Shown: positions 1 through 64,000 of the stretch, piece after piece
Numbering within the stretch: position 1 is the first letter of the stretch
Layout of the letters: each line of letters starts with the position of its first letter
Assembly: GCF_056712565.1 (NCBI RefSeq)
Contig: NZ_CM160072.1
DNA length: 64,000 nucleotides
Reading direction: 5' to 3' (one strand)
The notes under the pieces: generated by a model
What the model saw: the letters and a program-made list of their open reading frames with translations, nothing else
The model's database searches: none
Told to the model about the DNA's origin: nothing
Translations under genes and position numbers: made by a program

Positions 1-1480
1 ACTCTTTCATCTCTTTAGGGAATTTCCACAGGCGGATGATATCCGGCTTCCACGCCAATGTTTTCTCTTTGATATTGAGGAAGATTTCCGACATCGACTG
101 CCCGGATAAACTGCTACGGCCAAGTCCGAGATAGTTATCGCCACCGAGAATGTCCAGCACCGTCGCGCCGTTATCCATCGTATTACGCTTCACTGCCAGC
201 GTCTCTTGCTGCGGCTTGTCGCCACGGATGACAAAAAACAGGTTATTGCGATCCTGCTTATTAAGGTATTTCCACGCCGTATTGTTCATCGCTAAATGGT
301 CAGAAGAGACGACGATGACGGTATCTTTAAACCACGGTGACGCTTTGATTTTGTTGATAAACGTCGCAATATTCTCCTGGCTGCAACTTACCGCGCTGAA
401 TGACTGATTCGGCTTACCGTCAAAATCATATTTTTTGCGGTTACAGGTGCGCGAGATAAAACCATCCGGGTGATGGGTATCGACTGTCAGGGTAAACAGT
501 GAGAATCGCTGACCTGAGCGGGAAAGCTCTTCAAATTTTTTCCACGCTTCATCGAGAACGGTATCGTCGTAGAATCCCCAGTCGTTGCGATAGTGCGGGT
601 CGGCCACCACGCTTTTCAGCTCTTCTGAGCCGTATAAGTGGTCGAAGCCGTGCGATTTCAGGAACACATCTTTACCGGCAAAACGCAGATTCGCGCCCTG
701 CACGAAATAGTTCTGATAACCCGAGTTTTTCATAATATCGCCCAGACAGATGTTCTGCGGGAAGAAGCTGGAAACAGAAGCGGAGGCGTTGCCTTCAAAT
801 GGGGCAAACAGCGGTATGCCGCACTGAGAAGCCACCATGCCCGCAATCGTGTAATCCGTTCCTGGCAGCTGCTGCGTGTGGCTGAAATCCAGGCCTTCAT
901 TTTTCAACGCGCCCAGTTCAGGCGTGAGATCCGGGAAAGCCTCGTTATCAAAATAGGTCCGCTCGAGACTTTCGCCGTAGATATAAACCAGGTTGAGTTT
1001 CGGGTCAGGGATAGTTTTCGACGGCTCTTTATAATAAGCCGCAAAGTCCGGGTCGCCGTCGCGTGACTGGGATTTCACCAGTTCCGTTATCTGACGAAAT
1101 GCCGGGCTGGCATCCACTGAACCCAGCGCCAGTAAGAGTGCCAGCAGGCTGTAACCAAAATGGTGCGGATGATGACGACGACGGCGCAGGATCCAGCCCA
1201 GCGCACCGAACACCGCCGCCAGCCCCAGCACAATGCCGATACCAGGCAGGATGTATTTGCTGACGCCAGCACCGGTCAGGCTGTTGGTTAAGGTATAGAG
1301 AACCGCGTCGTTAATACCATCGCCAGTAAAATAGTCGCTGGCAAACAGGGTGATATTTAAAACGACAAATAGCCCCAGTACCGTTAATGTGGCTGCAAAC
1401 CACCAGGTGTTACGTCCCGCTTTCCATGCGTAAATCAGCACAGAGGCGAGAAAAAGGGCGAAAGAGAGTAGTTCTGACAA
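1..1480 (-). CDS. opgB: Phosphoglycerol transferase I (osmoregulated periplasmic glucan biosynthesis); 3' end runs off the left window edge
   Basis: Minus-strand frame open from position 1 to a TTG start at 1480-1478; translation begins [19 protein letters not shown] and at the window edge reads ...[30 protein letters not shown], matching MdoB/OpgB as I remember it. Absent from the ORF track because it is truncated. Confidence 0.85.
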
Positions 1481-1733
1481 CGGGCGATCCTCACTAAACC
1501 GGGCCGTTTAGCCAACGTTTAAGCTTTTTGAGAAGCACAATGTAATGGCGTCGCCATATTGCTGCAATTCTAGTGTCAAAAAAATGCGATGTTGTTAGGA
1601 ATTAGTTTATAAACAGACTTTTTTGATCGCGGTCGCTTCCCGTGTAACAGGGGTAAAACCGTCCAGGAGCAGGGAAAAGGGCAGGAGAGAGCCGCGTCAG
1701 CCGGGTAACAGCTAAAACGCGGCGTTTCGCGGT

Positions 1734-2231
1734 TCAGGAAATGAAGTTCAGCCCCTGCTTTAACACCAGATCGCAGGCTTTGGTTTTCACCTTTTCTGCC
1801 AGCGGAGTCGTTCCAATATTATCCAGATTGAGTTGCTGACCATCTTTGGTTTTCAGCAAACCCTGAATGCCATCCAGATAGTTGGTGTCTTCTTTTTGCT
1901 CTTCACTGTTCAGGCCCAGTTTTTCCAGTACCTGATTCTTGATGTTTTCGGCATCGGTTACCGAAGCCAGCTTTTGCTTCGCGCAGTATTGCAGAATGCC
2001 TGCGGCGTTGTTCATGTTATCTGCGCTTAAGGCCTGGTTCCCGTTGCTAAGCAAGTTAGTTAATGACGCGAGCGACCAACCGCCTTCCTGTGTCGTGTTG
2101 TTTTGGTTGCCAAGTTCGCTGGCGGCGCTGGAGAGCGCATCTTTCCAGGACGCAGCATGCACCCCGGTGGAAATTAATGCGCTGGCGGCAATGGCACAGC
2201 ACAGAAGATGTTTAATAGTTTTCATCATCAT
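1734..2231 (-). CDS. yjjA: Secreted DUF2501-family protein YjjA
   Basis: 165-aa ORF with signal-peptide-like N-terminus MMMKTIKHLLCCAIAASALISTGVHA; position upstream of dnaC matches K-12 order. Which of three tandem Met codons is the start is uncertain. Confidence 0.8.
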   Translation of the reverse strand: MMMKTIKHLLCCAIAASALISTGVHAASWKDALSSAASELGNQNNTTQEGGWSLASLTNLLSNGNQALSADNMNNAAGILQYCAKQKLASVTDAENIKNQVLEKLGLNSEEQKEDTNYLDGIQGLLKTKDGQQLNLDNIGTTPLAEKVKTKACDLVLKQGLNFIS

Positions 2232-2276
2232 TACTCAAGGTTGAATTGTGTCGCAGTATACCGCCAGAAACGGGGA

Positions 2277-3014
2277 TTAATACTCTTTACCTGTTACACG
2301 GCTACGGTAGCTATCCCAGTTGAAGATCACCCACAAACTGTTACCCAGGCGCATACGGTCCATCACGCGTTCGCCCAGCAACTTGGTCATCTCTTCCATA
2401 TTACTGTTGGTCAGCATCCCGGTTGGGCGTTTGGAAGAAGAGCGGCGATCGACGATCTGGTTGATGATCACTTTTTCGTATTTCGATTCGGTCTGCACGC
2501 CGATCTCATCGATCACCAGCAGATCAACGTTACTCAGATCGTTAAGCAGTTGTTCTTCGCTGGTACCGCTATTCCTGAAGGTATCTTTCATCGCCGACAT
2601 AATATCGGCCACGGTGATGATCAATACGGATTTACCGCGTAGCAGCAGCTCGTTGCAGATTGCCGCCGCCAGATGGTTTTTGCCGGTTCCTGGCTTGCCA
2701 GAAAAGATGAAGCTGGCGATGTTGCCGTCAAACTCTTCGACATACTGGCGCGCTTTGCTTAACGCATTCATTTGCCCTTCACACTCAACGCGATAGTTCT
2801 CAAAGGAGCAGTTCTGATGCAGTGGACGAATACCGGAGCGGTTAAAGGTGCGCTGCATTTTCATCGCCCGATTTTCACGTTCGAGAGCGGCGGAGCGGAT
2901 CGCCCCTTGTTCTTTCTGCCAGGCCAGTAATTCTTCACCCGTTTTGAAAGCAGGTTTGATATGGGCAGGCATCATTTTTTGCAGGCGTTGCATCAGGTCG
3001 CCAACGTTTTTCAT
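2277..3014 (-). CDS. dnaC: Helicase loader DnaC (AAA+ ATPase)
   Basis: 245-aa ORF; Walker A GKPGTGKNHL, Walker B DLLVIDEIG; adjacent to dnaT. Confidence 0.95.
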   Translation of the reverse strand: MKNVGDLMQRLQKMMPAHIKPAFKTGEELLAWQKEQGAIRSAALERENRAMKMQRTFNRSGIRPLHQNCSFENYRVECEGQMNALSKARQYVEEFDGNIASFIFSGKPGTGKNHLAAAICNELLLRGKSVLIITVADIMSAMKDTFRNSGTSEEQLLNDLSNVDLLVIDEIGVQTESKYEKVIINQIVDRRSSSKRPTGMLTNSNMEEMTKLLGERVMDRMRLGNSLWVIFNWDSYRSRVTGKEY

Positions 3015-3016
3015 CG

Positions 3017-3556
3017 TTACCCTCTGAATCCTGGTGGAATTTGGCTGTCAGGTTCACTGACCGTATTCACATCTCGTTTCGGCAGTCCGCCGTTGCTGGC
3101 ACGACCGATTTGCAGGCTGCGCGCCAGTTTTTGTTGCCACTGCACATGGTGAAAGACTTTGCCTTCCGCCTGCCAGTAGGCAATGAATGACGCCAGTTCT
3201 TCGGCGGTCACCGACTCTCTTAGTGCCACGCCCCATAGCGCCGCCAGGCGGATAAAGTCGGCATCGGGTTGCCAGTCTGGGTACATGGCAAATTTCCCCA
3301 TGGGTACGGCAACGGGAGCGGTTTGCGGTTCCTGATAGAGTTGATCGTCCAGAGCGACATCGCTTCCCGGACGCGCCAGCTTTTCTTCCAGCGCCAGCAG
3401 TTCAGCCAGGCGTGCAGGAGTGATGGCATAAAACGCCGGGGCATTGTTAGCAAATACGGCAACCACACCGCCTTCAGCTTTTGCCAGAACGGTTTGGTGA
3501 TCGTGTACCAGGGCGTCAATACCAACGACGTCCGGGGTCAAAACTCTGGAAGACAT
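3017..3556 (-). CDS. dnaT: Primosomal protein DnaT
   Basis: ORF-track frame 3017..3568; internal Met giving [21 protein letters not shown] (179 aa) matches DnaT; 3 bp from dnaC. Confidence 0.9.
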
Positions 3557-3663
3557 ACTGTTTCTCAAATATGGAACGATGAACGAGAAGGGAGATAACT
3601 TTTATAGTAACACACGGAGGAGAGGAGGCTGTCTCTCATCCGCGTGCTTTAAGTGAGGCAATT

Positions 3664-4898
<1,235 letters not shown>

Positions 4899-4961
4899 AA
4901 CTCGCCCTTTGTCATAGACGTGCTGCGTATTGTTCAGATAATGAGAATCCATTTGTATCAT

Positions 4962-5517
4962 GAAGCACGGTTGTTTTGCGGTAGGTTAAGATCAAAATTG
5001 CGCTGATTAATCCTGGTTATCGGGAGATGCTCGGTGATAAAAAGCGAATTATCTCTCGCCGTAAACAAACTATCGCATGAATATTATCACTATAATGAAT
5101 TTGTTATTTGGCCTTTACGAGTCAGGATAATAGATAGCTGGGCGCGTTTTTTTATGTTAACAAGTTAAAACCATCAGATTTTATTGAATAAATATTGATT
5201 GTGTGATTCCCGCACTCTGCGGGAAGAGATATTATTTAATTATAAATTAAATGAATGAGATTTCTGTTTTTCATTAAGTATTTCTAACAACTTAATGTAG
5301 ATATTTTAAATGTCTCCAGGCTATTTCACCAGGTTATCATTTGATGCTAACCTTCTGACACATGCAGTGGAGTTGTTGTGCAGCAGGAGTATGCTGATAT
5401 GAAAGTGAATGCTAAGGATAATTTATTCGCTTAATCTATTAATTTGCTGGAAATATTTAAGGAATGAATGCCTTGAATAAACCATCATGATTTTTAGACA
5501 GTGGATGTGGAGGAAAT
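4962..5517 (+). promoter_or_regulatory. AT-rich leader/promoter region of the yjjQ-bglJ operon (expected H-NS target)
   Basis: Roughly 550 bp of strongly AT-rich non-coding sequence (runs such as ttatttaattataaattaaatgaatgag) immediately upstream of yjjQ. H-NS silencing and LeuO activation are recalled from the literature, not visible in sequence. Confidence 0.6.
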
Positions 5518-6243
5518 ATGTTGCCAGGATGCTGCAAAAATGGAATTGTTATCAGTAAAATACCTGTTATGCAAGCAGGGTTAAAAGAGGTCATGAGGAC
5601 TCACTTCCCTGAATATGAAATAATATCCAGCGCCTCTGCGGAGGACCTTACCTTATTACAATTACGTCGTTCCGGATTAGTCATTGCTGATTTGGCCGGT
5701 GAAAGTGAAGATCCACGTTCCGTTTGTGAGCATTATTACTCTTTAATCTCACAATATCGGGAAATTCACTGGGTTTTCATGGTGTCACGCTCCTGGTATT
5801 CCCAGGCAGTAGAATTGCTCATGTGCCCTACGGCGACGTTATTGTCTGATGTTGAACCCATTGAGAATCTGGTCAAGACCGTACGTTCCGGCAATACGCA
5901 CTCAGAGCGTATCAGCGCCATGCTGACCTCTCCGGCAATGACTGAAACTCATGATTTTAGCTATCGCTCCGTCATTCTCACTCTTTCAGAGCGCAAGGTA
6001 CTGCGGCTATTAGGTAAAGGATGGGGCATCAACCAGATAGCTTCATTGCTTAAGAAAAGTAATAAAACTATTAGCGCCCAAAAAAACAGTGCGATGCGTC
6101 GACTGGCAATTCACAGCAACGCTGAAATGTATGCATGGATAAATAGCGCGCAGGGTGCAAGAGAACTTAACTTGCCTTCTGTTTATGGAGATGCCGCAGA
6201 ATGGAACACAGCCGAATTAAGAAGAGAAATGTCGCACTCATAG
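5518..6243 (+). CDS. yjjQ: LuxR/FixJ-type transcriptional regulator YjjQ
   Basis: 241-aa ORF; C-terminal LuxR-type HTH ([41 protein letters not shown]). Confidence 0.9.
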
Positions 6244-6878
6244 AAAAATGCGTCATGAGTCGTATCGGTATTGAGAGTTTATTCAGAAAGTTTGCAGGTA
6301 ACCCTTATAAGCTCCATACCTATACCAGTCAGGAGTCATTTCAGGATGCCATGTCGCGGATCTCGTTTGCAGCGGTCATTTTTTCTTTTTCTGCCATGAG
6401 AAGTGCGCGCAGAGAGGGATTATCCTGCCTGACTGAACTGGCGATTAAGTTTCCGCGTACCCGGCGTTTAGTTATTGCGGATGATGATATTGAAGCTCGG
6501 CTGATTGGTTCATTGTCGCCATCACCGCTGGACGGTGTATTAAGTAAAGCGTCAACGCTGGAGATTTTTCATCAGGAACTCTTTTTGTCATTAAATGGTG
6601 TACGTCAGGCGACCGATCGACTGAACAATCAGTGGTACATTAACCAAAGCCGGACGTTAAGCCCGACGGAGAGAGAAATATTGCGCTTTATGTCGCGTGG
6701 CTACTCAATGACACAAATTGCCGAGCAGCTTAAACGCAATATTAAAACGATCCGTGCACATAAATTTAATGTGATGTCGAAACTGGGCGTCAGTTCTGAT
6801 GCAGGGTTGTTGGAGGCCGCAGATATTCTGTTATGTATGCGGCATTGCGAAACAAGTAATGTGTTGCATCCTTATTAA
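6201..6878 (+). CDS. bglJ: LuxR-type regulator BglJ (RcsB partner)
   Basis: 225-aa ORF overlapping the yjjQ 3' end by 43 nt; C-terminal [48 protein letters not shown]. Confidence 0.9.
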
Positions 6879-6915
6879 TCCGCATGATGCCGGGTTTACT
6901 TCCCCGGCAGTGCTT

Positions 6916-7704
6916 TCATTTCAGCGTACAATCGCCACATTGCTGCACATCCGGTAAGCGATAACGCTGGCAGCAAGTGCGGCGCACCAGCAGGCCGTCG
7001 CGTAGCACCACGGTACGCCAGAGTGGATTATCTTCACCGGTAGTAAGCGTTTTCTCAAAAAAGAGGGCATAGCGCAGCGATTCAACCGTCGCCTCGCCGA
7101 GCAGCTGTTTCATCTCAGTCAGATACCAGTTGATCAAATAACCGGTATTGCTCCAGATAAGTTTGCCGTTAATCTCTCCCGTTGCTTCTAGTGCCTGCAG
7201 AACCGGAACCAGCGCCTGGCTGATTAACGTTTCCATTCGCTGCTGCGGCGAATGTAGTGTTGCGTTTTTATCTTCACACACATCGACCCAGAAACAGGCG
7301 GCGCGTCCGGTTTCGTGAAACTCAACGTGGACATGTTCCGGCGACACATCTAATGCTTTTTCCTGAGTCAGCAGCGCCAGCATTAATGGTGGTACCATCA
7401 GGCCGATATACCATTGCGCCCACAGTGAGATAAGCGGTTTGTTTTCGCGGATCATCAAAGGTTGGTTGCGGTAGATATGATCGGAATAGACCGCGAGTAG
7501 AGAACTTAGCGCATTCGGTGATGACCATTGCGCCAGCGTCATGGCGTTAAGTGGGGCGGGTTCATCCAGGCGGATAAACTCCAGCAAATGTTCACGATGT
7601 TCGGCGATCGTTGCCCGCACGGCTTGTGCAAGCCCAGCATCCTGCGGCTGGAGATGCGTTCGCCAGATAACATCTTCATAGAGCGGTGCGGAACGATAGG
7701 CCAT
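6916..7704 (-). CDS. fhuF: Ferric-siderophore reductase FhuF (2Fe-2S protein)
   Basis: 262-aa ORF; C-terminal cysteine cluster RRTCCQRYRLPDVQQCGDCTLK. Confidence 0.95.
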   Translation of the reverse strand: MAYRSAPLYEDVIWRTHLQPQDAGLAQAVRATIAEHREHLLEFIRLDEPAPLNAMTLAQWSSPNALSSLLAVYSDHIYRNQPLMIRENKPLISLWAQWYIGLMVPPLMLALLTQEKALDVSPEHVHVEFHETGRAACFWVDVCEDKNATLHSPQQRMETLISQALVPVLQALEATGEINGKLIWSNTGYLINWYLTEMKQLLGEATVESLRYALFFEKTLTTGEDNPLWRTVVLRDGLLVRRTCCQRYRLPDVQQCGDCTLK

Positions 7705-7709
7705 AATCG

Positions 7710-7832
7710 TGATAGTAATCTAAATGATAATTATTGCTAATCCTATCGATAGGTTTACCCGATAGCAAGGAATTTCTCTGGCTTGCAAATGATAAAAATT
7801 ATCATATGATATTAGTTATCATTATCAATGAA
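7710..7832. promoter_or_regulatory. Divergent fhuF/yjjZ promoter region with Fur-box-like repeats
   Basis: Several GATAAT/ATCATT hexamer arrays: aatgataattatt (7723-7735), aatgataaaaattatcat (7788-7805), gttatcattatcaatg (7815-7830), resembling the Fur consensus GATAATGATAATCATTATC. Confidence 0.6.
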
Positions 7833-7844
7833 AGAGATGAAACC

Positions 7845-8081
7845 ATGTTGCAACGTACGCTGGGCAGTGGCTGGGGAGTGTTGCTGCCGGGATTGCTGAT
7901 TGCAGGGCTGATGTATGCGGATTTATCGCCGGATCAATGGCGGATTGTCATTCTGATGGGATTGGTATTGACGCCGGTGATGCTGTATCACAAACAGTTA
8001 CGGCATTACGTTTTGCTACCATCGTGCCTGGCGCTTATTGCTGGCATCATGCTGATGATAATGAATTTGAATCAGGGGTGA
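7845..8081 (+). CDS. yjjZ: Small inner-membrane protein YjjZ
   Basis: ORF-track frame 7734..8081; start placed at internal ATG 7845 (MLQRTLGSGWGVLLPGLLIAG, 78 aa) from memory of K-12 YjjZ; two predicted TM helices. Confidence 0.75.
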   Translation: MLQRTLGSGWGVLLPGLLIAGLMYADLSPDQWRIVILMGLVLTPVMLYHKQLRHYVLLPSCLALIAGIMLMIMNLNQG

Positions 8082-8119
8082 TAAAACAGTGACGAGACAA
8101 GAAAAGAAGTAAAGATAAT

Positions 8120-8206
8120 TGGTGCGAGGGGGGGGACTTGAACCCCCACGTCCGTAAGGACACTAACACCTGAAGCTAGCGCGTCTACCAATTCCGCCAC
8201 CTTCGC
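8120..8206 (-). tRNA. leuV: tRNA-Leu (anticodon CAG), 87 nt including CCA
   Basis: Reverse complement reads GCGAAGGTGGCGGAATTGGTAGACGCGCTAGCTTCAGGTGTTAGTGTCCTTACGGACGTGGGGGTTCAAGTCCCCCCCCTCGCACCA; long variable arm typical of tRNA-Leu. Gene name assigned by order. Confidence 0.9.
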
Positions 8207-8240
8207 ACAGTCATCTTACTTTTTTTGATATCGCCTCGTT

Positions 8241-8327
8241 TGGTGCGAGGGGGGGGACTTGAACCCCCACGTCCGTAAGAACACTAACACCTGAAGCTAG
8301 CGCGTCTACCAATTCCGCCACCTTCGC
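8241..8327 (-). tRNA. leuP: tRNA-Leu (anticodon CAG), variant copy
   Basis: Same 87-nt sequence as neighbours except one base (window position 8280, a instead of g; C to U in the tRNA variable arm). Confidence 0.85.
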
Positions 8328-8355
8328 CCAGTGCGAGCAATATCAACGTGGTTTT

Positions 8356-8442
8356 TGGTGCGAGGGGGGGGACTTGAACCCCCACGTCCGTAAGGACACT
8401 AACACCTGAAGCTAGCGCGTCTACCAATTCCGCCACCTTCGC
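8356..8442 (-). tRNA. leuQ: tRNA-Leu (anticodon CAG)
   Basis: Identical to the 8120-8206 copy; promoter-proximal member of the three-gene tRNA operon. Confidence 0.9.
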
Positions 8443-8641
8443 ATACCATCAATTCTTAAAAAGAATTGCTACCACGGAGGCGCATTCTAGTGGTTTTCAG
8501 CTTTTCGTCAATAGTTAATTATCGACAGAGGTGTAATTGCTGGAAAAATATCCATCAGCGGATTGTGGATAATTCGTTTGTCGGTCAGATAAGGCGTGTA
8601 CGCCGCATCCGACACGGTATGCGGCGACATATATCAGATAC

Positions 8642-9673
8642 TCAACCTTTCTTCGCCTGGCGGGTCATAATGGCGCGATACACCTTGAAGCGCCCGGTTT
8701 GCGCGATCACTTCATGGAAGCCAAATGTCTCATCCAGCACGTCCGGGTAAGGCAGGAAGGCGTTCGCTACAATTCGCAACTCGCCGCCGCTGTTCAGATG
8801 ACGCACCGCGCCGCGAATCAGCGTTTGCGCGGCATCCAGGCTGGTTTGCATCCCATCGTGGAACGGCGGGTTGGAGATTATCATATCAAAGCGACCTTTC
8901 ACCTCGGAAAAGACGTTGCTGGCAAAGACTTCACCTTCAACACCGTTGGTCGCAAGTGTTGCGCGGCTGGCTTCTACCGCTGGTGCAGAAACATCACACA
9001 GAGTGAGGCGGATCTTCGGTGAATGGCGCGCAAAAGCAACGGAAAGCACTCCCGCGCCGCAGCCGACATCCAGCACTTTACCTTTCGTGTGTGGAGTTAG
9101 CGTCGAGAGCAGCAACTGACTGCCGACATCCAGACCGTCGCGGCTAAACACGCCCGGCAGTGTTTTGACCGTCAAGCCATCGACGCTGTATTCGCCCCAG
9201 AATTTATTGGCATCAAATACCGGCTGCTTTTCCAGACGACCAAAATAGAGGCCGCAGCGACGGGCGCTGTCTACCTTATTCAACGGCGCATAATCGGCCA
9301 GCATCTGCTCGGCGATGCGCACGCCGCTGCGGTTCTCGCCAACGACAAAAATATCCGTGCCCACCGGAAGCAGAGAAAGTAAATTCATCAACTGGAACTG
9401 GGCTTCCGGTTTGTTCTTCGGCCAGTAGTAGATCAGCGTATCGCAATCTGCGACATCATTCGCCGTGGCGACCAGGCTAAAACGGGCGTTATCCCCCATC
9501 TGGCGGCTTAACACCTGCCAGTGGTGGAATTGCTGGGTATGAGCACGGCTGGCCGCGGTATCTAAACGCGCGGGCAGGTCATCCTGTAAGTCTCCGGCAA
9601 ACAGAATACGGCTTTGTTCGAAATCATCACTGTGACGCAGCAAGACTTCACTTGCCGGGGTAAATGCAGACAT
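8642..9673 (-). CDS. rsmC: 16S rRNA (guanine1207-N2)-methyltransferase
   Basis: 343-aa ORF; SAM motif [13 protein letters not shown] and NPPFH catalytic motif. Confidence 0.95.
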
Positions 9674-9775
9674 GGAATGCTCCTCAATTGATACTGGCGG
9701 CGATTATAGCCATATGTTGGCGCGGTATCGACGAATTTGCTATATTTGCGCCCCTGACAACAGGAGCGATTCGCT

Positions 9776-10189
9776 ATGACATCCCGACGAGACTGGCAGT
9801 TACAGCAACTGGGCATTACCCAGTGGTCGCTGCGTCGCCCTGGCGCGTTGCAGGGGGAGATTGCCATTGCGATCCCGCCACACGTCCGTCTGGTGATGGT
9901 GGCAAACGATCTTCCCGCCCTGACCGATCCTCTGGTGAGCGATGTTCTGCGTGCGTTAACTGTCAGCCCCGATCAAGTGCTGCAACTGACGCCAGAAAAA
10001 ATCGCGATGCTGCCGCAAGGCAGCCGCTGCAACAGCTGGCGGTTGGGTACTGACGAACCGCTATCACTGGAAGGCGCTCAGGTGGCATCACCGGCGCTCA
10101 CCGAATTACGGGCAAACCCAACGGCACGCGCCGCGTTATGGCAACAAATTTGCACATATGAACACGATTTCTTCCCTCGAAACGACTGA
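9776..10189 (+). CDS. holD: DNA polymerase III psi subunit
   Basis: 137-aa ORF (MTSRRDWQLQQLGITQWSLRRPGALQGE...); overlaps rimI start as in K-12. Confidence 0.9.
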   Translation: MTSRRDWQLQQLGITQWSLRRPGALQGEIAIAIPPHVRLVMVANDLPALTDPLVSDVLRALTVSPDQVLQLTPEKIAMLPQGSRCNSWRLGTDEPLSLEGAQVASPALTELRANPTARAALWQQICTYEHDFFPRND

Positions 10190-10604
10190 TTTACCAGCGG
10201 CTTACCACATTGAACAACGCGCCCACGCCTTTCCGTGGAGTGAAAAAACCTTTGCCAGCAACCAGGGCGAGCGTTATCTCAACTTTCAGTTAACGCAAAA
10301 CGGCAAAATGGCGGCGTTTGCGATTACGCAAGTGGTGCTGGATGAAGCTACATTGTTCAATATTGCGGTCGATCCTGACTATCAGCGTCAGGGATTGGGA
10401 AGGGCGCTGCTGGAACATCTGATCGACGAACTGGAAAAACGCGGCGTGGCGACGCTATGGCTGGAAGTCCGTGCCTCAAATGCTGCCGCCATTGCCCTGT
10501 ACGAAAGTTTAGGCTTTAACGAGGCGACGATTCGCCGCAATTACTACCCCACCACGGACGGTCGCGAAGACGCCATCATCATGGCGTTACCAATCAGTAT
10601 GTAA
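10158..10604 (+). CDS. rimI: Ribosomal protein S18 alanine N-acetyltransferase
   Basis: 148-aa ORF; GNAT motif [22 protein letters not shown]. Confidence 0.95.
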
Positions 10605-10618
10605 GACAAGGTGGAATA

Positions 10619-11296
10619 ATGAAGTGGGACTGGATTTTCTTTGATGCCGATGAAACGCTGTTTACCTTTGACTCATTCACCGGCCTGCAGCGGATGTTTC
10701 TTGATTACAGCGTCACCTTTACCGCTGAAGATTTTCAGGACTATCAGGCCGTTAACAAGCCACTGTGGGTGGATTATCAAAACGGCGCGATCACTTCATT
10801 ACAGCTTCAGCACGGGCGGTTTGAGAGCTGGGCCGAACGGCTGAACGTCGAACCGGGTAAACTCAACGAGGCCTTTATTAATGCGATGGCGGAAATCTGT
10901 ACGCCGTTGCCGGGGGCGGTTTCCCTGCTTAACGCCATTCGTGGCAACGCCAAAATCGGCATCATCACCAACGGCTTTAGCGCCTTGCAACAGGTACGTC
11001 TGGAACGCACGGGCCTGCGTGATTACTTCGATTTGCTGGTGATTTCCGAAGAAGTTGGCGTTGCCAAACCGAATAAGAAAATTTTCGATTATGCGCTGGA
11101 ACAAGCGGGCAATCCTGACCGTTCACGCGTGCTGATGGTTGGTGACACTGCCGAGTCCGATATTCTCGGTGGCATCAACGCCGGGCTTGCGACCTGCTGG
11201 CTGAATGCGCACAATCGCGAGCAACCAGAAGGCATCGCGCCCACCTGGACCGTTTCTTCGTTGCACGAACTGGAGCAGCTCCTGTGTAAACACTGA
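10619..11296 (+). CDS. yjjG: HAD-family pyrimidine 5'-nucleotidase YjjG
   Basis: 225-aa ORF; HAD motif I FFDADETL at N-terminus, motif [10 protein letters not shown]. Confidence 0.95.
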
Positions 11297-11386
11297 TTGC
11301 CTCCCCCCCGTTGATGGGTAAAATAGCCGCAATTTTTCGTTTTCAACAAGCGCGGCGCGATGCCGCTTACTCAAGAAGAAAGAATT

Positions 11387-12976
11387 ATGACGTTGTCTCC
11401 TTATTTGCAAGAGGTGGCGAAGCGCCGCACTTTTGCCATTATTTCTCACCCGGACGCCGGTAAGACTACCATCACCGAGAAGGTGCTGCTGTTCGGACAG
11501 GCCATTCAGACCGCCGGTACAGTAAAAGGCCGTGGCTCTAACCAGCACGCTAAGTCGGACTGGATGGAGATGGAAAAGCAGCGTGGGATCTCCATCACTA
11601 CGTCTGTGATGCAGTTTCCGTATCACGACTGCCTGGTTAACTTGCTCGATACCCCGGGGCACGAAGACTTCTCGGAAGATACCTATCGTACCCTGACGGC
11701 GGTGGACTGCTGCCTGATGGTTATCGACGCCGCAAAAGGTGTAGAAGATCGTACCCGTAAGCTGATGGAAGTTACCCGTCTGCGCGATACGCCGATCCTC
11801 ACCTTTATGAACAAACTTGACCGTGATATCCGCGACCCGATGGAACTGCTCGATGAAGTTGAGAACGAGCTGAAAATCGGCTGCGCACCGATCACCTGGC
11901 CGATTGGCTGCGGCAAGCTGTTTAAAGGCGTTTACCACCTTTATAAAGATGAAACCTATCTCTATCAGAGCGGTAAAGGCCACACCATTCAGGAAGTCCG
12001 CATTGTTAAAGGGCTGAATAACCCGGATCTCGACGCTGCGGTTGGTGAAGATCTGGCACAGCAGCTGCGTGACGAACTGGAGCTGGTGAAAGGCGCGTCT
12101 AATGAGTTCGACAAAGAGCTGTTCCTTGCGGGCGAAATCACCCCGGTATTCTTTGGTACTGCGCTGGGTAACTTCGGCGTCGATCATATGCTGGATGGCC
12201 TGGTGGAGTGGGCGCCTGCGCCGATGCCGCGTCAGACCGATACCCGTACCGTAGAAGCGAGCGAAGATAAATTTACCGGCTTCGTATTTAAAATTCAGGC
12301 CAACATGGACCCGAAACACCGCGACCGCGTGGCGTTTATGCGCGTGGTATCCGGTAAATATGAAAAAGGCATGAAGCTGCGCCAGGTGCGCACCGCGAAA
12401 GATGTGGTGATCTCCGACGCGCTGACCTTTATGGCGGGTGACCGTTCGCACGTTGAAGAAGCGTATCCTGGCGATATCCTTGGTCTGCACAACCACGGCA
12501 CCATTCAGATCGGCGACACCTTTACCCAGGGTGAGATGATGAAGTTCACCGGTATTCCGAACTTCGCGCCAGAACTGTTCCGTCGTATCCGCCTGAAAGA
12601 TCCGCTGAAGCAAAAACAGCTGCTCAAAGGGCTGGTACAGCTTTCCGAAGAGGGCGCGGTGCAGGTGTTCCGTCCGATCTCCAACAACGATTTGATCGTT
12701 GGCGCGGTTGGTGTGCTGCAGTTTGATGTGGTGGTAGCGCGCCTGAAGAGCGAATACAACGTTGAAGCAGTGTATGAGTCAGTCAACGTTGCCACTGCCC
12801 GCTGGGTAGAATGTGCGGACGCGAAGAAATTCGAAGAGTTCAAGCGTAAGAACGAAAGCCAACTGGCGCTTGATGGCGGCGATAACCTCGCTTACATCGC
12901 TACCAGCATGGTCAACCTGCGCCTGGCGCAGGAACGTTATCCGGACGTTCAGTTCCACCAGACCCGCGAGCATTAA
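11387..12976 (+). CDS. prfC: Peptide chain release factor 3 (translational GTPase)
   Basis: ORF-track frame 11360..12976; ATG at 11387 gives [28 protein letters not shown] (G1 motif); DTPGH G3 motif present. Confidence 0.95.
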
Positions 12977-12986
12977 TTCTTGCCTC

Positions 12987-13020
12987 CAGGGCGCGGTAGC
13001 CGCTGCGCCCTGTCAATTTC
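12987..13020 (+). terminator. Probable prfC terminator hairpin
   Basis: GC-rich inverted repeat cagggcgc...gcgccctg (12987-13012) just after the prfC stop, followed by tcaatttc. Confidence 0.5.
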
Positions 13021-13368
13021 CCTTCCTTATTAGCCGCTTACGGAATGTTCTTAAAACATTCACTTTTGCTTATGTTTTAGCTGATATCCCGAGCGGTTTC
13101 AAAATTGTGATCTATATTTAACAAAGTAATGACATTTCTGACGGCGTTAAATACCGTTCAATGCGTAGATATCAGTATCTAAAGCCGTAGATTGTCATTC
13201 TACCGATATTAATAACTGATTCAGAGGCTGTAATGGTCGTTATTCATCACCCATCGCTTTTGTGATGGCGACCATTGACTTCTGTAGAGGGTGAAGTCTC
13301 TCCCTATTCAGCAATGCAACCTCGTGTTGCCAGGCTCAAATTACGAGCAAACATACAGGAATAAATCG

Positions 13369-13974
13369 ATGACTATGACAAGACTGAAGATTTCGAAAAC
13401 TCTGCTGGCTGTAATGTTGACCTCTGCCGTCGCGACCGGCTCTGCCTACGCAGAAAACAACGCGCAGACTACCAATGAAAGCGCAGGGCAAAAAGTCGAT
13501 AGCTCTATGAATAAAGTCGGTAATTTCATGGATGACAGCGCCATCACCGCGAAAGTGAAGGCGGCCCTGGTGGATCATGACAACATCAAGAGCACCGATA
13601 TCTCTGTCAAAACCGATCAAAAAGTCGTGACCCTGAGCGGTTTCGTTGAAAGCCAGGCTCAGGCCGAAGAGGCGGTGAAAGTGGCGAAAGGTGTTGAGGG
13701 CGTGACCTCTGTCAGCGACAAACTGCACGTTCGCGACGCTAAAGAAGGCTCTGTGAAAGGCTACGCGGGTGACACCGCCACTACCAGTGAAATCAAAGCC
13801 AAACTGCTGGCAGATGACATTGTCCCTTCCCGTCATGTGAAAGTTGAAACCACCGATGGCGTGGTCCAGCTCTCCGGTACCGTAGATTCTCAGGCACAGA
13901 GCGACCGTGCTGAAAGTATCGCCAAAGCGGTAGATGGTGTGAAAAGCGTTAAAAATGATCTGAAAACTAAGTAA
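13369..13974 (+). CDS. osmY: Periplasmic osmotically inducible protein OsmY (two BON domains)
   Basis: ORF-track frame 13291..13974; ATG at 13369 gives [28 protein letters not shown] signal peptide; 201 aa. Confidence 0.95.
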
Positions 13975-14100
13975 TTCGTCGTAATTCGACCTCCCGAACT
14001 TTGTCGGGAGGCGCGATGTGCACCACACTAAAAATATCGCATTGAGTGATTTTCACGCTCATATCAAGCGGTGACATTAACTATGGTAAAGGAGACGCTT

Positions 14101-14262
14101 ATGTTTCGTTGGGGCATCATATTTCTGGTTATCGCGTTAATCGCCGCCGCACTTGGGTTTGGTGGTCTGGCCGGTACTGCTGCAGGCGCAGCTAAAATTG
14201 TCTTTGTCGTCGGGATTATTCTGTTCCTGGTGAGTTTGTTCATGGGCCGAAAACGACCCTAG
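14101..14262 (+). CDS. ytjA: Small membrane protein YtjA (DUF1328)
   Basis: 53-aa hydrophobic product [35 protein letters not shown]...; AAGGAG Shine-Dalgarno 8 nt upstream of ATG 14101. Confidence 0.85.
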
Positions 14263-14293
14263 ATTTCAGACCATTAAGAAAATTTTATCCAAA

Positions 14294-14318
14294 GCCAGTC
14301 CAGCGGACTGGCTTTTGC
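14294..14318 (+). terminator. Rho-independent terminator after ytjA
   Basis: Inverted repeat gccagtc-cagcg-gactggc followed by ttttg. Confidence 0.6.
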
Positions 14319-14383
14319 GGTTTTAGCGAATAATAAATTGCGTTACTTTGTCATTCTTTCACAACAAAAACAGGAAGGCAGAG

Positions 14384-15457
14384 GTGGGGCAGCGAATACC
14401 TGTAACGCTTGGTAATATTGCGCCGTTGTCGCTAAGGCCGTTCCAGCCTGGACGGATTGCTCTGGTGTGCGAAGGCGGCGGACAACGTGGAATTTTCACG
14501 GCTGGCGTGCTGGATGAGTTTATGCGCGCGCAGTTTAATCCTTTCGATCTTTATCTCGGCACATCTGCCGGGGCGCAGAACCTCTCGGCGTATATCTGCA
14601 ATCAGCCCGGTTACGCGCGCAAAGTCATCATGCGTTACACCACAAAACGCGAATTTTTCGATCCATTGCGCTTTGTCCGTGGAGGAAATCTTATCGATCT
14701 CGACTGGCTGGTGGAGGCCACCGCAAGCCAGATGCCGTTGCAAATGGACACCGCAGCGCGGTTATTTGACAGCGGCAAATCGTTTTATATGTGCGCCTGT
14801 CGTCAGGATGACTATGCGCCGAATTACTTTTTGCCAACTAAACAAAACTGGCTGGATGTGATTCGCGCCTCCAGTGCGATACCTGGCTTTTATCGTAGCG
14901 GAGTGTCGCTGGAAGGTATTAACTACCTGGATGGTGGGATCAGTGATGCGATCCCGGTTAAAGAGGCGGTAAGGCAGGGAGCAAAAACGTTGGTCGTCAT
15001 CCGCACTGTGCCGTCACAAATGTACTACACGCCACAGTGGTTCAAACGCATGGAACGCTGGCTGGGTGACAGTAGCCTGCAGCCGCTGGTCAATCTGGTG
15101 CAGCATCATGAAACCAGCTATCGTGAGATTCAGCAATTTATTGAGAAACCACCGGGCCAGCTGCGGATATTCGAAATTTATCCGCCGAAGCCATTGCATA
15201 GTATTGCGCTCGGCAGTCGGATTCCGGCGCTGCGTGAAGACTATAAACTTGGGCGTTTATGTGGGCGTTATTTTCTGGCAACGGTCGGTAAATTATTGAC
15301 TGAAAAAGCGCCGCTGAGCCGCCATCTGGTGCCGGTGGTGACGCCGGAGTCGATCGTTATTCCGCCTGCGCCAGTCGCCAACGATACGCTGGTTGCTGAA
15401 GTGAGCGACGCTCCGCAGGCGAACGACCCGACATTTAACAATGAGGATCTGGCTTGA
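14384..15457 (+). CDS. yjjU: Patatin-like phospholipase-family protein YjjU
   Basis: ORF-track frame 14348..15457; GTG at 14384 gives MGQRIPVTLGN...; oxyanion-hole motif CEGGGQRG and GTSAG serine nucleophile motif. Confidence 0.9.
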   Translation: MGQRIPVTLGNIAPLSLRPFQPGRIALVCEGGGQRGIFTAGVLDEFMRAQFNPFDLYLGTSAGAQNLSAYICNQPGYARKVIMRYTTKREFFDPLRFVRGGNLIDLDWLVEATASQMPLQMDTAARLFDSGKSFYMCACRQDDYAPNYFLPTKQNWLDVIRASSAIPGFYRSGVSLEGINYLDGGISDAIPVKEAVRQGAKTLVVIRTVPSQMYYTPQWFKRMERWLGDSSLQPLVNLVQHHETSYREIQQFIEKPPGQLRIFEIYPPKPLHSIALGSRIPALREDYKLGRLCGRYFLATVGKLLTEKAPLSRHLVPVVTPESIVIPPAPVANDTLVAEVSDAPQANDPTFNNEDLA

Positions 15458-16233
15458 TTTGCCGTTTTATCGACACCCACTGCCATTTTGATTTCCCGCC
15501 GTTTAGTGGCGATGAAGAGGCCAGCCTGCAACGCGCGGCACAAGCGGGCGTAGGCAAGATCATTGTTCCGGCGACAGAGGCGGAAAATTTTGCCCGCGTG
15601 CAGGCGTTAGCGGAAAAATATCAACCGCTGTATGCCGCATTGGGCTTACATCCTGGTATGTTGGAAAAACATAGCGATGTGTCTCTTGATCAGCTACAGC
15701 AGGCGCTGGAAAGGCATCCGGCGAAGGTGGTGGCGGTGGGGGAGATCGGTCTGGATCTCTTTGGCGACGATCCGCAATTTGAGAGGCAGCAGTGGTTACT
15801 CGACGAACAACTGAAACTGGCGAAACGCTACGATCTGCCGGTGATCCTGCATTCACGACGCACGCACGACAAACTGGCGATGCATCTTAAACGCCACGAT
15901 TTACCGTGCACTGGCGTGGTTCATGGTTTTTCCGGCAGCCTGCAACAGGCCGAACGGTTTGTGCAACTGGGCTACAAAATTGGCGTAGGCGGGACTATCA
16001 CCTATCCACGCGCCAGTAAAACCCGCGATGTCATCGCAAAATTACCGCTGGCATCGTTGTTGCTGGAAACCGACGCACCAGATATGCCGCTCAATGGTTT
16101 TCAGGGGCAGCCTAATCGCCCTGAACAGGCCGCCCGTGTGTTTGCCGTGCTTTGCGAGTTACGACCGGAACCGGCGGATGAGATTGCCGAAGTGTTGCTT
16201 AATAACACCTATACGTTGTTTAACGTGCCGTAG
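15454..16233 (+). CDS. yjjV: TatD-family metal-dependent hydrolase YjjV
   Basis: 259-aa ORF from TTG; N-terminal IDTHCHFDF TatD motif; overlaps yjjU stop by 4 nt. Confidence 0.9.
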   Translation: MICRFIDTHCHFDFPPFSGDEEASLQRAAQAGVGKIIVPATEAENFARVQALAEKYQPLYAALGLHPGMLEKHSDVSLDQLQQALERHPAKVVAVGEIGLDLFGDDPQFERQQWLLDEQLKLAKRYDLPVILHSRRTHDKLAMHLKRHDLPCTGVVHGFSGSLQQAERFVQLGYKIGVGGTITYPRASKTRDVIAKLPLASLLLETDAPDMPLNGFQGQPNRPEQAARVFAVLCELRPEPADEIAEVLLNNTYTLFNVP

Positions 16234-16448
16234 GCCGGACAAGGCGTTTACGCCGCATCCGGCCGTTGGCGCACAATGCCTGATGCGACGCTGACGCGTC
16301 TTATCATGCCTACAAGTCTGTGCCGAACCGTAGGCCGGATAAGGCGTTCACGCCGCATCCGGCAGCTGGCGCACAATGCCTGATGCGACGCTTGACGCGT
16401 CTTATCATGCCTACAGGTCTGTGCCGATCCGTAGGCCACATCCGGCAT
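16231..16448. repeat. BIME/REP cluster: ~100-bp unit tandemly duplicated with a third partial copy
   Basis: taggccggacaaggcgtttacgccgcatccggcc...tgcctgatgcgacgctgacgcgtcttatcatgcctacaagtctgtgccgaaccg (16231-16330) is repeated with a few substitutions at 16331-16431, then a fragment taggccacatccggc; each unit contains REP-type palindromes. Confidence 0.8.
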
Positions 16449-16449
16449 G

Positions 16450-17313
16450 TCACAAATATAGCGCCGGAAATATTAACCGGCTCACCCCGCGCTCCCGTAA
16501 CGCATCAGCCAGTTGTTCCACATCCTCCGGCGTGGCGCTCGGCCAGCTTTGCGCCTCGCCATACACGCCGTGGGCATGAAACGCGTTCAGGCGTACCGGA
16601 ACATCGCCAAGTCCCTTGATTAACGCCGCCAGTTCTTCGATATGTTGCAAATAATCCACCTGGCCAGGGATTACCAGCAAACGCAGTTCCGCCAGCTTAC
16701 CGCGCTCTGCCAGCAAACAGATGCTGCGCTTGATCTGCTGATTATCGCGTCCGGTTAATTGCTGATGACATTCGCTCCCCCACGCTTTGAGATCGAGCAT
16801 TGCGCCGTCACACACCGGGAGCAATTTTTCCCAGCCGGTTTCGCTCAACATGCCGTTACTGTCCACGAGGCAGGTGAGATGGCACAGTTGCGGATCGTTT
16901 TTGATGGCAGTAAACAGCGCCACCACAAACGGCAACTGGGTCGTGGCTTCGCCGCCGCTTACCGTTATCCCTTCAATAAACAGAACCGCTTTGCGGACAT
17001 GGTTAAGCACCTCGTCCACGCTCATGGATTGCGCCATTGGCGTAGCATGTTGCGGACACATCTTCAGGCAGGTATCACATTGCTCGCAGACAGCCGCGCT
17101 CCACGCCACTTTGCCGTCGACAATCTGCAACGCCTGATGCGGACACTGCGGCACGCACTCTCCGCAATCATTACAGCGCCCCATCGTCCACGGATTGTGA
17201 CAGTTTTTGCAGCGCAGATTGCAGCCCTGCAAAAACAGAGCCAGACGACTGCCTGGCCCGTCAACGCAGGAGAAGGGGATAATCTTACTGACTAAAGCGC
17301 ATCTGCTGTTCAT
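16450..17313 (-). CDS. yjjW: Glycyl-radical-enzyme activating enzyme (radical SAM) YjjW
   Basis: 287-aa ORF; radical [11 protein letters not shown] near N-terminus plus two ferredoxin-like clusters [12 protein letters not shown] and [12 protein letters not shown]. Confidence 0.9.
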
Positions 17314-18835
17314 GGCTTATCACGCGCGGCTGGCGTTCCAGAATACGAGTGTTGCGTGCGGCTTCTTCTCCCAGCCAGGTGGTGTTGGTGCGTGAACCTT
17401 CGGCGCGATATTTTTCTAAATCCGACAAACGCACCATATAACCGGTAACGCGAACCAGATCGTTACCGCTGACATTGGCGGTAAATTCACGCATTCCAGC
17501 TTTAAAGGCACCGAGGCAAAGCTGTACCAGCGCCTGCGGATTACGTTTGATGGTTTCGTCGAGCGTCAGAATGTCGCTGATGCCGGAATAATAATAAGCA
17601 TGATGCGGGGCGACAGTTTGCAGATGGGTAATCGGATCTGGCTCATCACCATACGGCAAACGCGCGCCCGGCGTGGTGCCGATATCGGAACTTATCCCCG
17701 ACTGTGCGTGTAACATGGCGCGTTTTTGCCAGCCATATTTCACGGGGGTATTGGCGACAAACTCCGCCAGTTGCGCGCTAATGCGATAACCCACTTCATT
17801 TGCGGCGGCCTCTTTACCGTAGCGTGCGGCAATCCCTTCTTTTTCACACAGCAAGTTAACCGCTTCCGCCAGCCCATACATGCCAAACATCGGCACAAAA
17901 CGTTCAGGGTTAATCAGCCCTTCTTTCACCAGGAAGCTATTCTCAAAGAAGTGTGATTGTTGATAGAGGAATTCACACCGCGCATCGATGATGGCGATCT
18001 GCTGTTGGCAGTAGTGCGGTAGAGTGCGCGTAAAGAAGTCCTCCAGCGATTCACTGCGCTCGGCAATGGCTTTCAGGTTTAGGCGTACCAGCGTGCTGCC
18101 ACCACCCGCCAGCGGCAGTGAGTTGTAACAGCTCACAATCCCGTAGCCCCCTTTTGTGAAAATTTTATCATGCACCGGACCGTTGGCGATGTGCGGTTTG
18201 CTACATTCACAGATGTTTTTCGCCACTTCCAGCAGCAGGTCATCAGGGGTGATATCAGGATCGTAGATAAAGGTCAGGTTCGGTGAAACCTGCTTCAGCT
18301 CTGCGTCTGCACGTAATATCGCACGGGTAATGGGCGAATCAGACGGGCCGATATTGGCATGCATAAAGGCGTCTGGCAGGGTTCTGTCGAGGTAACGCCA
18401 GAAACGTTTTATTCGAATATCGATCTCGTCTTGTGTTAGAATTCTAACATACGGTTGCAACAACGCATCCAGTTGCCCCAGGTAGACCGGCATCGATGTG
18501 ACCGACGGTACATGGTGGTAAAGAATGGTCAGCAGAGAGAGTGCGTCATCAAGGTCTTTCGCGCCTTCCAGCTCCAGCCATTCGGAACCGTTGGCCAAAA
18601 AACGGGCGTAATCGGGTAAGACATAGCGCGGTTTGTACGGCGCATGACCTTCAAACATATCGCAGATTACCCCCTCATCCAGCGCGCGGCGGGCTTCGGC
18701 AGGCAGCTGTGGGTAAGGCAGATTGTTTTCTGCTTCCAGTGCCAGAAAATGGCGCTTCTGCTCCGGGCTAAGTACCGGGCTGGTGACAATTTGCTGGCAA
18801 CGTTGTTGCAGTGCATTTTCATGAGAAGTGGGCAT
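17285..18835 (-). CDS. yjjI: Glycine-radical-enzyme-family protein YjjI (DUF3029), substrate unknown
   Basis: 516-aa ORF; C-terminal region contains RVTGY resembling the glycyl-radical RVSGY motif; 29-nt overlap with downstream yjjW. Confidence 0.85.
18434..18449 (+). promoter_or_regulatory. DeoR operator O1 (deoP1), lying inside the yjjI coding sequence
   Basis: Perfect 16-bp palindrome TGTTAGAATTCTAACA; exactly 599 bp upstream of the second copy at 19033. Confidence 0.8.
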
Positions 18836-18929
18836 CTTCTTTTCCTTTTATGCCGAAGGTGATGCGCCATTGTAAGAAGTTTCGTGATGTTCACTTTGAT
18901 CCTGATGCGTTTGCCACCACTGACGCATT

Positions 18930-19030
18930 CATTTGAAAGTGAATTATTTGAACCAGATCGCATTACAGTGATGCAAACTTGTAAGTAGATTTCCTTAATT
19001 GTGATGTACATCGAAGTGTGTTGCGGAGTA
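18930..19030 (+). promoter_or_regulatory. deoP2 upstream region with CRP/CytR-type half-sites
   Basis: TGTGA-like half sites (agtgaattatttgaacc; aattgtgatgtacatcgaagtgtg) upstream of O2. Assignment to CRP/CytR rests on recalled deoP2 architecture; exact sites not resolved. Confidence 0.4.
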
Positions 19031-19032
19031 GA

Positions 19033-19048
19033 TGTTAGAATACTAACA
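19033..19048 (+). promoter_or_regulatory. DeoR operator O2 (deoP2)
   Basis: Near-perfect palindrome TGTTAGAATACTAACA, 45 bp upstream of the deoC ATG. Confidence 0.8.
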
Positions 19049-19092
19049 AACTCGCAAGGTGAATTTTATTGGCGACAAGCCAGGAGAATGAA

Positions 19093-19872
19093 ATGACTGA
19101 TCTGAAAGCAAGCAGCCTGCGTGCACTGAAATTGATGGACCTGACCACCCTGAATGACGACGACACCGATGAGAAAGTGATCGCCCTGTGTCATCAGGCC
19201 AAAACTCCGGTCGGCAATACCGCCGCTATCTGTATCTATCCTCGCTTTATCCCGATTGCTCGCAAAACGCTGAAAGAGCAGGGCACCCCGGAAATCCGTA
19301 TCGCTACGGTAACTAACTTCCCACACGGTAACGACGACATCGAAATCGCGCTGGCAGAAACCCGTGCGGCAATCGCCTACGGTGCCGATGAAGTTGACGT
19401 GGTGTTCCCGTACCGCGCGCTGATGGCGGGTAACGAGCAGGTTGGTTTTGACCTGGTGAAAGCCTGTAAAGAGGCTTGCGCTGCGGCGAACGTACTGCTG
19501 AAAGTGATTATTGAAACCGGCGAACTGAAAGACGAAGCGCTGATCCGTAAAGCGTCTGAAATCTCCATCAAAGCGGGTGCTGACTTCATCAAAACCTCTA
19601 CCGGTAAAGTGGCTGTGAATGCGACGCCGGAAAGCGCGCGCATCATGATGGAAGTGATCCGCGATATGGGCGTAGAAAAAATCGTTGGTTTCAAACCGGC
19701 GGGCGGCGTGCGTACTGCGGAAGATGCGCAGAAATATCTCGCCATTGCAGATGAACTGTTCGGTGCTGACTGGGCTGATGCGCGTCACTACCGCTTTGGT
19801 GCTTCCAGCTTGCTGGCAAGCCTGCTGAAAGCTCTGGGCCACGGCGACGGTAAGAGCGCCAGCAGCTACTAA
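19093..19872 (+). CDS. deoC: Deoxyribose-phosphate aldolase
   Basis: ORF-track frame 19069..19872; ATG at 19093 gives [25 protein letters not shown] (259 aa); first gene of the deoCABD cluster. Confidence 0.95.
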
Positions 19873-19949
19873 GGCTTGATTTGCCGGATGATGCAGCGAT
19901 GCTCATCCGGTTCCCCGATTACCTCGTCTCTTTTCCACGGGAGGTTACC

Positions 19950-21272
19950 TTGTTTCTCGCACAAGAAATTATTCGTAAAAAACGTGATGGTCATGCGCTG
20001 AGTGATGAAGAAATTCGTTTCTTTATCAACGGCATTCGCGACAACACTATCTCCGAAGGGCAGATTGCCGCCCTCGCGATGACCATTTTCTTCCACGATA
20101 TGACAATGCCTGAGCGTGTCTCGCTGACCATGGCGATGCGAGATTCAGGAACCGTTCTCGACTGGAAAAGCCTGCATCTGAATGGCCCGATTGTTGATAA
20201 ACACTCGACCGGCGGTGTCGGCGATGTGACTTCGCTGATGTTGGGGCCGATGGTCGCTGCCTGTGGCGGCTATATTCCGATGATCTCCGGTCGCGGCCTC
20301 GGTCATACTGGCGGTACGCTCGACAAACTGGAATCCATCCCTGGCTTCGACATTTTCCCGGATGACAACCGTTTCCGCGAAATTATTAAAGACGTCGGCG
20401 TGGCGATTATCGGCCAGACCAGCTCACTGGCTCCGGCGGATAAACGTTTCTACGCGACCCGCGATATTACCGCAACCGTGGATTCAATCCCGCTGATCAC
20501 CGCCTCTATTCTGGCGAAGAAACTGGCGGAAGGTCTGGACGCGCTGGTGATGGACGTGAAAGTGGGTAGCGGCGCGTTTATGCCGACCTACGAACTCTCT
20601 GAAGCCCTTGCCGAAGCGATTGTTGGCGTGGCTAACGGCGCTGGCGTGCGCACCACCGCGCTGCTCACCGATATGAATCAGGTACTGGCCTCCAGTGCAG
20701 GTAACGCGGTTGAAGTTCGTGAAGCGGTGCAGTTCCTGACGGGTGAATATCGTAACCCGCGTCTGTTTGATGTCACGATGGCACTGTGCGTGGAGATGCT
20801 GATCTCCGGCAAACTGGCGAAAAATGACGCCGAAGCGCGCGCGAAATTGCAGGCGGTGCTGGACAACGGTAAAGCGGCAGAAGTCTTTGGTCGTATGGTC
20901 GCGGCACAAAAAGGCCCGACCGACTTCGTTGAGAACTACGCGAAGTATCTGCCGACAGCGATGCTGACGAAAGCAGTCTATGCTGATACCGAAGGGTTTG
21001 TCAGTGAAATGGATACCCGCGCACTGGGGATGACAGTGGTTGCAATGGGCGGCGGACGCCGTCAGGCATCTGACACCATCGATTACAGCGTCGGCTTTAC
21101 TGATATGGCGCGTCTGGGCGACCAGGTAGACGGTCAGCGTCCGCTGGCAGTTATCCACGCGAAAGACGAAAACAGCTGGCAGGAAGCGGCGAAAGCGGTG
21201 AAAGCGGCAATTAAACTTGCCGATAAAGCACCGGAAAGCACACCAACTGTCTATCGCCGTATCAGCGAATAA
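19950..21272 (+). CDS. deoA: Thymidine phosphorylase
   Basis: ORF-track frame 19881..21272; TTG at 19950 gives (M)[25 protein letters not shown] (440 aa). Confidence 0.93.
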
Positions 21273-21302
21273 CGGTATACTGATCTGATCATTTAAATTT
21301 GA

Positions 21303-22547
<1,245 letters not shown>

Positions 22548-22603
22548 TGGATTTGGGCGGAGCAGTGACTCCGCCTTTAATATGTCACAAAAAGGATAAA
22601 ATG

Positions 22604-23323
22604 ATGGCTACTCCACACATTAATGCAGAAATGGGCGATTTTGCTGACGTAGTTTTGATGCCAGGTGACCCGCTGCGTGCGAAGTATATTGCTGAAACTT
22701 TCCTTGAAGATGCCCGTGAAGTGAACAACGTTCGCGGTATGCTGGGCTTCACTGGTACTTACAAAGGCCGCAAAATTTCCGTAATGGGCCACGGTATGGG
22801 TATCCCGTCCTGCTCCATCTACACCAAAGAACTGATCACTGATTTCGGCGTGAAGAAAATTATCCGCGTTGGTTCCTGTGGCGCTGTTCTGCCGCACGTA
22901 AAACTGCGCGACGTCGTTATCGGTATGGGTGCCTGCACCGATTCCAAAGTTAACCGCATCCGTTTTAAAGACCATGACTTTGCCGCTATCGCTGACTTCG
23001 ACATGGTGCGTAACGCGGTAGACGCGGCAAAAGCACTGGGCGTTGATGCTCGTGTTGGTAACCTGTTCTCCGCTGACCTGTTCTACTCTCCGGACGGCGA
23101 AATGTTCGACGTGATGGAAAAATACGGCATCCTCGGCGTGGAAATGGAAGCGGCTGGTATCTACGGCGTCGCTGCAGAATTTGGCGCGAAAGCCCTGACC
23201 ATCTGCACCGTGTCTGACCACATCCGCACTCACGAGCAGACCACTGCCGCTGAGCGTCAGACCACCTTCAACGACATGATCAAAATCGCGCTGGAATCCG
23301 TTCTGCTGGGCGATAAAGAGTAA
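22604..23323 (+). CDS. deoD: Purine nucleoside phosphorylase
   Basis: ORF-track frame 22547..23323; ATG at 22604 gives [34 protein letters not shown] (239 aa). Confidence 0.95.
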
Positions 23324-23355
23324 TTGTGTTTTGCTGAAAGGCGATTGTCGTGTGA

Positions 23356-23386
23356 AGCCGGAGTGGGAGACTGCTCCGGCTTTTTA
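23356..23386 (+). terminator. Rho-independent terminator of the deo operon
   Basis: Hairpin agccggag-tggga-gactgctccggct followed by ttttt, 33 bp after the deoD stop. Confidence 0.75.
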
Positions 23387-23489
23387 TTATCTATTCATTT
23401 CTCTCTCCAGCTTGAATATTTTCGCTATACTTTTCAGTGAAATGTGTTAATAAATCTATTCAAGTATCTATTCACGAATCTATTCATTA

Positions 23490-24821
23490 ATGAGCGAATT
23501 GACCGATCTTTTATTGCAAGGGCCGCGTTCTGCCCCGGAATTGCGCCAGCGTCTGGCAATCAGTCAGGCGACGTTCTCACGCCTTGTTGCCAGAGAAGAT
23601 CGGGTGATTCGCTTTGGTAAAGCACGGGCAACGCGATATGCACTGCTGCGTCCTTATCGCGGAATTGAGCGTATTCCCGTATGGCGAGTGGATGATGCCG
23701 GAAAGGCGCATAAATTCGCCGACATCCGGTTGTGCTGGCCGCAGGGAAGTTGTCTGGTAACAGGCGCAGATGGCGACGAACGGTGGTTTGATGGTTTGCC
23801 CTGGTATTTGACCGATCTGCGACCGCAGGGGTTTTTGGGGCGCGCGTGGGGCAGGAAGTTAGCCGCGCAACTGAATCTTACTGAAGATATCCGTCTCTGG
23901 CAGGAAGAAGATGTGCTCTACGCCCTGACCGTATTTAGCGGTGAATACACCGGCGGCTGGCTGGTCGGGGAGGGGAATTATCAGCGATGGATTACTGCAC
24001 AACGCCCTGCGGCAATTCCTCTGGATCAAAAACTCACCCATTACGAACAACTGGCAAGCGATGCACTGGCAGGAGAAATTGTGGGTTCTTCTGCGGGCGG
24101 TGAGCAGCCAAAATTTACCTGCTATGCACAAACGCCGTCAGGCAATAAACATGTGCTGGTTAAATTCACCGTGCCACAGCAAACCGCGGTCAGCCAACGT
24201 TGGGGCGACTTGCTTATTGCGGAATCTATTGCCGCGCAAATCCTGCGCGACGGCGGGATCCACGCCATCGAGTCAACGGTGCTTGTAACAAGTAACAGGC
24301 AGGTATTCCTTGAAGCGGAACGATTTGACTGCAAAGGTAACGATGGTCGCTTGCCCATTGTGTCGCTGGAGGCGGTGCAGAGTGAGTTTATCTCTTCTCC
24401 GGGATCGTGGCCGGAGGCTATGCGCCGTTTGTGTGAGCAACAACTTGTCACTCACCAGAGCGTGGCGCAAACAGAAGTGATCTGGGCGTTTGGGCGACTT
24501 ATCGCCAACAGCGATATGCACGCAGGCAATTTATCATTTTATTTATCTGAACCACCATTTGCGCTGACGCCCGTCTACGACATGCTGCCGATGGCCTATG
24601 CACCAAACAGCGCCGGAATGTTGCGTGATGCTGCCATTGAGGTGAGGTTTGATCTTAACGTCAGTAAAAGTGCATGGTTAACGGCGATCCCGCTGGCGCA
24701 GCAGTTCTGGCAAACGGTCGCCGGAGATCCGCGTATCAGCGAGGCATTTCGCCACATTGCACAAGAAATGCCGGAAAAAATCCGGCAAATCGAAGGGAAA
24801 GTTGCCCGCATGGGCGGGTAA
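23490..24821 (+). CDS. yjjJ: HipA-like Ser/Thr kinase-family protein YjjJ
   Basis: 443-aa ORF; N-terminal HTH-like segment and C-terminal HipA-like region (IANSDMHAGNLSF). Confidence 0.85.
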   Translation: MSELTDLLLQGPRSAPELRQRLAISQATFSRLVAREDRVIRFGKARATRYALLRPYRGIERIPVWRVDDAGKAHKFADIRLCWPQGSCLVTGADGDERWFDGLPWYLTDLRPQGFLGRAWGRKLAAQLNLTEDIRLWQEEDVLYALTVFSGEYTGGWLVGEGNYQRWITAQRPAAIPLDQKLTHYEQLASDALAGEIVGSSAGGEQPKFTCYAQTPSGNKHVLVKFTVPQQTAVSQRWGDLLIAESIAAQILRDGGIHAIESTVLVTSNRQVFLEAERFDCKGNDGRLPIVSLEAVQSEFISSPGSWPEAMRRLCEQQLVTHQSVAQTEVIWAFGRLIANSDMHAGNLSFYLSEPPFALTPVYDMLPMAYAPNSAGMLRDAAIEVRFDLNVSKSAWLTAIPLAQQFWQTVAGDPRISEAFRHIAQEMPEKIRQIEGKVARMGG

Positions 24822-25838
24822 CTATCGCACCGCCCCCGCTATCCATGCCGACAACTCCCGTAGCTCTTTTTCCTGTTCCGGGAAGTCAACCAGCAGCGCT
24901 TCGCACTCCTGTTGCAGCATATCCGCGCGGTACAGACAGCCTTGCAGTCGCCCGGCGAGGGCTTCCAGCGGCGCGGGGTTGAGACTGTCGGTAAACACCT
25001 GGGCGCGGGTGATATGGCCTTTTTCAACGTCGAAATGCAGTTCCACGCCGCCCCAGGTAAAGCGTTCATCCAGCAGATGCGAGAATGCCGGAGCCTGACC
25101 GAAGTTCCATTCCCAGCTACTCTGGCGGGCAAAGGTTTCGGCGAAGTTTGGCAAGTCTGGCGTTTTGTCCGGGGAGATGATTTCCGCTTCCACGCGCTCG
25201 CCATAATGGGCGAAAAAGGCCTCGGTTATGGCCTCGCAAACCTGCTCATGGGTGATCCCCGGTAGCAATTCGGTCAGATTGGTCACGCGGGAACGCACTG
25301 AGGTAATGCCTTTCGCCGCCAGTTTCTTTTTATCCGGATTGAGATAGTTTGCCAGGCGGCTAAGGTCGGAATTGAGCAGCAAAGTGCCGTGGTGGAAGCC
25401 ACGATCTTTGGTTTCGCGATAGGCCGAGCCTGAGACTTTGCGATCGCCTTCGGCGGTTTTCACCACCAGATCGTTACGCCCGGAAGCTTCGGCGCTGACG
25501 CCGAGCGCGTTCAGCGCATTGAGCACAATCGACGTGGAGATAGTTTTATCGTACTCCGGCTTGCCAGCCATAAAGGTAAAACAGGTATTGCCGAGATCGT
25601 GGAACACTGCGCCGCCACCGCTACTGCGCCGCGCCAGGCGGACGTTATCTTCTTCCATCCGCCGGGTATTACACTCTTTCCACGGGTTCTGCGCGCGACC
25701 AATCACTACCGTGTCGGCATTGCGCCAGAGAAACAGAACGCGCTGCGTAGCCGGCATCTGGCGAAAAATACACTCCTCTACCGCCAGGTTAAACCACGGG
25801 TCGTAAGAGTCAGAGATGAGCAGGCGTAATGTGGACAT
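24822..25838 (-). CDS. lplA: Lipoate-protein ligase A
   Basis: 338-aa [28 protein letters not shown]...; [15 protein letters not shown] lipoyl-AMP binding motif. Confidence 0.95.
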
Positions 25839-25865
25839 AACGATTTCCTTTCTTGTAGTAATGGG

Positions 25866-26510
25866 TCACTCTTTTTTCTCGCTTTCTTCCTCTTCCGGCA
25901 CCGGTTTACTGGCGGTTAACAGGAAGGGCGATTGCTGCCAGCGGGTGCGTTTACCCTGTAGCAGCGTGCGGGTCAGCACTACGCCGATTGCCAGCGAGAG
26001 CAGCAACATCAGGCGTAAAATGTTAGTGGTGTTATCCACCTGTTGGGCTTCGGTGGCGAGCGTATGGGTGTCGAGCGTCAGGCGCAGATAGCCGAGCGGT
26101 CCGTTTTTACCCGCAATGGGTTCGACAATCTGCTGGTTAAAATAGCCGCCCGCTTTTTTGCCGTCGAGCGCCAGTCGGTCGCGCACGTCGACGCTTTCGC
26201 CAGAACGGGCGATAAGATCGCCTTGCTCATCATATACGCCTGCGTCGAGAATGCGGCTTTCATCCGTTAACTGATCGAGGATCGCCTGAATGCGTTTTTC
26301 ATCCGGTGAGTCGGTACGCATCCGCGGTGCAACGTTTAGCGTCACCTGCCGCGCCAGGGTGCGGGCCAGTTCTTCCAGCTGTGGATTACGCTGTCGCTGG
26401 TGGTTTTGACTAAACCATGACGCTCCCTGCATCAGCGCCACTAACAAGGCAAGACAGAACAGGACAATCACTGCCCGATGCAGCCGGAATTTCAGTTTTG
26501 TGCGAGCCAT
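25866..26510 (-). CDS. ytjB: Inner-membrane protein YtjB (Smp)
   Basis: 214-aa ORF with N-terminal TM segment; divergent from serB. Confidence 0.85.
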   Translation of the reverse strand: MARTKLKFRLHRAVIVLFCLALLVALMQGASWFSQNHQRQRNPQLEELARTLARQVTLNVAPRMRTDSPDEKRIQAILDQLTDESRILDAGVYDEQGDLIARSGESVDVRDRLALDGKKAGGYFNQQIVEPIAGKNGPLGYLRLTLDTHTLATEAQQVDNTTNILRLMLLLSLAIGVVLTRTLLQGKRTRWQQSPFLLTASKPVPEEEESEKKE

Positions 26511-26615
26511 CTTCCACCCTTTGAAAATTTGAGACTTAATGTTGCCAGAAGCAATGGATACAAGGTAGCCTCATGCGTTATTTTCCCTGCTTCGAACGAT
26601 TTTACAGGAGCCTTA

Positions 26616-27584
26616 ATGCCTAACATTACCTGGTGCGACCTGCCTGAAGATGTCTCTTTATGGCCGGGTCTGCCTCTTTCATTAAGTGGTGATGAAGTGA
26701 TGCCACTGGATTACCACGCAGGTCGTAGCGGCTGGCTGCTGTATGGTCGTGGACTGGATAAACAACGTCTGACCCAATACCAGAGCAAACTGGGCGCGGC
26801 GATGGTGATTGTTGCCGCCTGGTGCGTGGAAGATTATCAGGTGATTCGTCTGGCAGGTTCACTCACCGCGCGGGCTACGCGCCTGGCCCACGAAGCGCAG
26901 CTGGATGTCGCGCCGCTGGGGAAAATCCCGCACCTGCGCACGCCGGGTTTGCTGGTGATGGACATGGATTCCACCGCCATCCAGATTGAATGTATTGATG
27001 AAATTGCCAAACTGGCCGGAACGGGCGAGAGGGTGGCGGAGGTAACCGAACGGGCGATGCGCGGCGAACTCGATTTTACCGCCAGCCTGCGCAGCCGCGT
27101 GGCGACGCTGAAAGGCGCTGACGCGAACATTCTGCAACAGGTGCGTGAAAATCTGCCGCTGATGCCAGGCTTAACGCAGCTGGTACTCAAGCTGGAAACG
27201 CTGGGCTGGAAAGTGGCGATTGCCTCCGGCGGCTTTACTTTCTTTGCTGAATACCTGCGCGACAAGCTGCGCCTGACAGCCGTGGTAGCCAATGAACTGG
27301 AGATCATGGACGGTAAATTTACCGGCAATGTGATCGGCGACATCGTTGACGCGCAGTACAAAGCGAAAACTCTGACTCGCCTCGCGCAGGAGTATGAAAT
27401 CCCGCTGGCGCAGACCGTGGCGATTGGCGATGGAGCCAATGACCTGCCGATGATCAAAGCGGCAGGGCTGGGGATTGCCTACCATGCCAAGCCAAAAGTG
27501 AATGAAAAAACGGAAGTCACCATCCGTCACGCTGACCTGATGGGTGTATTCTGCATCCTCTCTGGCAGCCTGAATCAGAAGTAA
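26616..27584 (+). CDS. serB: Phosphoserine phosphatase
   Basis: ORF-track frame 26478..27584; ATG at 26616 gives MPNITWCDLPEDVSLWPG (322 aa); HAD motif DMDSTAI. Confidence 0.95.
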   Translation: MPNITWCDLPEDVSLWPGLPLSLSGDEVMPLDYHAGRSGWLLYGRGLDKQRLTQYQSKLGAAMVIVAAWCVEDYQVIRLAGSLTARATRLAHEAQLDVAPLGKIPHLRTPGLLVMDMDSTAIQIECIDEIAKLAGTGERVAEVTERAMRGELDFTASLRSRVATLKGADANILQQVRENLPLMPGLTQLVLKLETLGWKVAIASGGFTFFAEYLRDKLRLTAVVANELEIMDGKFTGNVIGDIVDAQYKAKTLTRLAQEYEIPLAQTVAIGDGANDLPMIKAAGLGIAYHAKPKVNEKTEVTIRHADLMGVFCILSGSLNQK

Positions 27585-27632
27585 TTGCCTGCCCGTCATC
27601 CTGCGGGCGGCACAGCATTAACGAGGTACACC

Positions 27633-29015
27633 GTGGCAAAAGCTCCAAAACGCGCCTTTGTTTGTAATGAATGCGGGGCCGATTATCCGCGCTGGCAGGG
27701 GCAGTGCAGCGCCTGTCATGCCTGGAACACCATCACCGAGGTGCGTCTTGCTGCGTCGCCAACGGTGGCGCGTAACGAGCGTCTCAGTGGCTATGCCGGT
27801 AGCGCCGGAGTGGCAAAAGTCCAGAAACTTTCCGACATCAGCCTTGAAGAGCTGCCGCGTTTTTCCACCGGATTTAAAGAGTTCGACCGCGTACTAGGCG
27901 GCGGCGTGGTGCCGGGAAGTGCCATTCTGATTGGCGGTAACCCAGGTGCCGGGAAATCCACGCTGCTGTTGCAAACGCTGTGCAAACTGGCGCAGCAGAT
28001 GAAAACGCTGTATGTCACCGGCGAAGAGTCGCTGCAACAGGTGGCAATGCGCGCTCATCGCCTTGGCCTGCCGACTGACAATCTTAATATGCTGTCGGAA
28101 ACCAGCATCGAGCAGATCTGCCTGATTGCCGAAGAAGAGCAACCGAAGCTGATGGTAATTGACTCCATCCAGGTGATGCATATGGCGGATGTACAATCAT
28201 CGCCTGGCAGCGTGGCACAGGTGCGTGAAACGGCGGCTTATCTGACGCGCTTCGCCAAAACGCGCGGTGTGGCGATTGTCATGGTCGGGCACGTAACCAA
28301 AGATGGCTCGCTGGCTGGCCCTAAAGTGCTGGAACACTGTATCGACTGTTCGGTGCTTTTGGATGGTGATGCCGACTCACGTTTTCGCACCTTACGCAGC
28401 CATAAAAACCGCTTCGGCGCGGTGAATGAGCTGGGTGTCTTCGCAATGACCGAGCAGGGGCTGCGTGAAGTCAGCAACCCTTCGGCAATTTTCTTAAGTC
28501 GCGGCGATGAAGTGACCTCCGGTAGCTCAGTGATGGTAGTGTGGGAAGGAACGCGTCCGCTGCTGGTGGAGATTCAGGCGCTCGTCGATCACTCGATGAT
28601 GGCGAATCCACGCCGCGTGGCAGTCGGGCTGGAGCAAAACCGTCTGGCAATCCTGCTGGCGGTGCTTCACCGTCACGGTGGTCTACAAATGGCCGATCAG
28701 GATGTGTTTGTTAACGTGGTCGGTGGCGTGAAGGTGACGGAAACCAGTGCCGATTTAGCGTTACTGCTGGCGATGGTTTCCAGCCTGCGTGACAGACCGC
28801 TACCGCAGGATCTGGTGGTGTTTGGTGAAGTCGGGCTGGCAGGGGAGATCCGCCCGGTGCCCAGCGGCCAGGAACGAATCTCAGAAGCGGCGAAACACGG
28901 TTTTCGCCGGGCAATTGTTCCGGCAGCTAACGTGCCGAAAAAAGCGCCGGAAGGGATGCAGATTTTTGGCGTTAAAAAACTCTCCGACGCGCTTAGCGTG
29001 TTCGACGACTTATAA
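27633..29015 (+). CDS. radA: DNA repair protein RadA/Sms
   Basis: ORF-track frame 27585..29015; GTG at 27633 gives (M)AKAPKRAFVCNECGADYPRWQGQCSACHAWNT (zinc finger); Walker A GGNPGAGKST; Lon-like C-terminal domain. Confidence 0.93.
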   Translation: MAKAPKRAFVCNECGADYPRWQGQCSACHAWNTITEVRLAASPTVARNERLSGYAGSAGVAKVQKLSDISLEELPRFSTGFKEFDRVLGGGVVPGSAILIGGNPGAGKSTLLLQTLCKLAQQMKTLYVTGEESLQQVAMRAHRLGLPTDNLNMLSETSIEQICLIAEEEQPKLMVIDSIQVMHMADVQSSPGSVAQVRETAAYLTRFAKTRGVAIVMVGHVTKDGSLAGPKVLEHCIDCSVLLDGDADSRFRTLRSHKNRFGAVNELGVFAMTEQGLREVSNPSAIFLSRGDEVTSGSSVMVVWEGTRPLLVEIQALVDHSMMANPRRVAVGLEQNRLAILLAVLHRHGGLQMADQDVFVNVVGGVKVTETSADLALLLAMVSSLRDRPLPQDLVVFGEVGLAGEIRPVPSGQERISEAAKHGFRRAIVPAANVPKKAPEGMQIFGVKKLSDALSVFDDL

Positions 29016-29035
29016 TAAGAGATACGGAGGGAGAT

Positions 29036-30268
29036 ATGTCGTCATTTGATTACCTGAAAACTGCCATCAAGCAACAGGGCTGCACTCTACAGCAGGTAGC
29101 TGATGCCAGCGGTATGACCAAAGGGTATTTAAGCCAGTTACTGAATGCCAAAATTAAAAGCCCCAGCGCACAAAAGCTGGAGGCATTGCACCGTTATTTG
29201 GGACTTGAATTTCCCCGGCAGAAGAAAACGATCGGTGTCGTATTCGGTAAGTTTTACCCGCTGCATACTGGACATATCTACCTTATCCAGCGCGCCTGTA
29301 GCCAGGTTGACGAGCTGCATATCATTATGGGTTTTGACGATACCCGCGACCGCGCATTGTTCGAAGACAGCGCCATGTCGCAGCAGCCAACCGTGCCGGA
29401 TCGTCTGCGCTGGTTATTGCAGACCTTTAAGTATCAAAAAAATATCCGCATTCATGCTTTTAACGAAGAGGGCATGGAACCGTATCCACACGGCTGGGAT
29501 GTGTGGAGCAACGGCATCAAAAAGTTTATGGCCGAAAAAGGCATTCAGCCGGACCTGATCTACACCTCGGAAGAAGCCGATGCGCCGCAGTATATGGAAC
29601 ATCTGGGGATCGAGACGGTGCTGGTCGATCCGAAGCGTACCTTTATGAGTATCAGCGGTGCGCAGATCCGCGAAAACCCGTTCCGCTACTGGGAATATAT
29701 TCCTACGGAAGTGAAGCCATTCTTTGTGCGTACCGTGGCGATCCTCGGTGGTGAATCGAGCGGTAAATCCACCCTGGTAAACAAACTTGCCAATATCTTC
29801 AACACTACCAGTGCGTGGGAATATGGTCGTGATTATGTCTTTTCGCACCTCGGTGGCGATGAGATCGCGTTGCAGTATTCCGACTACGATAAAATCGCGC
29901 TGGGACATGCGCAATATATTGATTTTGCAGTGAAATATGCCAATAAAGTGGCGTTTATCGACACCGATTTTGTCACTACCCAGGCGTTCTGCAAAAAGTA
30001 CGAAGGGCGTGAGCATCCGTTCGTGCAGGCGTTGATTGATGAGTACCGTTTCGATCTGGTGATCCTGCTGGAGAACAACACGCCGTGGGTGGCGGATGGT
30101 TTACGCAGCCTCGGCAGTTCGGTGGATCGCAAAGAGTTCCAGAACTTGCTGGTGGAGATGCTGGAAGAGAACAATATCGAATTCGTGCGGGTTGAAGAGG
30201 ACGATTACGACAGCCGTTTCCTGCGCTGCGTGGAGCTGGTGCGGGAGATGATGGGGGAGCAAAGATAA
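29036..30268 (+). CDS. nadR: Trifunctional NAD biosynthesis regulator/NMN adenylyltransferase/ribosylnicotinamide kinase
   Basis: 410-aa ORF; N-terminal HTH, (H)xGH nucleotidyltransferase motif GKFYPLHTGH, Walker A GGESSGKST. Confidence 0.95.
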   Translation: MSSFDYLKTAIKQQGCTLQQVADASGMTKGYLSQLLNAKIKSPSAQKLEALHRYLGLEFPRQKKTIGVVFGKFYPLHTGHIYLIQRACSQVDELHIIMGFDDTRDRALFEDSAMSQQPTVPDRLRWLLQTFKYQKNIRIHAFNEEGMEPYPHGWDVWSNGIKKFMAEKGIQPDLIYTSEEADAPQYMEHLGIETVLVDPKRTFMSISGAQIRENPFRYWEYIPTEVKPFFVRTVAILGGESSGKSTLVNKLANIFNTTSAWEYGRDYVFSHLGGDEIALQYSDYDKIALGHAQYIDFAVKYANKVAFIDTDFVTTQAFCKKYEGREHPFVQALIDEYRFDLVILLENNTPWVADGLRSLGSSVDRKEFQNLLVEMLEENNIEFVRVEEDDYDSRFLRCVELVREMMGEQR

Positions 30269-30310
30269 TCATCTTTATAAGATGTTGAGTGGGATTACTG
30301 ATTCAAAAGT

Positions 30311-30343
30311 GTACTTAGTACTCCATTTCGGTGTACAATGTAC
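30311..30343 (+). promoter_or_regulatory. Paired GTAC-N3-GTAC palindromes upstream of the toxin gene (candidate antitoxin operator)
   Basis: gtacttagtac (30311-30321) and gtacaatgtac (30333-30343), 22 bp centre to centre, between a TTGAGT -35-like hexamer (30285-30290) and the GGAGGGGG RBS; the second contains TACAAT. Confidence 0.5.
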
Positions 30344-30359
30344 CTGCCAGGGAGGGGGA

Positions 30360-30692
30360 ATGGGTAAGGCGATAATATTTATAGAGACGCCAATGTTTAC
30401 GCGTCAGATCAAGCAGATTGCAACCGATGATGAATTAAAGGAATTACAAAAAGAACTCATCGGAACTCCCGATAAAGGTGATCTCATTCAGCAGACTGGT
30501 GGATTGCGTAAAGTCCGAATGGCTGCGGGTTCACAGGGAAAAAGTGGCAGTGTCAGAATAATTTACTTTCTGGCGACGGAAGAGATTATTTATTTGATTA
30601 TGGCCTATCCGAAAAATGCCAAAGATAGTCTGACAGATACGGAAAAAGCTCAACTAAAGAAGTTGACGAAACTGCTCAAAGGCGAGATATAA
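30360..30692 (+). CDS. RelE/ParE-superfamily toxin, HigB-2/Gp49-like
   Basis: 110-aa product MGKAIIFIETPMF...; core GDLIQQTGGLRKVRMA...GKSGSVRIIYFL...YLIMAYPKNAKDSLTDTEK resembles HigB-2-type toxins as I recall them; strong RBS ggaggggg; stop 1 nt from antitoxin start. ORF-track frame 30282..30692 is an upstream extension. Confidence 0.75.
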   Translation: MGKAIIFIETPMFTRQIKQIATDDELKELQKELIGTPDKGDLIQQTGGLRKVRMAAGSQGKSGSVRIIYFLATEEIIYLIMAYPKNAKDSLTDTEKAQLKKLTKLLKGEI

Positions 30693-30693
30693 A

Positions 30694-30978
30694 ATGAGTT
30701 TTTTTGATGAGTTGAAAACCTCTCTGGAAGAGGCTGTCGAGATTAAACAAGGTTTAAAAGAACCTGCACGGGTGACCCGCTACGAAATTGCGGATGTTAA
30801 AGCTATTCGTGAGCAACTCAACGTTTCTCAAAGTGAGATGGCAAAAGCTCTGGGAACCAGTGTGGATACCATTAAAAGCTGGGAATCGAAGCGAAGAAAT
30901 CCTACGGGATTGGCTGCAAAAGTACTTGCCACAATTAAAGAAAATCCTGCCTTTTTCCGGGAACTTGCTTCCCATTAA
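30694..30978 (+). CDS. XRE-family HTH antitoxin, HigA-2-like
   Basis: 94-aa product; HTH IREQLNVSQSEMAKALGTSVDTIKSWESKRRNP; toxin-first order typical of HigBA modules. Confidence 0.75.
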   Translation: MSFFDELKTSLEEAVEIKQGLKEPARVTRYEIADVKAIREQLNVSQSEMAKALGTSVDTIKSWESKRRNPTGLAAKVLATIKENPAFFRELASH

Positions 30979-30991
30979 TCATTTAACTAAT

Positions 30992-31022
30992 ACCGGATGC
31001 GATGCTGGTGCGCCGCATCCGG
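30992..31022. repeat. REP-like palindrome between the antitoxin gene and the convergent ettA
   Basis: accggatgcgatgctggtgcgccgcatccggc: GCCGGATGCG/CGCATCCGGC stems; may act as a bidirectional terminator. Confidence 0.55.
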
Positions 31023-31033
31023 CATTTTACGCA

Positions 31034-32701
31034 TTACTTCGCAATACGCTTGTACTTGATACGCTTCGGCTCCAGCGCGTCTGCGCCCAGCGTGCGTTTC
31101 TTGTACTCTTCGTACTCGGTAAAGTTACCTTCGAAGAACTCAACTTTACCTTCATCCTGGTAATCCAGAATGTGGGTGGCGATACGGTCGAGGAACCAAC
31201 GGTCGTGCGAGATAACCATCGCGCAGCCCGGGAACTCCAGCAGGGCGTTTTCCAGTGCGCGCAGGGTTTCGATATCCAGGTCGTTGGTTGGTTCGTCGAG
31301 CAGCAGCATGTTGCCGCCAACCTGCAGCAGCTTCGCCAGATGCAGACGACCGCGCTCACCGCCGGAGAGTTCGCCAACGCGTTTACCCTGATCAACCCCT
31401 TTAAAGTTAAAGCGGCCAACGTAGGCGCGGCTTGGCATCTCGGTGTTGCCGATCTTCATGATATCCAGCCCGCCGGAAACTTCTTCCCAAACGGTTTTGC
31501 TGTTATCCATTGAGTCACGGAACTGATCAACCGACGCCAGTTTCACCGTTTCACCCAAAGTGATGGTGCCGCTGTCCGGCTGTTCCTGACCAGAGATCAT
31601 ACGGAACAGCGTCGATTTACCCGCACCGTTCGGACCGATGATCCCGACGATCGCTCCTTTCGGGATCGAGAAGCTCAGGGAGTCAATCAGCAGACGATCA
31701 CCATAGGATTTACGCAGGTTGCTGACTTCCAGCACTTTATCGCCCAGACGCGGTCCAGGTGGAATAAACAGTTCGTTGGTTTCGTTACGTTTCTGATATT
31801 CGGTGCTGTTGAGTTCTTCAAAGCGCGCCAGACGTGCTTTACCTTTTGACTGACGGCCTTTAGTTCCCTGACGTACCCACTCCAGCTCTTTCTCGATCGA
31901 CTTACGACGCGCCGCTTCTTGTGAAGCTTCCTGCGCCAGACGCTGATCTTTCTGCTCCAGCCAGGAGGAGTAGTTACCTTCCCACGGAATACCTTCACCG
32001 CGGTCAAGTTCGAGGATCCAGCCCGCAACGTTATCGAGGAAGTAACGGTCGTGGGTAATCGCCACCACGGTGCCTTCGAAGTCGTGCAGGAAGCGTTCCA
32101 GCCACGCTACGGATTCCGCATCCAGGTGGTTGGTCGGTTCGTCGAGCAGCAGCATGTCTGGTTTTTCCAGCAGCAGGCGGCACAACGCCACGCGACGACG
32201 CTCACCACCGGAAAGGTTAGCGATTTTCGCGTCCCAGTCCGGCAGACGCAGCGCATCCGCCGCACGCTCCAGCTGAACGTTCAGGTTGTGACCGTCGTGA
32301 GCCTGAATGATCTCTTCCAGACGGCCTTGTTCAGCGGCCAGCTTGTCAAAATCGGCATCCGGATCGGCATACAGCGCATACACTTCATCCAGGCGTTTCA
32401 GGGCGTTAACCACTTCAGAAACCGCTTCTTCAATGGACTCACGAACGGTGTGTTCCGGGTTCAGCTGCGGTTCCTGCGGCAGATAACCAATCTTGATGTC
32501 TGGCTGCGGACGTGCTTCACCTTCGATGTCTTTATCAATGCCCGCCATAATGCGCAGCAGGGTGGACTTACCCGCGCCGTTCAGACCCAGGACACCAATT
32601 TTTGCCCCAGGGAAGAAACTCAGAGAGATGTTTTTCAAAATATGACGTTTCGGCGGAACAACTTTGCCGACACGATGCATGGTATAAACGAATTGAGCCA
32701 C
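31034..32701 (-). CDS. ettA: Energy-dependent translational throttle ABC-F ATPase
   Basis: 555-aa ORF MAQFVYTMHRVGKVVPPKRHILKNISLSF...; two ABC cassettes (Walker A GLNGAGKST and GPNGAGKST, LSGGE signatures). Confidence 0.95.
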   Translation of the reverse strand: MAQFVYTMHRVGKVVPPKRHILKNISLSFFPGAKIGVLGLNGAGKSTLLRIMAGIDKDIEGEARPQPDIKIGYLPQEPQLNPEHTVRESIEEAVSEVVNALKRLDEVYALYADPDADFDKLAAEQGRLEEIIQAHDGHNLNVQLERAADALRLPDWDAKIANLSGGERRRVALCRLLLEKPDMLLLDEPTNHLDAESVAWLERFLHDFEGTVVAITHDRYFLDNVAGWILELDRGEGIPWEGNYSSWLEQKDQRLAQEASQEAARRKSIEKELEWVRQGTKGRQSKGKARLARFEELNSTEYQKRNETNELFIPPGPRLGDKVLEVSNLRKSYGDRLLIDSLSFSIPKGAIVGIIGPNGAGKSTLFRMISGQEQPDSGTITLGETVKLASVDQFRDSMDNSKTVWEEVSGGLDIMKIGNTEMPSRAYVGRFNFKGVDQGKRVGELSGGERGRLHLAKLLQVGGNMLLLDEPTNDLDIETLRALENALLEFPGCAMVISHDRWFLDRIATHILDYQDEGKVEFFEGNFTEYEEYKKRTLGADALEPKRIKYKRIAK

Positions 32702-32907
32702 GTTGGACTTCGCCTCTATGTTTATCGTGATGATGAGTTTTCAAAGGCGAAGTGTAGCCTGTTTCCCTGTCTAATCCCAGCCAGTCGATCACCCCGTAAA
32801 AGTAAAAAAGTGTCCGTAACGTGGCGTAAACGGCAATGACTGGTTAGCATAAATCTATTACGCGGCATGACGCTGCATTGATGTATTGACACTTAGAGGA
32901 TGCGCTT

Positions 32908-34845
32908 GTGGAAAAAGCCAAACACGTTACCTGGCGGCTGTTGGCTGTCGGTGTCTGTCTGCTGACGGTCAGCAGCGTGGCGCGAGCCGACTCACTGGAT
33001 GAGCAGCGTAGTCGTTACGCGCAAATCAAGCAGGCCTGGGATAATCGACAAATGGATGTGGTCGAACAAATGATGCCTGGACTGAAAGATTACCCACTTT
33101 ATCCCTACCTGGAATACCGCCAGATCACTGATGACCTGATGAATCAACCGGCGGTGACGGTCACTAACTTTGTTCGCGCTAACCCCACGCTTCCTCCCGC
33201 TCGCACGCTGCAATCTCGTTTCGTCAATGAACTGGCGCGGCGTGAAGACTGGCGTGGCTTGTTAGCCTTTAGCCCGGAAAAGCCCGGAACTACCGAAGCG
33301 CAATGTAATTACTACTATGCGAAATGGAACACCGGGCAGAGTGAAGAAGCCTGGCAAGGGGCGAAAGAGCTGTGGCTAACCGGCAAGAGCCAGCCTAACG
33401 CCTGTGACAAGTTATTTAGCGTCTGGCGTGCGTCAGGTAAACAAGATCCGCTGGCGTATTTAGAGCGTATCCGTCTGGCGATGAAAGCGGGTAACACCGG
33501 CCTGGTAACAGTGCTGGCAGGGCAGATGCCTGCCGATTACCAGACTATCGCTTCGGCAATCATTTCACTGGCGAACAACCCTAATACGGTACTGACCTTC
33601 GCGCGTACAACCGGCGCGACCGATTTTACCCGTCAAATGGCGGCGGTGGCGTTTGCCAGTGTGGCGCGGCAGGATGCTGAAAATGCACGGCTGATGATCC
33701 CGTCGCTTGCTCAGGCACAGCAGCTTAATGAAGATCAGATTCAGGAGCTGCGCGATATTGTCGCATGGCGTTTGATGGGCAACGATGTCACCGACGAGCA
33801 GGCGAAATGGCGCGATGACGCGATTATGCGTTCGCAATCTACTTCGCTTATTGAACGCCGTGTGCGAATGGCGCTTGGCACCGGCGATCGTCGCGGCCTG
33901 AATACCTGGCTGGCGCGTCTGCCTATGGAAGCGAAAGAGAAAGATGAATGGCGTTACTGGCAGGCGGATTTATTGCTGGAACGCGGACGTGAAGCTGAAG
34001 CAAAAGAGATTTTGCATCAACTCATGCAACAGCGTGGTTTCTACCCGATGGTTGCTGCACAACGCATCGGCGAAGAGTATGAGCTGAAGATTGATAAAGC
34101 GCCGCAGAATGTTGACAGCGCCCTGACTCAGGGGCCGGAGATGGCGCGCGTGCGCGAGTTGATGTACTGGAATCTCGATAACACCGCGCGTAGCGAGTGG
34201 GCCAATCTGGTGAAGAGCAAGTCAAAAACAGAGCAGGCTCAACTGGCTCGGTATGCTTTCAATAACCAATGGTGGGATCTTAGCGTTCAGGCAACGATCG
34301 CCGGGAAGCTGTGGGATCATCTGGAAGAGCGATTCCCGCTGGCTTACAACGATCTTTTCAAACGCTACACCAGTGGTAAGGAGATCCCGCAAAGCTATGC
34401 GATGGCGATTGCCCGTCAGGAGAGTGCCTGGAATCCGAAAGTGAAATCACCGGTAGGGGCCAGCGGCCTGATGCAGATTATGCCTGGTACCGCGACCCAT
34501 ACGGTGAAGATGTTCTCTATTCCCGGTTATAGCAGCCCTGGGCAATTGCTGGATCCGGAAACAAACATCAACATTGGCACCAGTTACCTGCAATATGTTT
34601 ATCAGCAGTTTGGCAATAACCGTATTTTCTCCTCAGCAGCTTATAACGCCGGGCCAGGGCGGGTGCGAACCTGGCTTGGCAACAGCGCAGGGCGTATCGA
34701 CGCAGTGGCATTTGTCGAGAGTATTCCATTCTCCGAGACGCGCGGTTATGTGAAAAACGTGCTGGCTTATGACGCTTACTACCGCTATTTCATGGGGGAT
34801 AAACCGACGTTGATGAGCGCCACGGAATGGGGACGTCGTTACTGA
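32908..34845 (+). CDS. slt: Soluble lytic murein transglycosylase
   Basis: 645-aa ORF from GTG; signal peptide; C-terminal lysozyme-like motif ESAWNPKVKSPVGASGLMQIMP. Confidence 0.95.
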   Translation: MEKAKHVTWRLLAVGVCLLTVSSVARADSLDEQRSRYAQIKQAWDNRQMDVVEQMMPGLKDYPLYPYLEYRQITDDLMNQPAVTVTNFVRANPTLPPARTLQSRFVNELARREDWRGLLAFSPEKPGTTEAQCNYYYAKWNTGQSEEAWQGAKELWLTGKSQPNACDKLFSVWRASGKQDPLAYLERIRLAMKAGNTGLVTVLAGQMPADYQTIASAIISLANNPNTVLTFARTTGATDFTRQMAAVAFASVARQDAENARLMIPSLAQAQQLNEDQIQELRDIVAWRLMGNDVTDEQAKWRDDAIMRSQSTSLIERRVRMALGTGDRRGLNTWLARLPMEAKEKDEWRYWQADLLLERGREAEAKEILHQLMQQRGFYPMVAAQRIGEEYELKIDKAPQNVDSALTQGPEMARVRELMYWNLDNTARSEWANLVKSKSKTEQAQLARYAFNNQWWDLSVQATIAGKLWDHLEERFPLAYNDLFKRYTSGKEIPQSYAMAIARQESAWNPKVKSPVGASGLMQIMPGTATHTVKMFSIPGYSSPGQLLDPETNINIGTSYLQYVYQQFGNNRIFSSAAYNAGPGRVRTWLGNSAGRIDAVAFVESIPFSETRGYVKNVLAYDAYYRYFMGDKPTLMSATEWGRRY

Positions 34846-34919
34846 TCCACACGTTTATGATATGCTATCGTACTCTTTAGCGAGTACAACCGGGGGAGGC
34901 ATTTTGCTTCCCCCGCTAA

Positions 34920-35261
<342 letters not shown>

Positions 35262-35264
35262 TTT

Positions 35265-35873
<609 letters not shown>

Positions 35874-35912
35874 TCAGAAAATTAACGTTACAGCAGTATA
35901 CGGAAAAAAAGC

Positions 35913-36560
35913 ATGTTACAGGTATACCTAGTCCGCCACGGTGAAACGCAGTGGAACGCCGAGCGACGTATTCAGGGCCAGTCTGACAGCCCGCTGACCG
36001 CCAAAGGTGAGCAACAGGCGATGCAGGTGGCAACCCGTGCCAAAGAGCTTGGCATTACGCATATCATCAGTAGCGATTTAGGACGGACCCGGCGCACGGC
36101 GGAAATCATCGCCCAGGCCTGCGGCTGTGACATCATCTTTGATTCTCGCCTGCGTGAATTAAATATGGGTGTACTGGAAACAAGAAATATCGATTCACTC
36201 ACCGAAGAAGAAGAGAACTGGCGTCGGCAGCTGGTCAATGGCACCGTTGACGGGCGTATTCCTGAAGGCGAGTCAATGCAGGAGCTCAGCGATCGCGTTA
36301 ATGCGGCACTGGAATCTTGCCGGGACTTACCGCAGGGAAGCCGACCGCTACTGGTGAGCCATGGTATTGCACTGGGATGCCTGGTGAGTACGATTCTCGG
36401 ATTACCAGCATGGGCAGAGCGCCGCTTACGTCTGCGTAACTGTTCTATTTCGCGCGTGGATTATCAGGAAAGCTTGTGGCTGGCGTCTGGCTGGGTGGTT
36501 GAAACCGCAGGGGACATCTCGCATCTGGACGCCCCTGCATTAGATGAGCTGCAGCGTTAA
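35913..36560 (+). CDS. gpmB: Histidine-phosphatase-family phosphoglycerate mutase homologue
   Basis: 215-aa ORF MLQVYLVRHGETQWN... (RHG catalytic motif). Confidence 0.93.
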   Translation: MLQVYLVRHGETQWNAERRIQGQSDSPLTAKGEQQAMQVATRAKELGITHIISSDLGRTRRTAEIIAQACGCDIIFDSRLRELNMGVLETRNIDSLTEEEENWRRQLVNGTVDGRIPEGESMQELSDRVNAALESCRDLPQGSRPLLVSHGIALGCLVSTILGLPAWAERRLRLRNCSISRVDYQESLWLASGWVVETAGDISHLDAPALDELQR

Positions 36561-37426
36561 CGACGGATCGGAATCAGCAGTTCACAGCGCAGATTAATTG
36601 GGCGATCTCCCGCTTTGGCATCTTCTGCCGGGTAGTATCGCTCAATATCCTGACCTTTACGGCGCGTCAAGTTAAGCATTGGCATGCACGTTCCGTATAC
36701 CGTCAGGATAAACTCCTGCACGCCGGTTCCCAGACCTTCATAGGTAAACATCACATATTCGCCGCCCTGCAACATCACCGGATGCCCAGTCAGTACATAG
36801 CCATCTGCCTGATCCTGAGCTAACGCGGTGGTGTAGAACACCTCTTGTTCGTCGTCTTTATCCTGGCTCGGACGTGTTTCGTTCAAACCGTAAAGCACTG
36901 GTGGAATGGTTGGCGAGTTGCCGAGAAAATCGTGCCAGAACTGGTAGCGCATTTCATGGCGGAAATCAGAGATTTGCTCCAGCGAACAGGAGTAGCTCTG
37001 GGTAACACCAATCAGCGGCGTATCTTCCAGGGTGACAAATTTGTGCTCTGGCATAGTGAATTCACCCAGACGCAGCGGCGGGCGAATACCAAAGGCGCTC
37101 CATTCAGGAGAACGGCGGTAAAGTGCAGGAGTCTGGGCAAACTGCTTCTTGAAAGCGCGGGTAAATGTCTGTTGAGAGTCGAAGCGGTATTGCAGCGCGA
37201 TGTCCAGAATCGGACGCGCAGTCAGGCGTAGTGCGACCGCCGATTTCGACAAACGACGAGCACGAATATACGCGCCAATAGCATGGCCAGTGACATCTTT
37301 AAACATTCTCTGTAAGTGCCACTTGGAATAACCTGCTTTCGCCGCTACATTGTCGAGCGACAGGGGATGATCCAGATGACCTTCCAGCCAGATTAAAAGG
37401 TCGCGAATAATGCCGGCCTGATCCAT
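36557..37426 (-). CDS. rob: AraC/XylS-family right-origin-binding regulator Rob
   Basis: 289-aa ORF MDQAGIIRDLLIWLEGHLDHPLSLDNVAAKAGYSKWHLQRMFKDVTG (AraC-type HTH). Confidence 0.95.
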   Translation of the reverse strand: MDQAGIIRDLLIWLEGHLDHPLSLDNVAAKAGYSKWHLQRMFKDVTGHAIGAYIRARRLSKSAVALRLTARPILDIALQYRFDSQQTFTRAFKKQFAQTPALYRRSPEWSAFGIRPPLRLGEFTMPEHKFVTLEDTPLIGVTQSYSCSLEQISDFRHEMRYQFWHDFLGNSPTIPPVLYGLNETRPSQDKDDEQEVFYTTALAQDQADGYVLTGHPVMLQGGEYVMFTYEGLGTGVQEFILTVYGTCMPMLNLTRRKGQDIERYYPAEDAKAGDRPINLRCELLIPIRR

Positions 37427-37636
37427 AAAATATCCTCATCCTTTCAACAACGAGCACCTGACATCAGGTAATTGGATAATAGCATTTTTTGCTGTTTTAG
37501 CATTCAGTGTTTTTTTCTTAGTCGAGTATGTTTTAGGTCTTGACGGAAATAAAAGTATTGAGATTTTGTTCTTAATCAATATGTTATTTACCGTGACGAA
37601 CTAATTGCTCGTGTAATAGATAAAAATGGTAACGAT

Positions 37637-38110
37637 ATGAAATACAAGCATTTAATCCTGTCTTTAAGCCTGATAATGCTGGGGCCATTGGCTCATGCAG
37701 AAGAGATTGGTTCGGTCGACACCGTATTTAAAATGATCGGCCCGGATCACAAAATTGTTGTTGAAGCCTTTGACGATCCCGATGTGAAAAATGTCACCTG
37801 TTATGTGAGCCGGGCGAAAACCGGTGGTATTAAAGGGGGATTGGGCCTGGCAGAAGATACCTCCGATGCGGCCATTTCTTGTCAACAAGTCGGGCCGATT
37901 GAATTGTCGGATCGTATTAAAAACGGCAAAGCTCAGGGCGAGGTAGTATTCAAAAAACGCACGTCCCTGGTCTTTAAGTCGTTACAGGTCGTGCGCTTTT
38001 ATGACGCTAAACGCAACGCGCTCGCTTATCTGGCTTACTCCGACAAAGTTGTAGAAGGTTCGCCGAAAAACGCGATTAGCGCGGTTCCTGTCATGCCGTG
38101 GCGGCAATAA
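37637..38110 (+). CDS. creA: Periplasmic protein CreA
   Basis: 157-aa ORF with signal peptide [21 protein letters not shown]. Confidence 0.9.
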
Positions 38111-38122
38111 CAGAGGCGATTT

Positions 38123-38812
38123 ATGCAACGGGAAACGGTCTGGTTAGTCGAAGACGAGCAAGGGATAGCCGATACGCTGGTCTACATGTTGCAACAGGAA
38201 GGTTTTGACGTCGAGGTCTTTGAGCGAGGCTTGCCAGTGCTGGATAAAGCTCGCCAGCAGGTTCCCGATGTCATGATTCTCGATGTTGGTTTGCCTGATA
38301 TCAGCGGCTTTGAATTGTGCCGCCAGTTACTGGCGCTCCATCCGGCGTTACCTGTACTGTTCCTGACGGCCCGAAGTGAAGAGGTCGATCGCCTGCTTGG
38401 GCTGGAAATTGGCGCTGACGACTACGTGGCTAAACCGTTTTCACCTCGCGAAGTGTGCGCCAGAGTGCGCACCTTACTGCGTCGGGTGAAGAAGTTCTCG
38501 ACTCCGTCTCCCGTTATCCGTATTGGTCATTTTGAATTGAATGAACCTGCGGCGCAGATCAGCTGGTTTGACACGCCATTAACGCTGACGCGGTATGAGT
38601 TTTTATTGCTGAAGACGTTACTCAAGTCGCCGGGCCGCGTCTGGTCCCGCCAGCAACTGATGGATAGCGTGTGGGAAGATGCGCAGGACACCTACGATCG
38701 CACCGTCGATACCCACATTAAAACGCTGCGTGCCAAGCTGCGCGCCATCAACCCCGATCTTTCACCGATTAATACTCATCGCGGCATGGGATATAGCCTG
38801 AGGGGCCTGTAA
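38123..38812 (+). CDS. creB: Response regulator CreB (OmpR family)
   Basis: 229-aa ORF; receiver domain (MILDVGLPDISG) plus winged-helix output domain. Confidence 0.95.
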   Translation: MQRETVWLVEDEQGIADTLVYMLQQEGFDVEVFERGLPVLDKARQQVPDVMILDVGLPDISGFELCRQLLALHPALPVLFLTARSEEVDRLLGLEIGADDYVAKPFSPREVCARVRTLLRRVKKFSTPSPVIRIGHFELNEPAAQISWFDTPLTLTRYEFLLLKTLLKSPGRVWSRQQLMDSVWEDAQDTYDRTVDTHIKTLRAKLRAINPDLSPINTHRGMGYSLRGL

Positions 38813-40236
38813 TGCGTATCGGCATGCGGTTGTTGCTGGGCTATTTTTTACTGGTGGCGGTGGCGGCCTGGTTCGTACTGGCTATTTTTGTCAAAGAAGT
38901 TAAACCGGGCGTGCGAAGAGCAACCGAGGGGACGTTAATCGACACCGCAACGTTGCTGGCGGAGCTGGCGCGTCCCGATTTGCTCTCTGGGGACCCAACG
39001 CATGGGCAACTGGCGCAGGCGTTTAATCAGCTACAACATCGCCCGTTTCGCGCCAATATCGGTGGCATTAACAAAGTGCGCAACGAATATCATGTCTATA
39101 TGACCGATGCGCAGGGCAAAGTATTGTTCGATTCGGCAAATAAAGCCGTTGGACAGGATTATTCGCGCTGGAATGACGTCTGGCTAACGTTGCGTGGTCA
39201 GTATGGTGCGCGCAGCACGTTGCAAAATCCTGCCGATCCCGAAAGTTCTGTGATGTATGTTGCCGCGCCGATTATGGACGGCTCGCGGCTTATTGGCGTT
39301 TTGAGCGTAGGCAAACCGAACGCGGCGATGGCTCCGGTCATTAAGCGTAGCGAGCGGCGAATTTTATGGGCCAGCGCCATTTTGTTGGGGATTGCACTGG
39401 TGATTGGCGCAGGCATGGTTTGGTGGATCAACCGCTCTATTGCCAGGCTCACTCGCTATGCTGATTCCGTCACTGACAATAAGCCCGTTCCTCTCCCCGA
39501 TCTCGGTAGTAGCGAGTTGCGTAAACTCGCGCAGGCGCTGGAAAGTATGCGCGTGAAGCTGGAAGGGAAAAACTATATTGAGCAGTATGTTTATGCGTTA
39601 ACTCATGAGCTAAAAAGCCCACTGGCGGCGATTCGTGGCGCGGCGGAAATTTTACGCGAAGGTCCGCCGCCGGAAGTGGTGGCTCGTTTTACCGACAACA
39701 TTCTGACGCAAAATGCGCGAATGCAGGCACTGGTGGAAACGTTACTACGCCAGGCAAGACTGGAGAATCGTCAGGAAGTCGTTCTGACTGCTGTTGATGT
39801 GGCGGCATTATTTCGCCGCGTCAGCGAAGCGCGCACCGTGCAGTTGGCAGAAAAAAACATCACTTTGCATGTTATGCCTACTGAGGTTAACGTTGCTTCT
39901 GAACCGGCGTTACTGGAGCAGGCGCTGGGGAATTTACTGGATAACGCCATCGATTTTACTCCCGAGAGCGGTTGCATAACGCTAAGCGCCGAAGTGGATC
40001 AGGAATACGTCACCCTTAAGGTGCTGGATACCGGTAGTGGGATTCCTGACTACGCGCTGTCACGTATTTTTGAACGCTTTTACTCTTTGCCGCGTGCAAA
40101 TGGGCAAAAAAGCAGCGGTCTGGGGTTGGCGTTTGTCAGTGAGGTCGCCCGTTTGTTTAACGGCGAAGTCACGCTGCGCAACGTGCAGGAAGGTGGCGTG
40201 CTGGCCTCGCTTCGACTTCACCGTCACTTCACATAG
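38812..40236 (+). CDS. creC: Sensor histidine kinase CreC
   Basis: 474-aa ORF; H-box LTHELKSPLAAIRG; ATG overlaps creB stop (ATGA-type junction). Confidence 0.95.
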   Translation: MRIGMRLLLGYFLLVAVAAWFVLAIFVKEVKPGVRRATEGTLIDTATLLAELARPDLLSGDPTHGQLAQAFNQLQHRPFRANIGGINKVRNEYHVYMTDAQGKVLFDSANKAVGQDYSRWNDVWLTLRGQYGARSTLQNPADPESSVMYVAAPIMDGSRLIGVLSVGKPNAAMAPVIKRSERRILWASAILLGIALVIGAGMVWWINRSIARLTRYADSVTDNKPVPLPDLGSSELRKLAQALESMRVKLEGKNYIEQYVYALTHELKSPLAAIRGAAEILREGPPPEVVARFTDNILTQNARMQALVETLLRQARLENRQEVVLTAVDVAALFRRVSEARTVQLAEKNITLHVMPTEVNVASEPALLEQALGNLLDNAIDFTPESGCITLSAEVDQEYVTLKVLDTGSGIPDYALSRIFERFYSLPRANGQKSSGLGLAFVSEVARLFNGEVTLRNVQEGGVLASLRLHRHFT

Positions 40237-40293
40237 CTTCAAATTCTTCCCACATAGCCTTCGTATCCTGCTGTCATTGCAAAGGAGAAGACT

Positions 40294-41646
40294 ATGTTGA
40301 AATCCCCCCTGTTCTGGAAAATGACCACCTTGTTTGGTGCAGTATTGCTGTTGTTGATTCCGATAATGCTGATTCGGCAGGTGATTGTCGAACGTGCCGA
40401 TTACCGTAGCGATGTGGAAGATGTGATTCGCCAAAGTACCAGCGGGCCGCAAAAACTCGTTGGGCCGCTCATCGCTATTCCTGTGACCGAGCTTTATACG
40501 GTGCAGGAAGACGATAAAACCGTGGAGCGGAAACGAAGTTTTATTCATTTTTGGTTACCTGAGTCATTGATGGTTGATGGCAATCAGAATGTGGAAGAAC
40601 GCAAGATAGGCATCTATACCGGTCAGGTCTGGCACAGTGATTTAACGCTAAAAGCCGATTTCGATGTTTCGCGTCTTAGCGAACTCGACGCGCCAAATAT
40701 CACCTTAGGCAAGCCATTTATTGTGATTAGCGTCGGGGATGCGCGTGGTATTGGTGTGGTGAAAGCGCCTGAAGTTAACGGTACGGCGCTGACCATTGAA
40801 CCCGGCACCGGGTTAGAGCAAGGCGGGCAGGGCGTGCATATCCCTTTACCCGAAGGGGACTGGCGCAAGCAGAACCTGAAGCTGAATGTGGCGCTGAATT
40901 TAAGCGGTACCGGCGATCTTTCTGTGGTGCCTGGCGGGCGTTATAGCGAAATGACCTTAACCAGCAACTGGCCGCATCCCAGTTTTTTAGGTGATTTTCT
41001 ACCAGCCAAACGGGAAGTTAGCGAGTCAGGTTTTCAGGCGCAATGGCAAAGTAGCTGGTTTGCTAATAATCTCGGTGAGCGTTTTGCTTCAGGCAATGAT
41101 ACCGGCTGGGAAAACTTCCCCGCGTTTAGCGTCGCAGTGACGACGCCAGCCGATCAATACCAATTAACGGACCGGGCGACTAAGTACGCCATTCTGCTGA
41201 TTGCGCTGACTTTTATGGCATTCTTTGTTTTTGAAACGCTCACCGCGCAACGTTTACACCCAATGCAATATTTGCTGGTGGGGCTTTCATTGGTGATGTT
41301 TTATTTGCTCTTGCTGGCGCTTTCTGAACATACCGGTTTTACCGTGGCATGGATAATCGCCAGTCTGATTGGGGCGTTAATGAACGGTATTTATTTGCAG
41401 GCGGTATTGAAAGGCTGGCGTAATAGCATGTTGTTTACCCTCGCGCTGTTGTTGCTGGATGGTGTGATGTGGGGACTGCTCAACTCTGCCGATAGCGCGC
41501 TGTTGTTGGGAACCAGTGTGCTGGTGGTGGCGCTGGCCGGCATGATGTTTGTGACCCGTAATATCGACTGGTATGCGTTTTCACTGCCGAAAATGAAAGC
41601 CAGTAAAGAAGTTACCATGGACGATGAATTACGTATCTGGAAATAA
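40294..41646 (+). CDS. creD: Inner-membrane protein CreD
   Basis: 450-aa ORF with N-terminal TM segment and multi-TM C-terminus. Confidence 0.93.
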   Translation: MLKSPLFWKMTTLFGAVLLLLIPIMLIRQVIVERADYRSDVEDVIRQSTSGPQKLVGPLIAIPVTELYTVQEDDKTVERKRSFIHFWLPESLMVDGNQNVEERKIGIYTGQVWHSDLTLKADFDVSRLSELDAPNITLGKPFIVISVGDARGIGVVKAPEVNGTALTIEPGTGLEQGGQGVHIPLPEGDWRKQNLKLNVALNLSGTGDLSVVPGGRYSEMTLTSNWPHPSFLGDFLPAKREVSESGFQAQWQSSWFANNLGERFASGNDTGWENFPAFSVAVTTPADQYQLTDRATKYAILLIALTFMAFFVFETLTAQRLHPMQYLLVGLSLVMFYLLLLALSEHTGFTVAWIIASLIGALMNGIYLQAVLKGWRNSMLFTLALLLLDGVMWGLLNSADSALLLGTSVLVVALAGMMFVTRNIDWYAFSLPKMKASKEVTMDDELRIWK

Positions 41647-41656
41647 GGTAGAAAAA

Positions 41657-41686
41657 TAAAAACGGCGCTAAAAAGCGCCGTTTTTA
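41657..41686. terminator. Bidirectional rho-independent terminator between convergent creD and arcA
   Basis: aaaaacggcgct-aaaa-agcgccgttttt: perfect hairpin flanked by an A-run and a T-run. Confidence 0.8.
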
Positions 41687-41705
41687 TTGACGGTGGTAAA
41701 GCCGA

Positions 41706-42422
41706 TTAATCTTCCAGATCACCGCAGAAGCGATAACCTTCACCGTGAATGGTGGCGATGATTTCCGGCGTATCCGGCGTAGATTCGAAATGTTTACGAA
41801 TACGGCGGATCGTCACATCTACAGTACGGTCGTGCGGTTTCAGCTCACGGCCGGTCATTTTCTTCAGCAGTTCAGCACGGGACTGAATTTTGCCTGGGTT
41901 TTCACAGAAGTGAAGCATGGCGCGGAACTCGCTGCGCGGCAGCTTGTACTGCTCGCCATCAGGGCCGATCAACGAACGGCTGTTGATGTCCAGTTCCCAA
42001 CCATTGAACTTGTAGCTTTCAACGCTACGACGTTCTTCGCTGACAGTACCCAGATTCATGGTACGGGACAGCAGGTTGCGTGCACGAATAGTCAGTTCAC
42101 GCGGGTTGAACGGTTTGGTGATGTAGTCATCTGCACCGATTTCGAGGCCGAGAATTTTATCGACTTCGTTGTCACGGCCAGTCAGGAACATCAACGCAAC
42201 ATTCGCCTGCTCGCGCAGTTCACGCGCTAACAGAAGACCGTTCTTACCCGGCAGATTGATATCCATGATCACCAGGTTGATGTCATATTCAGAGAGGATC
42301 TGATGCATTTCCGCGCCATCTGTCGCTTCGAAAACATCATAGCCTTCCGCTTCGAAAATACTTTTCAACGTGTTGCGTGTTACCAACTCGTCTTCAACGA
42401 TAAGAATGTGCGGGGTCTGCAT
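41706..42422 (-). CDS. arcA: Aerobic respiration control response regulator ArcA
   Basis: 238-aa [46 protein letters not shown]... Confidence 0.97.
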
Positions 42423-43057
42423 GTTTGCTACCTAAATTGCCAACTAAATCGAAACAGGAAGTACAAAAGTCCCTGACCTGCCTGATGCATGCTGCAAATT
42501 AACATGATCGGCGTAACATGACTAAAGTACGTAATTGCGTTCTTGATGCACTTTCCATCAACGTCAACAACATCATTAGCTTGGTCGTGGGTACTTTCCC
42601 TCAGGACCCGACAGTGTCAAAAACGGCTGTCATCCTAACCATTTTAACAGCAATATAACAGGCTAAGAGGGGCAGGACACCCAATAAAACTACGCTTCGT
42701 TGACATATATCAAGTTCAATTGTAGCACGTTAACAGTTTGATGAAATGATCGTATCTAAATGCTAGCTTTCGTCACATTATTTTAATAATCCAACTAGTT
42801 GCTTCATACAACTAATAAACGTGGTGAATCCAATTATCGAGATTTATTTTTTATAAAATTATCCTAAGTAAACAGAAGGATATGTAGCATTTTTTAACAA
42901 TTCAATCGTTAGTACAGTCAGGAAATAGTTTAGCTTTTTTTAAGCTAAGCAAAGGGCTTTTCCTGCGACTTACGTTAAGAATTTGTAAATTCGCAACGCG
43001 TAATAAGTTGACAATGATCACCCTGTTCGCGGTTATTTGGTCAAGAAGAGTGGCAAT

Positions 43058-43744
43058 ATGCGTATAACGATTATTCTGGTTGCACCCGCCAGAGCAGAAA
43101 ATATTGGGGCAGCGGCGCGGGCAATGAAAACGATGGGTTTTAGCGAACTGCGGATTGTTGATAGTCAGGCACACTTGGAGCCAGTCGCCCGTTGGGTCGC
43201 ACATGGATCTGGTGATATTATTGATAATATTAAAGTTTTCAAGACACTAGCTGAATCGTTACACGATGTCGATTTCACTGTTGCCACCACTGCGCGCAGT
43301 CGGGCGAAATATCATTACTACGCTACGCCAGTAGAACTGGTGCCGCTGTTAGAGGAAAAATCTTCATGGATGAGCCATGCCGCTCTGGTGTTTGGTCGCG
43401 AAGATTCCGGGCTGACTAACGAAGAGTTAGCGTTGGCTGACGTTCTTACTGGTGTGCCGATGGTGGCGGATTATCCTTCGCTCAATCTGGGGCAGGCAGT
43501 GATGGTCTATTGCTATCAATTAGCAACATTAATACAACAACCGGCGAAAAGTGACACAACGGCAGACCAACATCAACTGCAAGCTTTACGCGAACGAGCC
43601 ATGACATTGCTGACGACTCTGGCAGTGGCAGATGACATAAAACTGGTCGACTGGTTACAACAACGCCTGGGGCTTTTAGAGCAACGAGACACGGCAATGT
43701 TGCACCGTTTGCTGCATGATATTGAAAAAAATATCACCAAATAA
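43058..43744 (+). CDS. lasT: SpoU/TrmH-family RNA methyltransferase YjtD/LasT
   Basis: ORF-track frame 43037..43744; ATG at 43058 gives MRITIILVAPARAENIGAAARAMKTMGF (228 aa). Confidence 0.88.
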   Translation: MRITIILVAPARAENIGAAARAMKTMGFSELRIVDSQAHLEPVARWVAHGSGDIIDNIKVFKTLAESLHDVDFTVATTARSRAKYHYYATPVELVPLLEEKSSWMSHAALVFGREDSGLTNEELALADVLTGVPMVADYPSLNLGQAVMVYCYQLATLIQQPAKSDTTADQHQLQALRERAMTLLTTLAVADDIKLVDWLQQRLGLLEQRDTAMLHRLLHDIEKNITK

Positions 43745-43954
43745 AAAACGCCTTAGTAAGTGATTTTCAGCTTTTCATTCTGACTGCAACGGGCAATATG
43801 TCTCTGTGTGGATTAAAAAAAGAGTGTCTGATAGCAGCTTCTGAACTGGTTACCTGCCGTGAGTAAATTAAAATTTTATTGACTTAGGTCACTAAATACT
43901 TTAACCAATATAGGCATAGCGCACAGACAGATAAAAATTACAGAGTACACAACA

Positions 43955-44023
<69 letters not shown>

Positions 44024-44046
44024 CGCGTACAGGAAACACAGAAAAA

Positions 44047-44078
44047 AGCCCGCACCTGACAGTGCGGGCTTTTTTTTC
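44047..44078 (+). terminator. thr attenuator (leader terminator)
   Basis: agcccgcacctgacagtgcgggct hairpin followed by ttttttt, between thrL and thrA. Confidence 0.93.
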
Positions 44079-44103
44079 GACCAAAGGTAACGAGGTAACA
44101 ACC

Positions 44104-46566
44104 ATGCGAGTGTTGAAGTTCGGCGGTACATCAGTGGCAAATGCAGAACGTTTTCTGCGGGTTGCCGATATTCTGGAAAGCAATGCCAGGCAGGGGCAGG
44201 TGGCGACCGTCCTCTCTGCCCCCGCCAAAATTACCAACCATCTGGTAGCGATGATTGAAAAAACCATTAGCGGCCAAGATGCTTTACCCAATATCAGCGA
44301 TGCCGAACGTATTTTTGCCGAACTTCTGACGGGACTCGCCGCCGCCCAGCCGGGATTTCCGCTGGCACAATTGAAAACTTTCGTCGACCAGGAATTTGCC
44401 CAAATAAAACATGTCCTGCATGGCATTAGTTTGTTGGGGCAGTGCCCGGATAGCATCAACGCTGCGCTGATTTGCCGTGGCGAGAAAATGTCGATCGCCA
44501 TTATGGCCGGCGTGTTAGAAGCGCGTGGTCACAACGTTACCGTTATCGATCCGGTCGAAAAACTGCTTGCAGTGGGGCATTACCTCGAATCTACCGTTGA
44601 TATTGCTGAGTCCACCCGCCGTATTGCGGCAAGCCGCATTCCGGCTGACCACATGGTGCTGATGGCTGGTTTCACTGCCGGTAATGAAAAAGGCGAGCTG
44701 GTGGTTCTGGGACGCAACGGTTCCGACTACTCCGCTGCGGTGCTGGCGGCCTGTTTACGCGCCGATTGTTGCGAGATCTGGACGGATGTTGACGGTGTTT
44801 ATACCTGCGATCCGCGTCAGGTGCCCGATGCGAGGTTGTTGAAGTCGATGTCCTATCAGGAAGCGATGGAGCTTTCTTACTTCGGCGCTAAAGTTCTTCA
44901 CCCCCGCACCATCACCCCCATCGCCCAGTTTCAGATCCCTTGCCTGATTAAAAATACCGGAAATCCTCAAGCTCCAGGTACGCTCATTGGTGCCAGCCGT
45001 GATGAAGACGAATTACCGGTCAAGGGCATTTCCAATCTGAATAACATGGCAATGTTCAGCGTTTCCGGCCCGGGGATGAAAGGGATGGTTGGCATGGCGG
45101 CGCGCGTCTTTGCAGCGATGTCACGCGCCCGTATTTCCGTGGTGCTGATTACGCAATCATCTTCCGAATACAGTATCAGTTTCTGCGTTCCGCAAAGCGA
45201 CTGTGTGCGAGCTGAACGGGCAATGCAGGAAGAGTTCTACCTGGAACTGAAAGAAGGCTTACTGGAGCCGTTGGCGGTGACGGAACGGCTGGCCATTATC
45301 TCGGTGGTAGGTGATGGTATGCGCACCTTACGTGGGATCTCGGCGAAATTCTTTGCCGCGCTGGCCCGCGCCAATATCAACATTGTCGCCATTGCTCAGG
45401 GATCTTCTGAACGCTCAATCTCTGTCGTGGTCAATAACGATGATGCGACCACTGGCGTGCGCGTTACTCATCAGATGCTGTTCAATACCGATCAGGTTAT
45501 CGAAGTGTTTGTGATTGGCGTCGGTGGCGTTGGCGGTGCGCTGCTGGAGCAACTGAAGCGTCAGCAAAGCTGGTTGAAGAATAAACATATCGACTTACGT
45601 GTCTGCGGTGTTGCTAACTCGAAGGCACTGCTCACCAATGTACATGGCCTTAATCTGGAAAACTGGCAGGAAGAACTGGCGCAAGCCAAAGAGCCGTTTA
45701 ATCTCGGGCGCTTAATTCGCCTCGTGAAAGAATATCATCTGCTGAACCCGGTCATTGTTGACTGTACTTCCAGCCAGGCAGTGGCGGATCAATATGCCGA
45801 CTTCCTGCGCGAAGGTTTCCACGTTGTTACGCCGAACAAAAAGGCCAACACCTCGTCGATGGATTACTACCATCAGTTGCGTTATGCGGCGGAAAAATCG
45901 CGGCGTAAATTCCTCTATGACACCAACGTTGGGGCTGGATTACCGGTTATCGAGAACCTGCAAAATCTGCTCAATGCTGGTGATGAATTGATGAAGTTCT
46001 CCGGCATTCTTTCAGGTTCGCTTTCTTATATCTTCGGCAAGTTAGACGAAGGCATGAGTTTCTCCGAGGCGACCACACTGGCGCGGGAAATGGGTTATAC
46101 CGAACCGGACCCGCGAGATGATCTTTCTGGTATGGATGTGGCGCGTAAGCTATTGATTCTCGCTCGTGAAACGGGACGTGAACTGGAGCTGGCGGATATT
46201 GAAATTGAACCTGTGCTGCCCGCAGAGTTTAACGCCGAGGGTGATGTCGCCGCTTTTATGGCGAATCTGTCACAGCTCGACGATCTCTTTGCCGCGCGTG
46301 TGGCGAAGGCCCGTGATGAAGGAAAAGTTTTGCGCTATGTTGGCAATATTGATGAAGATGGCGTCTGCCGCGTGAAGATTGCCGAAGTGGATGGTAATGA
46401 TCCGCTGTTCAAAGTGAAAAATGGCGAAAACGCCCTGGCCTTCTATAGCCACTATTATCAGCCGCTGCCGTTGGTACTGCGCGGATATGGTGCGGGCAAT
46501 GACGTTACAGCTGCCGGTGTCTTTGCTGATCTGCTACGTACCCTCTCATGGAAGTTAGGAGTCTGA
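44104..46566 (+). CDS. thrA: Bifunctional aspartokinase I / homoserine dehydrogenase I
   Basis: ORF-track frame 44062..46566; ATG at 44104 gives [48 protein letters not shown] (820 aa). Confidence 0.97.
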
Positions 46567-46567
46567 C

Positions 46568-47500
46568 ATGGTTAAAGTTTATGCCCCGGCTTCCAGTGCC
46601 AATATGAGCGTCGGGTTTGATGTGCTCGGGGCGGCGGTGACACCTGTTGATGGTGCATTGCTCGGAGATGTAGTCACGGTTGAGGCGGCAGAGACATTCA
46701 GTCTCAACAACCTCGGACGCTTTGCCGATAAGCTGCCGTCAGAGCCACGGGAAAATATCGTTTATCAGTGCTGGGAGCGTTTTTGCCAGGAGCTTGGCAA
46801 GCAAATTCCAGTGGCGATGACTCTGGAAAAGAATATGCCGATCGGTTCGGGCTTAGGCTCCAGCGCCTGTTCAGTGGTCGCGGCGCTGATGGCGATGAAT
46901 GAACACTGCGGCAAGCCGCTTAATGACACTCGTTTGCTGGCTTTGATGGGCGAGTTGGAAGGGCGTATCTCCGGCAGCATTCATTACGACAACGTGGCAC
47001 CGTGTTTTCTTGGTGGTATGCAGTTGATGATTGAAGAAAACGACATCATCAGTCAGCAAGTGCCAGGGTTTGATGAGTGGCTGTGGGTGCTGGCGTATCC
47101 GGGGATTAAAGTCTCGACGGCAGAAGCCAGGGCTATTTTACCGGCGCAGTATCGCCGCCAGGATTGCATTGCGCACGGGCGACATCTGGCAGGCTTCATT
47201 CACGCCTGCTATTCCCGTCAGCCTGAGCTTGCCGCGAAGCTGATGAAAGATGTTATCGCTGAACCCTACCGTGAACGGTTACTGCCAGGCTTCCGGCAGG
47301 CGCGGCAGGCGGTTGCGGAAATCGGCGCGGTAGCGAGCGGTATCTCCGGCTCCGGCCCGACTTTGTTCGCTCTGTGTGACAAGCCGGATACCGCCCAGCG
47401 CGTTGCCGACTGGTTGGGTAAAAACTACCTGCAAAATCAGGAAGGTTTTGTTCATATTTGCCGGCTGGATACGGCGGGCGCACGAGTACTGGAAAACTAA
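46568..47500 (+). CDS. thrB: Homoserine kinase
   Basis: 310-aa [27 protein letters not shown]...; GHMP kinase motif [10 protein letters not shown]. Confidence 0.97.
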
Positions 47501-48787
47501 ATGAAACTCTACAATCTGAAAGATCACAATGAGCAGGTCAGCTTTGCGCAAGCCGTAACCCAGGGGTTGGGCAAAAATCAGGGGCTGTTTTTCCCGCACG
47601 ACCTGCCGGAATTCAGCCTGACTGAAATTGATGAGATGCTGAAGCTGGATTTTGTCACCCGCAGTGCGAAGATCCTCTCGGCGTTTATTGGTGATGAAAT
47701 CCCGCAGGAAATCCTGGAAGAGCGCGTACGCGCGGCGTTTGCCTTCCCGGCTCCGGTCGCCAATGTTGAAAGCGATGTCGGTTGTCTGGAATTGTTCCAC
47801 GGGCCAACGCTGGCATTTAAAGATTTCGGCGGTCGCTTTATGGCACAAATACTGACCCATATTGCGGGCGATAAGCCAGTGACCATTCTGACCGCGACAT
47901 CCGGTGATACTGGAGCGGCAGTGGCTCATGCTTTCTACGGTTTACCGAATGTGAAAGTGGTTATCCTCTATCCACGAGGCAAAATCAGTCCACTGCAAGA
48001 AAAACTGTTCTGTACATTGGGCGGCAATATCGAAACTGTTGCCATCGACGGCGATTTCGATGCCTGTCAGGCGCTGGTGAAGCAGGCGTTTGATGATGAA
48101 GAACTGAAAGTGGCGCTGGGGCTAAACTCTGCTAACTCCATTAACATCAGCCGTTTGCTGGCGCAGATTTGCTACTACTTTGAAGCTGTTGCGCAGCTGC
48201 CGCAGGAAGCGCGCAACCAGCTGGTTGTCTCGGTGCCAAGCGGAAACTTCGGCGATTTGACGGCGGGTCTGCTGGCGAAGTCACTCGGTCTGCCGGTGAA
48301 ACGTTTTATTGCTGCGACCAACGTGAACGATACCGTGCCACGTTTCCTGCACGACGGTCAGTGGTCACCCAAAGCGACTCAGGCGACGTTATCCAATGCG
48401 ATGGATGTTAGCCAGCCAAACAACTGGCCGCGTGTGGAAGAGTTGTTCCGCCGCAAAATCTGGCAACTGAAAGAGCTGGGGTATGCAGCCGTGGATGATG
48501 AAACCACGCAACAGACAATGCGTGAGTTAAAAGAACTGGGCTATACCTCGGAGCCGCACGCTGCCGTAGCTTATCGTGCGCTGCGTGACCAGTTGAATCC
48601 AGGCGAATATGGCTTGTTCCTCGGCACCGCGCATCCGGCGAAATTTAAAGAGAGCGTGGAAGCGATTCTCGGTGAAACGTTGGATCTGCCAAAAGAGCTG
48701 GCAGAACGTGCTGATTTACCCTTGCTTTCGCATAACCTGCCCGCCGATTTTGCTGCGTTGCGTAAATTGATGATGAATCATCAGTAA
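47501..48787 (+). CDS. thrC: Threonine synthase
   Basis: 428-aa ORF MKLYNLKDHNEQVSFAQAVTQGLGKNQGLFFPHDLPEF...; PLP lysine motif GPTLAFKD. Confidence 0.97.
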   Translation: MKLYNLKDHNEQVSFAQAVTQGLGKNQGLFFPHDLPEFSLTEIDEMLKLDFVTRSAKILSAFIGDEIPQEILEERVRAAFAFPAPVANVESDVGCLELFHGPTLAFKDFGGRFMAQILTHIAGDKPVTILTATSGDTGAAVAHAFYGLPNVKVVILYPRGKISPLQEKLFCTLGGNIETVAIDGDFDACQALVKQAFDDEELKVALGLNSANSINISRLLAQICYYFEAVAQLPQEARNQLVVSVPSGNFGDLTAGLLAKSLGLPVKRFIAATNVNDTVPRFLHDGQWSPKATQATLSNAMDVSQPNNWPRVEELFRRKIWQLKELGYAAVDDETTQQTMRELKELGYTSEPHAAVAYRALRDQLNPGEYGLFLGTAHPAKFKESVEAILGETLDLPKELAERADLPLLSHNLPADFAALRKLMMNHQ

Positions 48788-48808
48788 CATCTATTCATTA
48801 TCTCAATC

Positions 48809-48846
48809 AGGCCGGGTTTGCTTTTATGCAGCCCGGCTTTTTTATG
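48809..48846 (+). terminator. thr operon rho-independent terminator
   Basis: aggccgggtttgcttttatgcagcccggc hairpin followed by ttttttat. Confidence 0.8.
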
Positions 48847-49000
48847 AAGAAAATATGGAGAAAAACGACAGGGAAAAAGGAGAAATTCTCAATAAATGCG
48901 GTAAATTAGAGATTAGGATTGCGGAGAATAACAACTGCCGTTCTCATCGCGTAATCTCCGGATATCGACCCATAACGGGCAATGATAAAAGGAGTAACCT

Positions 49001-49297
49001 GTGAAAAAGATGCAATCTATCGTACTCGCACTTTCCCTGGTTCTGGTCGCTCCCATGGCAGCGCAGGCTGCGGAAATTACGCTAGTCCCGTCAGTAAAAT
49101 TACAGATAGGCGATCGTGATAATCGTGGCTATTACTGGGATGGCGGTCACTGGCGCGACCACGGCTGGTGGAAACAACATTATGAATGGCGAGGCAATCG
49201 CTGGCACCCATATGGACCGCCGCCATCGCCGCGCCATAACAAGCACAATGATCATCGTGGCGATCATCGTCCGGAGCCGGACAAACATCATCGCTAA
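49001..49297 (+). CDS. yaaX: Secreted His/Trp/Arg-rich protein YaaX (DUF2502)
   Basis: 98-aa ORF with signal peptide [23 protein letters not shown]. Confidence 0.85.
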
Positions 49298-49336
49298 ATA
49301 TCAATGCCGGATTACCATCCGGCATTGACTACAAAC

Positions 49337-50113
49337 TTAACGCTGCTCGTAGCGTTTAAACACCAGTTCGCCATTGCTGGAGGAAGCTTCATCAAAGAAG
49401 TAACCTTCGCTATTAAAACCAGTCAGTTGCTCTGGTTTGGTCAGCCGATTTTCAATAATGAAACGACTCATCAGACCGCGTGCTTTCTTAGCGTAGAAGC
49501 TGATTATCTTAAATTTGCCGTTCTTCTCATCGAGGAACACTGGCTTGATAATCTCGGCATTCAATTTCTTCGGCTTCACCGATTTAAAATACTCATCTGA
49601 CGCCAGATTTATCACCACATTATCGCCTTGTGCTGCGAGCGCCTCGTTCAGCTTGTTGGTGATGATATCTCCCCAGAATTGATACAGATCTTTCCCTCGG
49701 GCATTCTCAAGACGTATCCCCATTTCCAGACGATAAGGCTGCATTAAATCGAGCGGGCGCAGTACGCCATACAAGCCGGAAAGCATTCGCAAATGCTGTT
49801 GGGCAAAATCGAAATCGTCTTCGCTGAAGGTTTCGGCCTGCAAGCCAGTGTAGACATCACCTTTAAACACCAGAATTGCCTGGCGGGCATTCTCCGGTGT
49901 GAAATTTGGCTGCCAGTCATGAAAGCGAGCGGCGTTGATACCCGCCAGTTTGTCGCTGATGCGCATCAGGGAGCTAATCTGCGGGGGCGTCAGTTTCCGC
50001 GCTTCATGGATCAGCTGCTGGGCGTTGTCTAACAGCTCCGGCAGCGTATAGCGCGTGGTGGTCAACGGGCTTTGGTAATCAAGCGTTTTCGCAGGTGAAA
50101 TAAGAATCAGCAT
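49337..50113 (-). CDS. yaaA: Peroxide stress protein YaaA (DUF328)
   Basis: 258-aa [31 protein letters not shown]... Confidence 0.93.
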
Positions 50114-50182
50114 ATCCAGTCCTTGCAGGAAATTTATGCCGACTTTAGCAAAAAAAGAGAATGAGTTGATCGATAGTTGTGA

Positions 50183-51613
50183 TTACTCCTGCGAAACATC
50201 ATCCCACGCGTCTGGAGAAAGCTGGCGACCGATCTCCGGATAACGCAACGGATCAAACACCGGACGCACGCCGAGTTTACGCTGGCGTAGATAATCACTG
50301 GCAATGGTATGAACCACAGGCGAGAGCAGTAATATGGCGGTCAAATTGGTAATAGCCATGCAGGCCATAATGATATCTGCCAGTTGCCACATCAGCGGAA
50401 GACTTAGCAAGGTGCCGCCGATGACCGTTGCGAAGGTGCAGATCCGCAGACACCAGATCGCTTTAGGGTTGTTCAGGCGTAAAAAGAAGAGATTGTTTTC
50501 GGCATAAATGTAGTTGGTAACGATGGAGCTGAAGGCAAACAGAATAACCACGAGGGTAACAAACTCCGCACCCCAGGAACCCATTAGCACCCGCATCGCC
50601 TTCTGGATAAGCTGAATACCTTCCAGCGGCATGTAGGTTGTGCCGTTACCCGCCAGTAATATCAGCATGGCGCTTGCCGTGCAGATGACCAGGGTGTCGA
50701 TAAAAATGCCAATCATCTGGACAATTCCTTGCGCTGCCGGATGCGGAGGCCAGGACGCAGCTGCCGCTGCCGCGTTTGGCGTCGACCCCATTCCCGCCTC
50801 ATTGGAAAACATACTGCGCTGAAAACCGTTAGTAATCGCCTGGCTTAAGGTATATCCCGCCGCGCCGCCTGCAGCTTCCTGCCAGCCAAAAGCACTCTCA
50901 AAAATAGACCAAATGACGTGGGGAAGTTGCCCGATATTCATTACGCAAATCACCAGGCAGGTCAGTACCCAGATTATCGCCATCAACGGGACAAACCCCT
51001 GCATGAGCCGGGCGACGCCATGAAGACCGCGAGTGATCGCCAGCAGAGCAAAGACAGCGAGAATAATACCTGTTACCAGCGGGGGAAAATCAAAAGAAAA
51101 ACTCAGAGCTCGCGCAACGGCGTTCGCCTGAACTCCGCTGAAAATTATGGCGTAGGCGATGAGCAAAAAGACGGCGAACAGAACGCCCATCCAGCGCATC
51201 CCCAGCCCGCGCGCCATATACCATGCCGGTCCGCCACGAAACTGCCCATTGGCATCACGTTCTTTATAAAGCTGTGCGAGGGAACATTCGGCAAACGAGG
51301 TCGCCATGCCGATAAATGCGGCAACCCACATCCAGAAGACGGCTCCAGGTCCACCGGCGGTAATTGCCAGCGCAACGCCGGCCAGGTTGCCGCTACCCAC
51401 GCGCGCTGCAAGACTGGTACACAATGACTGAAATGAGGTTAAACCGCCTGGCTGTGGATGAATGCTATTTTTAAGACTTTTGCCAAACTGGCGGATGTAG
51501 CGAAACTGCACAAATCCGGTGCGAAAAGTGAACCAACAACCTGCGCCGAAGAGCAGGTAAATCATTACCGATCCCCAAAGGACGCTGTTAATAAAGGAGA
51601 AAAAATCTGGCAT
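50183..51613 (-). CDS. yaaJ: Alanine/glycine:cation symporter-family transporter YaaJ
   Basis: 476-aa polytopic membrane ORF MPDFFSFINSVLWGSVMIYLLFGAGCWFTF... Confidence 0.93.
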   Translation of the reverse strand: MPDFFSFINSVLWGSVMIYLLFGAGCWFTFRTGFVQFRYIRQFGKSLKNSIHPQPGGLTSFQSLCTSLAARVGSGNLAGVALAITAGGPGAVFWMWVAAFIGMATSFAECSLAQLYKERDANGQFRGGPAWYMARGLGMRWMGVLFAVFLLIAYAIIFSGVQANAVARALSFSFDFPPLVTGIILAVFALLAITRGLHGVARLMQGFVPLMAIIWVLTCLVICVMNIGQLPHVIWSIFESAFGWQEAAGGAAGYTLSQAITNGFQRSMFSNEAGMGSTPNAAAAAASWPPHPAAQGIVQMIGIFIDTLVICTASAMLILLAGNGTTYMPLEGIQLIQKAMRVLMGSWGAEFVTLVVILFAFSSIVTNYIYAENNLFFLRLNNPKAIWCLRICTFATVIGGTLLSLPLMWQLADIIMACMAITNLTAILLLSPVVHTIASDYLRQRKLGVRPVFDPLRYPEIGRQLSPDAWDDVSQE

Positions 51614-51891
51614 GCATATCCCTCTTATTGCCGGTCGCGATGACTTTCCTGTGTAAACGTTACCAATTGTTTAAGAAGTATATACGCTACGAGGTACTTG
51701 ATAACTTCTGCGTAGCATACATGAGGTTTTGTATAAAAATGGCGGGCGATATCAACGCAGTGTCAGAAATCCGAAACAGTCTCGCCTGGCGATAACCGTC
51801 TTGTCGGCGGTTGCGCTGACGTTGCGTCGTGATATCATCAGGGCAGACCGGTTACATCCCCCTAACAAGCTGTTTAAAGAGAAATACTATC

Positions 51892-52845
51892 ATGACGGAC
51901 AAATTGACCTCCCTTCGTCAGTACACCACCGTAGTGGCCGACACTGGGGACATCGCGGCAATGAAGCTGTATCAACCGCAGGATGCCACAACCAACCCTT
52001 CTCTCATTCTTAACGCAGCGCAGATTCCGGAATACCGTAAGTTGATTGATGATGCTGTCGCCTGGGCGAAACAGCAGAGCAACGATCGCGCGCAGCAGAT
52101 CGTGGACGCGACCGACAAACTGGCCGTAAATATTGGTCTGGAAATCCTGAAACTGGTTCCGGGCCGTATCTCAACTGAAGTTGATGCGCGTCTTTCCTAT
52201 GACACCGAAGCGTCAATTGCGAAAGCAAAACGCCTGATCAAACTCTACAACGATGCAGGTATTAGCAACGATCGTATTCTGATCAAACTGGCTTCTACCT
52301 GGCAGGGTATCCGTGCTGCGGAACAGCTGGAAAAAGAAGGCATCAACTGTAACCTGACCCTGCTGTTCTCCTTCGCTCAGGCTCGTGCTTGTGCGGAAGC
52401 GGGCGTGTTCCTGATCTCGCCGTTTGTTGGCCGTATTCTTGACTGGTACAAAGCGAATACCGATAAGAAAGAGTACGCTCCGGCAGAAGATCCGGGCGTG
52501 GTTTCTGTATCTGAAATCTACCAGTACTACAAAGAGCATGGTTATGAAACCGTGGTTATGGGCGCAAGCTTCCGTAACATCGGCGAAATTCTGGAACTGG
52601 CAGGCTGCGACCGTCTGACCATCGCACCGGCACTGCTGAAAGAGCTGGCGGAGAGCGAAGGGGCTATCGAACGTAAACTGTCTTACACTGGTGAAGTGAA
52701 AGCGCGTCCGGCGCGTATCACTGAGTCCGAGTTCCTGTGGCAGCACAACCAGGATCCAATGGCAGTAGATAAACTGGCGGAAGGTATCCGTAAGTTTGCT
52801 GTTGACCAGGAAAAACTGGAAAAAATGATCGGCGATCTGCTGTAA
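51892..52845 (+). CDS. talB: Transaldolase B
   Basis: ORF-track frame 51829..52845; ATG at 51892 gives [38 protein letters not shown] (317 aa). Confidence 0.97.
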
Positions 52846-52853
52846 TCATACTT

Positions 52854-52890
52854 AGCGTGACCGGGAAGTCGGTCACGCTACCTCTTCTGA
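52854..52890 (+). terminator. Possible talB terminator hairpin
   Basis: agcgtgaccg-ggaagt-cggtcacgct inverted repeat directly after the talB stop; no clear T-run. Confidence 0.4.
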
Positions 52891-52959
52891 AACCTGTCTG
52901 TCACTCCCTTCGCAGTGTATCATTCTGTTTAACGAGACTGTTTAAACGGAAAAATCTTG

Positions 52960-53547
52960 ATGAATACTTTACGTATTGGCTTAGTTTCCATCTCTGATCG
53001 CGCATCCAGCGGCGTTTATCAGGATAAAGGCATCCCTGCGCTGGAAGAATGGCTGACATCGGCGCTAACCACGCCGTTTGAACTGGAAACCCGCTTAATC
53101 CCCGATGAGCAGGCGATCATCGAGCAAACGTTGTGTGAGCTGGTGGATGAAATGAGTTGCCATCTGGTGCTCACCACGGGCGGAACTGGCCCGGCGCGTC
53201 GTGACGTAACGCCCGATGCGACGCTGGCAGTAGCGGACCGCGAGATGCCAGGCTTTGGTGAACAGATGCGCCAGATCAGCCTGCATTTTGTACCAACTGC
53301 GATCCTTTCGCGTCAGGTGGGGGTGATTCGCAAACAGGCGCTGATCCTTAACTTACCCGGTCAACCGAAGTCTATTAAAGAGACGCTGGAAGGTGTGAAG
53401 GACGCTGAGGGTAACGTTGTGGTGCACGGTATTTTTGCCAGCGTACCGTACTGCATTCAGTTGCTGGAAGGGCCATACGTTGAAACGGCACCGGAAGTGG
53501 TTGCAGCATTCAGACCGAAGAGTGCAAGACGCGAAGTTAGCGAATAA
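52960..53547 (+). CDS. mog: Molybdopterin adenylyltransferase
   Basis: ORF-track frame 52957..53547; ATG at 52960 gives MNTLRIGLVSISDRASSGVYQDKGIPALEEWL (195 aa). Confidence 0.95.
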   Translation: MNTLRIGLVSISDRASSGVYQDKGIPALEEWLTSALTTPFELETRLIPDEQAIIEQTLCELVDEMSCHLVLTTGGTGPARRDVTPDATLAVADREMPGFGEQMRQISLHFVPTAILSRQVGVIRKQALILNLPGQPKSIKETLEGVKDAEGNVVVHGIFASVPYCIQLLEGPYVETAPEVVAAFRPKSARREVSE

Positions 53548-53552
53548 AAAAA

Positions 53553-53570
53553 TCCCCCCAAGCGGGGGGA
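53553..53570. terminator. G/C-run hairpin after mog, flanked by an A7 run (bidirectional terminator candidate)
   Basis: aaaaaaa-tcccccc-aagc-gggggga: hairpin preceded by an A-tract on the plus strand, which is a T-tract after the stem when read on the minus strand. Confidence 0.5.
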
Positions 53571-53594
53571 TCAGACTGATGACAAACGCAAAAC

Positions 53595-53694
53595 TGCCTG
53601 ATGCGCTACGCTTATCAGGCCTACGATCTTCTTGCAATATATTGAATTTGCACGATTTTGTAGGCCGGATAAGGCGTTCACGCCGCATCCGGCA
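53595..53694. repeat. REP/BIME element pair between mog and satP
   Basis: ctgcctgatgcgctacgcttatcaggcctac and gtaggccggataaggcgttcacgccgcatccggca, canonical REP palindromes. Confidence 0.7.
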
Positions 53695-53751
53695 TAAACA
53701 AAGCGCACGTTGTTAACAATCTTATCCCTTCGAGCGGGGGGAGCTTAACAA

Positions 53752-54318
53752 TTAGTGAGACTCACCAATCGGCAGAACGGTGCGACCAAACTGCTCGTTC
53801 AGCACTTCACCCATCGCCAGATAGATTGCACTGGCACCGCAGATAAGACCAATCCAGCCGGCAAAGTGGATGATCGCGGCGTTACCGGCAATGTTACCGA
53901 TCGCCAGCAGGGCAAACAGCACGGTCAGGCTAAAGAAAACGAATTGCAGAACGCGTGCGCCTTTCAGCGTGCCGAAGAACATAAACAGCGTAAATATGCC
54001 CCACAGACCCAGGTAGACACCAAGGAACTGTGCATTTGGCGCATCGGTCAGCCCCAGTTTCGGCATCAGCAGAATTGCAACCAGCGTCAGCCAGAAAGAA
54101 CCGTAAGAGGTGAATGCGGTTAAACCGAAAGTGTTGCCTTTTTTGTACTCCAGCAGACCGGCAAAAATTTGCGCGATGCCGCCGTAGAAAATGCCCATGG
54201 CAAGAATAATACCGTCCAGAGCAAAATAACCCACGTTGTGCAGGTTAAGCAGAATGGTGGTCATGCCGAAGCCCATCAGGCCCAGCGGTGCCGGATTAGC
54301 CAACTTAGTGTTGCCCAT
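53752..54318 (-). CDS. satP: Succinate-acetate/proton symporter (GPR1/FUN34/YaaH family)
   Basis: 188-aa hydrophobic ORF MGNTKLANPAPLGLMGFGMTTILLNLHNVGYF... Confidence 0.93.
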   Translation of the reverse strand: MGNTKLANPAPLGLMGFGMTTILLNLHNVGYFALDGIILAMGIFYGGIAQIFAGLLEYKKGNTFGLTAFTSYGSFWLTLVAILLMPKLGLTDAPNAQFLGVYLGLWGIFTLFMFFGTLKGARVLQFVFFSLTVLFALLAIGNIAGNAAIIHFAGWIGLICGASAIYLAMGEVLNEQFGRTVLPIGESH

Positions 54319-54466
54319 AATTCCTCAAAAATCATCATCGAATGAATGGTGAAATAATTTCCCTGAATAACTGTAGTGTTTTCAGGGCGCGGCATAATAA
54401 TCAGCCAGTGGGGCAGTGTCTACGATCTTTTGAGGGGAAAATGAAAATTTTCCCCGGTTTCCGGTA

Positions 54467-55180
54467 TCAGACCTGAGTGGCGCTAACCATCCGGCGCAGG
54501 CAGGCGATTTGCAGTACGGCTGGAATTGTCACGCGATAGGCACTGCCGCTGACCGCTTTAACCCCATTTAATGCTGCGCCCACAGGGCCTCCCAGACCCG
54601 CGCCGCGCAGCAAACCATGCCCAAGCACGCTCATTGCTGCGTGGGTGCGTAAAATGCGGGTCAATTGGCTGGAAAGCAAATGCGACACACCTTTTGCCAA
54701 TAATTTGTCTTTCATCAGCAGCGGCAGCAGCTCTTCCAGCTCATTCACCCTGGCATCGACCGCGTGCAGAAACTCCTGCTTATGTTCCTCGTCCATTTTC
54801 TTCCAGGTATTACGCAGAAATTGTTCCAGTAACTGTTGCTCAATTTCAAACGTAGACATCTCTTTGTCGGCTTTCAGCTTCAATCGCTTTGAAACATCGA
54901 GCAAAATGGCGCGATACAATTTACCGTGTCCGCGCAGTTTGTTGGCGATACTATCGCCACCAAAATGCTGTAATTCTCCGGCAATCAGCTGCCAGTTGCG
55001 GCGGTGTCGCTCGGGATGTCCTTCCATCGATTTAAACAGTTCGTTGCGCATCAGTACGCTGGAGAGGCGAGTTTTGCCTTTTTCATTATGGGTGAGCAGC
55101 CGGGCGAAATTTGCCAACTGTTCCTCACTACAATGCTGGAGAAAATCCAGATCTGAATCATTCAGGTAATTAACATTCAT
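54467..55180 (-). CDS. yaaW: UPF0174-family protein YaaW
   Basis: 237-aa ORF MNVNYLNDSDLDFLQHCSEEQLANFARLLTHNEKGK... Confidence 0.88.
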   Translation of the reverse strand: MNVNYLNDSDLDFLQHCSEEQLANFARLLTHNEKGKTRLSSVLMRNELFKSMEGHPERHRRNWQLIAGELQHFGGDSIANKLRGHGKLYRAILLDVSKRLKLKADKEMSTFEIEQQLLEQFLRNTWKKMDEEHKQEFLHAVDARVNELEELLPLLMKDKLLAKGVSHLLSSQLTRILRTHAAMSVLGHGLLRGAGLGGPVGAALNGVKAVSGSAYRVTIPAVLQIACLRRMVSATQV

Positions 55181-55205
55181 TTTTTGTGGTTTCTATATTC
55201 TGGCG

Positions 55206-55610
55206 TTAGTCGTCGCCGATAATTTTCAGCGTGGCCATATCCGATGAGTTCACTGTATGACCGGAAAAGGTGATTTTTGAGACGCAGCGTTTGTTGTCGT
55301 TATCGCTGTTAATGTTGATCCAGTCAGTGGTTTGCTCTTCTTTTATTTCTGAAGGAATATTCAGGGTCTGACTGGCGCTTCGGGTGGCTTTGAAATAAAT
55401 CGATGCACCGCTTAACTGCAAATCGCCATGGTCGGCTGAGAGTTGTATGCGTTTAACAATGCGACAAACAGGAAGTTTCAGCGCCAGATCGTTGGTTTCG
55501 TTTCGCGGCATTGCAATGACGCCGAGGATTTTATGGTCGTTTGCCTGCGCCGTGCAGCACAGCATCAGGCTAATCGCCAGGCTGGCGGAAATCGTAATAA
55601 CGGATTTCAT
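55206..55610 (-). CDS. yaaI: Periplasmic DUF2541-family protein YaaI
   Basis: 134-aa ORF with signal peptide [23 protein letters not shown]. Confidence 0.88.
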
Positions 55611-55824
55611 AAGGATTCTCTTGGTGGGGAGGGGTAAGGGGATGAAACTAGTTTACTGCTGATAAAGAGAAGTTTCAGGTACGTAATATTTTCTTTTTAT
55701 TACAATTTTTTGATGAATGCCTTGGCTGCGATTCATTCTTTATATGAATAAAATTGTTGTCAGTTTCACGTCTTGTCCTGCCATATCGCGAAATTTCTGC
55801 GCAAAAGCACAAAAAATTTTTGCA

Positions 55825-55863
55825 TCTCCCCCTTGATGACGTGGGTTACGACCCCATTTAGTA
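55825..55863 (+). promoter_or_regulatory. dnaK P1 heat-shock (sigma-32) promoter
   Basis: tctcccccttgatga (-35-like) ... gaccccatttagta (-10-like) matches the sigma-32 consensus TCTCnCCCTTGAA / CCCCATnTA. Confidence 0.75.
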
Positions 55864-55899
55864 GTCAACCGCAGTGAGTGAGTCTGCAAAAAAATGAAA

Positions 55900-55936
55900 T
55901 TGGGCAGTTGAAACCAGACGTTTCGCCCCTATTACA
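55900..55936 (+). promoter_or_regulatory. dnaK P2 heat-shock (sigma-32) promoter
   Basis: ttgaaa (55908-55913) and cgcccctatta (55924-55934), about 50 bp upstream of the dnaK ATG. Confidence 0.65.
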
Positions 55937-55981
55937 GACTCACAACCACATGATGACCGAATATATAGTGGAGACGTTTAG

Positions 55982-57898
55982 ATGGGTAAAATAATTGGTA
56001 TCGACCTGGGTACTACCAACTCTTGTGTAGCGATTATGGATGGCACCACTCCTCGTGTACTGGAGAACGCCGAAGGCGATCGCACCACGCCTTCTATCAT
56101 TGCCTATACCCAGGATGGTGAAACTCTGGTTGGTCAGCCGGCTAAACGTCAGGCAGTGACGAACCCGCAAAACACCCTGTTTGCGATTAAACGCCTGATT
56201 GGCCGCCGCTTCCAGGACGAAGAAGTACAGCGTGATGTTTCCATCATGCCGTTCAAAATTATTGCTGCTGATAACGGCGACGCATGGGTCGAAGTTAAAG
56301 GCCAGAAAATGGCACCGCCGCAGATCTCTGCTGAAGTGCTGAAAAAAATGAAGAAAACCGCTGAAGATTACCTGGGTGAACCGGTAACTGAAGCTGTTAT
56401 TACCGTACCGGCATACTTTAACGATGCTCAGCGTCAGGCAACCAAAGACGCAGGCCGTATCGCTGGTCTGGAAGTAAAACGTATCATCAACGAACCGACC
56501 GCAGCTGCGCTGGCTTACGGTCTGGACAAAGGTACTGGCAACCGTACTATCGCGGTTTATGACCTGGGTGGTGGTACTTTCGATATTTCCATTATCGAAA
56601 TCGACGAAGTTGACGGCGAAAAAACCTTCGAAGTTCTGGCAACCAACGGTGATACCCACCTGGGTGGTGAAGACTTCGACAGTCGTCTGATCAACTATCT
56701 GGTTGAAGAATTCAAGAAAGATCAGGGCATTGACCTGCGCAACGATCCGCTGGCAATGCAGCGCCTGAAAGAAGCGGCAGAAAAAGCGAAAATCGAACTG
56801 TCTTCCGCTCAGCAGACCGACGTTAACCTGCCGTACATCACTGCAGACGCGACCGGTCCGAAACACATGAACATCAAAGTGACTCGTGCGAAACTGGAAA
56901 GCCTGGTTGAAGATCTGGTAAACCGTTCCATTGAGCCGCTGAAAGTTGCACTGCAGGACGCTGGCCTGTCCGTATCTGATATCGACGACGTTATCCTCGT
57001 TGGTGGTCAGACTCGTATGCCAATGGTTCAGAAGAAAGTTGCTGAATTCTTTGGTAAAGAGCCGCGTAAAGATGTTAACCCGGACGAAGCTGTAGCCATC
57101 GGTGCTGCTGTTCAGGGTGGTGTTCTGACTGGTGACGTAAAAGACGTACTGCTGCTGGACGTTACCCCGCTGTCTCTGGGTATCGAAACCATGGGCGGTG
57201 TGATGACCACGCTGATCGCGAAAAACACCACTATCCCGACCAAGCACAGCCAGGTGTTCTCTACCGCTGAAGACAACCAGTCTGCGGTAACCATCCATGT
57301 GCTGCAGGGTGAACGTAAACGTGCGGCTGATAACAAATCTCTGGGTCAGTTCAACCTGGATGGTATCAACCCGGCACCGCGCGGCATGCCGCAGATCGAA
57401 GTTACCTTCGATATCGATGCTGACGGTATCCTGCACGTTTCCGCGAAAGACAAAAACAGCGGTAAAGAGCAGAAGATCACTATCAAGGCTTCTTCTGGTC
57501 TGAACGAAGATGAAATCCAGAAAATGGTACGCGACGCAGAAGCTAACGCCGAAGCTGACCGTAAGTTTGAAGAGCTGGTACAGACTCGCAACCAGGGCGA
57601 CCATCTGCTGCACAGCACCCGTAAGCAGGTTGAAGAAGCAGGCGACAAACTGCCGGCTGACGACAAAACTGCTATCGAGTCTGCGCTGACTGCACTGGAA
57701 ACTGCTCTGAAAGGTGAAGACAAAGCCGCTATCGAAGCGAAAATGCAGGAACTGGCACAGGTTTCCCAGAAACTGATGGAAATCGCCCAGCAGCAACATG
57801 CCCAGCAGCAGACTGCCGGTGCTGATGCTTCTGCAAACAACGCGAAAGATGACGATGTTGTCGACGCTGAATTTGAAGAAGTCAAAGACAAAAAATAA
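55982..57898 (+). CDS. dnaK: Hsp70 chaperone DnaK
   Basis: 638-aa [41 protein letters not shown]... Confidence 0.99.
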
Positions 57899-57986
57899 TC
57901 GCCCTATAAACGGGTAATTATACTGACACGGGCGAAGGGGAATTTCCTCTCCGCCCGTGCATTCATCTAGGGGCAAATCAAAAAAG

Positions 57987-59117
57987 ATGGCTAAGCAAGA
58001 TTATTACGAGATTTTAGGCGTTTCCAAAACAGCGGAAGAGCGTGAAATCAAAAAGGCCTACAAACGCCTGGCCATGAAATACCACCCGGACCGTAACCAG
58101 GGTGACAAAGAGGCCGAGGCGAAATTTAAAGAGATCAAGGAAGCTTATGAAGTTCTGACCGACTCGCAAAAACGTGCGGCATACGATCAGTATGGTCATG
58201 CTGCGTTTGAGCAAGGCGGCATGGGCGGCGGCGGTTTTGGCGGCGGCGCAGACTTCAGCGATATTTTTGGTGACGTTTTCGGCGATATTTTTGGCGGCGG
58301 ACGTGGTCGTCAACGTGCGGCGCGCGGTGCTGATTTACGCTATAACATGGAGCTCACCCTCGAAGAAGCTGTACGTGGCGTGACCAAAGAGATCCGCATT
58401 CCGACTCTGGAAGAGTGTGACGTTTGCCACGGTAGCGGTGCAAAACCAGGTACACAGCCGCAGACCTGTCCGACCTGTCATGGTTCTGGCCAGGTGCAGA
58501 TGCGCCAGGGTTTCTTTGCCGTGCAGCAGACCTGTCCACACTGTCAGGGCCGCGGTACGCTGATCAAAGATCCGTGCAACAAATGTCATGGTCATGGTCG
58601 TGTTGAGCGCAGCAAAACGCTGTCCGTTAAAATCCCGGCAGGGGTGGACACTGGAGACCGCATCCGTCTTGCGGGCGAAGGTGAAGCGGGTGAACACGGC
58701 GCACCGGCAGGCGATCTGTACGTTCAGGTTCAGGTTAAACAGCACCCGATTTTCGAGCGTGAAGGCAACAACCTGTATTGCGAAGTCCCGATCAACTTCG
58801 CTATGGCGGCGCTGGGTGGTGAAATCGAAGTACCGACCCTTGATGGTCGCGTCAAACTGAAAGTGCCTGGCGAAACCCAGACCGGTAAGCTGTTCCGTAT
58901 GCGCGGTAAAGGCGTCAAGTCTGTCCGCGGTGGCGCACAGGGTGATTTGCTATGCCGCGTTGTTGTCGAAACACCGGTAGGTTTGAACGAGAAGCAGAAA
59001 CAGCTGCTGCAAGAGCTGCAAGAAAGCTTTGGTGGCCCAACCGGCGAGCACAACAGCCCGCGTTCAAAGAGCTTCTTTGATGGCGTGAAGAAGTTTTTTG
59101 ACGACCTGACTCGCTAA
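57987..59117 (+). CDS. dnaJ: Hsp40 co-chaperone DnaJ
   Basis: ORF-track frame 57957..59117; ATG at 57987 gives [40 protein letters not shown] (J domain), Gly/Phe-rich linker, four CxxCxGxG zinc-finger repeats; 376 aa. Confidence 0.99.
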
Positions 59118-59194
59118 CCTCCCCAAAAGCCTGCCCGTGGGCAGGCCAGGGTAAAAACCAGGGTGCGTTGAAGATATGCGAGCACCTGTAAAGT

Positions 59195-59214
59195 GGCGGG
59201 GATCACTCCCCGCC
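59195..59214. terminator. Stem-loop between dnaJ and the hokC 3' end
   Basis: ggcggggatcactccccgcc perfect inverted repeat; could terminate dnaJ and/or form the 3' structure of the hok mRNA. Confidence 0.5.
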
Positions 59215-59221
59215 GTTGCTC

Positions 59222-59374
59222 TTACTCGGATTCGTAAGCCGTGAAAACAGCAACCTCCGTCTGGCCAGTTCGGATGTGAACCTCACAGAGGTCTTTTCTC
59301 GTTACCAGCGCCGCCACTACGGCGGTGATACAGATGACGATCAGGGCGACAATCATCGCCTTATGCTGCTTCAT
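59222..59374 (-). CDS. hokC: Type I toxin HokC/Gef (small membrane toxin)
   Basis: Translation MKQHKAMIVALIVICITAVVAALVTRKDLCEVHIRTGQTEVAVFTAYESE (50 aa), Hok/Gef family. Confidence 0.93.
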   Translation of the reverse strand: MKQHKAMIVALIVICITAVVAALVTRKDLCEVHIRTGQTEVAVFTAYESE

Positions 59375-59431
59375 TGCTCTCTTCTCCTTGACCTTACGGT
59401 CAGTAAGAGGCACTCTACATGTGTTCTGCAT
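59222..59431 (-). CDS. mokC: MokC, overlapping reading frame translationally coupled to hokC
   Basis: Same frame, upstream ATG at 59431 giving MQNTCRVPLTDRKVKEKRA-MKQHK... (69 aa). Confidence 0.8.
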   Translation of the reverse strand: MQNTCRVPLTDRKVKEKRAMKQHKAMIVALIVICITAVVAALVTRKDLCEVHIRTGQTEVAVFTAYESE

Positions 59432-59477
59432 ATAGGGGGCCTCGGGTTGATGGTAAAATATCACTCGGGGCTTTTCT
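59423..59477 (+). ncRNA. sokC: SokC antisense RNA (approximate position)
   Basis: Placed only by the expected position relative to the mokC start in hok/sok loci; not verified by promoter or structure. Confidence 0.4.
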
Positions 59478-59985
59478 CTATCTGCCGTTCAGCTAATGCC
59501 TGAGACAGACAGCCTCAAGCACCCGCCGCTATTATATCGCTCTCTTTAACCCATTCTGTTTTATCGATTCTAATCCTGAAGACGCCTCGCATTTTTGCGT
59601 AATCAATCTTTAGTACATTGTTTATTTTAACTCTTATGTGCGTTTTCATTTACAAAAGTTGAGATTATGAACAAGAGGTTTAAGTTATGCCTGAATGGTG
59701 AGTTATTACTGGAGAAAGTAATAGAAGATACAAAATATTCTTGTACAGAATTGAATTTTCTTTTTGTGAGGAAAAATGTTTATAAATCAATGAGTGATAT
59801 TTAAAATCGACACACTTTTTGAAACACGATACCTCCACACCCGGGGGTAAAAGTAATCTGCGATCTCCATCACGCTTTGCCATTCACCTTTAAATATACT
59901 TTCTGAGTCGTTCTTAATCAAAATGAATTATCTGATGTATTGATTTCTATGGAACCATAAAAAAAATGAATGGAGAGCATATTAT

Positions 59986-60747
59986 ATGTCTGCCAAAAGA
60001 CGGCTTCTTATTGCGTGTGCCCTGACAACGATTTTCTATCACCTTCCTGCATATTCTTCATTAGAATATAAAGGTTCCTTTGGCTCAATAAATGCAGGTT
60101 ATGCTGACTGGAATAGTGGCTTCATTAACACTCATCGTGGTGAAGTATGGAAAGTGACTGCAGACTTTGGTGTGAATTTTAAAGAAGCCGAGTTTTACTC
60201 ATTTTATGAAAGCAATGTGCTTAACCATGCCGTAGCGGGGCGTAATCATACCGTTTCTGCTATGACACATGTCAGACTCTTTGACTCCAATATGACTTTC
60301 TTTGGCAAGATCTATGGTCAATGGGATAACTCATGGGGTGACGATCTTGATATGTTTTATGGTTTGGGCTACCTCGGCTGGAATGGTTCATGGGGGTTTT
60401 TTAAACCGTATATTGGATTACATAATCAATCTGGAGACTACGTCTCAGCCAAATATGGACAAACAAATGGCTGGAATGGTTATGTTGTTGGCTGGACAGC
60501 AGTATTACCTTTTACGTTATTTGACGAAAAATTTGTTTTATCTAACTGGAATGAAATAGAACTGGACAGAAATGATGCCTATGCGGAACAACAATTTGGT
60601 CGGAATGGGCTAAATGGCGGTTTAACAGTAGCCTGGAAGTTCTATCCTCGCTGGAAAGCCAGTGTGACGTGGCGTTATTTCGATAATAAGTTGGGCTACG
60701 ATGGTTTTGGCGATCAAATGATTTATATGCTTGGTTATGATTTCTAA
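59986..60747 (+). CDS. Tsx/OmpK-family outer-membrane channel
   Basis: 253-aa ORF; signal peptide MSAKRRLLIACALTTIFYHLPAYS; aromatic/Gly-rich beta-strand pattern (WNGSWGFFKPYIG; WNGYVVGWTAV); C-terminal ...MLGYDF resembling Tsx ...GYNF; RBS tggagag; AT-rich. Confidence 0.7.
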   Translation: MSAKRRLLIACALTTIFYHLPAYSSLEYKGSFGSINAGYADWNSGFINTHRGEVWKVTADFGVNFKEAEFYSFYESNVLNHAVAGRNHTVSAMTHVRLFDSNMTFFGKIYGQWDNSWGDDLDMFYGLGYLGWNGSWGFFKPYIGLHNQSGDYVSAKYGQTNGWNGYVVGWTAVLPFTLFDEKFVLSNWNEIELDRNDAYAEQQFGRNGLNGGLTVAWKFYPRWKASVTWRYFDNKLGYDGFGDQMIYMLGYDF

Positions 60748-60766
60748 TTTTCATCAGGGAATAATT

Positions 60767-62260
60767 ATGCAGAAAACATTAATGGCCAGTTTGATCGGCC
60801 TTGCAGTTTGCACAGGGAATGCTTTTAATCCAGTCGTAGCTGCCGAGACTAAACAACCCAATTTAGTCATCATTATGGCGGATGATTTAGGCTATGGTGA
60901 TTTAGCAACATATGGACATCAGATCGTTAAAACACCCAATATTGACAGGCTTGCCCAGGAGGGCGTCAAATTTACTGACTACTATGCACCAGCTCCCTTA
61001 AGTTCTCCTTCGCGGGCGGGGTTATTAACGGGGCGGATGCCATTTCGTACCGGCATACGTTCATGGATCCCAACGGGAAAAGATGTGGCATTAGGGCGTA
61101 ATGAACTCACGATTGCTAATCTACTCAAAGCGCAAGGGTATGACACGGCCATGATGGGTAAGCTGCATCTGAATGCAGGCGGCGATCGCACCGATCAGCC
61201 GCAGGCAAAAGATATGGGCTTTGATTACTCACTGGTTAATACGGCGGGTTTTGTTACCGACGCCACGCTGGATAACGCTAAAGAACGCCCGCGTTATGGC
61301 ATGGTTTACCCGACAGGCTGGCTACGTAACGGGCAACCCACTCCACGAGCCGATAAAATGAGCGGTGAGTATGTCAGTTCGGAAGTCGTCAACTGGCTGG
61401 ATAACAAAAAGGACAGCAAGCCTTTCTTCCTCTATGTTGCTTTTACCGAAGTGCATAGCCCCCTGGCTTCGCCCAAAAAATACCTCGACATGTACTCACA
61501 ATATATGAGCGCGTATCAGAAGCAGCATCCTGATTTATTTTATGGCGACTGGGCAGACAAACCCTGGCGTGGTGTGGGGGAATATTATGCCAATATCAGC
61601 TATCTGGATGCACAGGTTGGAAAAGTGCTGGATAAAATCAAAGCGATGGGTGAAGAAGATAACACAATCGTTATTTTTACCAGTGATAACGGTCCGGTAA
61701 CGCGTGAAGCGCGCAAAGTGTATGAGCTGAATTTGGCAGGGGAAACGGATGGATTACGCGGTCGCAAGGATAACCTTTGGGAAGGCGGAATTCGTGTTCC
61801 AGCCATTATTAAATATGGTAAACATCTACCACAGGGAATGGTTTCAGATACACCCGTTTATGGTCTGGACTGGATGCCTACTTTAGCGAAAATGATGAAC
61901 TTCAAATTACCTACAGACCGTACTTTCGATGGTGAATCGCTGGTTCCTGTTCTTGAGCAAAAAGCATTGAAACGCGAAAAGCCATTAATTTTCGGGATTG
62001 ATATGCCATTCCAGGATGATCCAACCGATGAATGGGCGATCCGTGATGGTGACTGGAAGATGATTATCGATCGCAATAATAAACCGAAATATCTCTACAA
62101 TCTGAAATCTGATCGTTATGAAACACTTAATCTGATCGGTAAAAAACCAGATATTGAAAAACAGATGTATGGTAAGTTTTTAAAATATAAAACTGATATT
62201 GATAATGATTCTCTAATGAAAGCCAGAGGTGATAAACCAGAAGCGGTGACCTGGGGCTAA
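60767..62260 (+). CDS. Periplasmic sulfatase, Ser-type (S-x-P-S-R)
   Basis: ORF-track frame 60731..62260; ATG at 60767 with RBS aggga; signal peptide MQKTLMASLIGLAVCTGNAFNPVVAAE; N-terminal IIMADDLGYGD and signature APAPLSSPSRAGLLTGR; 19 bp after the channel gene. Confidence 0.85.
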   Translation: MQKTLMASLIGLAVCTGNAFNPVVAAETKQPNLVIIMADDLGYGDLATYGHQIVKTPNIDRLAQEGVKFTDYYAPAPLSSPSRAGLLTGRMPFRTGIRSWIPTGKDVALGRNELTIANLLKAQGYDTAMMGKLHLNAGGDRTDQPQAKDMGFDYSLVNTAGFVTDATLDNAKERPRYGMVYPTGWLRNGQPTPRADKMSGEYVSSEVVNWLDNKKDSKPFFLYVAFTEVHSPLASPKKYLDMYSQYMSAYQKQHPDLFYGDWADKPWRGVGEYYANISYLDAQVGKVLDKIKAMGEEDNTIVIFTSDNGPVTREARKVYELNLAGETDGLRGRKDNLWEGGIRVPAIIKYGKHLPQGMVSDTPVYGLDWMPTLAKMMNFKLPTDRTFDGESLVPVLEQKALKREKPLIFGIDMPFQDDPTDEWAIRDGDWKMIIDRNNKPKYLYNLKSDRYETLNLIGKKPDIEKQMYGKFLKYKTDIDNDSLMKARGDKPEAVTWG

Positions 62261-62308
62261 CCTGATAATCATAATAAATGTAATGTATGCCATTTAGGGC
62301 TATGCCCG

Positions 62309-62346
62309 CCTGATTCAGTGCTACGCATTGAATCAGGTTCTTTTCG
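62309..62346 (+). terminator. Rho-independent terminator after the sulfatase gene
   Basis: cctgattcagtg-ctacgc-attgaatcagg hairpin followed by ttcttttcg. Confidence 0.65.
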
Positions 62347-62388
62347 CGTTGAACAATATCAAGATACGGCTATTCGCAGGGAGTGGAT

Positions 62389-63648
62389 ATGTTTACCAAC
62401 GTAAATGTTGATTGTTGCAAAACACCAGGATGTAAAAACCTGGGGTTGCTGAATAGCCAGGATTATGTCGCACAGGGTAAAAATATTTTATGCCGTGAAT
62501 GTGGTTACTTGTTTCCAGTGATATCTGAACAGTCGCTTAATATTTATCGTAATATTGTGAATCACTCCTGGAGAGGTTTGATTTGCCAATGTTCAACTTG
62601 CGGAGGCACGTCCCTCAAAAAATATGGATATTCTGCACAAGGCCAGAGAAGAATGTATTGCCATCATTGTGAGAAAACATTTATCACTCTGGAACATGTA
62701 ATTACCACACCACGAGGAGCCCTGTTAGCATTGATGATTGAGCAAGGGGAGGCACTTGCGGATATCAGAAAGTCATTACTTCTTAACAGCACTGGACTTA
62801 GCCGTGAACTGTTAAAATTAGCGCGTGAAGCAAACTATAAAGAAAGTCGACAGTGTTTCCCAGCTTCTGATATTACCCTGAGTACCCGCGCTTTTCGCGT
62901 CAAGTATAATGGTAGCAATAACTCTCTTTATGCTCTTGTTACCGCAGAAGAACAAAGCGGCAGGGTGGTTGCCATCTCAACCAATTACTCCCCATCTGCC
63001 GTAGAGCAACATTATCAATACACATCGAACTATGAAGAGCGTATGTCTCCAGGGACGCTGGCACATCATGTCCAGCGCAAAGAGTTACTTACTATGCGGC
63101 GGGATACCTTGTTTGATATTGATTACGGCCCGGCAGTTTTACATCAAAACGATCCGGGAATGTTGGTAAAACCGGTTCTTCCGGCATATCGTCATTTTGA
63201 ACTGGTCAGAATACTGACCGATGAGCATTCCAACAACGTTCAGCATTACCTTGATCACGAATGCTTTATATTGGGCGGCTGCCTGATGGCTAATTTGCAG
63301 CATATTCATCAAGGTCGCTGCCATATTTCCTTTGTCAAAGAGCGCGGTGTGGCACCCGCCACCATTGATTTTCCACCGCGATTATTCCTTAGTGGTGGGG
63401 TACGAAATAATGTCTGGCGTGCATTTTCTAACCGCAATTATTCAATGGCTGTATGCAATCTCACTGGCAGTAAGAAAGTCCGCGAGATGCGGCATGCAAC
63501 ATTGAACAGTGCGACGCGTTTTATCCACTTTGTGGAGAACCATCCTTTCCTTATATCATTGAACCGAATGTCTCCTGCGAATGTCGTTTCTACATTAGAT
63601 ATCCTCAAACATCTGTGGAATAAAAAACTAGAGCATGGAACAATTTAA
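62389..63648 (+). CDS. Hypothetical cysteine-rich protein with two N-terminal transposase-type zinc ribbons
   Basis: ORF-track frame 62383..63648; ATG at 62389 preceded by gcagggag RBS; 419 aa; ribbon 1 CCKTPGC-x19-CREC, ribbon 2 CQCSTCGG-x17-CHHCEKTF (G-x-Q-R-x-x-C-x-x-C-x-K-T-F), followed by about 300 aa with no motif I can assign. Confidence 0.6.
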   Translation: MFTNVNVDCCKTPGCKNLGLLNSQDYVAQGKNILCRECGYLFPVISEQSLNIYRNIVNHSWRGLICQCSTCGGTSLKKYGYSAQGQRRMYCHHCEKTFITLEHVITTPRGALLALMIEQGEALADIRKSLLLNSTGLSRELLKLAREANYKESRQCFPASDITLSTRAFRVKYNGSNNSLYALVTAEEQSGRVVAISTNYSPSAVEQHYQYTSNYEERMSPGTLAHHVQRKELLTMRRDTLFDIDYGPAVLHQNDPGMLVKPVLPAYRHFELVRILTDEHSNNVQHYLDHECFILGGCLMANLQHIHQGRCHISFVKERGVAPATIDFPPRLFLSGGVRNNVWRAFSNRNYSMAVCNLTGSKKVREMRHATLNSATRFIHFVENHPFLISLNRMSPANVVSTLDILKHLWNKKLEHGTI

Positions 63649-63882
63649 TTATTACTTTTCCGAATAATTTCTTCAGAAATCTTGACATTAGACTATGATT
63701 AATGGGGTTTAAGGTCATCAGCCGCCGCTTTCGGGCATCAAAAACTCATCTCTCGCTGATGGCGCAATTCTTTTAATAGATCGTAAAAAGCGAGCTATTC
63801 CTACACTATAATCTGATTTTAACGATGATTCGTGCGGGGTAAAATCGTGAAAACGATCTATTCACCTGAAGAGAAATAAAAA

Positions 63883-64000
63883 GTGAAACATCTGCATCGA
63901 TTCTTTAGCAGTGATGCCTCGGGAGGCATTATTCTCATTATTGCCGCTGTATTAGCGATGATTATGGCCAACAGCGGTGCAACCAGTGGATGGTATCACG
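63883..64000 (+). CDS. nhaA: Na+/H+ antiporter NhaA, N-terminal fragment; runs off the right edge
   Basis: GTG at 63883 gives [39 protein letters not shown], matching the NhaA N-terminus as I remember it. Confidence 0.9.

Follow-up and report, generated by a model that had tools for sequence, protein, structure and literature searches.

Several H-NS-silenced transcription units of Escherichia coli resemble the locus described here, the closest being the bgl operon, the leuO promoter and the yjjP/yjjQ-bglJ region of strain K-12 itself. In the bgl operon, an AT-rich upstream region brings about silencing by H-NS; LeuO relieves this silencing and IS elements insert in the region (PMC2646131, PMC3950696), and the operon is activated by IS insertion and by BglJ-RcsB as well. 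The leuO gene encodes a regulator that is silenced by H-NS/StpA and activated by BglJ-RcsB, and it takes part in the same LeuO-BglJ double-positive feedback (PMC5025477); the feedback is concluded to be ineffective in the laboratory, as repression by H-NS prevails there at both loci, yjjQ-bglJ included (PMC5025477). In two later papers, the yjjQ-bglJ operon is described as H-NS-repressed and LeuO-activated (PMC5025477 and PMC3950696, citing Stratmann et al. 2008), and as an operon that 'would otherwise be expressed' in an hns stpA mutant (PMC3950696, and likewise PMC5025477). H-NS footprints in the yjjP/yjjQ spacer are credited to the 2008 study in later work (PMC5025477).

Further published data bear on the same spacer. 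Genomic SELEX places an H-NS site in it and reports binding of the RpoD holoenzyme, with the best-match promoters ATGAAA-17-TTTAAT for yjjP and CTGATA-17-GATAAT for yjjQ-bglJ (PMC3946193). ChIP-seq in ETEC H10407 gives a MarA peak in yjjP<>yjjQ with the marbox gcatcaaatgataac (PMC5684230, Table 1), a CsiR ChIP-seq peak has been reported at 4601377, with a 23-fold induction of yjjP upon CsiR overproduction (PMC5217608), and evolution experiments in the mouse gut yielded recurrent IS insertions in the spacer, with yjjP expression raised about 2-fold (PMC5094792, PMC4674774).

The locus, its repression by H-NS and its activation by LeuO are already known for this region of the E. coli chromosome. 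The primary study of the locus is that of Stratmann, Madhusudan and Schnetz in 2008 (J Bacteriol 190:926), which reportedly established H-NS repression and LeuO activation, and the locus is in routine use in the Schnetz laboratory; according to the 2008 study, H-NS reportedly binds the centre of the intergenic region, and LeuO has sites in that centre as well as close to the promoter of yjjP.

We analysed one copy of this region within a window, by which we mean the whole stretch of 64,000 nucleotides under study. Among 5,426 complete E. coli genomes, all but two gave a match (5,424) to a 901-bp query covering positions 4800-5700. A K-12-type genome shares 96.8% identity with this query, and NZ_CP031215.1, an ST80 clinical isolate, matches it at 100%; the RefSeq annotation of that identical record supplies the gene coordinates used for the window (Table 1). 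Both NZ_CP031215.1 and K-12 MG1655 have the order dnaC-dnaT-yjjB-yjjP on the minus strand and yjjQ-bglJ on the plus strand, followed by fhuF, yjjZ and three tRNA-Leu genes, and the K-12 annotation describes yjjP(-yjjB) as a putative succinate exporter of the ThrE family. The first-pass annotation, made from the bare sequence, had named the genes yjjQ-bglJ, and it was right according to the annotation, the matches in E. coli genomes and the Pfam domains. Aligned end to end with the K-12 region (661 columns, about 30 of them differing), the sequence analysed here has the same genes on either side, along with the same promoter-like elements and marbox; it differs by about 10% over 5028-5283, where it carries a perfect 8-bp-stem repeat that K-12 lacks. 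On the older coordinate version of MG1655, the CsiR peak would fall at about window position 5395; its label, 'intergenic', set against the gene coordinates of MG1655, is what suggests that this version was used. Unlike bgl, which is patchy and eroding in E. coli (PMC2646131), the yjjP/yjjQ locus is present in nearly every complete genome with family-wide synteny, and its spacer serves two divergent promoters; leuO differs in its location and its set of activators. We are highly confident that the interval is the divergent yjjP(-yjjB)/yjjQ-bglJ regulatory region, acting as a platform for silencing by H-NS.

Table 1. Features of the yjjP/yjjQ-bglJ locus. Positions refer to the window unless a comparison locus (L number) is named; pi, nucleotide diversity.
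Feature	Position	Strand	Description and basis
yjjB	3664..4137	-	second exporter subunit, downstream of yjjP; annotation; Pfam ThrE_2, E = 6e-33
yjjP	4128..4898	-	ThrE-family exporter subunit, divergent to yjjQ; annotation; Pfam ThrE, E = 6e-69
yjjP/yjjQ intergenic regulatory region	4899..5517		619 bp, GC 0.346; RefSeq annotation
Interval of the first-pass annotation	4962..5517		556 bp, GC 0.340; gap between longest yjjP ORF and yjjQ
yjjP-proximal flank	4899-5027		pi 0.010 in E. coli, 0.072 across Escherichia; phased A-tracts; predicted bend 4983-4994
Fast-evolving AT-rich core	5028-5283		256 bp, GC ~0.31; pi 0.059 in E. coli, 0.200 across Escherichia
yjjQ-proximal flank	5284-5517		pi 0.008 in E. 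coli, 0.071 across Escherichia; blocks common to Citrobacter and Salmonella
Four-fold sites, five flanking genes	n/a	n/a	pi 0.059 in E. coli, 0.180 across Escherichia
GC-rich inverted repeat TTCCCGCA-CTC-TGCGGGAA	5207..5225		sequence; allele-specific
Promoter-like site towards yjjP, ATGAAA-17-TTTAAT	5246..5274	-	listed for yjjP in PMC3946193; located by string match
MarA binding site (marbox) GCATCAAATGATAAC	5333..5347	-	exact match to the ETEC H10407 marbox of PMC5684230
Sigma-70 promoter-like site for yjjQ, CTGATA-17-GATAAT	5394..5422 (-35 5394-5399, -10 5417-5422)	+	promoter scan; same string in PMC3946193
yjjQ Shine-Dalgarno GGAGG	5509..5513	+	sequence; GGAG invariant in an alignment of 12 sequences from 8 genera
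yjjQ	5518..6243	+	LuxR-type regulator, GC 0.450; annotation; Pfam GerE helix-turn-helix
bglJ	6201..6878	+	LuxR-type regulator, GC 0.448, 43-nt overlap with yjjQ; annotation; Pfam GerE
IS1 insertion	~4959-4971		strain W409
Two IS10-family copies	4920-4929 and 5345-5358		TUM14759
IS1-linked deletion	4944-6040		strain 203740; bglJ left directly beside IS1
IS1-linked deletion	4858-6432		PS3Tanimalfeces2
IS1 in yjjQ	5812-5820		GCU-H1
Loci with natural IS rearrangements	4858-6432		L083, L084, L094, L095, L096
Loci with 1.8-2.6 kb yjjP-yjjQ spacer	L070 1653-3735		also L008-L011, L025, L026, L029-L032, L034, L040, L041, L058, L065, L066, L074-L076, L079, L081

The left edge of the 556-bp interval, 4962, is the end of the longest yjjP open reading frame (277 aa), whereas RefSeq starts yjjP at 4898 (256 aa). 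We favour the annotated start as the more probable one, because the longer frame is interrupted in Escherichia sp. E1V33 by an insertion of 1 bp and because, for YjjP homologues from over 70 species, the alignment begins at the first residue of the 256-aa form. The 2008 abstract reportedly speaks of a '555-bp' AT-rich intergenic region, which matches the older 277-aa annotation of yjjP.

The description of the interval as about 550 bp of markedly AT-rich DNA between coding regions of higher GC was borne out by sliding GC. At 0.340, the GC content of 4962-5517 compares with 0.5115 for the whole window (z = -3.6), only 0.4% of 556-bp windows being equally low, and with 0.519, 0.450 and 0.448 for yjjP, yjjQ and bglJ; the lowest 200-bp window, 5101-5300, reaches 0.295. 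We also compared the region with the 36 intergenic regions of at least 80 bp annotated in the window, using the strain's own annotation (mean GC 0.468): 4899-5517 is the longest of these and the third-lowest in GC, the two lower ones being just 128 and 140 bp long, and it is therefore an outlier even among intergenic DNA. TpA steps occur at a density of 0.092, twice the window mean of 0.043 and within the top 0.3%. The homopolymeric A/T tracts that had also been pointed out are present (nine runs of at least four, the longest a T7 at 5147), but they do not exceed what AT-richness alone would give (9 versus 8.8 +/- 2.7 in shuffled sequences, P = 0.53).

Predicted DNA curvature, suggested at first pass as a check, turned out to be unremarkable at the scale of the region. 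In an approximate wedge model, the regional mean is 6.4 degrees per turn versus 5.9 for the window, with 25% of windows as high, and in the same approximate model local bend peaks are predicted only at 4983-4994 and 5544-5551. A parameter-free test of 10-11 bp phasing of AA/TT, which agrees with the wedge model, gave P = 0.16 for the whole region and 0.57 for the core, with a marginal 0.066 for the yjjQ flank and about 0.006 for the yjjP-proximal part (4899-5100), the only significant value. The canonical high-affinity H-NS motif TCGATAAATT, searched with up to two mismatches, is not enriched in the interval, with two two-mismatch matches against about 0.8 expected from the window-wide density; a nucleation motif of this kind is not obligatory for H-NS targets. 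The central suggestion, that this is a regulatory region silenced by H-NS, is in agreement with the published experiments on the operon and with the SELEX site (PMC5025477, PMC3950696, PMC3946193).

To describe how the spacer evolves, we aligned the yjjB-fhuF stretch of ten E. coli sequences and of four further Escherichia lineages. The E. coli sample is biased, since its members were selected after genomes had been sorted by their identity over the left half of the spacer. Three segments with different diversity were apparent (Table 1): nucleotide diversity in the AT-rich core is about that of four-fold sites in the five flanking genes and is, within E. coli, 6-7 times lower in both flanks. 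The core thus evolves close to the neutral rate, with stronger constraint on the flanks. Indels accumulate in the core in the same 14-sequence alignment, where its GC nevertheless always falls within 0.27-0.35. Identity counts taken across the complete genomes, which are free of the sampling bias, agree with the diversity pattern of the selected sample: the fraction of genomes less than 95% identical to the window is 22% for 4899-5208 (the 310-bp left half, with most of the core; 5,423 genomes), 0.1% for 5209-5517, 0.06% for the yjjP coding segment and 1.4% for the yjjQ coding segment. This mosaic of conserved flanks around an AT-rich core of neutral rate is one of the things that the present analysis adds, next to the case against a recent import, the weakness of the sequence signals and the structural variants.

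The yjjP-proximal flank comprises the leader of yjjP and probably its promoter region, and the yjjQ-proximal flank is predicted to carry the yjjQ promoter, the yjjQ leader and transcription-factor sites. Beyond Escherichia, just short blocks of the spacer can be aligned, for example AAGGATAA and the GGAG of the ribosome-binding site; the AAGGATAA block, which surrounds the putative yjjQ -10 element, is kept in Escherichia, Citrobacter and Salmonella. Each of the two SELEX promoter strings occurs exactly once in the window. It is uncertain whether the minus-strand string for yjjP marks a functional promoter, because it was a computational best match within a SELEX peak and because it lies in the variable core. 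Promoter-like sites as a class show no excess (5 versus 3.5 +/- 2.2 in composition-matched shuffles). The marbox has at most two mismatches across the tabulated Escherichia and is absent within three mismatches in the other tabulated genera; 70 of 79 loci have no match within three mismatches. The GC-rich inverted repeat lies in the middle of the AT-rich core with a perfect 8-bp stem, has decayed in K-12 and in the majority of E. coli alleles, and does not occur in other Escherichia. Its K-12 counterpart reads TT-TTGCA TTC TGCGGGAA, in which a plus-strand RNA could still pair via G-U. The terminator scan did not call the repeat as a terminator, and it is probably incidental.

A scan for YjjQ with one genome per species returned 80 loci, all in Enterobacteriaceae. 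In 76 of them (76 species, about 20 genera) yjjB-yjjP lies upstream and divergent and bglJ downstream of yjjQ, with fhuF downstream in nearly all of these species. The 400 bp upstream of yjjQ are AT-rich in every one, with a median GC of 0.358 versus 0.559 for yjjP and 0.517 for the locus, and a low-GC spacer of roughly 390-710 bp upstream of yjjQ is retained in the 76 species. Klebsiella, Kluyvera, Raoultella, Pseudocitrobacter and some Citrobacter have 1.8-2.6 kb between yjjP and yjjQ; in K. pneumoniae two genes occupy the extra DNA (L070 1653-3735), one for a PobA-like FAD monooxygenase (PF01494) and one for a regulator of the AraC type. Even in these long-spacer species, GC reaches its minimum 230-380 bp upstream of yjjQ; the AT-rich tract therefore goes with yjjQ and dates back as far as the family itself. 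A possible horizontal acquisition, which had also been raised at first pass, thus finds no support in the form of a recent import, given that gene order and AT-rich tract are kept in 76 species of Enterobacteriaceae; the comparison points to an ancient enteric feature and not to a recent foreign insert. The low GC and fast divergence of yjjQ-bglJ are compatible with an ancient acquisition by the ancestor of the family or with a long-term life under H-NS. On the other side of the operon, species outside Escherichia carry about 2.2 kb of DNA between bglJ and fhuF. In K. pneumoniae (L070 5364-7503) this DNA codes for a protein with a tRNA_edit domain and for a PTS EIIC protein, and Escherichia has neither gene.

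Natural isolates also show how the locus breaks. Across the 5,426 complete genomes, the two 310-bp halves of the spacer have been lost, in whole or in part, from 18 and 31 genomes, the yjjQ segment from 23 and the yjjP coding segment from 2. At least five of these genomes have IS1 or IS10 insertions or deletions at the yjjP-yjjQ-bglJ locus (Table 1). The spacer and yjjQ-bglJ are therefore dispensable and occasionally rearranged, while the yjjP coding region is kept. We considered whether the spacer is an IS hot spot and rejected this, as it is not clearly hit more often than yjjQ (18 and 31 versus 23 disrupted or absent). The deletion that leaves bglJ beside IS1 is reminiscent of the bglJ-constitutive alleles obtained in the laboratory. 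Separately, a mouse-gut strain of K-12 type (O16:H48), PG20180171, has an internal stop in yjjP (L002 3329-4099), and the pork isolate YPE10 has one in yjjQ (L085 3121-3846).

Elsewhere in the window, the divergent fhuF/yjjZ spacer (7705-7844, 140 bp) has the lowest GC of the annotated intergenic regions, 0.293, and 59770-63433, between mokC/sokC and nhaA, is a low-GC block with 556-bp windows down to 0.33. Its genes code for an outer-membrane protein of the OmpK family, a member of the sulfatase family and a hypothetical protein; K-12 carries a copy of IS186 in its place, and for this reason the block gives the impression of an islet that varies between strains. Between arcA and creD there is a transposase gene of IS200C (40787-41245). 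The identical RefSeq record lists yjjI (17285-18833) and yaaA (49117-49894) as pseudogenes with a frameshift, either real or due to assembly error. Rfam matches in the window comprise two tandem naRNA4 (REP-type) elements at 16233-16411, in the GC-rich yjjV/yjjW spacer (GC 0.616), together with the Thr leader (43959-44078), sok (59372-59524), tpke11 (57909-57986) and ES036 (53617-53659).

Four other accounts of the AT-rich spacer have to be weighed. If the region and yjjQ-bglJ were a recently acquired foreign islet, the AT-richness would be the composition of the donor, which would suit the GC of about 0.45 in yjjQ and bglJ, 6-7 points under their neighbours, as well as the identities between genera, which are 55-75% for YjjQ and 39-69% for BglJ versus 79-91% for YjjP and YjjB. 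The recent version of this account is refuted by the order yjjB-yjjP <> yjjQ-bglJ in 76 species of about 20 genera, with fhuF nearly always downstream; the locus is not patchy in E. coli, and its borders show no integrase, no junction next to a tRNA gene and no flanking repeat. The compositional offset, with median GC across genera of 0.466 for yjjQ and 0.480 for bglJ against 0.559 for yjjP, is the same in every genus (6-10 points lower in all of them) and is therefore long-standing, and we regard the foreign islet as very unlikely. Even less credible is a spacer that hides an unannotated gene, small protein or small RNA, for which one could cite 619 bp devoid of annotation, a 44-aa open reading frame at 5034-5168, and hairpins at 5043-5060 (minus strand) and 5207-5225. 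An Rfam covariance search of 4700-5700 on both strands returned no match at the gathering threshold or at E <= 1. The reading frame has no Pfam match and lies in a segment with frameshifting indels and neutral-rate substitutions, the terminator-like hairpin at 5043-5060 occurs at the level of chance (1 versus 0.6 expected) and loses its T-run in other Escherichia, and the hairpin at 5207-5225 is specific to one allele. We give just as little credence to an ordinary promoter region, in which nothing would be special since intergenic DNA is always somewhat AT-rich: the intergenic mean of the window does lie below that of coding DNA, and the count of promoter-like sites resembles that of shuffled sequence, but the region stands apart from the other intergenic regions in length and GC, and the published experiments on H-NS repression contradict this account.

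The alternative to be taken most seriously, possible in our judgement though on balance improbable, is that the AT-richness of the core reflects an unconstrained spacer that has drifted to an AT-biased mutational equilibrium, with H-NS binding as a by-product that is used or tolerated. It would explain why diversity in the core matches four-fold sites, both in E. coli (0.059 versus 0.059) and in the genus (0.200 versus 0.180), with indels accumulating and no specific H-NS motif conserved. The GC of the core, 0.27-0.35, is also about that of the mutational equilibrium of E. coli. Against drift, a low-GC spacer persists in 76 species even though deletion bias should shrink useless DNA, and the spacer is the longest intergenic region of the window; the persistence of roughly 390-710 bp argues that its length, at least, is maintained. 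Drift concerns the origin of the composition alone and is not in conflict with silencing by H-NS.

Silencing by H-NS from the divergent regulatory region, the reading we prefer, could proceed as follows. H-NS, with StpA, would bind the very AT-rich and TpA-rich core (about 5028-5283), and the composition, along with what the 2008 abstract is said to report, points to the core as the main zone of binding and nucleation. Being the most AT-rich part of the spacer and free of sequence constraint, the core may well be recognised by H-NS through composition and not through sequence. From there, H-NS would oligomerise or bridge outwards across both conserved flanks, which would occlude the promoters and leave both divergent promoters nearly off under laboratory conditions; the predicted bends at both edges would, speculatively, suit such bridging. 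The conserved flanks would carry the sequence-specific parts, namely promoters, leaders, MarA sites and presumably LeuO sites. LeuO, itself repressed by H-NS, would bind the spacer and relieve repression of yjjQ-bglJ, MarA and perhaps other factors would bind the conserved yjjQ-proximal flank, and IS insertions into the spacer would offer a mutational route to altered expression.

A stronger proposal, which we put forward as a conjecture and consider rather doubtful, is that only the AT content and the length of the core matter for H-NS silencing, so that the several deeply diverged alleles of the core present within E. coli, like the IS insertions and IS-mediated deletions of natural isolates, would set different silencing strengths for yjjQ-bglJ and yjjPB. 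If this were true, the spacer would serve in gut colonisation as a natural means of tuning both the LeuO/BglJ-RcsB circuit and the YjjPB exporter. The added value of the present analysis is modest and evolutionary, and it carries little weight as a discovery; the locus nevertheless illustrates neatly how an H-NS target can keep its AT-richness throughout a bacterial family while its sequence, between strongly conserved promoter-proximal flanks, turns over at the neutral rate, which counters the reflex reading of 'AT-rich plus H-NS' as 'recently acquired'.

Follow-up and report, generated by a model that had tools for sequence, protein, structure and literature searches.

The 140-bp spacer between fhuF and yjjZ of Escherichia coli very probably holds two back-to-back sigma-70 promoters, each with a Fur operator of its own, and seems to owe its compact form to the loss of a segment carrying a GGDEF gene. 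The window that we analyzed, a stretch of 64,000 nucleotides, is E. coli DNA of the B2 type: positions 7400 to 8150 match NU14 and APEC O18 at 100% identity, and this stretch is found in 5,424 of 5,426 complete E. coli genomes. The open reading frames and the RefSeq annotation place the spacer at 7705-7844, exactly where the first-pass annotation of the sequence had placed it. On the minus strand, fhuF (6916-7704, ATG at 7704) encodes the siderophore-iron reductase, with the Pfam domains FhuF and FhuF_C; on the plus strand, yjjZ (7845-8081, ATG at 7845) encodes a 78-aa DUF1435 membrane protein. Directly downstream of yjjZ lie three tRNA-Leu genes in tandem (leuV, leuP, and leuQ; 8123-8442, minus strand). 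These three were matched in an Rfam scan of positions 6500 to 9000 (E up to 1), which found no family in the spacer; a sub-threshold naRNA4/REP-like match was seen at 8583-8622, before rsmC, with 29.8 bits against a gathering score of 59.5.

Fur sites in the fhuF-yjjZ spacer

At least three overlapping GATAAT/ATCATT arrays had been read in the spacer at first pass. The words are indeed present (GATAAT at 7726, ATTATC at 7798 and 7821, ATCATT at 7818), and nine hexamers were counted with up to one mismatch, compared to 3.5 ± 1.9 in composition-preserving shuffles (p ~0.008), but this count put the spacer no higher than rank 28 when all 140-bp windows of the 64 kb were compared. Since hexamer counting was thus weakly discriminating, a 19-bp position weight matrix (PWM) was used instead. 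It was derived from 15 K-12 Fur sites that were footprinted or gel-shifted according to Chen et al. 2007 (PMC2189734), namely, those of fhuA, yahA, fepA-fes, fepD-entS, entC, gpmA, nohA, fadD, yoeA, cir, exbB, ryhB, sodA, fecA, and fecI, with fhuF left out. The oppA site was omitted because it adjoins an IS5 difference between two versions of the genome. Site centers were taken from Tables 3 and 4 of the same paper, moved to NC_000913.3, and each checked against its gene-relative position; the extracted 19-mers, all visibly aligned Fur boxes, gave a symmetric log-odds matrix with the consensus AATGATAATCATTATCATT and an information content of 20 bits.

The PWM revealed five sites in the spacer, grouped into two clusters about 65 bp apart. 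The strong cluster (7788-7829) is made up of site A (AATGATAAAAATTATCATA, 7788-7806, center 7797, 22.0 bits), site B (TATGATATTAGTTATCATT, 7805-7823, center 7814, 21.8 bits), and site C (7811-7829, center 7820, 12.4 bits), and the weak cluster (7717-7741) is made up of site D (AATGATAATTATTGCTAAT, 7723-7741, center 7732, 14.3 bits) and site E (7717-7735, center 7726, 8.4 bits). An additional site at 7817 scored 3.0 bits. In both overlapping pairs, B and C (7814/7820) and E and D (7726/7732), the centers are offset by 6 bp, as for multi-dimer Fur binding. Site A is the strongest site of Chen et al. 2007, 4603779 in NC_000913.2 (PMC2189734). The leave-one-out scores of the 15 verified training sites ranged from 17.0 to 27.6 bits, and sites A and B, which fall within this range, are thus both typical of real operators. 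They are also the top two PWM positions of the whole 64 kb, and the spacer came first among all 140-bp windows, with 81.9 summed positive bits versus 39.7 for the runner-up, so that the weight-matrix scoring suggested by the first-pass annotation turned out in its favor. When the spacer was shuffled 20,000 times with its dinucleotides preserved, a top score of 21.8 bits was attained by 0.075% of the shuffles, and not one shuffle contained four or more sites of at least 12 bits. The classical 19-bp Fur consensus, with up to three mismatches, matched at 7808-7826; the window holds two such matches, compared to 0.01 expected. The Fur sites of the first-pass annotation are therefore real, but its words are sparse, and what it described as overlapping arrays are two separate clusters rather than a single dense array.

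We give next to no credence to the idea that these motifs arise from the A+T richness of promoter DNA or from generic nucleoid-protein binding and are not specific Fur operators. The spacer does contain 71% A+T, compared to 49% across the window in a composition count, and the hexamer enrichment with its rank of 28 was modest. However, the cluster was never reproduced by shuffles that preserve dinucleotides, and bases that our search pattern did not require are invariant in Escherichia and nine further named genera (see below). This reading is already refuted by published footprints, ChIP-exo peaks, and derepression upon fur deletion.

The region had been scanned, gel-shifted, and DNase I-footprinted in K-12 by Chen et al. 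2007 (PMC2189734) as the locus fhuF1/fhuF2, which is also that of the Fur titration assay with fhuF::lacZ. The K-12 locus has the same spacer length, the same promoters, and five predicted sites at near-equal scores. It differs from the window by 8 substitutions in 191 aligned nucleotides, with no indels; seven of these are inside the spacer, including 7732 and 7814, both in Fur sites, and 7743, in the fhuF -10 hexamer (TATGAT there and TAGGAT here). Because of T in place of the K-12 G at 7732, site E scores 8.4 bits in the window instead of 5.3, while A in place of G at 7814 brings site C down from 15.0 to 12.4 bits. Applied to the K-12 allele, our PWM gave 22.0, 22.3, and 15.0 bits for the strong cluster and 14.8 and 5.3 bits for the weak one, reproducing the published pattern (22.3/20.8/16.1 and 14.6/9.3 bits, respectively; PMC2189734). 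With 50 nM Fur-Mn2+, gel shifts and DNase I footprints on the K-12 allele gave a high-affinity footprint, fhuF1 (4603763-4603815), and a low-affinity footprint, fhuF2 (4603680-4603733), the two being separate, with unprotected DNA between them (PMC2189734, Table 3). As the alignment between K-12 and the window is free of indels, these footprints fall at 7781-7833 and 7698-7751, respectively. A natural allele with an 18-bp expansion was seen in E. coli YZLc4-1: three additional TTATCA hexamers lie within the strong cluster, aligning to window positions 7816-7827, which makes the array between the yjjZ -10 hexamer and the ATG longer. This expansion looks like repeat slippage on the hexamer unit.

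Fur occupies the spacer in vivo. In iron-replete MG1655, a ChIP-exo Fur peak lies at 4603779-4603794, corresponding to window positions 7797-7812, and iron-replete W3110 and CFT073 (B2) have peaks in the spacer that were each assigned to both fhuF and yjjZ (PMC10164565). Both genes belong to the 36-gene core Fur regulon, in which yjjZ is ranked first (PMC10164565). Upon deletion of fur in nine strains, the log2 fold change was 5.5 to 11.3 for yjjZ (6.41 in CFT073) and 2.0 to 8.5 for fhuF (4.71 in CFT073), and derepression was greater for yjjZ than for fhuF in eight of the nine (PMC10164565). The larger fold change of yjjZ could stem from the strength of its promoter instead of the affinity of its operator. 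In addition, yjjZ is within CFT073's direct Fur regulon (Banerjee et al. 2020), and yjjZ of Salmonella is iron and Fur regulated. In the MG1655 sheet of supplementary file 3 of PMC10164565, peak P135, labeled fhuF (b4367), is found at 4593337-4593349, about 10 kb off fhuF, while P137, the peak truly in the fhuF-yjjZ spacer, carries an assignment to yjjZ alone; the table probably contains an error of assignment here. Iron and Fur control of both divergent genes, as proposed at first pass, is thus supported by the PWM on this allele and by published footprints, ChIP-exo, and fur-deletion derepression on near-identical alleles. The accompanying remark that such control was to be expected from known fhuF regulation was also correct, since the locus had already been footprinted (PMC2189734) and placed in the core Fur regulon (PMC10164565). 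The Fur operators of the spacer are already known in detail, and nothing in them is new for iron regulation itself.

Proposed assignment of the two operators to the two promoters

A consensus scan identified the yjjZ promoter on the plus strand (7783-7810) as TTGCAA (7783-7788) and TATGAT (7805-7810) separated by 16 bp, with the start at 7818. The same hexamers and spacing were predicted in PMC3946193, and the start itself, 4,605,777 in NC_000913.3, was detected by in vitro ROSE and also in a strain lacking fur, whereas the wild type did not show it (PMC10301672). On the minus strand, the fhuF promoter (7734-7768), whose hexamers were read from the sequence, consists of a -35 TTGCTA (7768-7763) and a -10 TAGGAT (7745-7740), with starts at 7735 and 7734 according to the legend of Fig. 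5 of PMC2189734, transferred through the same indel-free alignment. This promoter block is conserved across genera in our alignment. Its -10 hexamer (7740-7745) is polymorphic: TAGGAT is found here and in most other genera, TATGAT is found in K-12, and TAGTAT is found in E. albertii and E. whittamii. The K-12 hexamer being nearer the consensus, the basal strength of the fhuF promoter may vary among lineages.

In reviews, fhuF is listed as repressed by oxidized OxyR (PMC8115020). We searched for four ATAG-type elements spaced as ATAGnTnnnAnCTAT-n7-ATAGnTnnnAnCTAT. As might suit an OxyR-repressed promoter, the best match to this 37-bp consensus (7727-7763) lies over the fhuF -10 and start, but it has only 14 of the 20 specified bases, is tied with two unrelated positions in the window, and is weak alone.

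Each cluster lies over one core promoter. Relative to the yjjZ start at 7818, sites A to C extend from -30 to +12, with site A between the -35 and -10 hexamers (center at -21), site B over the -10 hexamer and the transcription start (center at -4), and site C reaching +12. Relative to the fhuF start at 7735, sites D and E extend from -6 to +19, site D covering the start and the edge of the -10 hexamer. The published footprints show the same arrangement, fhuF1 extending from -37 to +15 of the yjjZ promoter and fhuF2 from -17 to +37 of the fhuF promoter. Seen from fhuF, the strong footprint is at -46 to -98 from the start, outside the core promoter, and the fhuF -35 (7763-7768) and -10 (7740-7745) hexamers are both outside the strong cluster. 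Judging from position and phylogeny, we infer that the strong cluster serves primarily as the operator of yjjZ, and the weak cluster as that of fhuF. The notion of one array shared by both genes thus holds insofar as both are under Fur control, but the spacer is divided into two operator modules, one per promoter.

According to this model, Fe2+-Fur dimers would fill the three overlapping 19-bp sites at 7788-7829 when iron is sufficient, and as the yjjZ promoter would thus be covered, from between its -35 and -10 hexamers to beyond +1, RNA polymerase would be excluded and yjjZ almost silent. Fur would also sit on the weaker pair at 7717-7741, over the fhuF start and the edge of its -10 hexamer, and fhuF would be repressed less tightly. 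Upon iron starvation, Fur would be released and both promoters would fire. In vitro binding of Fur at both clusters, in vivo occupancy, derepression of both genes, and both transcription starts have been shown experimentally in published work on K-12, CFT073, and other strains; the window allele differs from that of K-12 at seven positions of the spacer. A strong module at yjjZ fits the position of this gene as the most tightly repressed of the core regulon, and a weak module at fhuF agrees with the fact that fhuF::lacZ has long been used as a reporter sensitive to titration (PMC2189734). The strong cluster may nevertheless help to repress fhuF too; it could do so by cooperative spreading of Fur, by overlap with the zone of an fhuF upstream element, or through a mirror-image upstream promoter.

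One could instead regard the spacer as containing one shared operator, in which the strong cluster (fhuF1) is the principal site for both genes and, from 46 to 98 bp upstream of the fhuF start, nucleates Fur polymerization or looping to an accessory weak site. The strong cluster was originally described as a high-affinity fhuF site (PMC2189734), a single ChIP-exo peak was assigned to both genes in W3110 and in CFT073 (PMC10164565), other promoters are known to have extended "secondary" Fur footprints (PMC2189734), and the centers of the strong and weak clusters, 65 bp apart, are separated by about six helical turns. However, the strong footprint matches the core promoter of yjjZ exactly, the two footprints are separated by unprotected DNA, and five other genera keep only the proximal site at fhuF, the strong cluster being 1.4 kb off, beyond a gene. 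We consider a shared operator of this kind rather improbable.

A further possibility is that fhuF has a second promoter, farther upstream, which is also under the control of the strong cluster. Sites A and B form an imperfect palindrome of 46 bp (7783-7828), and the minus strand in consequence carries a promoter-like match in mirror image, TTGATA at 7828-7823 and TATGAT at 7806-7801, with 10 of 12 consensus positions. The second promoter would use this TTGATA with either TATGAT or GATAAT, start near 7794, and perhaps be a relic of the promoter of a lost GGDEF gene; in other genera, such a gene is divergent from yjjZ at the same position. The combination TTGATA-19-GATAAT was, moreover, predicted as the fhuF promoter in a fragment from an RNA polymerase SELEX (Shimada et al. 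2014). Against this stand the mapped fhuF starts, which are only 7735 and 7734 (PMC2189734), and the resemblance in composition of Fur boxes to -10 hexamers: our scan returned two matches, compared to 1.0 ± 1.0 in shuffles. A second promoter of this type is thus unlikely, and we retain the model of two promoters, each under its own operator.

The locus in other genera and the origin of the compact spacer

The diversity of E. coli is too shallow for phylogenetic footprinting, as nearly all of the 5,424 genomes are at least 95% identical over the region. We therefore scanned species-representative genomes with a DNA pattern, the double-box core TGATAANNNTTATCANNTGATANNNNTTATCA, and retrieved 30 loci. 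Since retrieval required the double box, conservation of its specified bases is by construction, and since one changed base suffices for exclusion, the sample is restricted to species with the exact pattern and excludes, for example, Salmonella. In the 21 enterobacterial loci, a yjjZ homologue without exception followed the pattern at a constant distance, the Fur sites being at -48, -31, and -25 relative to the yjjZ ATG. At the other nine loci (Bacteroidota, Aeromonadaceae, Brenneria, and others), fhuF and yjjZ were absent. Outside the search pattern, the TA that opens the yjjZ -10 hexamer (7805-7806) and TTATC (7822-7826) were invariant in Escherichia and nine further named genera. Also outside the pattern, fhuF had its own single Fur site, 28 to 34 bp upstream of its ATG and scoring 14.8 to 21.7 bits, in every locus that included the gene.

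The distance between the two genes differed. In five Escherichia species, the spacer measured 140 bp, whereas the start codons were 1,410 to 1,425 bp apart in all nine non-Escherichia loci that reached fhuF (Pseudocitrobacter, Enterobacter, Raoultella, Citrobacter, Yokenella, and one Citrobacter-like contig labeled Chryseobacterium). The last of these, from Chryseobacterium sp. 18061 (L044), has an fhuF-GGDEF-yjjZ locus almost identical to that of "Citrobacter sp. 18056" (L037), and the genome is probably mislabeled or contaminated. In all 15 non-Escherichia loci that extended far enough, a set that adds Pluralibacter, Klebsiella, and an unclassified Enterobacteriaceae genome, a gene for a 354-aa membrane GGDEF diguanylate cyclase (Pfam PF00990, E = 1.4e-46) was found upstream of yjjZ (2882-3946 in L017; homologues in L018, L020, L022, L025, L029, L030, L031, L036, L037, L038, L040, L041, L042, and L044). 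Where its full length was seen, this gene was on the fhuF strand and divergent from yjjZ across the strong Fur cluster, and it may itself be iron regulated. It was absent from the window and from all Escherichia loci of the scan. It may correspond to STM4551 of Salmonella. In the literature, STM4551 has been called "Salmonella-specific." The GGDEF-yjjZ spacers of all non-Escherichia genera also contain a nearly invariant block, CAATTTATCACCTT, about 115 bp upstream of the yjjZ ATG (near 4080 in L017), which has one substitution in Yokenella and is absent from Escherichia. This block may be the promoter of the GGDEF gene or the site of a regulator.

Alignment to the other genera showed two stretches of homology. 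On the fhuF side, homology runs from the ATG to about 7775, including the Fur site and the -10 and -35 blocks; on the yjjZ side, it begins at about 7782 and includes the -35 hexamer. As homology ends at about 7775 and resumes at about 7782, the junction would be located within some 6 bp, at 7776-7781, where the segment with the GGDEF gene is missing by both alignments and gene content. Because the long form is present in all non-Escherichia genera sampled, parsimony favors one loss, in the Escherichia lineage. On these sequence comparisons, the compact Escherichia spacer looks like a deletion fusion that joined two formerly separate operator-promoter modules. The ancestral strong operator would have been in a divergent spacer common to yjjZ and the GGDEF gene, as it is in other genera today. 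On balance, we believe, with some reserve, that the "high-affinity fhuF Fur site" was ancestrally the yjjZ operator and that only in Escherichia was it brought beside fhuF, when the GGDEF gene was lost in a deletion of about 1.27 kb that fused the modules to within about 6 bp.

Related promoters, further Fur-like sites, and implications

Among known systems, the enterobactin pairs fepA-fes, fepB-entC, and fepD-entS likewise have iron-regulated promoters placed back to back and clusters of Fur sites that overlap at a spacing of 6 bp. At fepA-fes and fepD-entS, the two promoters are served by one cluster. The fhuF-yjjZ spacer departs from this shared-operator arrangement of the fepA-fes type in that two clusters of unequal affinity, 65 bp apart, each lie over one core promoter, and they appear to have been joined by a lineage-specific deletion. 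The aerobactin promoter of iucA also binds multiple overlapping Fur dimers on repeated hexamer-like units, but its array is longer, with 13 sequence walkers versus 3 sites at fhuF-yjjZ (PMC2189734).

Elsewhere in the window, two Fur-like sites 6 bp apart were found at 62192-62216, with 17.4 and 9.8 bits, the former being the third-best score of the window. They are at the 3' end of a sulfatase-family open reading frame (60731-62260) and 167 bp upstream of an open reading frame of 421 aa (62383-63648) for which Pfam gave no match. The region is accessory, being present in 1,277 of 5,426 E. coli genomes, and from its sequence it could be an unrecognized Fur-controlled promoter. Another Fur-like site, GATGATAATGAATTTGAAT (8054-8072, 14.4 bits), is in the final codons of yjjZ. 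A shuffled window is expected to hold about 0.28 sites scoring 14 bits or more, the C-terminal residues of YjjZ differ in the two sequences translated from other genera (Pseudocitrobacter and Enterobacter), and this site is probably due to chance.

For the reading of DNA, the locus shows that a sequence-only examination was able to pick out a genuine, experimentally established Fur-controlled divergent promoter. For E. coli, the division into modules would give the strong operator to yjjZ, the gene that Fur represses most tightly in this organism, and leave fhuF to rely on a weak proximal site. If the fusion took place as we propose, the iron response of E. coli fhuF, and with it the behavior of the classic fhuF::lacZ Fur titration reporter, would be in part the product of a lineage-specific event; the footprints of two RNA polymerases would now overlap, and the mirror-image promoter may read into fhuF. 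The same deletion seemingly removed from Escherichia a c-di-GMP synthase gene that related genera have kept.

Follow-up and report, generated by a model that had tools for sequence, protein, structure and literature searches.

The tRNA-Leu(CAG) array and its operon

The window, that is, the whole stretch of 64,000 nucleotides analyzed here, contains exactly three tRNA genes according to an ARAGORN search of the full 64 kb, and each of them is a tRNA-Leu(CAG) gene on the minus strand. The genes lie in tandem on the strand of rsmC, between rsmC and yjjZ, as judged from the annotated K-12 and CFT073 regions and the open reading frames of the window. The anticodon cag was placed by ARAGORN at position 35, within a 7-nt loop, in all three copies, and the Rfam tRNA model RF00005 assigns 48.5 bits to each of them with a full-length model match (1-71), the gathering score being 29. 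Each gene is 87 nt long with the CCA encoded, and 86 of the 87 columns in their alignment (sense orientation) are invariant. The sole differing column is 48, where copies 1, 2, and 3 in transcription order have C, T, and C, respectively; no difference exists between the outer two copies. Nucleotide 48 of the middle copy corresponds to window position 8280, at which an A on the plus strand gives U in the tRNA. A previous sequence-only reading of this DNA had reported the three copies and the base change at these positions, with identical outer copies and a single C to U change in the middle one that turns a G-C pair of the variable arm into a G·U wobble, and all of these points are borne out by ARAGORN, the alignment and the variable-arm hairpin described below (C/U48-G55). 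The features of the region are listed in Table 1.

Table 1. Features of the tRNA-Leu(CAG) array and its surroundings (positions are those of the window)
Feature	Position	Strand	Basis or remark
yjjZ (DUF1435), convergent flanking gene	7845..8081	+	Annotation of identical CFT073 and K-12 regions; tblastn
3' trailer without terminator hairpin	8082..8119	-	Literature: presumed Rho-dependent terminator region
Third tRNA-Leu(CAG) gene, leuV equivalent; C at nt 48	8120..8206	-	ARAGORN, alignment, Rfam; identical to K-12 leuV
leuP-leuV spacer, 34 nt	8207..8240	-	Identity with K-12; spacer comparison
Middle tRNA-Leu(CAG) gene, leuP equivalent; U at nt 48	8241..8327	-	ARAGORN, alignment, Rfam; identical to K-12 leuP
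Variant base, U in the tRNA, partner G55 of the variable-arm stem	8280..8280	-	Alignment, hairpin fold, isodecoder pair counts
leuQ-leuP spacer, 28 nt, AAAACCACGTTGATATTGCTCGCACTGG	8328..8355	-	76-100% identity across Enterobacteriaceae arrays
First tRNA-Leu(CAG) gene, leuQ equivalent; C at nt 48	8356..8442	-	ARAGORN, alignment, Rfam; identical to K-12 leuQ
5' leader of the polycistronic transcript, start approximate	8443..8477	-	Contains 8-bp hairpin 8450-8468 (inverted repeat)
-10 hexamer TAGAAT, then G+C-rich GCGCCTCC	8484..8489	-	Consensus scan; identity with K-12
-35 hexamer TTGACG, operon promoter	8506..8511	-	Consensus scan; stretch onward through the array identical to K-12
rsmC (16S rRNA m2G1207 methyltransferase), upstream flanking gene	8642..9673	-	Annotated regions, window ORFs; array adjacency conserved across Enterobacterales

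Each gene also carries a run of eight C (C72-C79) in the 3' strands of the T-stem and the acceptor stem, which appears on the plus strand as G runs at 8127-8134, 8248-8255, and 8363-8370. Such C runs of tRNA-Leu genes are extreme indel hotspots in mutation-accumulation work (PMC8510543). Versions of the tRNA-Leu genes with 85, 86, 88, or 89 nt are present in several public assemblies, and either homopolymer errors or true slippage may account for these odd lengths.

The promoter-like arrangement TTGACG-16 nt-TAGAAT at 8511-8484 on the minus strand matches the consensus at 10 of 12 positions. It is followed by GCGCCTCC, presumably a stringent-control discriminator of the kind found in stable-RNA promoters. 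A literature search on the leuV promoter and Fis gave nothing usable. The leader, which separates the promoter from the first tRNA, can form a perfect 8-bp hairpin on the minus strand (8450-8468), with the arms CAATTCTT and AAGAATTG and a 3-nt loop. Further upstream, in the gap between rsmC and the promoter (approximately 8560-8640), there is a palindrome CGCCGCAT...ATGCGGCG at 8601-8626, which looks like a REP element; a second such palindrome appears to be present in K-12.

A terminator scan of the minus strand gave no intrinsic terminator after the last gene. In K-12, Mohanty and Kushner described leuQ-leuP-leuV as a single transcript whose tRNAs are separated solely by RNase P, which also removes the leader, and they presumed termination to be Rho-dependent, since no Rho-independent terminator structure is recognisable downstream (PMC2190699). 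The polycistron, its separation by RNase P and the presumed Rho-dependent end are assumed to hold for the window as well, because its sequence is identical to that of K-12. It should be noted that the 3' trailers of leuQ and leuP are swapped in Table 1 of that paper relative to its own text. The window agrees with the text, having AAAACC after leuQ (8328-8355) and AACGAG after leuP (8207-8240).

The variable arm and the identity elements

Whole-tRNA minimum-free-energy folds did not yield a cloverleaf for either allele. Therefore, the structure was assigned from the Rfam model alignment, the isolated variable-arm hairpin and the pair counts on 20 distinct Enterobacterales tRNA-Leu(CAG) isodecoders. 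Here, nt 48 is given in linear numbering and lies at about position e12 of the standard scheme by our own count, while the nucleotide 48 of the Levitt pair is U59 in this tRNA. The variable region (nt 45-59, 15 nt) consists of a 4-bp stem, G46-C57, U47-A56, C/U48-G55, and C49-G54, with a UUAC loop. Among the 20 isodecoders, the stem register is paired in 100% of cells, and 47:56 shows one compensatory change, from U-A to C-G. Position 48 is limited to C or U facing an invariant G55, and the same holds for position 49. The isolated hairpin has a predicted free energy of -5.2 kcal/mol with C48 and -2.3 kcal/mol with U48, that is, the U·G version is weaker by 2.9 kcal/mol, and this predicted difference could be relevant to folding or stability.

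The leucine identity elements, found by inspection with our own count to standard numbering, are present and the same in all three copies, namely the discriminator A84 before the CCA, A15, U59 (standard 48), G18, and G19. They correspond to those listed for E. coli, which are A73, the A15-U48 Levitt pair and G18G19 (PMC9976931). Leucylation of E. coli tRNALeu depends on A73 and the tertiary core but shows no correlation with how the long variable arm is composed or folded, and variants without this arm are still active (PMC9976931). The middle copy does not look like a pseudogene or a decaying gene: it scores the same as its neighbors, keeps the pair as U·G, and has an allele conserved across genera.

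All three genes also have an A5·C79 mismatch in the acceptor stem (for example, window positions 8438 and 8364 in the first gene), which was flagged by cmscan and is already known (PMC4105747). The same position, 5/79, is G·U in Morganellaceae and C·C in some Enterobacter-like arrays.

Identity with K-12 and known status of the base

Then, do the copies differ in K-12 as well? The leuQ, leuP, and leuV genes of the window are identical, copy by copy, to their counterparts in MG1655, including U48 in leuP. K-12 leuP (b4369) has the same 87 nt with U48, the same neighbors with C48 (leuV, leuP, and leuQ lying there between yjjZ and rsmC), and the same spacers, promoter and rsmC/yjjZ flanks. Our alignment with K-12 contains no difference over a stretch that begins approximately 90 nt before the -35 hexamer and ends 14 nt beyond leuV, the first difference being at alignment column 693. 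Outside the operon, however, the gap between rsmC and the promoter is longer by approximately 70 bases in K-12, whose 3' trailer also differs at several positions. In addition, a 601-nt region spanning the array recurs with 100% identity in dozens of genomes that were sequenced independently, UTI89, CFT073, LF82, and IHE3034 among them, and the annotation of these genomes likewise gives three tRNA-Leu genes beside yjjZ. Judged by its sequence, the locus is the ordinary E. coli leuQ-leuP-leuV operon.

The fourth K-12 gene of this tRNA, leuT, encodes the same tRNA species and is identical in sequence to leuQ and leuV, thus with C at nt 48. Unlike the array, it belongs to the argX-hisR-leuT-proM operon, a separate locus outside the window, which is processed through RNase E (PMC2190699). 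As in tRNA isodecoder genes generally, the U48 and C48 genes share the anticodon and the identity elements, with one pair-preserving substitution in the body. They are a minimal case of isodecoders, a single transition in a stem unread by the synthetase.

The sequence-only reading had taken the K-12 copies to be identical, which is mistaken, for leuP of MG1655 has the U in our comparison with K-12 leuVPQ. The difference between leuP and the other tRNA-Leu1 genes has even been stated explicitly (PMC12472396), and a tRNA-sequencing preprint lists (leuP) apart from the identical set (leuQ leuT leuV) (10.1101/2020.02.21.958157). The legend of Figure 5 in another paper loosely terms the leucine genes identical (PMC2190699). 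Consequently, U48 is the reference leuP allele, already documented, and is neither an error nor a strain marker.

A re-sequenced MG1655 genome (NZ_CP025268.1), unlike NC_000913.3, has C at nt 48 of leuP together with a 9-C run in leuV. Either gene conversion in the laboratory or an artefact of assembly could explain this deviation.

Array states within E. coli

The identity bands of megablast alone are unable to separate a single mismatch, so paired 82-nt queries were used, each composed of the 3' part of the tRNA, with either U or C, and the leuP-leuV spacer. On the assumption, a tool behavior that we infer, that an exact word across the site is needed and that G and T runs are masked, a U48 copy followed by the leuP-leuV spacer occurs in 4,836 of the 5,426 complete E. 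coli genomes (approximately 89%), and U48 is matched anywhere in 4,841 of them. In the same search, a C48 copy in the leuP context was found in 138 genomes, while approximately 585 of the 5,426 (approximately 11%) appear to be without any U48 gene. The median number of places per genome is one for the U query and three for the C query. The matches of U48 in the leuV and leuQ contexts give lower bounds only, for the trailers differ by phylogroup and partial matches fall into the top identity band.

Several states other than C-U-C were identified. C-C-C was checked in the sequence for O55:H7 CB9615, and it is indicated for ETEC H10407 by a C48-query match rather than by reading the sequence; the re-sequenced MG1655 genome with the 9-C run in leuV also has C-C-C, its quality being uncertain. 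U-U-C is matched by at least 15 genomes, two of which were verified from the fetched loci. Fetched loci also gave C-U-U in strain SF-173 and a two-gene C-U array in strain 2022E04-002. These array states are the traces of gene conversion in both directions and of unequal recombination. In this sense, the suggestion of the sequence-only reading that the base makes the copies distinguishable was well founded, as nt 48 marks conversion and deletion of the array across E. coli genomes.

In O157:H7 strains and a few other E. coli, only one tRNA-Leu gene, with C48, is left of the array between rsmC and yjjZ. Of 59 chromosomes sampled at even spacing, five had such a single C48 gene, O157:H7 strains being among the five, and the remaining gene was checked in the sequence as C48 for O157:H7 strain 9234 and the poultry strain E1. 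We take O55:H7 to be the ancestor of O157:H7. Since O55:H7 has C-C-C, homogenisation in this lineage seems to have preceded the collapse of the array in O157:H7.

Distribution beyond E. coli

A cross-species scan was performed over one genome per species with a U48 24-mer as the query. It retrieved at least 120 stretches, and by design only DNA containing U48, so that it is uninformative on how frequently U48 has been lost outside E. coli. At least 27 of the loci have exactly the three sequences of E. coli in the order C-U-C, and among the matches listed U48 is in the middle copy in at least approximately 35 arrays. The taxa with U48 in the middle include E. albertii, Salmonella enterica subsp. 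arizonae, Citrobacter, Klebsiella, Raoultella, Kosakonia, Phytobacter, Pseudocitrobacter, and Intestinirhabdus. The C-U-C arrays adjoin rsmC, usually together with yjjZ and fhuF, and their spacers are homologous, with 74-100% identity. Based on the adjacency to rsmC and the homologous spacers, the arrays can be regarded as orthologous.

U48 also occurs, instead or additionally, at leuT of the Arg-His-Leu-Pro operon, in at least approximately 37 loci, for example in K. pneumoniae, Enterobacter, and E. whittamii. Among the matches listed, these three have U48 at leuT and no U48 adjacent to rsmC, which is the reverse of E. coli. In Morganellaceae (Xenorhabdus, Photorhabdus, Proteus, and Morganella), the array adjacent to rsmC has two genes, one U48 and one C48. 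The U48 allele is therefore far older than E. coli and was present before Escherichia separated from Salmonella, Citrobacter, and Klebsiella.

Interpretation

We consider it very likely that nt 48 represents an old, inherited and pair-preserving difference between paralogues, probably near-neutral, which is occasionally erased or spread by gene conversion. The sequence facts, the identity with K-12, the distributions and the preservation of the helix come from the present analysis. They are consistent with the following course. The three tandem genes for tRNA-Leu1, with the anticodon CAG that reads CUG, would be transcribed together from a strong sigma-70 promoter, which lies downstream of rsmC, and RNase P would cut the resulting polycistronic RNA into the individual tRNAs; both co-transcription and RNase P processing are taken from the literature. 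In leuP, the normal allele of the species has U for C at nt 48 of the variable-arm stem, so that C-G becomes U·G and the pair is kept. The product of leuP would be a fully functional, near-neutral isodecoder. The difference would be inherited vertically, with U48 occasionally erased, copied or deleted as the genes of the array convert one another or recombine unequally.

The U48 tRNA is most likely functional and near-neutral, because the pair is kept and E. coli LeuRS makes no use of the variable arm, the latter point again coming from the literature. Therefore, the view of the sequence-only reading that the change is probably neutral was a reasonable one, near-neutrality being most likely and a conclusion drawn from these two points. 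At the same time, among the matches listed, C-U-C is stable across genera despite the conversion seen in E. coli, and a two-state site left to drift might be expected to be somewhat less conserved.

Could the U at 8280 simply be peculiar to this DNA? The sequence-only reading had thought of a sequencing error, and 87-nt repeats could in principle confuse a short-read assembly, although no other support for such an error was found. The explanation can be given practically no credence, for dozens of genomes match the 601-nt region at 100%, and the same base is present in K-12, in approximately 89% of the complete E. coli genomes (about 4,836 of 5,426) and at the middle position in many other genera. 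The identity with K-12, UTI89, CFT073, LF82, IHE3034, and other genera effectively refutes it. A recent strain- or lineage-specific mutation marking the isolate would fit the supposition of identical K-12 copies and the loosely worded "identical" in the legend of PMC2190699. However, such an origin is hardly conceivable and is refuted by U48 in K-12 leuP and across genera, as the U is found in K-12 leuP and in the orthologous middle gene of E. albertii, S. enterica subsp. arizonae, Citrobacter, Klebsiella, Raoultella, and Kosakonia.

The question of selection deserves more weight. The U48 isodecoder might be kept because one tRNA-Leu(CAG) species whose variable-arm helix is weaker would be of benefit to the cell, for instance through a different stability, processing of the polycistron, production of fragments or susceptibility to tRNA-targeting nucleases. 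The distribution offers this idea some support. In at least approximately 35 arrays next to rsmC, from many genera, the gene with U48 is again the middle one, though the spacers have diverged by up to approximately 25%; many genera have U48 at leuT too or only there (K. pneumoniae and E. whittamii, for example, among the matches listed); one U48 and one C48 gene stand side by side in Morganellaceae; and exactly one U48 gene is frequent, the outer copies being almost always C among the matches listed. However, approximately 585 of the 5,426 E. coli genomes appear to be free of U48, including the successful O157:H7 with its single C48 gene as well as O55:H7 and ETEC H10407 with C-C-C, and conversion has also produced U-U-C and C-U-U, so that neither state looks strongly favored. 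Moreover, the variable arm is not read by LeuRS (PMC9976931), and the cross-species sample was chosen for the presence of U48 (at least 120 stretches), which inflates the apparent conservation. On balance, maintenance by selection appears unlikely. It is just as improbable that U48 is a non-neutral, second isodecoder long kept by Enterobacterales, usually one per array and at a fixed position. If this were true, the weaker helix would give the tRNA a distinct stability, a place of its own in the order of RNase P maturation, a different fragment formation or an escape from tRNA-targeting toxins.

The difference is real and goes beyond chance. As an old and probably near-neutral difference between paralogues, the base nevertheless carries little weight as a discovery, for it is the reference leuP allele and is in the literature already. 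It does correct the common belief in four identical tRNA-Leu1 genes, which has found its way into a published figure legend, and nt 48 lets tRNA-seq and variant callers separate leuP from leuQ, leuV, and leuT. That C-U-C has persisted for so long across genera is a modest curiosity of evolution. For E. coli, nt 48 is a built-in marker of concerted evolution, which records two-way conversion as well as the loss of genes, step by step, that left O157:H7 with one.

Follow-up and report, generated by a model that had tools for sequence, protein, structure and literature searches.

The intergenic segment between yjjV and yjjW is, by its sequence organization, a BIME-2 array, an element of an already described kind and not a new one. 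It was studied within a stretch of 64,000 nucleotides of contig NZ_CM160072.1 (assembly GCF_056712565.1), hereafter the window. BIME-2 elements are defined by z2 and y REPs, a short S linker, and tandem copies that are alike within a locus and strain-variable in number (PMC3333891); the class originates from the scheme of Gilson, Bachellier and Hofnung, as relayed by Ton-Hoang et al. 2012 (PMC3333891). All of these traits that can be read from sequence were found between yjjV and yjjW, and the assignment of the array to BIME-2 is based on them. Taking together the anatomy, an origin by local amplification, the inferred mechanism of copy-number change and the inferred function, we consider it highly probable that the element is a standard BIME-2 array. 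The earlier note on this DNA described a BIME with REP palindromes, and this description is made more exact by the recognition of Y and Z2 REPs.

Organization of the array and its locus

A 901-nt query around the yjjV–yjjW gap is 100% identical to Escherichia coli strain ZJ3920, which identifies the window DNA as E. coli, and the same query matches 5,425 of 5,426 complete E. coli genomes. The identical locus of ZJ3920 is annotated in RefSeq with yjjV and yjjW on the two sides of the array, in agreement with the earlier note. The two genes are encoded on opposite strands (Table 1) and are thus convergent, and the array occupies the entire gap, as had also been proposed, and touches both stop codons. 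Translation of yjjV ends with ..FNVP*, and the first REP overlaps the gene at its final codon, CCG, and the stop TAG (16231-16233); the stop sits within the GTAG of Y REP no. 1, and the stem begins immediately 3' of it. On the other side, the yjjW stop (TCA, 16450-16452, minus strand) follows 3 nt (ATG) beyond the terminal Y' remnant. The record NC_000913 carries no annotated repeat features in the yjjV–yjjW gap, and the literature search yielded one paper that names both genes, a sigma-54 mapping study to judge by its title.

The flanking genes of the window, yjjV and yjjW, share about 94-95% identity with their counterparts in most E. coli, with 4,411 of 5,423 genomes in the 90-95% band. The divergence represented by this identity seems high against that typical of E. 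coli core genes, and it may be due to recombination in the region. One O157:H7 strain (L012, H2495) has yjjI listed in its annotation as a frameshifted pseudogene.

Table 1. Coordinates of the array modules, flanking genes and other features in the window
Feature	Position	Strand	Description and source
yjjV CDS	15454-16233	+	metal-dependent hydrolase, 259 aa; ORF list, RefSeq annotation of identical ZJ3920 locus
BIME-2 unit 1	16230-16329	+	100 nt; Y, S linker, Z2, tail linker
Y REP no. 1	16230-16263	+	GTAGGCCGGACAAGGCGTTTACGCCGCATCCGGC; GTAG at 5' end; variant C11/T20
S-type head-to-head linker, unit 1	16264-16277		14 nt; CGTTGGCGCACAAT
Z2 REP no. 1	16278-16313	-	GCCTGATGCGACGCTGACGCGTCTTATCATGCCTAC; GTAG on minus strand; 1-nt deletion variant
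Tail-to-tail linker, unit 1	16314-16329		16 nt; AAGTCTGTGCCGAACC
BIME-2 unit 2	16330-16430	+	101 nt; Y 16330-16363, S 16364-16377, Z2 16378-16414, tail linker 16415-16430
Y' remnant	16431-16446	+	16 nt; GTAGGCCACATCCGGC; Y REP minus 18-nt hairpin core
yjjW CDS	16450-17313	-	glycyl-radical enzyme activase, 287 aa; ORF list, RefSeq annotation of ZJ3920
Three tandem tRNA genes	8123-8442		Rfam gathering-level match
Thr operon leader	43959-44078		Rfam gathering-level match
BIME-1-like element	53596-53694		Z1 REP, 35-nt AT-rich linker, inverted Y REP
tpke11	57909-57986		Rfam gathering-level match
sok antitoxin RNA	59372-59524		Rfam gathering-level match

Modules follow one another in the same order in both units. 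The Y REP comes first, with its GTAG end leading; it has the pattern GTAGGCCGGAtAAGGCGTTcACGCCGCATCCGGC across units and is followed by a 14-nt head-to-head linker of the pattern aGyTGGCGCACAAT. The Z2 REP, of the pattern GCCTGATGCGACGCT(T)GACGCGTCTTATCATGCCTAC, lies in the orientation opposite to Y, and a tail-to-tail linker of 16 nt, ArGTCTGTGCCGAwCC, completes the unit. The tetranucleotide GTAG appears on the plus strand at 16230, 16330 and 16431, while CTAC at 16310-16313 and 16411-16414 represents GTAG on the minus strand. Each Y and Z2 REP of the units has GTAG/CTAC at the foot of its hairpin. The 14-nt linkers are of the short S type, as opposed to the 35-nt linker of the BIME-1-like element located elsewhere in the window.

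Homology of the tandem units of about 100 bp, proposed in the earlier note, is borne out by pairwise comparison. Global alignment of units 1 and 2 gives 94 identical columns out of 101, with six substitutions and one indel, against 51.5 +/- 2.4% identity (maximum 58.9%) in shuffled controls; the unit frame used originally was displaced by 1 nt, without consequence, from the units 16230-16329 and 16330-16430. Repeat finding detected the same arrangement as direct repeats at 100/101-nt spacing, D1 (65 nt, 94% identity) and D2 (54 nt, 89%). Tandem Repeats Finder reported nothing at the window array, also with two local parameter sets, and detected the K-12 array at 4.1 copies, which points to a limit of sensitivity at about 2.2 copies and not to counter-evidence. 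The third partial copy described previously does exist at 16431-16446; it is an internally deleted Y REP, and not a unit truncated or cut by the gene.

Two open reading frames on the minus strand, 16248-16448 (66 aa) and 16310-16453 (47 aa), consist wholly of repeat sequence and were rejected as genes. They are almost certainly not genes and should not be annotated as such, although automated pipelines could call them.

Folding predictions assign about -21 to -24 kcal/mol to Y and about -14 to -15 kcal/mol to Z2 on either strand, with -21.2 (plus) and -24.0 (minus) for Y REP no. 1, and -14.8 and -13.9, respectively, for Z2 REP no. 1. The predicted pairing of the Y' remnant reaches -4.2 (plus) and -4.4 kcal/mol (minus), compared to about -21 for an intact Y. 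For the RNA of the whole gap, folding z-scores against shuffled sequence are -5.75 on the plus and -6.21 on the minus strand. Predicted Y hairpins carry an internal loop between a stem of 6-7 bp and a stem of 4 bp, and thus exhibit the stem mismatch of the imperfect BIME-2 palindrome, a conserved feature needed for binding of TnpA-REP (PMC3333891). No intrinsic terminator (a GC-rich hairpin with a U-tract) was found at 16041-16917 on either strand, and no T-run follows any REP hairpin of the array.

The yjjV–yjjW array is the sole tandem array of Y and Z2 within the 64-kb window. Other REPs in the window include a further Z+Y pair at 35266-35345 and single Y-like REPs at ~8590-8625 and ~31000-31025, while the BIME-1-like element overlaps a match to Rfam ES036 (CssrF) at 53617-53659. 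Presence of the Thr operon leader (Table 1) suggests that the point at which standard chromosome numbering begins lies within the window.

Copy number, origin of the units and array junctions

To count units in different strains, copy number was read from the spacing between matched pieces of a joined query composed of the flanking genes. Two evenly spread samples were drawn from 5,423 matching genomes, yielding 118 usable rows, with at least one genome present in both samples. The number of units containing Z2 ranges from none (6 sampled genomes) through one (29), two (19), three (11) and four (21) to five (32), and more than five were found in none of the 118 rows. Strain variability of copy number, anticipated in the earlier note, is thereby documented, although the collection, in which laboratory K-12 derivatives are numerous, does not sample the species at random. 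K-12 has four units, the sampled O157:H7 strains two, and the sampled ST131 strains five. Both flanks lie within the joining limit in about 5,396 genomes, and very large arrays or insertions are therefore rare at most. Among TOP10 (H90), L1PEag1 (H210) and FORC_069 (H195), matches to yjjV and yjjW lie apart in two genomes, and one genome has an off-register gap of 238 nt.

Two alleles lack any Y-Z2 unit: L006, with only the flank and Y', and L007, with a single chimeric Y. Both look like complete deletions of the units. The 100-bp units would be gained and lost by unequal recombination between them or by slippage during replication. TnpA-REP, which cleaves and recombines BIMEs in vitro (PMC3333891), may contribute; RecA, slippage and TnpA-REP are indistinguishable as the mechanism when sequences alone are compared. 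In practical terms, short-read assemblies may collapse the array, and the length polymorphism of zero to five units could serve as a simple lineage marker (two in UTI89/APEC O1 and the closest relatives, four in K-12, five in ST131).

Variation among units of the yjjV–yjjW locus is confined to 17 of 101 alignment columns. Between units 1 and 2 of the window, linker identity is 86-88% (86% in the S linker), and nearly all units at this locus have in common a locus-specific variant of the Z2 stem, TATCATGCC (CATGCC, not CAGGCC), which is also present in units of E. albertii and E. whittamii. Locus-specific linkers and the common Z2 variant show descent of the units from one local founder and not from separate insertions, and the array arose by local tandem amplification of this founder unit.

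The earlier note regarded the duplication as relatively recent, and this part of it did not hold. Unit 1 differs from unit 2 at seven positions and from unit 4 of L004 at only three, while unit 2 has three differences from the sole unit of strain E20, whose variants it shares. The 1-nt deletion in Z2 of unit 1 is also found in unit 4 of L004 and in units 3 and 4 of L010, and the Y variant of unit 1, GGACAAGGCGTTTACG, is common to the single Y of L007. Furthermore, the array has the same length in each of the 60 genomes whose flanks are most similar (including APEC O1, UTI89, IHE3034, UM146 and NU14), and in the one of them read in sequence, ZJ3920, it matches the window array without a difference. 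Outgroups among Escherichia and other genera were located with a degenerate yjjV pattern. In E. albertii, the gap holds Y-S-Z2-linker-Y with the same linkers, and in E. whittamii four homologous units with the same locus-specific linkers. A recent strain-specific duplication thus fails on two counts, as the units are not mutual closest relatives and the array is present in the 60 closest genomes. Closer units in foreign strains, relatives of equal array length and the outgroup units indicate that the unit types predate the window strain, and they are probably older than the split of E. coli from E. albertii and E. whittamii.

Two alleles of the junction with yjjV were distinguished, and both resulting C-termini are common. 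The ..FNVP* junction (259 aa, with CCG-TAG from the first Y REP) occurs in the window, K-12, E20, L007 and L010. The ..FNVRG* junction (260 aa, with its own stop) occurs in O157, L004, L006, L008, L009, L011 and L013, where 10 nt after the stop are followed by an eroded, hairpin-less Y (GTAGGCAGCATCCGGC). The ending ..FNVRG* is also that of yjjV in E. albertii, in which Y is full-length and somewhat degenerate, and in L028, in which Y is without the GTAG end. In E. whittamii, the yjjV stop lies inside GTAG.

At the opposite end, E. albertii has a full intact Y at the position of Y', and the corresponding REP, beside the yjjW stop, is without its hairpin in E. coli, E. whittamii and L028, each of which shows a different form of the loss. 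In E. coli, the 18-nt core of Y' was lost between GCC/GCCG direct repeats, and terminal REPs in general would erode by deletions across the hairpin at direct repeats of 3-4 nt. Loss of the hairpin beside the yjjW stop could reflect either instability of the palindrome or selection against a hairpin near the stop. That selection acts on the array junctions, through translation termination, and not on copy number, appears quite unlikely. If true, hairpin losses would represent recurrent selection to relieve REP-induced stalling of ribosomes at stop codons, and BIME polymorphism would be a natural dial on the levels of YjjV and YjjW proteins.

The same gap in other genera was also inspected. Unrelated, lineage-specific REP/BIME arrays are located in it in Salmonella arizonae (L051) and several Citrobacter (L041/L082/L050/L015), and no REP was found in the gap of C. 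amalonaticus or Enterobacter cloacae (loci L053 and L019). Seen across these sequences, REPs have repeatedly landed in the yjjV–yjjW gap.

Putative function and alternative explanations

By analogy with BIME-2 elements studied elsewhere, the array is likely to stabilise and attenuate RNA at 3' ends in both directions, and to serve as a gyrase site. In the 3' ends of the transcripts of yjjV and, from the other side, of yjjI-yjjW, the GC-rich hairpins would block 3'-exonucleases, and would partly attenuate read-through into the opposite gene. At the level of DNA, Y REPs are candidate sites of gyrase binding and cleavage, located where positive supercoils from convergent transcription would accumulate. 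As precedents, REP325 was reported to be a partial Rho-dependent terminator and mRNA stabiliser in the yjdMN operon, and REPs between convergent genes to correlate with higher expression of both (bioRxiv 10.64898/2026.03.23.713779). Members of BIME-2 are bound and cleaved by DNA gyrase in vivo, and its cleavage sites are over-represented in them, chiefly in y REPs (PMC6379681); yjjV and yjjW are not named in the text of that study or in the portions of its supplements consulted. BIME-2 elements have also been proposed as topological barriers (PMC10592627).

The element is dispensable, as seen in L006 and L007, which have no Y-Z2 unit, and in C. amalonaticus and Enterobacter cloacae, in which the gap contains no REP. 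With such natural alleles, any function must be modulatory, or else the array is neutral or selfish. The latter is a serious rival, and we regard it as a distinct possibility, if short of probable: REP doublets would have been seeded by a REP-associated transposase and tolerated in the convergent gap, where they disrupt nothing, their number drifting by unequal recombination. Strains left with only an eroded Y' or a single Y fit this explanation, as do a copy number spread broadly from zero to five with no single favoured value, the decay of terminal REPs, and the unrelated arrays, or none, in the gap of related genera. Against it, REP/BIME elements have been kept or have reappeared in this gap across Escherichia, Salmonella and Citrobacter, and BIME-2 elsewhere experimentally affect termination, mRNA stability and gyrase binding. 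Drift of a neutral or selfish array is compatible with the preferred explanation, from which it differs solely on relevance for fitness.

A role in tuning translation of the flanking genes would be expected if, by analogy, hairpins of REPs placed no more than 15 nt from a stop codon cause terminating ribosomes to stall and protein output to fall (Liang, Rudd and Deutscher 2015, as summarised in PMC12306157), so that the junctions set the levels of YjjV and YjjW. We consider this unlikely. The TAG stop of yjjV inside the GTAG of Y1, with the stem directly after it, the separate stop of the ..FNVRG* allele 10 nt ahead of a hairpin-less Y', and the threefold loss of the hairpin at the yjjW stop (E. 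coli, E. whittamii, L028) are all in line with such tuning. However, the REP located 2-3 nt from the stop of yjjW is intact in Salmonella arizonae and C. gillenii, simple instability of terminal palindromes may suffice, and independent erosion events are few in the sample. It is very unlikely that each unit encodes a nucleoid-associated small RNA like naRNA4, which, in line with the proposal made for REP325, would bind HU and help to condense the chromosome. Both units match Rfam RF02564 (naRNA4) on the plus strand above the gathering score of 59.5 bits, unit 1 at 16233-16310 with 73.7 bits and unit 2 at 16333-16411 with 76.5 bits, and minus-strand scores of 51.5 and 48.3 bits remain below it. 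The architecture of two hairpins, Y and Z2, is as in naRNA4 (PMC4550694). The Rfam model, however, in effect recognises any Y-Z2 unit of BIME-2, so that a passing score is evidence of similarity in sequence and structure and does not extend to function. In addition, neither deletion nor overexpression of REP325/naRNA4 measurably changed nucleoid volume, and a stable ternary complex of HU, DNA and RNA was not formed (bioRxiv 10.64898/2026.03.23.713779, whose authors include one from the original naRNA4 study), results of the 2026 preprint by which chromosome condensation through naRNA4 and HU is weakened. As for the repeat being an assembly artefact or chance similarity, the silence of Tandem Repeats Finder at the site might speak for it; this is refuted, to practical certainty, by the comparison with shuffled sequences (93% identity between units versus ~52%) and by the same array length in 60 independently assembled complete genomes, with identical sequence in ZJ3920, and the same program finds the four-unit array of K-12.

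For E. coli genomes, BIME-2 arrays, the variation in their number of copies between strains, and the roles proposed for them (stabilisation and attenuation of mRNA, gyrase sites, substrates of TnpA-REP) are textbook knowledge, and the yjjV–yjjW array matters little beyond its correct annotation.

Comparison with known REP-based elements

As a standard BIME-2 array, the element shares with the class the alternation of Y and Z2, a short head-to-head linker, tandem copies in strain-variable number and an intergenic position at gene 3' ends. It departs from the class in no essential trait; local peculiarities are the CATGCC stem of Z2 in most units, the eroded terminal Y, and the yjjV stop inside the first Y. 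The inverted pair of REPs at gene 3' ends is a likeness to BIME-1 (RIP, RIB) as well; BIME-1, however, is characterized by Z1, an L linker of ~35 nt with an IHF site and a single copy, whereas the yjjV–yjjW array has Z2, a 14-nt linker and tandem organization. Identification as a Replication Risk Sequence was rejected. The 222-nt length between the flanks equals that of the 222-bp RRS by coincidence, and RRS elements are found in the vicinity of dusC and lysO and possess a G-quadruplex (PMC10592627).

The closest counterpart by position is the allele of K-12 MG1655, which is orthologous, with the same flanks and linkers, the yjjV stop in the first Y, and a terminal Y' of the same kind. It differs in the 419-bp gap, in four units instead of two, and in other unit variants, and its Y' is GTAGGCCGTATCCGGC, compared to GTAGGCCACATCCGGC in the window.

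The array at another locus, REP325 of K-12, consists of six 100-nt units in the sequence of that locus, and naRNA4 is one of its six Y+Z2 repeats (Qian et al. 2015, PMC4550694). Similarity includes the Y-Z2 period of 100 nt, identity of 97% in the second window Y and 95% in Z2, and naRNA4 scores above the gathering level for both window units. The linkers are unrelated, with identities of 57% (S) and 47% (tail) between unit 2 and REP325. The two arrays also differ in setting: REP325 lies between yjdM and yjdN, co-directional genes of one operon, and has six units, whereas the array in the window is placed between convergent genes and has two.

Follow-up and report, generated by a model that had tools for sequence, protein, structure and literature searches.

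YjjI and YjjW, a predicted glycyl radical enzyme and its activase with a probable link to nucleoside utilisation

What does the yjjI–yjjW gene pair of Escherichia coli do, and does its position beside a nucleoside catabolism operon bear on the answer? A full-text literature search returned no functional assignment for YjjI or YjjW and no experiment demonstrating a radical, substrate or phenotype (such work may exist in a subscription-journal paper), and in NCBIfam release 20 (June 2026) the models for the two families, TIGR04040 and TIGR04041, are both typed ‘hypoth_equivalog’, in line with the suspicion, raised in an earlier sequence-only reading, that the reaction is uncharacterised. To our knowledge, YjjI is the only E. 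coli glycyl radical enzyme for which no reaction has been found described and no structure found solved. The pair lies within a window of 64,000 nucleotides, by which we mean the whole stretch of DNA that was analysed:

16450–17313, minus strand: yjjW, coding sequence of 287 aa; predicted radical-SAM activase of the type with a ferredoxin-like insert
17285–18835, minus strand: yjjI, coding sequence of 516 aa; predicted glycyl radical enzyme of the YjjI family, with a minimal barrel of ten strands
17285–17313, minus strand: overlap of yjjI (3′-end) with yjjW (5′-end), 29 nt
19093–23323, plus strand: deoCABD operon, divergent from yjjI

The open reading frame listing gives both genes the coordinates that RefSeq annotates in an identical E. 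coli record, and with them stands the 29-nt overlap reported earlier. The earlier description of the pair as a ‘core’ system also holds for E. coli, as the 2.9-kb yjjI–yjjW region is at least 80% covered in 5422 of 5426 complete genomes. Translational coupling of the two genes through the overlap is probable; inspection of the sequence upstream of the yjjW ATG revealed no clear Shine–Dalgarno sequence. Homologous pairs elsewhere overlap by 4–17 nt or are spaced by 1–3 nt, and a YjjW-like gene is present at 94 of 96 and 88 of 95 YjjI loci in two locus sets. Some Pasteurellaceae-like contigs carry yjjI without yjjW within the flanks examined.

The family membership of both proteins is clear-cut. 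YjjI matches PF11230 (E = 2e-220, 732.5 bits against a cut-off of 23) and TIGR04040 (787.8 bits against 498.3), YjjW matches TIGR04041 (398.8 bits against 250.2), and as sequence matches these far exceed chance. PF11230 is the only family returned by a Pfam scan of E. coli YjjI at E ≤ 0.01, with neither an ATP-cone nor an NRDD domain found, and precomputed matches of YjjI homologues to PF02901 are weak or faint. More distant relatives emerge by degrees: a PDB search with the YjjI sequence alone gave just a 95-aa match (E = 1.1), rejected as spurious; pyruvate formate-lyase (PFL) and the class III ribonucleotide reductase (RNR) NrdD are weakly visible from YjjI in a profile search of the PDB; and the hhalign probability is 88.9% for the alignment with E. 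coli NrdD and 72% for that with PflB. The AlphaFold2 model of YjjI (pLDDT 92.2, pTM 0.91) contains ten barrel strands and two hairpins, so that the ten-stranded alpha/beta barrel of the superfamily, with two finger loops meeting at its centre, is predicted for YjjI as well. Among solved structures, those closest to the model are class III RNRs, followed by PFL-like enzymes.

The two finger loops carry the predicted radical sites:

17438–17452, minus strand: glycine loop R462-V-T-G465-Y466, predicted glycyl radical site; G465 codon at 17441–17443
18122–18133, minus strand: cysteine loop S235-C236-Y237-N238, predicted thiyl radical site; C236 codon at 18128–18130

Both loops are in register in the hhalign alignment to PflB, which was used at the cysteine loop as the NrdD alignment is out of register there; the latter was used for the C175 strand only and was cross-checked by local alignment. 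The C-terminal RVTGY sequence had been named from the outset as a glycyl-radical-like motif, with its absence on careful alignment as a ground for rejection. In fact, residues 462–466 fit the superfamily's C-terminal glycine loop (R-V-x-G-[FWY]) and align with IRVSG734Y of PFL, R462 and G465 are invariant across two sets of 23 and 18 diverse homologues (41 aligned), and in the model the loop forms a hairpin with strands 460–462 and 467–469 on either side. The strict PROSITE-type signature, which we take to be [STIV]-x-R-[IVT]-[CSA]-G-Y-x-[GACV], is matched by none of the 41 aligned family members, YjjI included, and ‘glycyl-radical-like motif’ is therefore the right wording. On the opposing loop, a hairpin between modelled strands 231–234 and 238–241, S235-C236 aligns with C418-C419 of PFL, and C236 is the sole invariant cysteine among the same 23 and 18 homologues (YjjI has cysteines at 13, 58, 209, 211, 236, 276, 287, 330 and 440 only). 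More than 30 residues of YjjI are invariant between clades with just 34–40% identity, including E62, the pair R70-Y71, H159, N186, N238 at the position Cys+2, R251, E305, H376, Q378 and R392. Alignment places Y71 at NrdD C175 and PFL R176, and R251 at PFL R435; this mapping of the active site is to be read as a prediction from sequence.

YjjW has the cysteine clusters of a radical-SAM activase, as had been claimed, namely one CX3CX2C and two CX2CX2CX3C motifs:

17200–17223, minus strand: C31-x3-C35-x2-C38, predicted ligands of the radical-SAM [4Fe-4S] cluster; aligns with the PflA cluster motif
17143–17175, minus strand: C47-x2-C50-x2-C53-x3-C57, first ferredoxin-type cluster motif
17056–17088, minus strand: C76-x2-C79-x2-C82-x3-C86, second ferredoxin-type cluster motif

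Pfam Fer4 families match residues 44–90, the DGPGxR loop aligns with that of PflA (structure 3c8f, E = 5e-18), and after TIGR04041 the best models are activases of the HypD, PflC and CutD type. The dedicated radical-SAM activase that the superfamily leads one to expect is thus co-encoded with YjjI, in an overlapping gene with both CX3CX2C and DGPGxR. Taken together, YjjI and YjjW are almost certainly a glycyl radical enzyme and its activase. Such a family was already known, and the main addition made here is its gene context.

YjjI differs from each characterized group of glycyl radical enzymes. With PflB it shares the glycine loop (VRVTG465Y against IRVSG734Y), a cysteine loop in register, PNLT and TPxxR-type motifs and R251 in the place of R435, and activation presumably follows the same mechanism as in PflB/PflA, to judge from the match of YjjW to PflA. 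However, the C418-C419 pair of PflB is S235-C236 in YjjI and R176 is Y71, leaving the R435 equivalent as the only retained part of the PflB/TdcE signature (the Cys-Cys pair with the keto-acid-binding Arg176 and Arg435); YjjI is also about 245 residues shorter, and PflA lacks the ferredoxin insert of YjjW. The PFL-like eliminases and dehydratases (glycerol and propanediol dehydratase, CutC, HypD, IslA and the sugar-phosphate dehydratases PflD and YbiW, structures of the last two with sugar-phosphate ligands having been released in 2024) do have three-cluster activases. These enzymes carry a catalytic Glu at Cys+2 (G-C-x-E) that defines the group, whereas YjjI has S-C-Y-N with N238 invariant, is 250–350 residues shorter and forms a separate family in both Pfam and NCBIfam; no microcompartment genes occur among the annotated neighbours of yjjI–yjjW.

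The intergenic region and the adjoining part of yjjI contain the following regulatory elements:

18836–19092, no strand: yjjI/deoC intergenic region, common to both genes, with DeoR operator O2 and a CRP/FNR-like site inside
19033–19048, no strand: DeoR operator O2, sequence match
19001–19014, no strand: CRP/FNR-like site, TTGAT-N4-ATCAA-like with 2 mismatches
18434–18449, no strand: DeoR operator O1, a perfect 16-bp palindrome within yjjI codons Y129-T134 (YVRILT)

The two DeoR operator matches in the window (0.14 expected) are 599 bp apart; O1 is part of deo regulation, yet lies physically inside yjjI. The yjjI promoter is unmapped and must lie within 18836–19092; scans for consensus promoters and terminators gave nothing exceeding the shuffled background. 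The site at 19001–19014, the sole intergenic match, was considered as an FNR box and rejected: it has 2 mismatches, as do 53 such sequences in the window against 33 expected, and it coincides with a CRP site mapped by ChIP-seq in ETEC (PMC4287617). FNR control of yjjI rests instead on published data, in which FNR directly activates the gene (a ChIP peak and FNR-dependent expression, ‘TSS not known’; PMC3688515), yjjI is listed as FNR-activated (PMC2634741) and anaerobic induction in Yersinia is 4.3-fold (PMC3792023).

The most informative part of the sequence-only reading is the adjacency to nucleoside catabolism genes. In E. coli, deoC lies on the opposite strand and begins at 19093, 257 bp upstream of yjjI, with deoA, deoB and deoD after it, and the genome-neighbourhood comparison that had been proposed shows that deoCABD is divergent from yjjI in Enterobacteriaceae, Hafnia and Edwardsiella and that nucleoside genes recur well beyond them. 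For example, Gilliamella has add-cpdB-cdd-deoA-ushA-yjjI-yjjW on a single strand (add, cpdB, cdd and ushA named by reading the sequences rather than by family search), Actinobacillus has yjjI-yjjW-nupC, and a 199-kb marine contig has RbsR-ribokinase-RihC-DeoD-sulfatase-like-YjjI-YjjW-NupG-like-Bmp-ABC-permease-permease-DeoD, again on one strand. On further contigs, IU_nuc_hydro, ADP_ribosyl_GH, PfkB and A_deaminase genes adjoin the pair; DeoC, a DeoB-type mutase and Cdd share gene runs with it; and co-location with homologues of DeoC, DeoB, DeoD, DeoA and Cdd recurs in differing gene orders. A nucleoside-transporter gene of one of three unrelated families (Bmp-ABC, NupC and NupG-like MFS) is the immediate same-strand neighbour at 27 of 92 distant-clade loci, representing 16 of 48 lineages. 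With genes called crudely as longest open reading frames, and with an ABC ATPase cluster counted as nucleoside-type solely through its association with Bmp, a nucleoside-type gene lies no more than six genes away at 41 of 77 loci (23 of 41 lineages), and such genes make up 113 of 597 near genes against 16 of 237 far ones; the metagenomic loci were de-replicated at 80% and are phylogenetically non-independent beyond that. Nucleoside genes were not found near the pair in many lineages, among them Vibrionaceae, Shewanella, Rhodobacteraceae, Providencia, Fonticella and Erysipelotrichaceae. Given the recurrence with nucleoside transporters and catabolic genes in distant lineages, the deo adjacency is probably functional, and in an earlier network study YjjI had been assigned to a module termed ‘degradation of deoxyribonucleosides’ (PMC2672614).

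Some neighbouring sequences fall outside this pattern. Small conserved open reading frames that follow yjjW at metagenomic loci (clusters 14 and 40) had no match in a family search at E ≤ 0.01, and a 221-aa divergent neighbour in Pasteurellaceae has only a weak match to YitT_membrane, below threshold (E = 6e-4; 19.7 bits, cut-off 24.3). One sequence on a single 2.9-kb contig, P0004, joins DeoC residues 1–108 to YjjI from about residue 52; it was considered as a DeoC–YjjI domain fusion and rejected, and is treated as a rearrangement or assembly chimera.

A role for YjjI/YjjW in nucleoside utilisation is thus probable, and on balance we regard the pair as an anaerobically expressed two-protein radical system that most likely serves anaerobic nucleoside use, with deoCABD proposed from context as its functional partner. 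According to the published ChIP and expression data, FNR would turn the operon on without oxygen. By analogy with its family, YjjW would carry one radical-SAM and two ferredoxin-type [4Fe-4S] clusters, cleave S-adenosylmethionine and take a hydrogen from G465 of YjjI. Within what the model and alignments suggest is a minimal NrdD-like ten-stranded barrel, the glycyl radical may then pass to C236 on the other finger loop, and the C236 thiyl radical would take a hydrogen from the substrate. Gene context suggests that this substrate is an imported nucleoside, or a pentose or pentose phosphate released from one. The likeliest chemistry would be hydrogen abstraction from the ribosyl ring in the manner of RNR, with beta-elimination as the next step, making YjjI a redox-neutral lyase or dehydratase, and we put forward such elimination on a ribosyl moiety only tentatively. 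The substrate evidence points in two directions: the two invariant arginines, at substrate positions like those of PFL, would match an anion such as a carboxylate or phosphate, a preference that fits a pentose phosphate, not a neutral nucleoside, and so counts against the nucleoside reading, whereas the minimal yjjI–yjjW–transporter operons favour the nucleoside itself. Also against the nucleoside reading are the lineages without nucleoside genes near the pair and the published co-expression of yjjI with genes of nitrate respiration (PMC3228777), and canonical nucleoside catabolism needs no radical step. A back-of-envelope ATP balance made ribose-to-deoxyribose reduction no better than the pentose phosphate route, and was not used as an argument.

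It might be argued that YjjI is a class III RNR-related reductase, converting ribonucleosides or ribose phosphates to 2′-deoxy forms with formate or another small reductant, the product feeding DeoA and DeoC or the salvage of deoxynucleosides. Class III RNRs make up all of the best structural matches, and the same hhalign result for E. coli NrdD speaks for it, as do nearest neighbours specific to deoxy compounds (deoC in E. coli, deoA in Gilliamella) and DeoC in shared runs with the pair at unrelated loci. Yet the active site does not bear the idea out. NrdD (712 aa against 516) uses a bottom-face C175 and Met382 in the reductive half-reaction, while YjjI has the invariant Y71 at the former position and no second conserved cysteine or methionine among the 23 and 18 homologues. 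With the invariant R70-Y71 in place of the bottom-face cysteine, a reduction of the RNR type is less likely than elimination. Nor does YjjI have the C-terminal Cys4 zinc ribbon of NrdD (CxxC...CxxC; the last YjjI cysteine is at 440) or, by Pfam at E ≤ 0.01, its ATP-cone and NRDD domains, and YjjW is not NrdG-like, scoring 46.8–62.5 bits against NrdG models with cut-offs of 126–131 and having two ferredoxin-type motifs that NrdG (about 154 aa) lacks. E. coli nrdD mutants fail in strict anaerobiosis, so YjjI is no replacement for NrdD. We consider a reductase unlikely.

About equally unlikely, in our view, is a substrate that has nothing to do with nucleosides, an anionic small molecule such as a carboxylate or a different phosphate ester, with the neighbourhoods reflecting a shared anaerobic or regulatory context. 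R251 does correspond to the pyruvate-binding R435 of PFL, with R70-Y71 at the R176 position, about half of the lineages are without nearby nucleoside genes, and the recurrent neighbour in Vibrionaceae and Shewanella is a putative LysR-type regulator (named by reading its sequence). Such a shared context would have to account, however, for transporters of three unrelated families adjoining in 16 of 48 lineages, often in minimal operons, and for varied enzymes of one pathway in differently arranged clusters across Proteobacteria and a clade including Firmicutes; moreover, with S235 in place of PFL C418, PFL-type keto-acid cleavage is unlikely. Co-expression biclusters have also suggested that YjjI takes part in nitrate respiration, nitrogen metabolism more broadly or nitrosative stress: in expression data from E. 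coli and Salmonella, yjjI falls together with narGHJI and further nitrogen genes (PMC3228777), and other transcriptome studies group it with nar, nap, nir and nrf. Shared FNR control explains this co-expression, and nitrate/nitrite genes do not recur as neighbours across about 170 loci. We know of no glycyl-radical chemistry on inorganic nitrogen species, which also counts against the idea, and we think it very improbable. It is scarcely credible that yjjI and yjjW are a relic without function, or that they provide a spare glycyl-radical module of the GrcA kind, although the literature searched reports no phenotype and some Pasteurellaceae-like contigs lack yjjW near yjjI: GrcA-like proteins have about 130 aa and the glycine domain only, whereas YjjI is a full barrel with its more than 30 invariant residues, and the pair is regulated, expressed and kept in nearly every E. 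coli genome, as given above.

Beyond the favoured role in anaerobic nucleoside use, a more speculative and rather improbable extension is that nucleosides or pentoses are used anaerobically by a radical route so far undescribed, with YjjI as its signature enzyme performing the first RNR-like half-reaction only (3′-hydrogen abstraction and loss of the 2′ substituent). In one candidate reaction, ribose-5-phosphate or a ribonucleoside would be dehydrated to a 3-keto-2-deoxy product, and this might be split into acetaldehyde and a C3 acid phosphate; in another, methanol would be removed from 2′-O-methyl ribonucleosides scavenged from RNA. In such a route, the AlkD-like, HhH-GPD and ADP-ribosylglycohydrolase-like neighbours may process unusual ribosides.

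YjjI is a stripped-down barrel between class III RNR and the PFL-like enzymes, and its chemistry therefore bears on how radical reactions on ribose relate to radical lyases. The context analysis cuts the substrate search to a short list of purchasable compounds, and the chemistry can now be probed with nucleoside-derived substrates. If nucleosides or their sugars are indeed the substrates, a radical, oxygen-sensitive step would be added to a deo/rih/rbs pathway usually held to be complete, and this step would operate in facultative anaerobes of the gut, in Pasteurellaceae and Vibrionaceae (families that contain pathogens) and in marine bacteria.

The yjjI-yjjW pair of this E. coli window lies on one strand, in the order prfC, osmY, yjjU, yjjV, two REP/BIME units, yjjW and yjjI, followed on the plus strand by deoC, deoA, deoB and deoD:

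16228-16446, two tandem REP/BIME units of ~100 bp each, spanning the whole gap from the yjjV stop to the yjjW stop
16450-17313, minus strand, yjjW (ORF listing and annotation)
17285-18835, minus strand, yjjI (ORF listing and annotation)
18434-18449, DeoR operator O1, a perfect palindrome within yjjI codons Y129-T134 (YVRILT)
19033-19048, DeoR operator O2, between yjjI and deoC, 198 bp upstream of the yjjI start

The sequence-only reading of this locus as a core glycyl-radical pair next to nucleoside catabolism genes is real and correctly interpreted. The ORF coordinates give the 29-nt overlap it had described, the RVTGY motif occupies YjjI residues 462-466, and the cysteine clusters of YjjW are CX3CX2C (31-38) and CX2CX2CX3C (47-57 and 76-86). 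Both proteins exceed the cut-offs of their curated family models (YjjI, TIGR04040, 787.8 bits against 498.3; YjjW, TIGR04041, 398.8 bits against 250.2), and YjjI matches PF11230 at E=2e-220. The 2.9-kb region is covered over at least 80% in 5422 of 5426 complete E. coli genomes, with NU14 and APEC O18 among the strains that are 100% identical across it. The REP/BIME units match Rfam naRNA4 (RF02564) above the gathering score (16233-16310 and 16333-16411, plus strand). As for the reaction, which that reading took to be uncharacterised, searches of freely accessible full-text papers gave no biochemical assignment for either protein, and both NCBIfam models were still typed 'hypoth_equivalog' in June 2026. 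Since the pair has already been catalogued, as a function-unknown family, it is not novel as an object.

The main new result is instead its genomic context. The YjjI family is small, with 539 clusters at 50% identity (many of them fragments) among 1.84 billion representatives, and of about 100,000 species genomes at least 593 encode it. It occurs in, among others, Enterobacterales, Vibrionaceae, Shewanella, Gilliamella, Rhodobacteraceae and Hyphomicrobiales. Members of a second clade come from Pasteurellaceae, Erysipelotrichaceae, Clostridia and marine metagenome contigs. Across 80 proteobacterial loci, yjjW is the only universal partner of yjjI, and the divergent deoCABD neighbour, which in E. 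coli adjoins yjjI directly, is limited to Enterobacteriaceae, Hafnia and Edwardsiella. Nucleoside-type genes also recur beside the pair in Gilliamella and beside distant homologues, as in these arrangements:

Gilliamella, one strand: add-cpdB-cdd-deoA-ushA-yjjI-yjjW
Actinobacillus: YjjI-YjjW-NupC
199-kb marine contig, 13-gene one-strand cluster: RbsR-ribokinase-RihC-DeoD-sulfatase-like-YjjI-YjjW-NupG-like-Bmp-ABC-permease-permease-DeoD
Distant homologue: IU_nuc_hydro-ADP_ribosyl_GH-PfkB-PNP-sulfatase-like-YjjI-YjjW-MFS-Bmp-ABC
Distant homologue: YjjI-YjjW, convergent to ADP_ribosyl_GH-IU_nuc_hydro-permease
Distant homologue: A_deaminase-PfkB-YjjW-YjjI

A metagenome scan added 79 loci; their ORFs were called crudely and clustered by blastp, and cluster representatives were annotated with Pfam. 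After YjjW, the commonest neighbours were Bmp/PnrA binding proteins with their ABC ATPase and permeases, IU_nuc_hydro, PfkB, PNP_UDP_1, NupC and LacI/RbsR-like regulators; Cdd, DeoC and a DeoB-type mutase occurred as well. A gene of this nucleoside type lay within six genes in 41 of 77 loci, or in 23 of 41 lineages (delimited at 80% identity of YjjI). Among near genes 113 of 597 were of this type, and among farther ones 16 of 237. In 27 loci (16/48 lineages) the immediate same-strand neighbour was a nucleoside transporter, drawn from three unrelated families. Many lineages, including Vibrionaceae, Shewanella, alphaproteobacteria, Fonticella and Erysipelotrichaceae, showed no nucleoside-type context, and the link is therefore strong, not universal.

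Several other neighbours were observed. In marine nucleoside clusters the gene directly upstream of yjjI (L083 3806-5341, L096 8376-9911) encodes a sulfatase-like member of the alkaline-phosphatase superfamily, 511 aa long; the protein scored under every NCBIfam cut-off and might act as an esterase or a mutase analogue. Same-strand runs beside the pair contain AlkD-like (Pfam DNA_alkylation; loci L148, L153, L155, L156, L159) or HhH-GPD genes (L119, L165, L177), and these DNA base-excision glycosylase homologues hint at modified base or nucleoside processing. Two unrelated lineages, Gilliamella (L036-L044) and Erysipelotrichaceae (L093/L094), carry tex, which encodes a Tex-like RNA-binding protein, no more than two genes away from the pair, possibly by coincidence. 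In four metagenome contigs (L103, L104, L105, L107), putatively Pasteurellaceae-like going by neighbourhood, yjjI has pgk, fba and recQ-like genes around it, and the available flanks contain no YjjW-like ORF. Homologue P0145 (L081 1264-2805) has an ABC permease gene on one side and pth on the other, with no activase gene adjacent; the stored gene's translation under table 11 differs from the P0145 query, which may reflect an alternative genetic code. P0004, a single 574-aa predicted protein from a 2.9-kb NCBI contig, starts with residues 1-108 of DeoC and continues in frame with YjjI, from roughly residue 52 of the latter; it probably arose from the divergent genes by inversion or as an assembly chimera.

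In E. coli, operators O1 and O2 are 599 bp apart, and O1 falls in a variable loop of the YjjI family. The deo literature places deoP1 at O1; transcription from it would then be antisense to yjjI over roughly the first 400 nt of the gene. DeoR bridging O1 and O2 would close a loop around the yjjI 5′ end and promoter, and the layout suggests that yjjI may be coupled to deoxyribonucleoside induction. CRP ChIP-seq in ETEC places one site inside yjjI and one between yjjI and deoC (PMC4287617). Upstream of yjjI, the sequence that best resembles an FNR site is GTGATGTACATCGA (19001-19014, two mismatches), and it coincides with the intergenic one of these CRP sites. FNR binds and activates yjjI directly, with the transcription start unmapped (PMC3688515), and yjjI is classed as FNR-activated (PMC2634741); anaerobic induction is reported in Yersinia (PMC3792023), and co-expression with nitrate-respiration genes has suggested a nitrogen role (PMC3228777).

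Searched alone against solved structures, YjjI found no relative at the sequence level. With a profile built from 23 diverse homologues there were weak matches to PFL, YbiW, HPA decarboxylase and NrdD (E=0.003-0.03), aligning YGIVS-C236-YN with PFL YAIAC418-C419-VS and vRvtGY with IRVSG734Y. In the structural model YjjI is a minimal glycyl-radical barrel, with NrdD closest by structure. Between two clades of only 34-40% mutual identity, invariant residues include E62, R70, Y71, H159, N186, S235, C236, N238, R251, E305, H376, Q378, G380, R392, R462 and G465, C236 being the sole invariant cysteine. By alignment, from which the active-site assignments are drawn, S235-C236 corresponds to PFL C418-C419, R251 to PFL R435, and Y71 (preceded by R70) to PFL R176 and NrdD C175. 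YjjI thus lacks the defining features of NrdD (the second cysteine, zinc ribbon, ATP-cone and NrdG-type activase), of PFL (the Cys-Cys pair) and of G-C-x-E eliminases, in which Glu occupies the Cys+2 position held here by N238; it belongs to the superfamily but falls outside every characterised class. YjjW is a PflA homologue (E=5e-18) carrying the two-cluster ferredoxin insert typical of activases serving PFL-like eliminases. Its next-best scores after its own model were to HypD, PflC, HpsH and CutD-type activases, and NrdG models scored far under cut-off.

Published data indicate that the pair is expressed anaerobically under FNR, and we propose that YjjW would generate a radical at G465 that passes to C236, as family membership and the model suggest. 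Gene context points to an imported nucleoside, or a pentose or pentose phosphate derived from one, as the probable substrate. Hydrogen abstraction on the ribosyl ring would then lead to beta-elimination without net reduction, a route we infer because YjjI combines an NrdD-like fold with no reducing cysteine. The invariant arginines speak for a negatively charged group, for example a pentose phosphate, and are in tension with the minimal yjjI-yjjW-transporter operons, which favour the nucleoside itself. The chemistry of YjjI and YjjW is now easier to test.

Follow-up and report, generated by a model that had tools for sequence, protein, structure and literature searches.

How does one stretch of DNA encode part of a protein and, at the same time, carry control sites for the genes next to it on the other strand? 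The question is raised by the yjjI/deoC locus of the window, by which we mean the whole stretch of 64,000 nucleotides analyzed here. A first-pass annotation of this DNA had placed a DeoR operator of the deo operon inside the yjjI reading frame, and we asked what the element is, whether the overlap is genuine, and what follows from it for both neighbors.

E. coli ZJ3920 shares the 2-kb region with 100% identity, and 5423 of 5426 complete E. coli genomes carry it, with its genes annotated as yjjW / yjjI / deoC. K-12 MG1655 aligns to it without gaps at 98.2% identity; 36 of 2000 positions differ, and none of these falls within the three operators. By this comparison, the window is judged to be E. 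coli DNA. In a profile search, YjjI matched TIGR04040 with 787.8 bits over amino acids 11-504 of 516 and PF11230 over amino acids 22-504. yjjI and yjjW share 29 nt, the end of the one overlapping the start of the other. The genes and the regulatory elements discussed below are collected in Table 1.

Table 1. Genes, operators, promoter elements and CRP sites of the yjjI/deoC locus, in coordinates of the window.
Feature	Coordinates	Strand	Sequence or description	Basis
yjjW	16450-17313	-	Glycyl radical enzyme activase	TIGR04041, 398.8 bits
yjjI	17285-18835	-	YjjI-family glycyl radical enzyme, 516 aa	ORF and profiles; K-12 b4380
deoOE	18155-18170		Upstream DeoR operator (assigned), TGTGAAAATTTTATCA; inside yjjI codons 222-227	12/16 versus the O1 palindrome
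deoO1	18434-18449		DeoR operator at P1, perfect 16-bp palindrome TGTTAGAATTCTAACA; inside yjjI codons 129-134	Pattern scan
Candidate extended -10 of deoP1	18434-18442	+	TGT-TAGAAT, in the left half of O1	Read from sequence
deoP1 leader (predicted)	18450-19092	+	~640 nt	Inferred from P1/O1, yjjI start 18835 and deoC start 19093
Candidate distal CRP site of deoP2	18947-18962		TTTGAACCAGATCGCA; yjjI/deoC intergenic	Read from sequence
Proximal CRP site of deoP2	19000-19015		TGTGATGTACATCGAA	Read from sequence
deoO2	19033-19048		DeoR operator at P2, TGTTAGAATACTAACA, 15/16	Pattern scan
Candidate extended -10 of deoP2	19033-19041		TGT-TAGAAT, within O2	Read from sequence
deoC	19093-19872	+	Deoxyribose-phosphate aldolase, gene 1 of deoCABD	TIGR00126, 292.8 bits; K-12 annotation concurs
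deoA	19950-21272	+	TTG start	ORF, translation, K-12 gene order
deoB	21324-22547	+		ORF, translation, K-12 gene order
deoD	22604-23323	+		ORF, translation, K-12 gene order

The first-pass annotation had described a perfect palindrome and a near-perfect copy, 599 bp apart, and a pattern scan found exactly this pair, at 18434 and 19033. No other sequence in the 64-kb window matches the DeoR palindrome with three or fewer mismatches; the shuffle control gave an expectation of 0.14, and two or more matches were seen in 0 of 100 shuffles. The O1 form, TGTTAGAA-TTCTAACA, is matched at 16/16 positions at 18434, and the O2 form, TGTTAGAA-TACTAACA, which scores 15/16, stands at 19033 and equals the published O2. 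Both sites are identical to published DeoR operator palindromes (PMC5326754). From start to start, O1 and O2 are separated by 19033 - 18434 = 599 bp, upstream of deoC; in K-12 MG1655 they begin at 4616664 and 4617263, and the spacing is unchanged. The DeoR-controlled promoters P1 and P2 have been reported to lie 599 bp apart (PMC3334521), in agreement with the earlier claim that this is the classic deoO1/deoO2 spacing, and single operators O1 and O2, ~600 bp apart and one per tandem promoter, are bound by DeoR (PMC8053113). Operator identity, the 599-bp promoter spacing and the tandem-promoter map thus identify the sites as deoO1/P1 and deoO2/P2. No usable DeoR ChIP or genomic SELEX data for the deo locus came up in a literature search, and none of four operator strings occurs in the papers whose text was searched literally.

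Both O1 and O2 contain an extended -10-like element (Table 1), and a sigma-70 consensus scan calls neither promoter because both -35 hexamers are poor. O1 has been located at the upstream one of the two tandem promoters (PMC8053113, PMC3334521). Transcription from P1 would start at ~18449-18451, and its leader is predicted to lie antisense to ~386 nt at the 5' end of the yjjI coding sequence, and to cross both the yjjI promoter region and deoP2. An Rfam scan of positions 17000-19400 found no RNA family, the P1 leader included, and terminator-like matches from a scan were at chance level only. Since P1 lies within yjjI and fires toward the yjjI promoter, these two promoters are convergent; the first-pass description of the deo operon as divergent from yjjI holds for P2 but not for P1. 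The candidate distal CRP site of deoP2 is presumably CRP-2, given the tandem CRP sites of this promoter. The proximal site corresponds to the motif TGTGATGTATATCGAA under a CRP ChIP-seq peak that was assigned to yjjI/deoC in ETEC H10407 (PMC4287617).

We conclude that the region is, with little room for doubt, the classical regulatory region of E. coli deoCABD, with P1, O1 and OE lying inside yjjI; for DeoR binding, looping and the inducer, we draw on the literature. The deoCABD operon breaks down nucleosides and deoxynucleosides. Multimeric DeoR would bind the three 16-bp operators OE, O1 and O2, and since the putative extended -10 of one promoter lies in O1 and that of the other in O2, the bound repressor would block RNA polymerase. 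By bridging any pair of operators, DeoR would loop out 279, 599 or 878 bp, in single or double loops, and this looping would raise operator occupancy and make repression of deo tight. DeoR is known to bind palindromes and to have deoxyribose-5-phosphate as its inducer (PMC5326754, PMC8053113), which would release it from the DNA. P2 would also be under the control of CRP and CytR, via the tandem CRP sites at 18947-19015. The yjjI/deoC intergenic region is only 257 bp long, so P1, O1 and OE fall inside the oppositely oriented yjjI. This DNA is therefore under two constraints, one from YjjI residues 129-134 and 222-227 and the other from the deo operators and promoter.

A second reading of the same layout is that O1 and OE also, or mainly, regulate yjjI-yjjW, either because DeoR or its loop enclosing the yjjI promoter would block transcription or because derepressed P1 would interfere. 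The geometry is suggestive: the P1 start at ~18450 on the plus strand faces yjjI, which is transcribed leftward from upstream of 18835, and the two are ~400 bp apart. Moreover, yjjI is a real, expressed and FNR-activated gene, and an FNR ChIP peak lies in the yjjI/deoC intergenic region (PMC3688515, PMC2634741). Gene neighborhoods also speak for a link. A genome-collection scan with one genome per species located 295 yjjI loci, of which 80, from Escherichia to Proteus, were compared, and protein look-ups supplied four more; among these 84 loci, deoC adjoins yjjI on the opposite strand in 75, and yjjI-yjjW has a TatD-like gene next to it in 74 and a NupC-like nucleoside transporter gene in 14. 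However, published genetics give all three operators to deo repression, and yjjI co-clusters with anaerobic nitrate/FNR genes rather than with the deo regulon (PMC3228777). Regulation of yjjI would, in addition, supplement the deo function of these sites and not replace it. A literature search for papers naming both DeoR and yjjI found none.

Because P1 is antisense to the FNR-activated yjjI, convergent transcription or DeoR roadblocks could affect yjjI expression; any effect of the embedded operators or of P1 on yjjI would be a consequence predicted from this arrangement. DeoR roadblocks or loops, together with head-on transcription from P1, would then make yjjI expression dependent on deoxyribose-5-phosphate. 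We regard such a role of O1 and OE in yjjI-yjjW expression as possible but rather unlikely, and retain the reading of the region as the control region of deoCABD.

That reading includes a third operator. The first-pass annotation had cited it as reported about 878 bp further upstream, had described it as not obvious there and had named a weak half-site as the nearest candidate. Instead, the OE of Table 1 precedes O1 by 279 bp and O2 by exactly 878 bp, and it belongs to the 5 positions among 63,985 in the window that score at least 12/16 against the O1 palindrome. As 279 + 599 = 878, the figure of 878 bp is the distance between OE and O2, not between OE and O1. Published work places OE ~300 bp upstream of O1 and describes loops, visible in the electron microscope, between all sites (PMC8053113), and natural DeoR looping reaches ~900 bp (PMC4217526). 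Judged by the distance arithmetic, by the published ~300-bp and ~900-bp statements and by conservation, OE is plainly present at 18155-18170. The same site is also CRP-site-like, matching at 8 of 10 core positions. The exact OE sequence was reportedly defined by Valentin-Hansen in 1986, Dandanell in 1987 and Amouyal in 1989.

The alternative, which puts OE ~878 bp beyond O1 on its upstream side, in the weak half-site near 17560-17575, had in its favor only the figure of "878 bp upstream" and a half-site-like string, CGTCAGAA, which is indeed present there. However, all 16-mers starting within 17540-17580 stay below 7/16, with the nearest 10/16 match at 17581, and a count by hand gives 6/16 for the exact 878-bp offset, 17556-17571. 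Synonymous diversity around the half-site is average (1.17-1.27 bits, with 1.19 at the half-site itself, versus a gene mean of 1.13), so that it is not conserved, and the published OE-O1 distance, with the sum of the two spacings, fits the site at 18155-18170. We consider the half-site placement extremely improbable and effectively refuted.

Conservation across the yjjI loci bears on why these sequences are kept. O1 is present at the same codons with 14-16/16 matches in 74 of 74 deoC-adjacent loci examined, as is OE with 11-13/16, mostly as an identical 16-mer, and wherever deoC adjoins and the intergenic region could be scanned, that region holds O2 with 11-15/16 matches. Loci without an adjacent deoC (four Proteus loci, L084 and L085) have none of the three operators, and their amino acids differ at these positions. 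In the four Proteus loci, the operator codons match O1 at 8-9/16 and OE at 4-5/16, and the residues read YVG[E/S/N]LT[E/Q] and QDAVFGK, compared with YVRILTQ and NDKIFTK. The OE-O1 spacing is 279 bp at all loci with operators because it is locked by the yjjI reading frame. The O1-O2 spacing ranges from 567 to 675 bp (mode 601) and is 599 bp in Escherichia and Salmonella; thus, the exact value of 599 is a species detail and not a conserved requirement. Such variation fits the published finding that DeoR can still form loops when the distance grows to kilobases (PMC8053113).

Third-codon-position entropy was determined for 70 distinct Enterobacteriaceae yjjI sequences in 511 six-codon windows, with no prior positions used. 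O1 ranked first of the 511 windows with 0.05 bits and OE second with 0.09 bits, against the gene mean of 1.13. O1 keeps AGA and CTA even though they are rare in local genes (~2% of Arg and Leu codons), and the OE 16-mer is unchanged in lineages with only 66% YjjI identity. The frozen synonymous sites, and the presence of the operators only with an adjacent deoC, argue that the operators are under purifying selection at the DNA level. Across the aligned loci, this selection on O1 and OE is seen to co-occur with deoC adjacency.

A prediction was then made from protein alone, namely that YjjI proteins of ~66% identity with "YVGILTE ... DKIFT" carry the operators and others do not. In both motif-bearing cases, P0117 and P0110, the three operators are present, at unchanged codon positions (2/2 as predicted); deoC-deoA-deoB lies alongside in the P0117 locus, and the P0110 contig stops before the expected position of deoC. 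Two YjjI contigs without the motif residues have neither operators nor deoC, again as predicted. From these alignments, the operators appear visibly to have constrained the amino acid sequence of YjjI: Ile is fixed at residue 132, Gly has given way to Arg or Lys at residue 131, and D-K/N-I-F-T is kept at residues 223-226 only where deo adjoins. Operator identity, the spacings, the coding overlap and purifying selection together with deoC adjacency are all shown by the sequences compared here.

Could the palindromes be kept because the YjjI protein or its mRNA needs them, with their likeness to DeoR operators incidental? O1 and OE do lie within the conserved YjjI domain, and another conserved run in yjjI has such an origin. 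This run, at 18396-18412, is the longest conserved nucleotide run in the gene (17 nt, CGCCAGAAACGTTTTAT) and is located just upstream of P1. Its core, AAACGTTT, is typical of LacI-family sites. The possibility that the run is a further regulator site or an UP element was rejected, since it encodes KRFWRY and is equally conserved in Proteus without a deo neighbor; protein constraint therefore explains the run. For O1 and OE, by contrast, the synonymous sites are frozen and the disfavored AGA and CTA codons retained. Furthermore, YjjI homologues not adjoining deoC differ in amino acids and match at only 4-9/16 of the positions at the operator codons, the same motif recurs as O2 in noncoding DNA, and the operator spacings agree with the literature. 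A protein or mRNA need as the cause of the palindromes is thus very hard to credit, and selection for the deo operators remains the reading that we adopt.

The coding half of the overlap is equally well founded. O1 occupies nt 387-402 of the yjjI coding sequence, on the opposite strand to the operon it controls, in codons 129-134 (TAT GTT AGA ATT CTA ACA = Y V R I L T). The earlier placement of O1 ~400 bp inside yjjI is therefore upheld, and the reading frame is genuine by family profiles. In a tblastn comparison with the 80 genome-collection loci, all alignments reach at least back to residue 24, most of them begin at residue 1, and every alignment but one is ungapped. Among the 70 Enterobacteriaceae sequences, yjjI entropy at codon positions 1, 2 and 3 is 0.28, 0.20 and 1.13 bits, a pattern that, in terms of entropy, is the signature of a translated gene. 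The first-pass annotation had considered a revised, shorter yjjI start, which would remove the overlap. Such a start is excluded by the span of the profiles, TIGR04040 covering amino acids 11-504 and PF11230 amino acids 22-504; the first in-frame Met past codon 134 is M168, and a start there would lose about one-third of the conserved domain. That the overlap is an annotation artifact, with yjjI truly starting past codon 134 or being a pseudogene, has a negligible chance of being right, since no supporting point was found and the end-to-end profile alignments, the nearly always ungapped tblastn coverage of the N-terminal part, the cost of an M168 start and the far better conservation of codon positions 1 and 2 than of position 3 all stand against it.

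Several other matches in the window were set aside. One of them, a CRP-like motif at 18498-18513 that lies close to an intragenic CRP ChIP peak from the literature (PMC4287617), is not conserved (1.55 bits). Palindrome-like matches of 11-12/16 at 8153, 8274 and 8389 are inside three tRNA-Leu(CAG) genes, and a further one at 46553 probably arose by chance. A scan for FNR motifs at three mismatches was too permissive to be informative.

When compared with known systems, the element is the deoO1/O2/OE and deoP1/P2 system of E. coli deoCABD itself: it is the same locus, and the operator sequences, the 599-bp spacing, the ~300-bp offset of OE upstream of O1 and the placement with respect to deoC agree without difference. 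For long-range repression through DNA looping in bacteria, the deo operators count among the founding examples. The operator system is thus already known biology, and the coding overlap is genuine. Auxiliary operators inside genes are also familiar from lac, where O2 lies inside lacZ, and from gal, where OI lies inside galE. The likeness is that of a looping auxiliary operator embedded in a coding sequence, so that the DNA is both coding and regulatory. In lac and gal, however, the internal operator is in the first gene of the regulated operon and within the same transcription unit. In deo, unlike in these systems, two operators and a complete promoter are housed in a neighboring, oppositely oriented and functionally separate gene, and the promoter is antisense to that gene. 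The deoP1/yjjI pair further resembles convergent promoter pairs with transcriptional interference and the overlapping divergent operons known as excludons, a likeness of geometry alone. As in excludons, P1 and the yjjI promoter face each other over ~400-450 bp, and the leader is antisense to the 5' part of the neighbor.

What this analysis adds to the known system is modest: the placement of OE at 18155-18170, the assignment of 878 bp to the OE-O2 distance, the evidence of dual constraint, and the co-occurrence of the operators with deoC adjacency. The locus is a very clean natural case of regulatory DNA overriding the choice of codons, and even of amino acids, in a neighboring gene. Because family-wide no other part of yjjI shows a synonymous-constraint signal as strong as those of O1 and OE, scans for synonymous constraint could reveal embedded regulatory sites elsewhere. 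The findings also raise the question of whether YjjI, an uncharacterized glycyl radical enzyme, is under the control of DeoR or of antisense transcription that starts at P1. We put forward, as a tentative idea against which the balance currently leans, that the embedding of P1, O1 and OE may be more than an accident of packing and may functionally couple the orphan YjjI-YjjW pair to deoxynucleoside catabolism. If this is true, the genomic company that yjjI-yjjW repeatedly keeps, namely deo, nupC-like and TatD-like genes, would suggest that YjjI acts anaerobically in nucleoside or deoxyribose metabolism.

Several sequence features within yjjI, the glycyl radical enzyme gene that hosts deoP1 and two DeoR palindromes (O1 and OE), could be read as regulatory. 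A published ChIP-seq analysis of CRP in ETEC reported a peak within yjjI, ~544 bp upstream of the CRP site of deoP2; on our sequence, this peak falls at most ~25 bp from O1. The CRP motif assigned by MEME reads TGTGACCGACGGTACA in this strain and is not conserved across genera, and O1 and OE themselves resemble a CRP site (TGT.A...T.ACA). The intragenic peak could reflect weak binding of CRP to O1 or cross-linking through a DeoR-mediated loop to deoP2. The sole sigma-70-like match of the region (TCGCCA, a 16-nt spacer, and TAAAAT preceded by TG) lies on the yjjI sense strand and overlaps OE, whose reverse complement, TGATAAAAT, is an extended -10-like element. This match could be an internal yjjI promoter or a mere by-product of the operator sequence.

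Coordinates of the features discussed
Feature	Position in the window	Strand
tRNA-Leu(CAG) genes, three in tandem	8120-8442	minus
yjjV, TatD-like hydrolase gene	15454-16233	
yjjW start/yjjI end overlap	17285-17313	
Sigma-70-like match	18162-18189	minus
Conserved run upstream of deoP1	18396-18412	
ETEC CRP ChIP-seq peak	~18464	
MEME-assigned CRP motif	18498-18513	
Putative deoC-deoA spacer indel	~19873-19949	
Distant palindrome-like match	46553-46568	

The longest nucleotide run in yjjI with ≥90% conservation among 74 loci, CGCCAGAAACGTTTTAT, has a palindromic core, AAACGTTT, and lies directly upstream of deoP1. It encodes a KRFWRY motif, and its conservation extends to Proteus, in which yjjI lacks a deo neighbor; protein constraint, not a role as a regulator site, probably maintains the run. 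At the other end of the gene, yjjI overlaps the start of yjjW, the activase gene, by 29 nt, and synonymous diversity at codons 508 to 516 (0.20 to 0.25 bits) is the lowest after the two operators, O1 and OE, a pattern that fits a coding overlap and translational coupling.

Away from deo, each of the three tRNA-Leu(CAG) genes contains an 11-12/16 resemblance to the DeoR palindrome (CGTAAGRACACTAACA); none of these chance resemblances is an operator. A 12/16 match distant from every deo gene, AGTTAGGAGTCTGACA, is probably also fortuitous.

Compared with K-12 coordinates, the genes that follow deoC are displaced by 49 bp, which implies, from coordinates only, an indel of ~49 bp in the deoC-deoA spacer between this strain and MG1655. 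A 574-amino-acid database protein from a 2.9-kb contig (P0004) matches 91% of the query at 100% identity and carries both YjjI-like and DeoC Pfam domains. Since yjjI and deoC lie on opposite strands in the window, P0004 probably results from chimeric assembly or faulty gene calling, not from a real YjjI-DeoC fusion.

The yjjI-yjjW pair recurrently adjoins nucleoside-related genes: deoCAB(D); yjjV, in 74 loci; and a gene for a NupC-family nucleoside transporter, in 14 loci (L082, L085, L075, and 11 others), which in L085 lies immediately upstream in the same orientation. This genomic association suggests that YjjI, an orphan glycyl radical enzyme, may have a role in nucleoside or deoxyribose metabolism.
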